Source: an uncultured Candidatus Saccharibacteria bacterium (lineage in GTDB: Bacteria; Patescibacteriota; Minisyncoccia; Phycocordibacterales; Zambryskibacteraceae). Taken from it: 25,230 nt of DNA. Shown here in pieces: positions 1 to 25,230 of the stretch. Numbering within the stretch: position 1 is the stretch's first letter; every line of letters begins with the position of its first letter. Below the pieces are notes generated by a model. It was not told where the DNA came from. It saw only the letters and a program-made list of their open reading frames with translations, and searched no databases. Position numbers and translations under genes: made by a program. Location of the stretch: assembly GCA_964405855.1 (NCBI GenBank), contig CAYOPK010000001.1:1-25230 (forward strand), read 5' to 3'.

Positions 1-1165
1 TGAGGGTCGTCTTCCCCGCCCCGCTACCACCGACGATGCCCACCTTCTGTCCCGGCTTCACTTCGAATGATAGGCCGTCGAAAATTTTTCTCGGATCCTT
101 ATCATAATTGAAGGTGGCGTTCTCGAACTTCACCGACCCACCATCCACCACCAACCTCTTCGCCCCCGGTTTGTCTGTGATCTCGTGTGGACGGATGATT
201 TCGCTTAACCCATTCTTCATTTCTCCATAAAATTCCATAATCTCGTTTATTCGCTGACCTATGTGAGATAAATCTCTCATAAACTTATGCGACAAAGAGA
301 TAATCATGACTAAGGCACCGACAGTTATAAAATCTTTTGACCACAAAGAAAATGCCCATAGGATGATGCTGGCAATAAACACTGCGACAATAACATTGTT
401 AATAACCAAAACCCATTCTTTAAAGTTGTTACTCTTCAATACAGCAATCCTCCATTCCTCCATCGCCTTATCCAAGCGACTGATTTCAAGAAATCTTCTA
501 GCATATTGCTGTACCGCAGTAATATTAGTAATGGTATCAATGACATAACCTCTTAATTTTGAACCCAACTCCACCGCCCTATCAGATAGGCCGACTTGAC
601 GGCGTGTTAACAACAAATTAAACGGCGTCAATATTACAATGCCCACAAGAAAACTATAAGCAAGTTGCCTATTGGCTGAATACAAAATAATGAAAGTCAC
701 AACAAGCGACGCAATAAAGCTAAAAATATTCCAAACCGCACTAACTATTAAGCGCGAGACATTTTGAGATATCATATTAACTTTTTCACTCAAAGCTCCG
801 GAAAATCTGTCATTAAAATAAGCGAGACTATGGAGCGAGAGATATTCGAACAATGATTTAGTGGCTCTTATACGGGATCTGATTGTCAGAAAATTTAAAA
901 TAAACGCCCCTCCTCTTATAGCTCCTACGGAGCCCAGAATTAAAAGCGGATAAGTAAGTACCCATAGAAAAATAGAATTCGTAGAGCCTGCACCGTCGAA
1001 CGTGTAGGAATTGGCCTTGTCTACAATCATTTGAAGCGCATAAGACTGCAGACCACCAAAAATATCAGACAACAAAACTAGTATGAGCGCCCAGAAAAAC
1101 CAGCTCTTATACGGCTTAATAGCGAACCAAATGAAAGCAAAAGGTGTGGACGGAATTTCTCGCAT
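1..1165 (-). CDS. ABC exporter, fused permease/ATP-binding protein (MdlB/MsbA-like), 3' end runs off the window
   Basis: Not in the ORF track. Manual translation from ATG at 1165 gives MREIPSTPFAFIWFAIKPYKSWFFWALILVLLSDIF..., with hydrophobic TM segments and YFNDRFSGAL. The same frame at 2-70 reads SFEVKPGQKVGIVGGSGAGKTTL (Walker A). I read both ends in the same frame but did not check every middle codon. Confidence 0.9.
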   Translation of the reverse strand, partial: MREIPSTPFAFIWFAIKPYKSWFFWALILVLLSDIFGGLQSYALQMIVDKANSYTFDGAGSTNSIFLWVLTYPLLILGSVGAIRGGAFILNFLTIRSRIRATKSLFEYLSLHSLAYFNDRFSGALSEKVNMISQNVSRLIVSAVWNIFSFIASLVVTFIILYSANRQLAYSFLVGIVILTPFNLLLTRRQVGLSDRAVELGSKLRGYVIDTITNITAVQQYARRFLEISRLDKAMEEWRIAVLKSNNFKEWVLVINNVIVAVFIASIILWAFSLWSKDFITVGALVMIISLSHKFMRDLSHIGQRINEIMEFYGEMKNGLSEIIRPHEITDKPGAKRLVVDGGSVKFENATFNYDKDPRKIFDGLSFEVKPGQKVGIVGGSGAGKTTL

Positions 1166-1212
1166 TCCTCTATCTTACTATTTACTACCCACTACTTACT
1201 ACCTACCGCTGT

Positions 1213-2082
1213 TTACAACCCCAGCTTCTTCATTTCTTCCACTTGTTTCTTCTGCTCTTTCGAAAGTTTTCCTGGGATCTCAACTAGGATACGAACATAG
1301 AGGTCACCTCGATCCGTCTTCGCTGTACGCGTATGGGAGAATGGGACACCCTTACCCTTCACCCGCAAGATAGCGCCGTGCTTGGTGCTCCCTGGCACCG
1401 TGAGTGTCAGATCGCCATCAAGAGTCATGATGAGCTTCTCAGTGCCTAGGAGAGCCTCAGAGAGCTTGATCGAGAGATCCATGACGAGGTTCTGACCCTC
1501 CTTGCGGAGATAAGGGTGCTTCCTGACATGAACCTTCACATACAGATCCCCTGGCACACCACCCTCGAGCCCCTCACCCATACCAGAAAGTCGGATCATC
1601 TGACCCTCGTCGATACCTGGAGGCACGTTGATAGAAACTTCTTTTTGTTTAACTAATTTAGAATTGATCACCACTTGCCTCTCAGTGCCGAAAACTGATT
1701 CTTGAAACGAGAGTTCAATATCCACCGCCACATCGCGACCACGACGGACTCTCCGTCCGCCGAAGATGGAGGAGAGGATGTCGTTTAGATCGCCTGCATC
1801 GAAGTGGGCTCCCTGTCCACCGAAACCAGAGAAGTCGAAGCCGAAGCTCGATGGGTCGAAACCGGCGCCAGCACCGGGTCCAGCTGAGCCGTAGGCGTCG
1901 TACTGAGCGCGTTTATTCTTGTCTGAGAGGACAGAATACGCTTCGGAAATTTCCTTGAACTTGGCTTCGTCACCACCAGACTTGTCTGGGTGATGTGCGT
2001 GAGCTAGTTTGCGGAAGGCCTTTTTTACTTCGTCTTCAGAAGCATTGCGCTCAACTCCTAGAATTTTGTAGTAGTCTTTCAT
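1213..2082 (-). CDS. dnaJ: DnaJ-family co-chaperone without zinc finger (class B / CbpA-like architecture)
   Basis: J domain (KDYYKILGV...HPD), G/F-rich linker and C-terminal substrate-binding domain. No CxxCxGxG repeats. Lies directly after dnaK. Confidence 0.93.
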   Translation of the reverse strand: MKDYYKILGVERNASEDEVKKAFRKLAHAHHPDKSGGDEAKFKEISEAYSVLSDKNKRAQYDAYGSAGPGAGAGFDPSSFGFDFSGFGGQGAHFDAGDLNDILSSIFGGRRVRRGRDVAVDIELSFQESVFGTERQVVINSKLVKQKEVSINVPPGIDEGQMIRLSGMGEGLEGGVPGDLYVKVHVRKHPYLRKEGQNLVMDLSIKLSEALLGTEKLIMTLDGDLTLTVPGSTKHGAILRVKGKGVPFSHTRTAKTDRGDLYVRILVEIPGKLSKEQKKQVEEMKKLGL

Positions 2083-2159
2083 GATTGAGCTTCTTAGGTT
2101 CTTAGCTTGATTAGCTTTTTAGCTTTTAGATTTCCTGCACAGCTAAGAAGCTTTCGAAG

Positions 2160-4079
2160 CTAGGAAGCCTGGTTTTCGTCTTTAGGTTCTTCCTTCACTT
2201 CTGCATCTTTCACATCAGGATTATCTGTAGTCTGTTGTGAGTTGTCGCTTGTCGCAGACCCTGAACCTTCAGGTGAAGGATTGTTCTTGCTCATCCATTC
2301 CCCTATTTTACTCATCTCAGTTGAGAGACCTTCTGTTGCCGGCTTGATAGTCTCGAGAGTGCCAGAGGTCAACTCTTTTCTCAGCGCTTCGATTTTCTCA
2401 TTCACACCAGATTTAATATCTTCTGGCAGAGTTGGAGCATCCTTCACCGCCTTCTCTGCAGTGTAGATCATCTGCTCGGCAGTGTTCTTCACATCGACGA
2501 GCTCTTTCTTCTTCGCATCTTCACCAGCGTTAGCCTCGGCATCTTTCTGCATCTTCTCAATCTCTTCTTTCGAGAGACCGGAGCTAGCTTCAATACGGAT
2601 GGACTGCTCTTTGTTCGTGGTCTTGTCTTTGGCCTTCACATTCAGGATACCGTTAGCATCGACGTCGAAGGTCACTTCTACCTGAGGAACACCACGTGGT
2701 GCTGGGGGGATGCCGTCGAGAATGAAGCGCCCCAGAGACTTGTTGTCAGAAGCCATGGCTCGCTCGCCCTGCACAATATGAATCTCCACAGAAGTTTGAT
2801 TATCAGAAGCAGTGGAGAAAATCTGCGACTTGGCCGAAGGTATGGTGGTGTTCTTTTCAATAAGTTTTGTCCCTACGCCACCCATGGTTTCGATACCGAG
2901 AGAAAGTGGGATAACATCGAGAAGCAGAACATCCTTCACATCGCCAGCGAGAATACCACCCTGGATAGCGGCACCGAGAGCCACCACCTCATCTGGGTTT
3001 ATGCTCTTGTTCGGCTCCTTGCCGAAGAAGTTCTTCGCCGCTTCGATAATGAGTGGCATTCTGGTCTGACCGCCGACGAGGATCACTTCGTCGATCTCAC
3101 CAACCTTAAACGGAGAAGCCTCCATGGCCCGCTTGGTAATCTCCATCGCTCGGTCGACAAACTCACGAGAAAGCTCATCGAGTTTGGCGCGATTCATCTT
3201 GAGTAAGAGGTGGCGTGGGCCAGAAGAGTCAGAGGTGATGAATGGGATGTTGATTTCTGTCTCGGTAGCGGTCGAGAGCTCAATCTTCGCCTTCTCAGCA
3301 GCCTCATCGAGGCGCTGGAGAGCCAGGGCATCAGAACGCACGTCGATGCCAGACTCCTTCTTGAACTCCTCAGCAATGTAGTTCAGGATCTTCTGATCAA
3401 TGTCCTTGCCACCAAGGTGGGAGTCACCGTCGGTCGACTTCACTTCTACCACATCATCCCCCACTTCCAGAATCGAAATATCGAAAGTTCCTCCTCCGAA
3501 GTCGAAGACGGCGATCTTCTCATTCTTCTTTTTGTTGAACCCATAAGCCAGAGCGGCAGCTGTCGGCTCATTGATGATGCGGAGCACCTCGAGACCCGCA
3601 ATCTGTCCGGCATCCTTGGTCGCTTGGCGCTGAGAGTCGTTGAAGTAAGCTGGGACGGTGATGATAGCTTGAGTCACCTTGTCTCCAAGCTTGGCTTCGG
3701 CATCAGCTTTCAGTTTCTGGAGAATCATGGCTGAGATTTCTTCTGGACGCTGGTCCTTGCCACCAAGACTCACTAGAACTCCACCACTGGCACCCTCTTT
3801 AATCTCAAACGGTACGGTAGTCTTGTCCTTCTGCACAGCTGGGTCAGAGAAAGTGTGTCCGATGAAGCGCTTGATACCGAAGACAGTGTTCTTCGGGTTG
3901 GTGACCGCCTGACGCTTGGCCAGAAGTCCGACCAGTCGCTCACCCGTCTTCGAAACAGCGACGATAGAAGGAGTGGTGCGAACACCTTCCACGTTCTCGA
4001 TGATTTTTGGCGCACCAGCTTCCATCACTGCTATTGCTGAGTTGGTAGTTCCGAGATCAATTCCAATTATTTTTGCCAT
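2160..4079 (-). CDS. dnaK: Chaperone DnaK (Hsp70)
   Basis: [39 protein letters not shown] and [11 protein letters not shown] motifs; 639 aa. Confidence 0.99.
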
Positions 4080-4107
4080 GGTATTTTATTAAATCTTAAA
4101 TCCTAGC

Positions 4108-4632
4108 TTAGCCCTTCAATTCTCCTATCCGGACCTTCGCTGGTCTAATAATTTTGCCGTCTATCATATAACCTTTTTGCACAACTTCAAGGATTTTGTT
4201 TTCCTCCTCCGCCTTCCCTGTCTCGACCATGCCGATCGACTCATGCTTCCGAGGATCGAATTCCTGACCAAGTGGTACCTCCTCTATGAAGCCGTTCGAC
4301 TTCAGGATAGAGAGAAGTTGCTTATAAACCACTTCGAGCTCTTTGTTGCCGTGGGGCAAGGAAAGTTCCAAGCTGTCGAGTACCGGGAGAAGCTGGGTGA
4401 GAAGATCGGAGTTAGCGTATTTTAGAAACTCCTGCTTCGCTTCCTCATCCCTCTTCCTAACATTAACAAACTCGGCTTGCGCTCTCTGCCAACCGTCGAG
4501 ATACTCTCTGGCTTTGGCTTCGGCTTCCTTCACCTTGCCCTTCAGCTTGGCGATAGAGGCTCCAGCCTGCTCCTCCGCGACCACAGAATCATCTAGGTCC
4601 TCTGGCACAATCTCTGGTTCTTCGTTCTCCAT
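4108..4632 (-). CDS. grpE: Nucleotide exchange factor GrpE
   Basis: RAQAEFVNVRKR, LLPVLDSLE, FDPRKHE and QKGY...IRPAKV motifs; upstream of dnaK. Confidence 0.97.
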   Translation of the reverse strand: MENEEPEIVPEDLDDSVVAEEQAGASIAKLKGKVKEAEAKAREYLDGWQRAQAEFVNVRKRDEEAKQEFLKYANSDLLTQLLPVLDSLELSLPHGNKELEVVYKQLLSILKSNGFIEEVPLGQEFDPRKHESIGMVETGKAEEENKILEVVQKGYMIDGKIIRPAKVRIGELKG

Positions 4633-4702
4633 CCCATTAGAAATTTTAAGCTTATAAAACGACCTTTTAGTGCCTTGTCCGCTAAATTTCTAACGGGACA
4701 AG
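4629..4702 (-). promoter_or_regulatory. Structured 5' leader of grpE-dnaK-dnaJ; stem covers the start codon
   Basis: Inverted repeat 4632-4646 / 4684-4698 (15 bp, one G-U in the mRNA), extendable by 3 G-U pairs across AUGG. Competing hairpin 4674-4702. Confidence 0.6.
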
Positions 4703-4712
4703 TAGCCCTAAT

Positions 4713-4741
4713 AAGATACCCTATTTACTCACCTAAATCAA
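4713..4741 (-). promoter_or_regulatory. Putative sigma70 promoter of grpE-dnaK-dnaJ
   Basis: Minus strand TTGATT (4741-4736) - 17 nt - TATCTT (4718-4713). Predicted TSS ~4706. Confidence 0.5.
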
Positions 4742-4749
4742 GATTTAAC

Positions 4750-4778
4750 TTGACAAAATCCCTATTTGGGCGTATGAT
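4750..4778 (+). promoter_or_regulatory. sigma70 promoter of the small membrane-protein gene
   Basis: TTGACA (4750-4755) - 17 nt - TATGAT (4773-4778). Confidence 0.8.
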
Positions 4779-4795
4779 AATAAATGGAGGTTATG

Positions 4796-5005
4796 ATGAA
4801 TCGAAAAGAATTCGCTCGTAGGGTGGCTGGTGGCACTGAGGTAGCTTTCGTCAGCGTGGCACTTTTGATTAGTGCTGTGGTCGGCTTCTTATCGGGAAGC
4901 ACCCTGGTGGGGATCTGCACAATCCTCATCATTGTACTCATCGATGGATGGGTGACAGACGTTTGCTACGCCATGTATTTCTCCATGAAGGACCGGGAGG
5001 AGTAA
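4796..5005 (+). CDS. Small hypothetical membrane protein (~69 aa, two hydrophobic helices)
   Basis: ORF track starts at 4784, but GGAGG (4786-4790) sits 5 nt before ATG 4796. Has its own promoter and downstream hairpin. Hydrophobic VAFVSVALLISAVVGFL / LVGICTILIIVLI. Confidence 0.75.
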   Translation: MNRKEFARRVAGGTEVAFVSVALLISAVVGFLSGSTLVGICTILIIVLIDGWVTDVCYAMYFSMKDREE

Positions 5006-5022
5006 ACAACAGTCACGTCATC

Positions 5023-5048
5023 AAGGGGCCGGAGCAATCCGGCCCTTT
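5023..5048 (+). terminator. Intrinsic terminator hairpin
   Basis: AAGGGGCCGGA-GCAA-TCCGGCCCTTT: 11-bp stem (one G-U), GNRA loop, followed by T-rich sequence. Confidence 0.8.
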
Positions 5049-5131
5049 CGCTTGTTTAAAATCTCATACGTTACTTGCTAGCTATAGTTACTTATTAACG
5101 TATGCACATATGCGCTATGGCGTAAATGTGC

Positions 5132-5163
5132 AAAAAGAAAAGAAGCCCCGAAGGGCTTCTTTT
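5132..5163 (-). terminator. Intrinsic terminator of the ribosomal protein operon
   Basis: Minus strand AGAAGCCC-TTCG-GGGCTTCT then TTTCTTTTT, just after the rpsI stop. cUUCGg loop. Confidence 0.88.
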
Positions 5164-5167
5164 GTAA

Positions 5168-5569
5168 TTATCTTTTTGACCACTGAGGTGCCTTTCTCGC
5201 TTTCTTGAGGCCGAACTTGCGGCGCTCTTTGGCGCGAGGGTCACGCTTGAGGTAGCCCTTCACCTTGAGTTTGGTGCGGATCTCTGGCTCATCCTTGATA
5301 AGCACTCGAGCGATACCGTGGCGCATAGCACCGGCCTGAGAAGAGACGCCTCCACCAGAGAGCTTGGCAGTGATGACGTACTTGCATGGAGTATCAGCGA
5401 AAACGGCCATGATATCAGAACGCATCTGCGCTACTGGGAAATATTCTTCGAAAGGTCGATCGTTAATAGTGATCTCTGTCTTAGAAGCTGGAGTCATGCG
5501 GACACGGGCGACGGAAGTCTTCCTACGTCCGACGGCTTCGATGTATCTAGTTTCTTTGGTAGCAGTCAT
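5168..5569 (-). CDS. rpsI: 30S ribosomal protein S9
   Basis: AVGRRKTSVARV, GGGVSSQAGA and RDPRAKERRKFGLKKARKAPQWSKR. Confidence 0.98.
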   Translation of the reverse strand: MTATKETRYIEAVGRRKTSVARVRMTPASKTEITINDRPFEEYFPVAQMRSDIMAVFADTPCKYVITAKLSGGGVSSQAGAMRHGIARVLIKDEPEIRTKLKVKGYLKRDPRAKERRKFGLKKARKAPQWSKR

Positions 5570-5578
5570 ATATTTAAA

Positions 5579-5926
5579 CTATTCGTTGATTTTCAAATTC
5601 TTCATCATGAGCGGACGAAGCTTATTCTTCGGAAGCATACCATAAACCGCTCGGCGAAGGATATCACGAGCTCCGTGTTTCTCGATCACCTGAGTCATGG
5701 AGCGAACCTTGAGAGAACCCGGATAACCTGAGTGGTGCACGTACTCTTTGTCCTTGAGCTTCTTTGCATCCAGAGTCATGGCACCAGCGTTAGAAACCTC
5801 CACCTCAACAGCAGGGATAGTGTTCTTGGCGAAGTCGGTGCGGTTTTTCCCCATGAGAAGAACTGCTACTTCAGTAGCGATTCTTCCTGGCACTCTTCCT
5901 GCAGCGTCGATGGTGTATTTAGTCAT
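5579..5926 (-). CDS. rplM: 50S ribosomal protein L13 (short, 115 aa)
   Basis: IDAAGRVPGRIAT, HSGYPGSLK and AVYGMLPKNKLR; adjacent to rpsI. Confidence 0.97.
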   Translation of the reverse strand: MTKYTIDAAGRVPGRIATEVAVLLMGKNRTDFAKNTIPAVEVEVSNAGAMTLDAKKLKDKEYVHHSGYPGSLKVRSMTQVIEKHGARDILRRAVYGMLPKNKLRPLMMKNLKINE

Positions 5927-5931
5927 AATGG

Positions 5932-6279
5932 TTATACGAATTCAATGATAGCCTGAGGCGCTCCGTCTGAAGCTCGGCGCACCATCTTGGTGATACGAGT
6001 ATAGCCTCCGGCGCGCTCTTTGTAACGTGGGGAAAGATCGGTAGCAATCTTCTTCGCGGCACGAGCACCCACTCGGCTCTCCAAGAGACGGCGTGATGCC
6101 AGGGTCTCCTTCTTCCCCAGAGTGATGAGCTTCTCCATAAACGGACGAAGTTCCTTGGCCTTGGCCTCAGTGGTCTTGATCTTCTCTTCCCTAGCTAGAG
6201 CATAGGCAAGAGACTTCATCAGAGCCACTCTCTGGTTCTTTTCTCGTCCGAATTTTCTTTTGGAATTATGATGTCTCAT
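5932..6279 (-). CDS. rplQ: 50S ribosomal protein L17
   Basis: MRH...KFGR, IKTTEAKAKELR and RAGGYTRI...DGA. Confidence 0.98.
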   Translation of the reverse strand: MRHHNSKRKFGREKNQRVALMKSLAYALAREEKIKTTEAKAKELRPFMEKLITLGKKETLASRRLLESRVGARAAKKIATDLSPRYKERAGGYTRITKMVRRASDGAPQAIIEFV

Positions 6280-6295
6280 CGGGAGCTATACTACA

Positions 6296-7258
6296 TTATT
6301 TCAGCGTAATGCCAAACTCACCCAGAGCTTTCCTGATCTCCTGGATACCCTTAGCACCCAAACCTTCTACCTCGAGAAGGTCTTTCTCCTTCTTCCTAGC
6401 TAGACCTCCGACAGTGCGGATGTTCGCGCTTGTGAGAGCGTTCTGAGTACGAGCCGAGAGCTCGAGAGACTCAATACGAGTCTTCAATACCTCTGCATCC
6501 ACCTCTGCGCGAACAGTTGCAGCTGGAGCCTCACTGGAGACACTCTGAACCACTTCTGGCTCTTCTTCCTTGAAACCGACAACAGCCTTGAGCTGGTTGA
6601 TCATTGTTTCGATAGCACTCGAGAGAGCGACCGAAGGAGCCACAGTACCATCAGTCTCGATGAAGATACGGAGTTTGTTGTAGTCGGTTCTGTCTCCCAC
6701 ACGCATGTTCTCTACCTCATAGCTAGCGCGACGGATAGGAGTGAAGATGCCATCGAGAGCGATAGAGCCAATATCAACACGAGACTTGTCAATCATCTCC
6801 TTCGGCATGAAGCCGAGACCTTTCTCTACACGAATCTCCATTTCTAGAGAAGCGCCTTTGGAGGTCAGAGTGGCGATATGTTGATCTGGAGTGAGAAGCT
6901 CAATCTGTCCTGGTAGTTCTAGGCTGGAAGCTGTGACAACCTGCTCACCCTTCGTCTTGAGGTGGATAACCTGAGGCTCGTCTACGCTCATGCGCATTCT
7001 GATCCTCTTGAGATTCAAGAGGATGGTGATAACGTCTTCTTTCACACCTTCGATCACTGAGAATTCATGAGTAACGCCAGCAATCTTTACAGAAGTGACA
7101 GCAACTCCCGGCAGAGAGGACAAGATGATGCGGCGGAGGCTGTTGCCTAGAGTGTGGCCATAACCAGGGTAAAGTCCCTCGATTTCAAAAACTCCTGACT
7201 CGCCTTCTTCGGAGATCACTCTTGGTTTAGAAGGAAGATGTATTGTGTAGTCTGCCAT
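6296..7258 (-). CDS. rpoA: RNA polymerase alpha subunit
   Basis: GYGHTLGNSLRRIILSSLPG, VENMRVG and C-terminal IESLELSART alpha-CTD. Confidence 0.98.
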   Translation of the reverse strand: MADYTIHLPSKPRVISEEGESGVFEIEGLYPGYGHTLGNSLRRIILSSLPGVAVTSVKIAGVTHEFSVIEGVKEDVITILLNLKRIRMRMSVDEPQVIHLKTKGEQVVTASSLELPGQIELLTPDQHIATLTSKGASLEMEIRVEKGLGFMPKEMIDKSRVDIGSIALDGIFTPIRRASYEVENMRVGDRTDYNKLRIFIETDGTVAPSVALSSAIETMINQLKAVVGFKEEEPEVVQSVSSEAPAATVRAEVDAEVLKTRIESLELSARTQNALTSANIRTVGGLARKKEKDLLEVEGLGAKGIQEIRKALGEFGITLK

Positions 7259-7300
7259 AAATAGTTAAATAAGTTGGATAAGTTATAAATTAAATAAGTT

Positions 7301-7906
7301 TTATCGGTTGTAGTACTCGATCACCACAGCCAAATCAAACACCTGCTCCGCTTCTACATAAACCGGCTCCCCCACCACCTTAGCCGTCCTGGTCTCAGGA
7401 TCGAGGACAAGCCAAGCTGGAGCACTTAGAGCCTTCATCCTCTCCGAAACCTCAGCGAAGAGCGCACTCTGGGCCGAAGCTTCTCTGACACCCACCACAT
7501 CTCCTATCCCAATCTGGATAGAAGGGATGGTGACGCGCTGACCATTGACGGTCGCATGGCCATGGCTCGCCGACTGACGAGCCTGAGCTCGAGTCTTGGC
7601 AAGCCCAGAGCGAAAGAGGACATTGTCGAGCCTGGATTCCAGGAGTTGGAAAAGTTTGTGAGTCTGGTTAGGAGACTTCATGGCCTTATCGACATACCCT
7701 CTAAACTGCTTCTCACTCAAACCATAGCTTAAGCGAGCTTTCTGCTTCTCGATCAGAGCCTTGCCGAATTCTGACTTTGGTCGAGTAAACTTCCTTCTCA
7801 CCTTTTCCTTGCGGGTAAGAGAAAGAGTGTACTTAGCAGTCTGAGTTTTCTCAAAGATCGGAGCGCCGAGGCGACGAGCTATTTTATATTTTGGTCCAAT
7901 TTTCAT
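7301..7906 (-). CDS. rpsD: 30S ribosomal protein S4
   Basis: EKQKARLSYGLSEKQF and LESRLDNVLFRSG...QARQ...HGH. Confidence 0.97.
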   Translation of the reverse strand: MKIGPKYKIARRLGAPIFEKTQTAKYTLSLTRKEKVRRKFTRPKSEFGKALIEKQKARLSYGLSEKQFRGYVDKAMKSPNQTHKLFQLLESRLDNVLFRSGLAKTRAQARQSASHGHATVNGQRVTIPSIQIGIGDVVGVREASAQSALFAEVSERMKALSAPAWLVLDPETRTAKVVGEPVYVEAEQVFDLAVVIEYYNR

Positions 7907-7935
7907 AAAGTTTATTTATAGTGAACGTGGTCGAA

Positions 7936-8391
7936 CTATGTGCGTCTTGGCTTAGGTGGCTTAGGGCCATTGTGTGGAACTGGGGTCATGTCCTGGATAG
8001 TAGTGAGACTAATCCCTTTCGAAATAAAGCCGCGGATAGCTGACTCGCGACCAGAACCAACACCTTTCACAACCGCTTTCACCTCTTTGATACCAAGCTC
8101 TCCAGCCTTAACCGCCAGAGTCTCGCCGACTTTAGCTGCTGCGAAAGGTGTACCCTTCTTCGCCCCCTTGAAACCAAGACTGCCACTAGAAGACCAGGCT
8201 AGAGTGCCTCCCTTAGGGTCCGTCAAAACCAGTTTAGTATTGTTATAAGTAGACTCAACACAGAGAATCCCAGAATCGAAACGCTTGTTCTTAGAAGCTT
8301 TAGCAACAGGAGCTGCGGCCTCAGCAGACTCAGTGCCTTCTACTGCTTTCTCGACGGTCTCTTCTGTTGTTGCTAATTTCTTTTTACCCAT
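7936..8391 (-). CDS. rpsK: 30S ribosomal protein S11 (acidic/Ala-rich N-terminal extension)
   Basis: STYNNT, WSSSG..GFKGAKKGTPFAA, GVGSGRESAIR and TPVPHNG. Confidence 0.97.
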   Translation of the reverse strand: MGKKKLATTEETVEKAVEGTESAEAAAPVAKASKNKRFDSGILCVESTYNNTKLVLTDPKGGTLAWSSSGSLGFKGAKKGTPFAAAKVGETLAVKAGELGIKEVKAVVKGVGSGRESAIRGFISKGISLTTIQDMTPVPHNGPKPPKPRRT

Positions 8392-8418
8392 GATGATATT
8401 GATATTGGAACGTTTGTT

Positions 8419-8799
8419 TTATTTCTTCTCGGCAATCTTGCGACCAGTACCTGCGGTCTTTCTCTGGTTGCCTCGACGAGTACGAGAGTTGGTCTTGGTA
8501 CGCTGACCACGGACTGGAAGGCTTCTCATGTGGCGAACTCCACGATAAGCCTTAATATCCTTCAACCTTTTAACATTAGCAGCGACTTCGCGCTTGAGGT
8601 CACCTTCGAGAGTAATTTTCTCGATAATGCTGCGGATCTGGTTTTCCTGCTCGATGGTGGCGTCTTTACTCTTGAGCTCAACTGGCACGCCAGCCTCTTT
8701 CAGAATCTTCTGAGCACGTGAACGACCGACGCCGTAGAGCGTAGTCAAGCCGATTTCAAGACGTTTTTCGTCCGGGATGGTAATGCCGAGTATTCTCAT
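8419..8799 (-). CDS. rpsM: 30S ribosomal protein S13
   Basis: RILGITIP, YRGVRH...LPVRGQRTKTNSRTR. Confidence 0.98.
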   Translation of the reverse strand: MRILGITIPDEKRLEIGLTTLYGVGRSRAQKILKEAGVPVELKSKDATIEQENQIRSIIEKITLEGDLKREVAANVKRLKDIKAYRGVRHMRSLPVRGQRTKTNSRTRRGNQRKTAGTGRKIAEKK

Positions 8800-8801
8800 T
8801 T

Positions 8802-8918
8802 TTAACCTTGTCGTTGCTTATGTCGTGGGTTGGCCTTGCAGATTACATAAACATAGCCCTTTCTTCGGACTATTTGGCATTTTGCACAGATTTTCTTGAC
8901 CGCGGCCTTCACTTTCAT
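8802..8918 (-). CDS. rpmJ: 50S ribosomal protein L36 (Zn-ribbon type)
   Basis: Not in the ORF track. Manual translation [38 protein letters not shown] (38 aa). Confidence 0.97.
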
Positions 8919-8929
8919 AAGGAATTTGT

Positions 8930-8958
8930 ATTGTAACCTAAGCTTACTTTTATGTCTA
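8930..8958 (-). promoter_or_regulatory. Putative sigma70 promoter upstream of rpmJ
   Basis: Minus strand TAGACA (8958-8953) - 17 nt - TACAAT (8935-8930). Confidence 0.6.
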
Positions 8959-8977
8959 GTCTTATCTCCTTTTCAGA

Positions 8978-9214
8978 CTAAAGACGTTTAATAATCCTAG
9001 CCTTGCCACCATAAGGTTCCATCTCCAAAAGCACCTTGTCACCAACCAGAACTCGGATGCGATGTAGGCGCATTTTCCCAGAAAGATAGGTCAAAATCAC
9101 CTCTCCATTCCCAGCTTCCCCACCTGCTGGTGGATCGAGCTGTACCCGAAACATAATATTCGGGAGAGATTCGACTACAGTACCTGTTCTTTCTAGATCT
9201 TTGTTCTGCGGCAT
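8978..9214 (-). CDS. infA: Translation initiation factor IF-1 with a short in-frame insertion
   Basis: GTVVESLPNIMFRV and LSGKMRLHRIRVLVGDKV. Extra DPPAGGEAG between RVQL and NG. Confidence 0.95.
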   Translation of the reverse strand: MPQNKDLERTGTVVESLPNIMFRVQLDPPAGGEAGNGEVILTYLSGKMRLHRIRVLVGDKVLLEMEPYGGKARIIKRL

Positions 9215-9216
9215 GG

Positions 9217-10536
9217 TTATTCGGCCTTCAACCTCTTAACTGTAATATTTCCTGCCTCACTTGGGAAGCCTGACTTCCAAAAAGGACGAATGGTGGCACT
9301 GGCGCTCTTCACTGTTGGAAAGTTTTGAAGAACTTGTGGAAGCTCAGATTTACTCTTGTCCACCAAGGCACTTTTCAACGCCACCTCGTCGACTCGCCAG
9401 ACCAACAAAGCGGATCCTGAAACCTTGAAATCAATCTTGTTCAGATCAAGCAGATCAGCTGGAGTCCCGTCGGTGAAAGTGAGCGTCAAAGAATCGAAAG
9501 ATTCGAAAAGCACTGGGTCCCCTGGATTAACCGGAGCTTTTTTGAGAGAAAGATAGGCCGAAAGGTCGGTCCTCTTGAACATAATGCCAGAAAAATTGGC
9601 TTTCATATTGATCATAACACTACCCGCTTCTGCCCCAGGAGTCTGAGGCAATGATTCAAAATCAACAGAAGACAGGGTTGGGAAGAGAACAAAATCTGCT
9701 GGCACCTCGGCCTCTGCCTTGGAGATAAGTTCGGCACTTAAGGTCGAGCGCAAACTATTCTCGGCTGTGGCCAAAGCTTCGGCACTGACAGCCCTCTCCT
9801 TACCAACGAGGCCGCCAGTCATAGGAGTTTTTGAGCGAGCGTAGATGGTCTCATAACGAGGTGTTCCCCGAAGACCTGGCACAGTGAAATCTGTTAAACC
9901 AACATTGTACGAAGCTCCTGGCTCATCGGCATACACAACCACCTCCAGTGAACCTGGACCAGTAGACTTCTTGCCTGGGATAGAGATGGCATTGGCGATG
10001 CGGTAAACCTTCCCTTCGGCACTTTCGAAACGAGTATTCTCGACTAGTCTCTGTGCTTCAGCTGAGACATTGTTGTAAACGACGATGGTACCGGAAGCCT
10101 TACGACTCACATCCTGCTCACCAGAAGCGGTCACGGAAGCACCTTTTTCACCCGAGAGCTTGATGACGCTATAAAGCAAACCAGAATCACCGCTCTTAAG
10201 AGCAGAGAAGCTTTCTTTATTGAAGGTGACCTGAGCCGAGCGCGGCTCATAAGCTAAAGTGGCGCCGCCAAACATGGAGAGAATAGCGAAAAGTAAAACC
10301 AAAAGCGCACCGAAGGCAAACCCCCAAGTTCTTTTGCGAGAAAAGGAGCGTGGTGAACGAGGTCGAGTTGGTGGCGTGTAAGAATCATCCACTGAAGGTT
10401 GGGCTGGAGAAGCGGTTTTCCTAACCCCGTTCATACCGACGAAGTGTTCGGTCCGACGACGAGCTTCAGGGACAGGAATGTTTCTAATACTTCTCTTCCT
10501 ATCTGGGATGATGACATTATCGATATGTTTCGGCAT
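9217..10536 (-). CDS. Membrane-anchored hypothetical protein, baseplate-J-like domain
   Basis: Basic/Pro-rich N-terminus, one TM helix (WGFAFGALLVLLFAILSMF), then GTIVVYN...QRLVENTRF...IPG...VYADEPGASYN, a pattern I associate with baseplate-J-like CPR proteins (family call from recall). ATG 10536 preferred over TTG 10542 because of TATAAT at 10543-10548. Confidence 0.55.
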   Translation of the reverse strand: MPKHIDNVIIPDRKRSIRNIPVPEARRRTEHFVGMNGVRKTASPAQPSVDDSYTPPTRPRSPRSFSRKRTWGFAFGALLVLLFAILSMFGGATLAYEPRSAQVTFNKESFSALKSGDSGLLYSVIKLSGEKGASVTASGEQDVSRKASGTIVVYNNVSAEAQRLVENTRFESAEGKVYRIANAISIPGKKSTGPGSLEVVVYADEPGASYNVGLTDFTVPGLRGTPRYETIYARSKTPMTGGLVGKERAVSAEALATAENSLRSTLSAELISKAEAEVPADFVLFPTLSSVDFESLPQTPGAEAGSVMINMKANFSGIMFKRTDLSAYLSLKKAPVNPGDPVLFESFDSLTLTFTDGTPADLLDLNKIDFKVSGSALLVWRVDEVALKSALVDKSKSELPQVLQNFPTVKSASATIRPFWKSGFPSEAGNITVKRLKAE

Positions 10537-10576
10537 GTTCAAATTATAATTGATTAACTATCAATGTTACTGCCTT

Positions 10577-12151
10577 TTATTCTAACACAGCTTTGACGCG
10601 ACGGACTCCGGCACTAATGGCTTCTTCTTTTGCAATCTTGAAACGCCCAAGCGTGCCAATGTTTTCAACATGGGGACCACCACAGAATTCTTTCGAATAT
10701 GCGCTCTCCAGAGAGTCGCCAATGTAGTAGATACTAACCTCATCAGGATACTTCTCTCCAAAGAAATGCCGCGCTCCGGTTTTCTCTGCATCAGTCTTCG
10801 ACATAAGCACCTTATTCACAGGCAACGCCTGTGCAATCTTCTGGTTCACTATCTCTTCTACCTGTTTCTTTTCTTCATCTATCATCTTCCTGGGGAAAGA
10901 AAAGTCGAAACGTAGACGCTCAGGAGTGATATTACTCCCCCTCTGCCCCACTTCTTCTCCGAGAACATCATGGAGAGCCTGGTGGAGAAGGTGTGTTGCT
11001 GTGTGATACTTCACCTCCATCTCAGAGTGCCCAGCCAGACCTCCTTTAAACTTCTGCTCTGCGCCAGCTCGAGAAGTCTCTTGATGTTTCTTAAAGGCTT
11101 CTTCAAACTTAGCACGGTCAATACTAAGACCCTTCTCACGAGCGACCTCTTCGGTGAGCTCAAATGGGAATCCGTAGGTAGTGAAGAGGATAAATGGATC
11201 CACCCCTTTCTCAAACTGCTTCAATCCGCTTTCAAGTGTTTCTTCAAACTTCTTTTTCTCCTCAGAGAAAACAGGTGAGGCAACATCAAAAGGAATTTTC
11301 TTCGCATGCGCGTGCATGAGCCCTCGGCGGATAAGTCTTCTCAATATATAGCCCTGATCTTTATTTGACGGCACGACTCCGTCGGCGATGAGAGCTCCGA
11401 CAGCGCGAGTGTGGTCGGCGATAATTCTTTCCTCTCGTGTTTTCTCTCCGGCGAAAAGGTCGGTTTCAAAAATATTTTTCTTCCCCTGGACTTGGATAGC
11501 CAGGCGCTCAAGACCCATACCAGTATCAATACCCTTCACCTCTAGTGGCGTGTATTCGCCGCTCTTGGTTTTATAATACTCGTTGAAAACAATGTTCCAG
11601 ATTTCTACCCCATTGATATAAATCTCGGTTGTCGGCCCACAAGGCCCCTCTTCTCCAGTCGGGCCCCAGAAGTTATCCGAGCGGCCATGGTCAACGACCT
11701 TCAAGCCCGGATCGATCGAGAGCCAGATCTGGCGTGACTCCTCGTCCGCTGGGATGCCACTCTCAGAATCATTGAAAACCGAAACATAATCAATCTTGAG
11801 CCCAAGCTCCTTGGTGATAAACTCGTGTGCGTACTCTATGGCCTCCTTCTTCCAATAACCACCGAAAGAGAAGTTGCCTAGCATTTCGAAGAAAGTGAGG
11901 TGCGTCTCATCTCCCACTTCATCAATATCAGAAGTGCGGATACATTTCTGGATAGAAACAGTATTTAGAGTGCCGAAATCGGCCATCGCATCCTTCTCCT
12001 TGGTGTAGTAAGGCTTGAACTGTTGCATCCCAGCTGTGGTGAAAAGGACCGAGGAATCCCCCTCTGGCACCAGCGATGAAGAGGGCACAATCTTGTGTCC
12101 TCTGGCTTCAAAAAACTTAAGGAATTTTTCTCTAATTTCGCTAGATTTCAT
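10577..12151 (-). CDS. alaS: Alanine--tRNA ligase, truncated form (catalytic + editing domains, no C-Ala)
   Basis: LFTTAGMQQFK, HLTFFEMLGNFSFG, DTGMGLER, GYILRRLIRR. Editing motifs HTATHLLH and EFCGGPHV. 524 aa. Confidence 0.96.
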   Translation of the reverse strand: MKSSEIREKFLKFFEARGHKIVPSSSLVPEGDSSVLFTTAGMQQFKPYYTKEKDAMADFGTLNTVSIQKCIRTSDIDEVGDETHLTFFEMLGNFSFGGYWKKEAIEYAHEFITKELGLKIDYVSVFNDSESGIPADEESRQIWLSIDPGLKVVDHGRSDNFWGPTGEEGPCGPTTEIYINGVEIWNIVFNEYYKTKSGEYTPLEVKGIDTGMGLERLAIQVQGKKNIFETDLFAGEKTREERIIADHTRAVGALIADGVVPSNKDQGYILRRLIRRGLMHAHAKKIPFDVASPVFSEEKKKFEETLESGLKQFEKGVDPFILFTTYGFPFELTEEVAREKGLSIDRAKFEEAFKKHQETSRAGAEQKFKGGLAGHSEMEVKYHTATHLLHQALHDVLGEEVGQRGSNITPERLRFDFSFPRKMIDEEKKQVEEIVNQKIAQALPVNKVLMSKTDAEKTGARHFFGEKYPDEVSIYYIGDSLESAYSKEFCGGPHVENIGTLGRFKIAKEEAISAGVRRVKAVLE

Positions 12152-12166
12152 ACTAGCTATAGTACT

Positions 12167-13921
12167 CTAGCTCGTCAGCTTTTCCAATCTCTCAATATCT
12201 CTTTCAATACTCTTGAGTCCAGCTTCAAAGAAAGCTGGTTTGGAGGTATCAATACCGATAGATTTAAATATTTCTTCAGGACTCATCGAACCTCCAGCTT
12301 TAAGAAATTGTTTGATCTTCTCTCCATAAGATGAGTCTTTCTTGTAATTCTCATATAGTGCCCGGCTGATAAGCTGGCCATAAGCATAAGTGTAGACATA
12401 GAAGAAACGTCGAATGTGCATCCAAGAAACAAACTGATACCCGTCGTCTTCAGCAAGCTCCACAGCGTCACCAAGATAAGACTTTAAATGTTTATTCATG
12501 AGTACCGCCAAATCTTCGGCAGAAACCTTGCCCTCCTTCCTAATTTTGTCATGCAAGTCTTTCTCGAAATTAAAGCAGGCTACCTGTCTAAAGATGGTGG
12601 TGACATCTCCCCGTATTCTATTATGAAGCATGATGATCTTCTCTTTGGGAGATAGGGTTTTTTTCATCTCTTCGGAAGCTGCCTGCTCGAAGAAGGTGCT
12701 GGCTACTTCGGCCGTAGAAATTGTGTAATCACGATACAACACCGGCTGACCCTTGCTCATCTCTGAATGGAAGGCGTGGCCCATTTCATGAGCCAGTGTT
12801 TCTAAAGAGTTCACGCTATCGACATGGTTCAGGAGAACATAAGTCGGCAAGTCAGCCATATCTGAACAATAAGCACCACCCCTCTTACCCTTCTTAGGCA
12901 AAACATCAATCTGGCCTTTCTCCAGAAACTGCTCGAAAATTTTCCTGTATTCAGGATCAATTTTTCCAAACACATCACGGAGTAGTTCAACTGATGATAG
13001 GAAATCAAATTTCTTCTTGATAACCCCGATCGTAGTGGCTCTGTCTGAATAAGTAAGTTTCTTCTCTTTTAGCAGCTTGGCATGGAGCCTATAGAACCTA
13101 TGTGCGATTCGGAAATACTTGGTCACCAGTGCGGTAAAGTTTTCTATCGCCTTCTCATCATTCTGGTAACCGAGAATTGTGGCGCTGTAAGAATTCTTGA
13201 AACCACGGCGCTCATCCACAACCTTTTTATAATTGTAAATAGCATTAATCTCTGCCTCTGCGATCTGAGCTATAGACTTTAAAGTTTGATTTATCTTCTC
13301 TCCTGCTATCCTCCTATCTTTCTTCGGCATATCAGAGAGCATATTGATGGCCTTCGTAATAGGTAGGTTCTTGCCTTTATAGCTAATAGACTGTTGGTTA
13401 AGCAACCTGTCGCGCGCCTCAATCCACATGATATAACTGGTCTGACTAAACAAATCCTCTAACTGCTCCTCTGGTTCACTAAGATAGTGTTTGGCATTAT
13501 TAAAAATCTTTTTCAAGAAATACACGTAAGGCTGAAGGTCTTTGTGATTTAGAAAAGTTTTATATTTAGAAGCTGGGATTTTAGAAATTTCTACCTCGAA
13601 AAATTTAATCTTATTTGAAGCGTCTGTAATCCTTTGATCATATTTTGTCGCGAGGGCACTAGATCTTGTATCCTCAGAGTTGAGATCTTTCTTTAATTTG
13701 AAGTACCAAACTGGCTTTGTAGAAGAAACAGTTTTTTGCATCTTCTCGAAATCATTAAGTGCCTCAGAGAGAGATTGGGGAGATTTGATAAAAGGCTTAC
13801 CTCGATATTTATTCTCGAAAGTGGTGTAAGCATTCTCAATAGCCCTTAAATCCTTCTCGATTTGTGGGTCTTTATCACTCTTATATAGAAGGCCGAGATT
13901 CCAGTTCTGCTTAATTTTCAT
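12167..13921 (-). CDS. pepF: Oligoendopeptidase F-like M3 family metallopeptidase
   Basis: N-terminal WNLGLLY, KRGGAYC, TLAHEMGHAFH (HExxH), AEVASTF and YVYTYAYG. True start taken as ATG 13921 (MKIKQNW); the track's extra 102 codons overlap another gene and a hairpin. Confidence 0.9.
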   Translation of the reverse strand: MKIKQNWNLGLLYKSDKDPQIEKDLRAIENAYTTFENKYRGKPFIKSPQSLSEALNDFEKMQKTVSSTKPVWYFKLKKDLNSEDTRSSALATKYDQRITDASNKIKFFEVEISKIPASKYKTFLNHKDLQPYVYFLKKIFNNAKHYLSEPEEQLEDLFSQTSYIMWIEARDRLLNQQSISYKGKNLPITKAINMLSDMPKKDRRIAGEKINQTLKSIAQIAEAEINAIYNYKKVVDERRGFKNSYSATILGYQNDEKAIENFTALVTKYFRIAHRFYRLHAKLLKEKKLTYSDRATTIGVIKKKFDFLSSVELLRDVFGKIDPEYRKIFEQFLEKGQIDVLPKKGKRGGAYCSDMADLPTYVLLNHVDSVNSLETLAHEMGHAFHSEMSKGQPVLYRDYTISTAEVASTFFEQAASEEMKKTLSPKEKIIMLHNRIRGDVTTIFRQVACFNFEKDLHDKIRKEGKVSAEDLAVLMNKHLKSYLGDAVELAEDDGYQFVSWMHIRRFFYVYTYAYGQLISRALYENYKKDSSYGEKIKQFLKAGGSMSPEEIFKSIGIDTSKPAFFEAGLKSIERDIERLEKLTS

Positions 13922-13957
13922 TACAAGCAATATAACATATTGACCCGTAGAAACGAG

Positions 13958-13989
13958 CAGGCCCCGGCGCATATAGCGTCGGGGCCCTG
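13958..13989 (-). terminator. GC-rich hairpin just after the 67-aa ORF, probable terminator
   Basis: CAGGCCCCGGCGC-ATATA-GCGTCGGGGCCCTG, ~13 bp with one bulge and one G-T, beginning 4 nt after the stop codon. Weak U tract. Confidence 0.6.
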
Positions 13990-13992
13990 TGT

Positions 13993-14196
13993 TCAGGAAT
14001 CCTTGCGGAACTTTCTCGGATCGTAGATCCGAGTCTGACCACGAAGGTCGGTGAGAGGGGGGCCGTTGGGTTCGCGTGACAACACGATACCCTGAGGCGC
14101 CACTCCTACCACGAATGTACTGACCGGAAGAGGAGCCAGACCAATCAAGCCGGTCTGGCTGACTTTGTCGCCGACACTGACACTGAGATGTGACAT
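13993..14196 (-). CDS. Small hypothetical protein (67 aa)
   Basis: GGAGGG 4 nt before ATG, near-consensus promoter upstream and hairpin downstream. Fills the gap between udg and pepF. Confidence 0.75.
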   Translation of the reverse strand: MSHLSVSVGDKVSQTGLIGLAPLPVSTFVVGVAPQGIVLSREPNGPPLTDLRGQTRIYDPRKFRKDS

Positions 14197-14226
14197 GGTT
14201 CCCTCCTGCTGTTACGACCAACAGCA

Positions 14227-14255
14227 ATTATACCACCCTTCTATATACTTAGCAA
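14227..14255 (-). promoter_or_regulatory. sigma70 promoter (extended -10) of the 67-aa ORF
   Basis: Minus strand TTGCTA (14255-14250) - 17 nt ending TGG - TATAAT (14232-14227). Overlaps the udg stop. Confidence 0.75.
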
Positions 14256-14846
14256 CTGTTGAAAATCCTTTTCGAGCTCCGGTAGAAGTTTCCGATTATA
14301 AATAGTGGCCGCTGGGTGGTAGAGGGGAATGAACTTAAAATTCTCGGCTTGGAAAACCTGCCCATGAATTTTCGAAATCGAGTCCAACTTATCCCCTAGC
14401 CCATATTTATTCATAATGTATTCCATCGAGAACCTGCCCAGAGTAGCTACGACTTCCGGCTTAATTATTTCTATCTGACGGTCGAGGAACGGACCGTAGA
14501 GGGAAATCTCATCTGGACGTGGATCGCGATTTTTCGGCGGACGGTCTTTGACAATACTGGTGATATAAACATCCTTCCTCTCAATGCCCGCCTGTTGGAA
14601 AAGCAGGTCGAGCACTTTCCCAGCTCGGCCACAGAACGGTTGGCCAGTCTGCGCTTCTTTCTCTCCCGGCGCCTCACCGATAAACACAATCTTCGCCTCG
14701 CTACTTCCCGCACCCACCACTGGCACATAATTATTCTCTGTCCGGTAATTAAAAAGTGGTGAGCTCTTAAGCCCCCACACCTCTTCTTCAATTTTATTCA
14801 ATAATTCACTTCTCTGCTTAGACTGTTTAGAGCTCATTGATTTCAT
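14241..14846 (-). CDS. udg: Uracil-DNA glycosylase, family 4-like, lacking the Fe-S cysteines
   Basis: IGEAPG (motif A), PF.GRAG, RPPKNRDP, LGRF and YHPAA (motif B). Confidence 0.93.
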   Translation of the reverse strand: MKSMSSKQSKQRSELLNKIEEEVWGLKSSPLFNYRTENNYVPVVGAGSSEAKIVFIGEAPGEKEAQTGQPFCGRAGKVLDLLFQQAGIERKDVYITSIVKDRPPKNRDPRPDEISLYGPFLDRQIEIIKPEVVATLGRFSMEYIMNKYGLGDKLDSISKIHGQVFQAENFKFIPLYHPAATIYNRKLLPELEKDFQQLLSI

Positions 14847-15657
14847 TCAACACGGCTTCAGTCTTTTCGCTGTGACCCAGAAGTTTCTCGAGAACGGTCG
14901 GGTCTTTCTTGATGTTCGAACAGAGGACGACACCAGCCAGAAGAAGAATCTTCTTATCAGCATCAGAGAGCACCGAGAGGCAAGTTACTGGATGAAGCTT
15001 CTCTTCCTGAATCATGTCCTGAAGATTGCCTTTGGCCGGATAATTCCAACCAATAAGTGTCATCTTCTGGCACTCGGCATAATGAGTGGCGGTCGAAGAA
15101 AATTTCGTATTGGTAATAAGCCAGCTCTCCGTCACCTGACGATCTTCTCCACCATAGTCGTAGACGTTATTCTTAATGTCATCGAAACGAGCCTTGATAT
15201 AAAGCACTACCTTGAGATCAGACTTGTTCCCCAGCTCGTTGTGGAACTTGGCTTCAATCATGATGAGCTTCTTCTTGTTATAGGCCACCACATCGACCTC
15301 ATGCGGGACACAGCCGCCAAGAACGATCTGACGAGTCAGACAGTGGTAACCCTTGGCCCGCAAGACCTCCGCAACGAAGTCTTCGAAGGGAAAGCCAGAG
15401 GGCCCTAGATCCATCACCGCTCGTCGCAGAGAGTAACTGCGAGCCACTCGCGGACTAATCCGTCCCAGGAACTCATAGGCGTGCCGATAGATTTCTGCGG
15501 TGGACATGTCCTCGTGTAAATCGCTCATGACATGAGCCACCACTTCCTCAATAGCGTCCTCGTTCGCCCCAGAACGCACGAGAGAAGAGCGAAGTTTATC
15601 AGGATCGAAAATTTCTTTCTTCCCATTCGCTTTAGTAATCAGAACTTCTTTATCCAT
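14827..15657 (-). CDS. ATP-cone domain protein fused to a PD-(D/E)XK (Mrr-like) endonuclease domain
   Basis: N-terminal ITKANGKKEIFDPDKLRSSL (ATP-cone pattern), then G.PFEDFVAEVL, HEVDVVA and IEAKFH (nuclease motifs). Confidence 0.8.
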   Translation of the reverse strand: MDKEVLITKANGKKEIFDPDKLRSSLVRSGANEDAIEEVVAHVMSDLHEDMSTAEIYRHAYEFLGRISPRVARSYSLRRAVMDLGPSGFPFEDFVAEVLRAKGYHCLTRQIVLGGCVPHEVDVVAYNKKKLIMIEAKFHNELGNKSDLKVVLYIKARFDDIKNNVYDYGGEDRQVTESWLITNTKFSSTATHYAECQKMTLIGWNYPAKGNLQDMIQEEKLHPVTCLSVLSDADKKILLLAGVVLCSNIKKDPTVLEKLLGHSEKTEAVLNEINEL

Positions 15658-15670
15658 AAATCTCAGTATA

Positions 15671-16837
15671 TCAAGAAATTATCTGATCCATCACCCCTCC
15701 TCCCAGACAGTTCTCCCCAGCGTAGAAAACGAGTGACTGGCCCATAGACAACCCACGTACCGGCTCTACGAACTCCACCTCTCCTTTGTTCAACACCGAA
15801 TGTTGCACAAACTTGATGGGCAATTTCTCACCACGGTATCGCACGCGCGCAGAGAGATCTGAGCTCGGTGGTTCGCAGAGCCAGTTAACATCCTTTAGCA
15901 AAACTTTTTTTGGCGCCTGTTCCAAAATCTCTTTCTCCTTATCTGAAACAACCAGGCGGTTACCAGCCACGTCCTTTCCCACAATATAAAACGGCCCACT
16001 CAGAGCCCCCTTCTTCTTCACCTCGAAACCTCGACGCTCACCCACTGTGTAGTAAACCAGCCCTCTGTGCTGTCCGATCACTTCCCCTTGGACGTTCACC
16101 ACATCACCTGGAGTGGTTTCGATATAACGAGAGAGAAAATCACTCATCTCGACATCTCCCATGAAGCAAATACCCTGACTATCTTTCTTCTGCGCCACCG
16201 GCAAATTAAATTTATGCGCCAATTCCCTGACCTTTTTCTTTTCCAGCCCGCCGATTGGGAAAAGGATGTGAGCTAGATCTTCCTGCGTCAGAGTCCAGAG
16301 GAAGTAAGTCTGATCCTTATCTTTATCCTTGCCTTCTAAAAGGGTGGGGAAATTTTTAGAAGAAAAATCTGGCCATGCTCCCGAAGGGACATCCGAAGAT
16401 TTTTCGGATAAAGATTTCCCCACCCTGGCATAGTGCCCAGTCGCAATAAAATCCGCCCCATGTTTCTCTGCGAATTTCCAGAAATGTCCGAATTTAATCT
16501 CTCGGTTACAAAGCACATCTGGGTTTGGTGTTCTATTGGCACGGTACTCTGAGAGCATTTTATCCACCACCTCTTCTTTGTACTCCTTCTCCAGATCGAG
16601 GAAAAGAAAAGGAATGTTCAGAGCCAGAGCCACTCGCATAGCGTCACGACGCTCCTCTCGCCAGGTACAAGCGAGCCACTCGGGTTGCCAAGCTCTAATA
16701 AAGACTCCAGTCACGTCATACCCTTCGGCCTGAAGAGTGGCAGCGCTAACCGCAGAATCCACTCCGCCAGAAAGACCGACGAAAACCCTTCGATTCTGAC
16801 TAGCGGAGGTATTTGTTAATTTTTTCTTTGTGTTCAT
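15671..16837 (-). CDS. mnmA: tRNA-specific 2-thiouridylase MnmA with a palindrome-encoded insertion
   Basis: SGGVDS, NPDVLCNREIKFG, ATGHYAR, KDQTYFL, KKDSQGICF, HRGLVYYTVGERRG and GQSLVFY. Confidence 0.97.
   Translation of the reverse strand: MNTKKKLTNTSASQNRRVFVGLSGGVDSAVSAATLQAEGYDVTGVFIRAWQPEWLACTWREERRDAMRVALALNIPFLFLDLEKEYKEEVVDKMLSEYRANRTPNPDVLCNREIKFGHFWKFAEKHGADFIATGHYARVGKSLSEKSSDVPSGAWPDFSSKNFPTLLEGKDKDKDQTYFLWTLTQEDLAHILFPIGGLEKKKVRELAHKFNLPVAQKKDSQGICFMGDVEMSDFLSRYIETTPGDVVNVQGEVIGQHRGLVYYTVGERRGFEVKKKGALSGPFYIVGKDVAGNRLVVSDKEKEILEQAPKKVLLKDVNWLCEPPSSDLSARVRYRGEKLPIKFVQHSVLNKGEVEFVEPVRGLSMGQSLVFYAGENCLGGGVMDQIIS
16341..16426. repeat. 86-nt imperfect palindrome inside mnmA
   Basis: AGGGTGGGGAAAT (16341-16353) / ATTTCCCCACCCT (16414-16426); GAAAAATCT (16362-16370) / AGATTTTTC (16397-16405) in the same register; inner TCCC-GAA-GGGA. 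Confidence 0.92.
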
Positions 16838-17678
16838 CGAAAGTTCGAGAATAATGCGCTGTTCCGGTCTTGTCTGTCAAGAAATATAGATAGGGACTGT
16901 CCTTCGGTCGCAAAGCCGACTCAATAGAGACCAGGCCTGGATTATTAACTGGTGCGGGCGGCAAACCTCGATTCTCGTAAGTCCATCGGTCAACATCGAC
17001 CTGGAGCGCCATGCCGATACTGAGGCGTTTCCAGAGGAGGCCAGAAACTATTTCTCTATCCTCTCGGGTCTTCACCTCACCCTCGAGTATCGAAGCCATG
17101 ATGATAATTTCTTCTAAACTTCTCTCAGAGCTCTCTATCTCACCTTTGAGTGGGGCGATTTTCCTCGTGAAGTTGTCCTGCATCATCTTAATAGTACTTG
17201 AAGCAGTAGCGGTTACTGGTAGGAAGTAAGTATCTGGGAACAAGAAGCCCACTGGCGCCGAAGCTTCGAAAGCTTGATGATCGAAGCGTGGAAACCTTTC
17301 ATCAAAAAGAGTAGAGATCTTCTCCAGAGTGAAGCCCTCTGGCACAGTCACGCGTACCATTTCGATCTGATATTCCCCACGAGTAATCCGCCAAGCTAGA
17401 GCGAAGCTGGAATGTGGTTGGTCGAAGTAATATTCACCTGCTTGCATGACTCGCTCGCCACTCATAGAGATGGCGAAGGTGCGGAACCAGAATGGTGAGC
17501 GGATCAAACCTTCCCTTTCAAGCATCCGAGAAATTTCTTGGAGGCCCATCCCTTCGGGAACGGTGATGATACTATTTTTAGGGAAACTAGCTGGCGGAGT
17601 AAGCAGAAAGGCGAGGAAGACAAAGATTAAGCCAGAAGCCAGAAAATAAACTCGGCGCCGTACAGAAAGGGGTGACAT
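16800..17678 (-). CDS. mltG: Endolytic transglycosylase MltG (YceG-like)
   Basis: N-terminal TM, AGEY, VTVPEG, GFLFPDTY, ASILEGE (catalytic Glu), ALQVD, GLPPAPVNNPG and YLYFL. Confidence 0.9.
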   Translation of the reverse strand: MSPLSVRRRVYFLASGLIFVFLAFLLTPPASFPKNSIITVPEGMGLQEISRMLEREGLIRSPFWFRTFAISMSGERVMQAGEYYFDQPHSSFALAWRITRGEYQIEMVRVTVPEGFTLEKISTLFDERFPRFDHQAFEASAPVGFLFPDTYFLPVTATASSTIKMMQDNFTRKIAPLKGEIESSERSLEEIIIMASILEGEVKTREDREIVSGLLWKRLSIGMALQVDVDRWTYENRGLPPAPVNNPGLVSIESALRPKDSPYLYFLTDKTGTAHYSRTFDEHKEKINKYLR

Positions 17679-17680
17679 GG

Positions 17681-18922
17681 TTAGATGGGCAGATTGGCTG
17701 GAGCTTCTGATTTCTTCGAAGGAATGCGTGAGAGAGTTGGGGTCGCCACCACCATAGATGATGGGAAGTGATAAAGAGTGGCAATCTCTTCGGTGGTCAT
17801 GACATAAGTGGAGTCATGCATGTTACCCAAATGATCGTTGAAAATCTCACGCTTCTTATAAGCATCGAGAAGCTTCTTCTCATTTTTAATCTTTCTCATA
17901 TCTTGTAAGTCTTGCCAAGGGTAATCGTAATCGGCACTTTTCCCTGGTTTGAAACCATTGAGCGTGTTCGAGCCAAACTGTTTAAAGACACTGAGGAGTC
18001 CTCCAATATTAGAAGGGTTGAACTGTTCTGTCTCTGCAAAGTAGACAACACGAATCATGGTGTCGAAAGCCGTCTTCTCTATCGAGCGCTCGATGGCAGC
18101 GATGGAATCTTTCTGAGCTTCAGACATAAACTTGGGATCAAGAGCTTTTTCTTCCTTGCTCTTGAACTTAGCTTTCTCAGCAATTTTCTTGATCTCAGCT
18201 TCAGCGGCTTCCTTCCAATCCGGCCTAGGAATAATATGCCCATACTTGAAACCTTCTTTTGTATGAGCTTGGAGGAGAATTTGGATCCAGGCATGCTCAC
18301 CCTTCTTTAGTGAGCCGAGGAACTCAATTACGGGCGAGATAGGATCGTTCTTGAACTCCTCGTCCGGATCCTTATCGAGGCCGTAGTCCACATAGGTCTT
18401 GATCGGATAAGCATCGTCCTTCGTCAGAACCATGTGCGTAAACTTGCCAATCTTGTATTTCTGAGGGTCATGATGGAAGGCCAGAGCATAATCTGGCGCT
18501 TCGTGGATCTCCACGCTCGGGAACTGAGCATAGAGCTGATTCTCCACCACTCTTCTCTGTTTGGCATGAATCCAAATATAGAAATGCACCTGCCCCTCGT
18601 GCGAAACAAGTTCTAGAGAAGACCAGGAACGCACTCGACCCTTCAGGTAGACATCAGTCAGCGTCCCTACACCAGATTGATGCAGGCTCTGGAGAAAAAC
18701 CTCCATAAGAGCTGGTGACTTGGCCATCTCATTGGGCAACTTGATCTCGAGTAGCAGCTTCTCCTGATCCTTGATCCACTCACCCTGTTTATAAGAAAGC
18801 CACATTTTAAAAGAAAAATAGAGGGCCAAGAAAGGCGCCCAAAGAGGCCAGAGATCCCAAGCGATTTCTAAAGCTTGTAGAAAAATATCTTGTCTAAAAA
18901 GAGTTAAAAAGTCTTGAACCAT
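17681..18922 (-). CDS. Conserved hypothetical membrane-anchored protein (CPR-type family)
   Basis: 413-aa ORF with N-terminal TM and motifs LLEIKLP..KSP..ME, SLELVS..G.VHFYIW, QLYAQFP.VEI and EEIATLYHFP. I recall these from CPR proteins associated with VirB4/TraG-like ATPases (unverified). Confidence 0.6.
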   Translation of the reverse strand: MVQDFLTLFRQDIFLQALEIAWDLWPLWAPFLALYFSFKMWLSYKQGEWIKDQEKLLLEIKLPNEMAKSPALMEVFLQSLHQSGVGTLTDVYLKGRVRSWSSLELVSHEGQVHFYIWIHAKQRRVVENQLYAQFPSVEIHEAPDYALAFHHDPQKYKIGKFTHMVLTKDDAYPIKTYVDYGLDKDPDEEFKNDPISPVIEFLGSLKKGEHAWIQILLQAHTKEGFKYGHIIPRPDWKEAAEAEIKKIAEKAKFKSKEEKALDPKFMSEAQKDSIAAIERSIEKTAFDTMIRVVYFAETEQFNPSNIGGLLSVFKQFGSNTLNGFKPGKSADYDYPWQDLQDMRKIKNEKKLLDAYKKREIFNDHLGNMHDSTYVMTTEEIATLYHFPSSMVVATPTLSRIPSKKSEAPANLPI

Positions 18923-18972
18923 TAACCTTATTTTAACCCGTCAAACCACTTTTTACCAACTGCCAGAGAAAA

Positions 18973-20010
18973 TTAGGCGTTGCTATAACGATGTTCTTTG
19001 TCTTTCTTGAAAAACTTAGGATTCTGGAGATTGACGAGAATAGTGTTCTCTTTCACATAACGCTCCTTCAAGACCTTCTCAACAATCTTCTCTTTAGTGA
19101 GAGGGCCTTCTTTATCTAAAATCTTCTTGATCACATCCTTCACTACTCCAGACATATAACCCCACTCAGCCAGAGCGTAGAGGCCGCGGCCAACGAGGAC
19201 AAAGCGAGGATCTTTAATGAGCTCGTTGTGAGTGGTGGCTACATGAGCCTTCTTGTCGAAATACTGGGAGATGGCCTTGGCCACTTCCTTGAAGTGAATT
19301 GGGGAACCATGTTTCCTGATAACGAGGAAAGCGTAGTCACGCATACCTTTGGCATTAACGTTTGGAGAAGCCGACTTACCCCACTCACCTAGTGGGTTCT
19401 TGTCGATCTTATGAGAGATCGAAAGCCAGCGCTTAATCACTTCTTCGTTCTTATACTTCTCGTTCAAGTCCTTCACCTCTTCGAGGAAAGAAGTGATCAT
19501 GTCTGCTTCGAAAACCAGTTCATCATCAGAAAGCTTGGCATAAAGTTTCTTCAGCGCTGACTGAATCTTGTGTGACAACTCTTGATCCACGTGCCAGCGA
19601 TGCTTGAAATCACCGTCTTCTTTCTCTCTCCTAAACTCCTCCCCGATAACCATGAGGAAGTGCATATGATTCTGAGTGCTCTGATCCTTAGCAAGGTGCG
19701 AGAGGAGGTCCTTTTCAGAAACGATACCACCAAGCTCGATGATGAGAGCTTTCAGTTCGGTGAAAACAGGTTCTGCATCTTTGTAAGACTTGGACTTCCT
19801 GATAGTGGCGAGGGAATGATTCTCGATCTGGCGCACACGCTCACGAGTGATGTTGTACTTCTTCCCGATAGCGTCGAGAGTGAGGCGCTGAGATTTGCTG
19901 CCAAGCCCATAACGGCTGACGAGAACATCTTGAGCGCGCTTAGCGAGGGTGGATAAAAGAGCCTTGGTCACCTCTTTTGGCTTGAAGCTCAGAGATATTT
20001 TTTCGTTCAT
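18973..20010 (-). CDS. Sigma70 region-4 HTH fused to C-terminal winged-helix (HARE-HTH / RNAP delta-like) domain
   Basis: RAQDVLVSRYGL...TLDAIGKKYNITRERVRQIE (region 4.2). C-terminal PIHFKEVA...HNELIKDPRFVLVGRGLYALAEWG. No recognisable sigma region 2. Confidence 0.7.
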   Translation of the reverse strand: MNEKISLSFKPKEVTKALLSTLAKRAQDVLVSRYGLGSKSQRLTLDAIGKKYNITRERVRQIENHSLATIRKSKSYKDAEPVFTELKALIIELGGIVSEKDLLSHLAKDQSTQNHMHFLMVIGEEFRREKEDGDFKHRWHVDQELSHKIQSALKKLYAKLSDDELVFEADMITSFLEEVKDLNEKYKNEEVIKRWLSISHKIDKNPLGEWGKSASPNVNAKGMRDYAFLVIRKHGSPIHFKEVAKAISQYFDKKAHVATTHNELIKDPRFVLVGRGLYALAEWGYMSGVVKDVIKKILDKEGPLTKEKIVEKVLKERYVKENTILVNLQNPKFFKKDKEHRYSNA

Positions 20011-20019
20011 ATTGTTATA

Positions 20020-20048
20020 TTTGTATCATCCGAGGGGAAGCGTGTCAA
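20020..20048 (-). promoter_or_regulatory. Putative promoter of the sigma-r4/winged-helix gene
   Basis: Minus strand TTGACA (20048-20043) - 17 nt ending TGA - TACAAA (20025-20020). The last -10 base is non-consensus. Confidence 0.45.
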
Positions 20049-20051
20049 GCA

Positions 20052-22226
20052 CTAGACAGAAAGGACTAGATTGACCAGTTTTCCGGGCACATAAACGGCT
20101 CGAGCCACCGACTTATCCACAACCCACTTCCCTACTTCTGGCAGTTCCTGAGCGAGGCGAAGGGCCTCTGCTTCTGGCAGATCAGCTCTTGCATCAAACT
20201 TCCCCCTCATCTTGCCGTTCACCTGGACCACGATAGTCACCTCAGAAGCGACAAGTTTTTTCTCATCGTACTCTGGCCACGACGAAGTGTGAATCGAGGC
20301 GTTATGCCCCAAACTCTGCCATAGCTCCTCAGCCATGTGCGGAGCGAATGGTGCAAGAAGTTGGAGTAAGGTTTCGAAATTTTCTCTAGAAATATTTTCT
20401 TGTTTACTTAATTCATTTACCGAAATCATAAGTGCGGAGACGGCAGTGTTCATCTTCATACTCTCAATCTCTTTCGAAACTTTCTGGATAAGTAGATCCA
20501 GAGAAATGGAAGCGGCGCCTTCTTTTATTTTCTCCTTCAACTTCCAAACTCTCTCGAGAAATCGCCTCACTCCGACTGCCGCATCTGGGTTCCAAGGATA
20601 AGCCCCTACTTCGTTATAAGGACCAATGAAGGCCATATACATGCGGACGGTGTCAGCACCCAAACGATCCACCTCTTTGTCAGGGTCGATTACGTTACCT
20701 CGAGACTTACTCATCTTCTGGCCATCTGGGCCCATGATGAGACCTCTATTCATACGACGAGTATACGGCTCATCTTCATTGACTAAACCGAGGTCAAATA
20801 AAACCTTATGGAAAAATCGACTATAGAGTAAGTGCATCGTCGTGTGCTCGGCTCCACCGGAATAGAATCCAACTGGCATCCAGAGTTTCTGCTTCTCTTT
20901 CGAAGCGAACTCCTCTGAATTCTGTGGGTCGGCATAGCGCAAGAAGTACCAAGAAGAATCCACAAAAGTATCGAGCGTATCTGTTTCCCTCTTCGACATC
21001 TCACCACACTTAGGACATGGGACATTGACCCAGGACTCCACTTTAGCGAGCGGCGACTGACCTTCGTCGTTCGGTAGATAATCATCAGTGTCAGGCAGAA
21101 TGACTTGCAGATCTTTCTCCGGCACCGCCACAGGGCCACAGCCGGCACAATGAATCACTGGTATCGGACAGCCCCAGTAGCGCTGTCTAGAAACCCCCCA
21201 GTCTCGTAGCCTATATTTAAGTGTCTTCGTCCCGAAATCTTCAAACCCAGCTTTCTGATAATCTCTCACCACCGGCAAACCATGTTTCTCGGCAAAAGCC
21301 AGATCCCGCTCATCGTCAGCTGGTACGCCCATGATGGCGCCGGTGCCGTAGTCAGCCAGCACATACTCAGCTTCCCAAACGGGAATCTTTTCTCCGGTAG
21401 CGGGATTGATCACATACTCTCCTGTAAACCGATCCTTCTCACCAGCTTTCACCAAGAAAGTGGCGCCATAGATAGTGTCAGGTCGAGTGGTGAAAACCTT
21501 GACGGAGGTCTGACCTCCGTCAACTTCAAAACTAATCTCTGCTCCTTCAGAACGTCCGATCCAGTTCTTCTGGGACTCTTTGATAGACCTTGGCCATTCG
21601 AGTTTTTCTAGGTCGTCGATAAGACGGTCGGCGTAGTCTGTGATTTTTATATTCCACTGCAACACATTCCGCTTCTCAACTTCTGTTCCACAACGCTCGC
21701 AGTGGTCGGAAACAACCTGCTCGTTGGCGAGAACTGTTTTACAACTCGGGCACCAGTTAGCTGGAGTTTCAGCACGATAAACCAGGCCCTTCTCTAGAAA
21801 CTGAAGGAAGAGCCACTGCGTCCACCGGTAGTACTCTGGCGAAGCTGTCACCACTTCTCGTGACCAGTCGAAAGAAGCTCCCATGGATCGAAGCTGATTT
21901 CTCATGTATTCAATGTTCGAGAAGGTCCACTCGCGGGGATTGATGCCATTCTTTATGGCAGCATTCTCGGCTGGTAAGCCGAAAGCATCGAAGCCCATCG
22001 GATACATGACATTCTTCCCACCCATTCTTCTGTAGCGGACGTAAATGTCAGGCACAGAAAAAGCGTACCAGTGCCCGACATGGAGATTGCCGGAGGGGTA
22101 AGCGAACTCGACCAACACGTATTCGTTCTCTTCCCCTTCCACATTGTCAGGGATGCGGTAAAGACCGCTTTTCTCCCACTCGGCTTGCCACTTCTTCTCT
22201 ATTTCTTTCGGATCGTAATCTTTCAC
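20052..22226 (-). CDS. leuS: Leucine--tRNA ligase, compact form
   Basis: GTG start. YPSGNLHVGH (HIGH), GFDAFGLPAENAA, TTRPDT, DWGVSRQRYWG, DTFVDSSWYF and KMSKS; 724 aa. Confidence 0.97.
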   Translation of the reverse strand: MKDYDPKEIEKKWQAEWEKSGLYRIPDNVEGEENEYVLVEFAYPSGNLHVGHWYAFSVPDIYVRYRRMGGKNVMYPMGFDAFGLPAENAAIKNGINPREWTFSNIEYMRNQLRSMGASFDWSREVVTASPEYYRWTQWLFLQFLEKGLVYRAETPANWCPSCKTVLANEQVVSDHCERCGTEVEKRNVLQWNIKITDYADRLIDDLEKLEWPRSIKESQKNWIGRSEGAEISFEVDGGQTSVKVFTTRPDTIYGATFLVKAGEKDRFTGEYVINPATGEKIPVWEAEYVLADYGTGAIMGVPADDERDLAFAEKHGLPVVRDYQKAGFEDFGTKTLKYRLRDWGVSRQRYWGCPIPVIHCAGCGPVAVPEKDLQVILPDTDDYLPNDEGQSPLAKVESWVNVPCPKCGEMSKRETDTLDTFVDSSWYFLRYADPQNSEEFASKEKQKLWMPVGFYSGGAEHTTMHLLYSRFFHKVLFDLGLVNEDEPYTRRMNRGLIMGPDGQKMSKSRGNVIDPDKEVDRLGADTVRMYMAFIGPYNEVGAYPWNPDAAVGVRRFLERVWKLKEKIKEGAASISLDLLIQKVSKEIESMKMNTAVSALMISVNELSKQENISRENFETLLQLLAPFAPHMAEELWQSLGHNASIHTSSWPEYDEKKLVASEVTIVVQVNGKMRGKFDARADLPEAEALRLAQELPEVGKWVVDKSVARAVYVPGKLVNLVLSV

Positions 22227-22246
22227 GTATTTGTTTTACCTACTAT

Positions 22247-22792
22247 CTACTGTTTAGCACCGAATTTCTTCATCGCCACCCAGAAGAGAAGCCCGAGAGC
22301 AATAGCAAGAATAACTACTCGGAAGATGTCATCAGCTGAGCTCCAGTAACGCATGGAAGCGATAACAAATGAGAGCACACCTCCGAGAGAGAGTCCGCTA
22401 GCTATCACAGAGTTACCAGCTACCAAGAAGTTGCCGGCAAGGACAGAGAGTGCGCCGAGAACTACCAGAACAACGAAGACATTTCGGTTGTAAGAATCAT
22501 TATCAGATTCGTACGTCTGACGGCAGGTGTACTGCAGATCGCAGTAACCCATAGGTTCGGTCACGCCAGGAGCCACAGGTTTCCCGTAGTAAGAATTCTC
22601 AGTCCACTGACCACCTTGGTCGGTGCACTCAGTCTGTGTTTCCGGCATAGTCACCACCTGCTGGGTAGGACAATACACTTCGTAATCTGGTGCATCGTAG
22701 ACCAGGGAGAGTGTGTAGTTGAAGAAAAGATTAAGAACGATAACAATACCAATAATGATTGACCATTTCCCAATACGGTTTTCTGTATTCAT
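22247..22792 (-). CDS. Hypothetical membrane protein with a Cys-containing extracytoplasmic loop
   Basis: About 4 TM segments; loop after TM1 contains 4 Cys (YCP...ECTDQGGQW...GYCDLQYTCR). Confidence 0.75.
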   Translation of the reverse strand: MNTENRIGKWSIIIGIVIVLNLFFNYTLSLVYDAPDYEVYCPTQQVVTMPETQTECTDQGGQWTENSYYGKPVAPGVTEPMGYCDLQYTCRQTYESDNDSYNRNVFVVLVVLGALSVLAGNFLVAGNSVIASGLSLGGVLSFVIASMRYWSSADDIFRVVILAIALGLLFWVAMKKFGAKQ

Positions 22793-22799
22793 ATTTTAA

Positions 22800-23621
22800 T
22801 TATACCAAAAATTCGATGACGTCGCCGTCCTGCACTATGTATTCCTTGCCTTCGATTCTCACCCAGCCTTTGGCGCGAGCGGACGCGTAGGATCCGGCTT
22901 CGAGAAGTTTCTCGTTCGCAATGACCTCCGCGCGGATAAATCTGGTTTCGAAATCTGAATGGATGGAGCGTCCAGCCTCAGGAGCCGCTGCGCCACGTCG
23001 ACAAGTCCAAGCTCGACTCTCCTTCTCTCCAGTGGTGAGGAAAGTGATGAGATCGAGGAGTTTGTAAGCTTCGATAATAAGCTGATCGAGACCGGTGCCG
23101 AAGACTGGATCAACCTCTAGATAAGGCCCAGGCAACTTCTCTTTGAATTCTGGAGAAATCTGCCCAGCAATCTCAGAAACATTTAAAACATAGAGTGTCG
23201 GCTTCTGAATCCCTGCTTTCTCTAACTCCAGGTTAATAATCTCAATATCGAAAAGTGGATCAACCTTATTATGCACATGGATGATATCTGGATCCTCGAA
23301 GGTACGCACCATCATGATGATGGCGTCGACTTCTCGGATATTCGAGAGGAACTTGTTACCCAGACCCTCACCCTCTGAAGCGCCTTTCACCAGTCCGGCG
23401 ATGTCAACGAACTCCACCACGGCCGGAACCACCTTCTTCGACTTAGAGAGCTCGGCTAGTTTATCGAGACGCACATCGGGTACAGGCACAATCCCGACCG
23501 AGGGGTCGATGGTGCAGAAGGGATAGTTCTCCGCCGGCACACTCTTCTTGGTCAGCGCATTAAAGAGCGTGGACTTCCCCACATTTGGCAAACCGACGAT
23601 TCCGACAGAAAGTTTGGACAT
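22800..23621 (-). CDS. ychF: YchF/OLA1 P-loop ATPase lacking the helical insertion domain
   Basis: GIVGLPNVGKSTLFNALT, NYPFCTI, DIAGLVKGASEGEGLGNKFL and C-terminal TGS (IHSDFE..FIRAEV, EGKEYIVQDGD); 273 aa. Confidence 0.95.
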   Translation of the reverse strand: MSKLSVGIVGLPNVGKSTLFNALTKKSVPAENYPFCTIDPSVGIVPVPDVRLDKLAELSKSKKVVPAVVEFVDIAGLVKGASEGEGLGNKFLSNIREVDAIIMMVRTFEDPDIIHVHNKVDPLFDIEIINLELEKAGIQKPTLYVLNVSEIAGQISPEFKEKLPGPYLEVDPVFGTGLDQLIIEAYKLLDLITFLTTGEKESRAWTCRRGAAAPEAGRSIHSDFETRFIRAEVIANEKLLEAGSYASARAKGWVRIEGKEYIVQDGDVIEFLV

Positions 23622-23664
23622 AGACCTTAGAAGAATAGCTTATTTTAAGCCGTTTTACAAAAAC

Positions 23665-23694
23665 TTGACCAAAACGCTATAAGTGTGCTATAAT
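23665..23694 (+). promoter_or_regulatory. sigma70 promoter (extended -10) of the amidase gene
   Basis: TTGACC (23665-23670) - 18 nt ending TGC - TATAAT (23689-23694). Confidence 0.7.
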
Positions 23695-23725
23695 TATAAA
23701 AGACCCTTAAACGAAAGGACAGAAC

Positions 23726-24493
23726 ATGGACCGAGTTTACACCCTGCTGCTGGCGATATTCATCGCTGGAGCCGGGTTCGCTGAGCCACTGGCCCAGTCG
23801 AAAGCACGAGGCTCCCTCTACGGGACCGTGCTCATCCTCGACCCAGGCCACGGCGGAACCGACCCTGGAGCCTCGAGAGGCTTCAACGGTCAGCGCGTGA
23901 CAGAAAACGAGTACGTCTACGACGTCACGCGCCGAGTCGAGAGACTGGCGCGGGCCAAAGACGGAATCGTCTTCATCACGCTCCGCCACGACGAAGGTAC
24001 CCGCGACGGCTCTCCTCAGGAGATCTTCGCGGACAACCGAACCGAGAGGTTCAGCCACGACGGATCCGTTGCCGTCGCTGGCACCAGCGGCCTACGTAAG
24101 CGCCAACTTTACGGCAACGCGATGGTGCGGAAATATCCGCGCCACCGTCTCGCCTGGCTCTCGATCCACTTCGACGTGGTCGGGACGCGCAAGGACGTAG
24201 ATGGGGTGAGAATCATCCACGCCCCAAACCCAGGCTCACTGAGTCTTGCGAACCGTCTCGCCCAGAGCTTCGACCAAGCGGGTCGTATGCGCGCGCATGG
24301 TCCGGTGGCGAGGAACGGCGACCCACGCTACGGATTGCGGAACTTGTACATCCTCAACGGTGGGAACCGGGCTCCGGCCAAGGTTCTCGTCGAACTCGGA
24401 AACTTCAACAATGATGTGGATCTCTGGAGAATCAGGGACCCGAAAGTGCGTGAGGCTTACGCCCGCGCCATCATCGAAGCTTTCGAGAAGTAG
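23726..24493 (+). CDS. Secreted N-acetylmuramoyl-L-alanine amidase (Amidase_3 / AmiC-like catalytic domain)
   Basis: Signal-peptide-like N-terminus, LILDPGHGG, TENEY, LSIHFD and VLVELGN (Zn ligands H/E/H and catalytic Glu). AAGGA 6 nt before ATG. Confidence 0.9.
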   Translation: MDRVYTLLLAIFIAGAGFAEPLAQSKARGSLYGTVLILDPGHGGTDPGASRGFNGQRVTENEYVYDVTRRVERLARAKDGIVFITLRHDEGTRDGSPQEIFADNRTERFSHDGSVAVAGTSGLRKRQLYGNAMVRKYPRHRLAWLSIHFDVVGTRKDVDGVRIIHAPNPGSLSLANRLAQSFDQAGRMRAHGPVARNGDPRYGLRNLYILNGGNRAPAKVLVELGNFNNDVDLWRIRDPKVREAYARAIIEAFEK

Positions 24494-24500
24494 CACACTG

Positions 24501-24534
24501 AACCCCCGGTTCGACACAGGTCGAACCGGGGGTT
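24501..24534. terminator. Perfect 15-bp hairpin between convergent genes
   Basis: AACCCCCGGTTCGAC-ACAG-GTCGAACCGGGGGTT followed by an AT-rich tract. Confidence 0.75.
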
Positions 24535-24558
24535 AAATATTTTAAATATCTCGGCTAC

Positions 24559-25230
24559 TTACTCCTCTCGAACTTCGATCGCTTCGATGACCTCGAAGGC
24601 TCTGCGCTTCAGTCTCTCGATTCTCTCTTCTCGATTTTCTTCGACTGGATCAACCGCCTCCAGCGGTTCGACCGACTCAGCAGGTTCGCCGAGAGAGCTC
24701 ACAAGAGAAGAAGTTGAGACTTCCGACTTGAAGCCGAATCTCTCTCGGAATTCTTGTTTGCGCTTTTCTACCTGCTTTTCTATTTCTGCTTCAGCTTCGG
24801 CTAGCGTCGCGGATCTAGACTTAGCATACTCCCTCACTGCTGAGACGAAGGCGCGCGAACTCTGCTCCACACGACGCTCCAGATCCTCGATACGCGCATC
24901 ATCCAACTCATCTCTCTCGAGCAAGGCTTCCGCTTCTTGAATACGCCTCTCCACTTTCTCTTCTTCCCAAACCACCCTCTTTTCTACAGAGCTGTTAAAT
25001 TGATCCAAAATTGGTTCAACCAATCCTACTTTCATGTGATAAAGCGTCTCACCCGGCAGAGACTCGTCGGAAGCATAAACCAGTCCACCGAAAGAGACGG
25101 CCACGACAAGCACCAGCGCTGTCACCACCCTCATGCGTGCGAACTGAGAAGTGGAGAAAGAAAATCTGGAAACCTGTACATAAGGAGACTCGGTGGTTTC
25201 TAAAACGTTTTTCAGAACGCGCGCTTTTTC
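24559..25230 (-). CDS. DUF5667-like membrane-anchored coiled-coil protein, 5' end outside the window
   Basis: TM helix then ASDESLPGETLYHMK, followed by Glu/Arg-rich helices. The frame stays open for 32 codons upstream of the track's ATG (EKARVLKNVLETTESPY...) up to the window edge. Confidence 0.65.
   Translation of the reverse strand, partial: EKARVLKNVLETTESPYVQVSRFSFSTSQFARMRVVTALVLVVAVSFGGLVYASDESLPGETLYHMKVGLVEPILDQFNSSVEKRVVWEEEKVERRIQEAEALLERDELDDARIEDLERRVEQSSRAFVSAVREYAKSRSATLAEAEAEIEKQVEKRKQEFRERFGFKSEVSTSSLVSSLGEPAESVEPLEAVDPVEENREERIERLKRRAFEVIEAIEVREE

What the first reader, a model, noticed from the sequence alone, without database searches (positions are those of the whole stretch)
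16341..16426. 86-nt DNA palindrome translated in frame inside the essential gene mnmA
Seen: a long hairpin with a 13-bp perfect outer stem, a 4-bp and a 9-bp stem in the same register, and an inner TCCC-GAA-GGGA. It spans essentially the whole linker between the conserved ATGHYAR and LLEGKDKDKDQTYF motifs and encodes VGKSLSEKSSDVPSGAWPDFSSKNFPT (27 aa). Known: this linker is about 8-10 aa in E. coli MnmA, and Rickettsia palindromic elements (RPEs) are short palindromic selfish DNAs that insert in frame into protein surface loops. Inference: this is a coding-tolerant palindromic mobile element (RPE/MITE-like) in a CPR lineage, which manufactures new peptide loops in housekeeping proteins. It could also act as an mRNA structure or recombination substrate.
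Basis: partly seen in the sequence, partly recalled or inferred. Interest (0 to 1): 0.78.

Follow-up and report, generated by a model that had tools for sequence, protein, structure and literature searches.

The report
In-frame hairpin repeat inside mnmA
The 86-base hairpin inside the tRNA-modification gene mnmA is one copy of a small family of hairpin DNA repeats that sit in frame inside housekeeping genes of one genus of ultra-small Parcubacteria, adding floppy surface loops as the Rickettsia palindromic elements do.

Summary
Window 16341-16426 is an 86-nt imperfect palindrome translated in frame inside mnmA.

It is not a one-off. Its central ~50 nt is a conserved core: an A/T-rich stem, an invariant TCGG/GGCC internal loop, and an apical stem with a TWC loop. 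This core recurs in G000's SMC gene and its Pol III delta-like gene. In congeners and metagenome contigs it also recurs in lepA, leuS, rseP, polA and a CAP-domain gene. That makes 8 sites, all in sense orientation.

- **What is conserved:** the nucleotide core, not the peptide. Apical indels shift the frame of the 3' half.
- **Stems:** they covary with Watson-Crick pairs only, including between orthologs.
- **Outer stem:** it is not part of the shared repeat. One arm is host codons and the other is an inverted copy of them.
- **Closest MnmA:** it carries the same hairpin minus exactly 33 nt.
- **Protein:** the insert is a disordered loop at a beta-hairpin tip.

Other palindrome families in this genome flank RAYT-like Y1 transposase genes and also lie in frame in genes. 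No such gene was found beside this family.

Verdict: an RPE/REP-like selfish hairpin repeat, of a new family. I found no published description for this lineage. This scan has already noted the same phenomenon on other DNA (68 notes, at least 63 genomes).

The parts
15671..16837 (-). mnmA (tRNA 2-thiouridine synthase), 388 aa, the host gene
   Evidence: ORF. Pfam PF03054, PF20259 and PF20258. Matches PDB MnmA chains at E about 1e-85.
16341..16426 (.). The full 86-nt imperfect palindrome (the finding)
   Evidence: 13-bp perfect stem, 60-nt interior.
16359..16408 (-). 50-nt conserved core shared by all family copies: A/T-rich stem, TCGG/GGCC internal loop, apical stem with TWC loop
   Evidence: Alignment A1. 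Pair counts. Covariance model R1 hits at E 1e-16.
16371..16374 (-). Invariant internal-loop strand GGCC (3' side on the sense strand)
   Evidence: Invariant columns 35-38 of A1. Also present in the more diverged copies, except G013 which reads GACC.
16393..16396 (-). Internal-loop strand TCGG (5' side on the sense strand)
   Evidence: Invariant columns 13-16 of A1. Diverged copies read TCGT, TCAG or TCTG.
16414..16426 (-). Outer-stem arm that is upstream in the gene (codons R138-V-G-K141), host-derived
   Evidence: Relatives with short linkers read AGG GTG (GAA GAC) GGG AAA at the same place.
16341..16353 (-). Outer-stem arm that is downstream in the gene (codons N162-F-P-T-L166): an exact inverted copy of the upstream host arm
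   Evidence: Perfect 13-bp complement. No counterpart in short-linker relatives. Same pattern at the Pol III delta-like site.
16343..16414 (-). 72 nt (24 codons, S142-T165) that are extra relative to the minimal linker of congeners
   Evidence: Linker comparison. 2HMA alignment. AF2 pLDDT below 50 for residues 144-160.
16359..16391 (-). 33-nt (11-codon) segment missing from the closest known mnmA (P0002 / L145). The boundary is ambiguous by 1 nt.
   Evidence: After removing it the two hairpins are 37/47 identical, and P0002 has a perfect 21-bp stem.

Best explanation
The hairpin is one copy of a family of small palindromic repeat elements: selfish or at least dispersed DNA that behaves like the Rickettsia palindromic elements and intragenic REPs. 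The family has spread among surface loops and domain linkers of housekeeping genes in one Parcubacteria genus.

The shared unit is a ~50-nt imperfect hairpin. Its sequence-specific parts are the TCGG/GGCC internal loop, the flanking ATG/CAT and TCT/AGA bases, and the TWC apical loop.

After a copy arrives at a site, the hairpin is lengthened by foldback (template-switch) synthesis. This copies adjacent host codons in inverted orientation and makes a site-specific outer stem. The same kind of hairpin-templated copying then keeps the two arms complementary while their sequence drifts.

Because each surviving insertion is a multiple of three and has no stop codon, it is translated as a disordered, mostly acidic and hydrophilic loop that the protein tolerates. 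Selection for tolerated peptides explains why one frame is used.

Shown: the family, its in-frame sense location at 8 gene sites, the covariation, the host origin of one outer arm, the indel variant, and the disordered loop. Inferred: that copies arise by transposition or templated copying, the foldback mechanism, and any role for the genome's RAYT-like Y1 transposases.
For: - **Other copies in G000.** They lie in SMC and in a Pol III delta C-domain gene, in frame and in the same orientation.
- **Copies elsewhere.** They occur in lepA and an orthologous delta-like gene on metagenome contigs. They also occur in leuS, rseP, polA, a CAP-domain gene, SMC and the delta-like gene of congeners.
- **Empty sites.** G000's own lepA, leuS, polA and CAP gene lack the core. 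Many congeners lack it in mnmA and in the delta-like gene.
- **Core covariation.** 90/90 cells are Watson-Crick paired. 7 of 15 pairs change on both sides and none on one side only. 0 of 500 shuffles reach this, and the slid controls collapse.
- **Peptide not conserved.** Apical indels turn AWPDF into KHGQTSL or GHGQSF.
- **Outer arm templated from host codons**.
- **Orthologous hairpins.** There are 18 compensatory double substitutions among 62 differing positions and no G.T intermediates.
- **Closest MnmA.** It differs by an exact 33-nt indel inside the hairpin.
- **Hot spot.** The MnmA linker needs at least 28 state changes on a 106-tip tree, with several unrelated palindrome families.
- **Structure.** The insert has pLDDT below 50 at a beta-hairpin tip.
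- **Context.** G000 has 112 perfect hairpins against 3-5 in shuffles. It has six Y1_Tnp genes. Palindrome families B and C flank two of those genes and also lie in frame in other genes. In G011 the mnmA-site palindrome belongs to the family that flanks a Y1_Tnp gene.
Against: - No copy of this family lies next to any of the six Y1 genes of G000.
- G042 is 96% complete and has three copies but no Y1_Tnp match.
- Copy number is low: 3 per genome, and about 14 known in all.
- No presence/absence polymorphism within a population could be examined, because no sequencing run holds the locus well. Movement has therefore not been seen.
- All 8 sites are in sense orientation, although one antisense frame would give an equally benign acidic peptide. 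Peptide tolerance alone does not explain this.
- The strictly conserved internal loop, and pairing maintained in place, would also fit a functional structured element.
Confidence: 0.72

Rival explanations
1. It is a functional structured element of the mRNA: a protein-binding or processing site, or a translation-pausing hairpin placed between folding units. It is kept by selection in the sense strand of several housekeeping genes.
For: All 8 sites are in sense orientation. The internal loop is invariant and the stems covary. Pairing is maintained between orthologs. The sites are domain linkers.
Against: - Presence is patchy among close relatives, and the genes work without it.
- The changed stem pairs are all Watson-Crick with no G.U states, which is unusual for RNA stems.
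- The antisense strand folds at least as well in 12 of 14 copies.
- The closest MnmA lost the conserved loop yet kept a perfect stem.
- There is no Rfam match.
- Unrelated palindromes occupy the same sites in other species.
Confidence: 0.12
2. It is a purely local product: an inverted duplication made once at this site by template switching or foldback repair of a break, with no relation to other loci.
For: One outer arm is an inverted copy of adjacent host codons. Foldback-templated inverted insertions of 5-34 bp at breaks are documented in yeast (PMC11724301).
Against: The central 50 nt cannot be derived from mnmA flanks. It is 87% identical on average across unrelated genes and is found by a covariance model at E down to 1e-17. 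Local foldback explains the outer stem only.
Confidence: 0.05
3. It is a DNA-level host site, for example a binding site of a chromosome-organising or repair protein that recognises the hairpin or cruciform and happens to be tolerated inside genes.
For: The covariation is Watson-Crick only, and both strands fold. The core contains a conserved short palindrome TGGCCA.
Against: Only 3 copies per genome, at non-conserved positions. Patchy among species. By reading, the core does not resemble the parS consensus as I recall it. No partner protein is identified.
Confidence: 0.06
4. The conserved thing is the peptide (SSDVPxEAWPDF), a short linear motif added to several proteins. On this view the palindromic DNA is incidental.
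For: The first three copies encode nearly the same peptide in the same frame.
Against: In leuS, rseP, polA and CAP copies the 3' half is read in another frame while the nucleotides are kept. Compensatory stem changes alter the residues, for example S to P with D to G, and V-P-S-E to E-A-S-P. A peptide motif does not explain the covarying stems.
Confidence: 0.03

Closest known systems
Rickettsia palindromic elements (RPE; Ogata et al. 2000 Science, 2002 Genome Res, as summarised in PMC10969869)
   Same: Hairpin-forming repeats dispersed in a reduced genome. They are inserted in frame into unrelated housekeeping genes, read through as extra peptide segments, and compatible with the protein fold.
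   Different: The core is shorter (~50 nt, against ~150 bp as summarised in PMC10969869) and the copy number is lower. The host phylum is different. Only the centre is conserved between copies, while the outer stem is built from host codons. The encoded peptide is conserved only in its first half. No sequence relation to RPEs was tested.
REP / REPIN elements with their RAYT (TnpA_REP) Y1 transposases (PMC3116915, PMC3337134, PMC8266576, listed)
   Same: Short imperfect hairpins. The same genomes hold RAYT-like Y1 genes: PF01797, and NF047646 below its cut-off. Those genes are flanked by their own palindromes, and copies of those palindromes lie elsewhere in the genome.
   Different: For this family no cognate Y1 gene was found, and one carrier genome has none. 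The copies are intragenic rather than extragenic. There is no GTAG or CGTC tag in the conserved columns. There are few copies. These genomes hold 3-8 Y1 paralogs where one RAYT per genome is described as typical (abstract of PMC5581495).
Quasipalindrome template-switch correction and foldback-templated inverted insertions (Ripley-type model, from my own knowledge; yeast foldback insertions, PMC11724301)
   Same: It explains an inverted copy of adjacent sequence next to a hairpin. It also explains arms that stay perfectly complementary through Watson-Crick-only paired changes.
   Different: It is known as a mutational mechanism in model organisms. It has not been described as a persistent process that shapes coding sequence across species. 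It was not demonstrated here.
Repetitive hairpin-forming elements and GC clusters of mitochondrial genomes (sponge RHEs, PMC2800124, listed)
   Same: Small hairpin repeats that invade compact genomes repeatedly.
   Different: They occur in organelles, are mostly intergenic, and have no known link to Y1 transposases. The comparison rests on the abstract only.

Membership tests
Rickettsia-type protein-coding palindromic elements (RPE-like behaviour) | Repeated DNA able to form a stable hairpin | tested here: met
   z -5.2 (RNA) and -6.4 (DNA). All copies fold.
Rickettsia-type protein-coding palindromic elements (RPE-like behaviour) | Several dispersed copies inserted in frame in unrelated protein-coding genes | tested here: met
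   8 gene sites: mnmA, smc, Pol III delta-like, lepA, leuS, rseP, polA, CAP.
Rickettsia-type protein-coding palindromic elements (RPE-like behaviour) | Each family encodes a conserved peptide | tested here: inconclusive
   The first half, (K/N)SSD, is read in the same frame at all sites. The second half differs where apical indels shift the frame.
Rickettsia-type protein-coding palindromic elements (RPE-like behaviour) | The insert lies where the protein fold tolerates it (surface) | tested here: met
   The insert is at the turn of a beta-hairpin relative to 2HMA. AF2 pLDDT is below 50 for residues 144-160 in a confident model. Tested for MnmA only.
Rickettsia-type protein-coding palindromic elements (RPE-like behaviour) | Sequence homology to RPE-1 to RPE-10 | not tested
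   No RPE sequences were at hand. Given the different size and phylum I claim an analogue, not a member.
REP/REPIN-RAYT system | A cognate RAYT gene flanked by the same hairpin | tested here: not met
   No family copy lies near the six Y1 genes of G000. G042 has copies but no PF01797 match. The feature is met for other families: B at C25, C at C6 and the G011 family.
REP/REPIN-RAYT system | High copy number and extragenic location | tested here: not met
   3 copies in G000, all intragenic.
REP/REPIN-RAYT system | Conserved GTAG or CGTC tetranucleotide at one end (PMC3733652 abstract) | tested here: not met
   Neither tag is among the conserved columns of A1.
MITE | Terminal inverted repeats conserved between copies | tested here: not met
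   The outer arms differ completely between sites and derive from host codons.
MITE | Direct target-site duplication | tested here: not met
   Reading the borders of the copies showed no direct repeats. At the delta-like site, 8 host codons were replaced rather than duplicated.
Known RNA families (Rfam 15) | A match at or near a family's gathering score | tested here: not met
   The best hit is 20 bits against a gathering score of 75.

The most novel reading that the evidence does not exclude
The hairpins are self-propagating and self-extending palindromes that need no dedicated transposase. A short structured core is copied to new sites. It then recruits foldback synthesis that writes the reverse complement of neighbouring host codons into the gene, and continual hairpin-templated correction keeps the arms paired. 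This would be a steady, mechanistically defined source of new protein-loop sequence in CPR bacteria. The invariant TCGG/GGCC loop would be the recognition site of a still unknown strand-specific factor.
Probability: 0.25. Interest if true: 0.75.

Novelty: new variant of a known kind. Interest (0 to 1): 0.55.

Why it matters
It shows that in-frame selfish palindromes, known mainly from Rickettsia, also shape housekeeping proteins in the ultra-small CPR bacteria.

This case also gives unusually clean sequence evidence on how such hairpins evolve once they are inside a gene:
- one arm is host codons and the other is their inverted copy;
- the arms change together by Watson-Crick-only double substitutions, even when that changes amino acids;
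- in-frame indels reshape the hairpin between sister species.

That makes testable the question of how coding sequence can be generated and maintained by a DNA-structure-driven process rather than by selection on the protein.

There is a practical consequence too. These inserts inflate linker lengths and can confuse alignments, gene trees and domain annotation in CPR genomes.

Tried and rejected
- **Rfam scan of the region:** nothing near a gathering score.
- **Core pattern in one genome per species (GTDB representatives):** 8 hits, all chance matches with no shared flanks and no hairpin.
- **Exact or near-exact pattern in 40 relatives:** only G000 matched. Diverged copies needed the covariance model.
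- **Order-wide model search of 150 genomes:** only two weak hits, both in one genome.
- **Sequencing runs:** the best holder has 9% of the sampled words and none is RNA, so I did not lay reads.
- **Cognate Y1 transposase next to a family copy:** none found.
- **Peptide-motif reading:** rejected because of the frame-shifted copies.
- **Stop-codon explanation of the uniform orientation:** rejected, because nearly all six frames are open.
- **Sense versus antisense fold energies:** no preference for the mRNA strand.
- **My first idea that the host-derived arm is always the upstream one:** not general. At rseP the downstream arm carries the host codons.
- **Technical failures:** a first fuzzy-regex census and a first regex scan of SMC sites timed out and were redone more simply.

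Full report
**1. Observation**

Window 16341-16426 is an 86-nt imperfect palindrome. It has a 13-bp perfect outer stem, then 4-bp and 9-bp stems in register, a 4x4 internal loop, and an apical 7-bp stem with a 3-nt loop. It folds far better than shuffled sequence: RNA z -5.2, DNA z -6.4, with 0 of 200 shuffles as good.

It lies inside a 388-aa minus-strand ORF that carries all three MnmA domains. It is read in frame as the stated peptide.

**2. It is a family, not a one-off**

BLAST and a model search of the window's own 454-kb genome (68 contigs, about 90% complete) find two more copies of the central part. One is in SMC (C6) and one is in a small Pol III delta C-domain gene downstream of polA (C41). 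Both are in frame and in sense orientation.

A metagenome scan added two more. One is an orthologous copy in the delta-like gene of a related organism. The other is in lepA, and G000's own lepA is empty at that site.

I built a covariance model from six copies (A1, R1). It found further, more diverged copies in five or six of the other 36 genomes of the genus. They lie in leuS (two orthologs), rseP (two orthologs), polA, a CAP-domain gene, SMC and the delta-like gene.

Several more distant MnmA proteins in the large protein database carry family-like peptides at the mnmA site. For one of them the DNA confirms the core.

Outside the genus the family was not found:
- 150 sampled genomes of the order gave only two weak hits, both in one genome.
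- Hits in the representative genomes of other species were chance matches.

Names that sources give to neighbouring homologs place the lineage in Patescibacteria/Parcubacteria, near Zambryskibacteria.

**3. What is conserved**

Across the six best copies every one of the 90 stem cells is a Watson-Crick pair. Seven of 15 pairs show changes on both sides and none shows a one-sided change. The internal-loop strands TCGG and GGCC, the ATG/CAT and TCT/AGA stem ends and the TWC loop do not vary. Shuffled and slid controls fall far short.

The peptide is not the conserved entity. In the leuS, rseP, polA and CAP copies a small indel in the apical stem shifts the frame, so AWPDF becomes KHGQTSL or GHGQSF while the nucleotides stay the same. 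The compensatory changes themselves alter residues.

Nearly all six frames of the core are open. The frame in use gives an acidic, hydrophilic peptide, and most alternatives give basic or hydrophobic ones. One antisense frame would be just as benign yet is never seen. The uniform sense orientation at 8 of 8 sites therefore needs a strand-specific cause.

**4. The outer stem is local**

The outer arms have no similarity between sites.

At the delta-like site, orthologs without the core read GCC GAG GAA GAG GAT CTC followed by eight codons (IGPKARAA). G000 keeps GCC GAG GAA GAT CTC as one arm. It has replaced those eight codons with the core plus an exact inverted copy of that arm.

In mnmA the upstream arm (AGG GTG GGG AAA) matches the host codons of short-linker relatives. 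The downstream arm is its inverted copy.

The upstream arm also carries the host codons at leuS, and apparently at SMC, where the match is weaker. At rseP it is the downstream arm that carries them. So one arm is host sequence and the other was templated from it, which is the expected product of foldback or template-switch synthesis at a hairpin. That mechanism is my inference.

**5. Maintenance and turnover in place**

I compared four orthologous hairpin pairs: mnmA, SMC, rseP and leuS. They differ at 62 positions. Of these, 36 form 18 compensatory double substitutions, including G-C to C-G swaps. None of the changed pairs sits at a G.T intermediate. My rough estimate is that independent change would give only one or two such pairs.

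The closest known MnmA (79% identical; Logan contig L145) has a perfect 21-bp hairpin at the same site. It equals ours minus exactly 33 nt, and the remainder is 37/47 identical. It still contains the 5' half of the core. That is best read as an in-frame deletion inside the hairpin.

The hairpins are therefore reshaped by in-frame indels, and their arms are kept paired in a Watson-Crick-only manner. This fits DNA-templated correction better than selection on an RNA helix. The antisense strand also folds at least as well as the mRNA strand in 12 of 14 copies.

**6. The site is a hot spot**

Among 120 MnmA homologs, 49 have a linker of 11-12 residues by my measure. The rest carry inserts that bring it up to 44 residues, and these belong to several unrelated families. 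Those I examined at the DNA level in congeners are different long palindromes.

On a tree of 106 of these proteins, with the linker masked, at least 28 changes between the short and inserted states are needed. One family appears repeatedly as the sister of a short-linker protein at short distance.

The SMC, delta-like and rseP sites likewise hold other palindromes in other species.

**7. Effect on the protein**

Relative to solved MnmA (2HMA), the extra residues fall at the turn of a beta-hairpin after the GHYAR motif. An AlphaFold2 model is confident overall (mean pLDDT 83, pTM 0.81). Residues 144-160 are below pLDDT 50, as a coil between strands 138-140 and 165-167.

**8. Genomic context and the question of the mobilising enzyme**

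G000 has 112 perfect hairpins with stems of at least 11 bp, against 3-5 in shuffled sequence. Most look like terminators, but about 25 lie deep inside long ORFs.

G000 has six Y1_Tnp genes, all with the HUH motif and the catalytic tyrosine region. Their only curated-family match is REP-associated tyrosine transposase, below the curated cut-off.

- **Family B.** The C25 gene has a 19-nt perfect palindrome upstream, inside and downstream. Copies of this family lie in frame in rseP and in another ORF.
- **Family C.** The C6 gene shows the same arrangement with a different palindrome. Copies of that palindrome lie in four other places, two of them in frame in long ORFs.
- **G011.** In this congener the palindrome at the mnmA site belongs to the family that flanks a Y1_Tnp gene.

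So REP/RAYT-type palindromes demonstrably sit in frame in genes here. For the family studied here, however, no flanked Y1 gene was found. G042, which is 96% complete, has three copies and no Y1_Tnp match. I give a Y1 enzyme about 35-40% as the agent of spread. A transposase-free, repair-templated spread is the alternative.

**9. Comparison with what is known**

The behaviour matches the Rickettsia palindromic elements as summarised in PMC10969869. It overlaps with REP/REPIN-RAYT biology.

It differs in three ways:
- only the centre is conserved, and the outer arms are templated from the host;
- copy number is low;
- the arms are visibly maintained in place.

I found no paper in the searchable library that links CPR/Patescibacteria with such elements.

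This scan has noted the same general phenomenon many times on other DNA: 68 notes in at least 63 genomes. These include RAYT genes bracketed by their own hairpins, and one case of border hairpins copied from host codons. I used those notes as leads only. The corresponding claims were tested here on this genome.

**10. Verdict**

This is a new family of a known kind of element, with features of interest for how palindromes create and maintain coding sequence. Whether the copies still move, and by what enzyme, is not shown.

Noticed in passing
window 21499-21523 (inside leuS, minus-strand ORF 20055-22235): A perfect 12-bp palindrome with a 1-nt loop (TTGACGGAGGTC t GACCTCCGTCAA) is translated in frame as VDGGQTSVK. 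It resembles, with paired differences, the palindrome next to the Y1 transposase gene on contig C3 (3582-3606) and one on C27 (6326-6352).
   Followed up: partly
window 9110-9136 (IF-1 gene, minus strand): IF-1 reads FRVQLDPPAGGEAGNGEVIL, with about 8 extra residues. These include a small 5-bp hairpin (CCACC-TGCT-GGTGG on the plus strand), as another first-reader note says. I did not search for a family.
   Followed up: partly
G000 contigs C6:12247-13110, C25:5445-6122, C3:3613-4362, C15:4722-5600, C28:7-774, C10:8176-8886: There are six RAYT-like Y1 transposase paralogs in a 454-kb genome. At least three have a cognate perfect palindrome upstream or downstream, and two also have a copy inside their own coding sequence. 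Congener G006 has eight matches.
   Followed up: partly
L134:1040-3052 (G042 leuS): This leucyl-tRNA synthetase fragment carries a NUDIX domain (PF00293, E 3e-12) between the editing domain and the catalytic core.
   Followed up: no
L071 (metagenome lepA), residues about 65-88: The same lepA that carries the family copy has a second insertion of about 16 residues in the G domain (EHRAQSTKSLGSGSWASGSSDSKF) relative to G000's lepA. I did not check it for a hairpin.
   Followed up: no
MnmA homologs P0007, P0008, P0009, P0015, P0018, P0039 and others: A second, widespread insert family at the mnmA site (peptides such as RKNALSSSAE...RDVFS) is scattered over the MnmA tree, often next to short-linker sisters. 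This suggests repeated insertion at one site, or exchange of gene segments.
   Followed up: partly
SMC head linker of congeners (L086, L090, L095, L098 and others): Peptides such as KRSDLEDLERSDLEE come from doublets of the AAGGTCGGACCTT-type palindrome (family B). The same family occurs in the delta-like gene of several congeners.
   Followed up: partly
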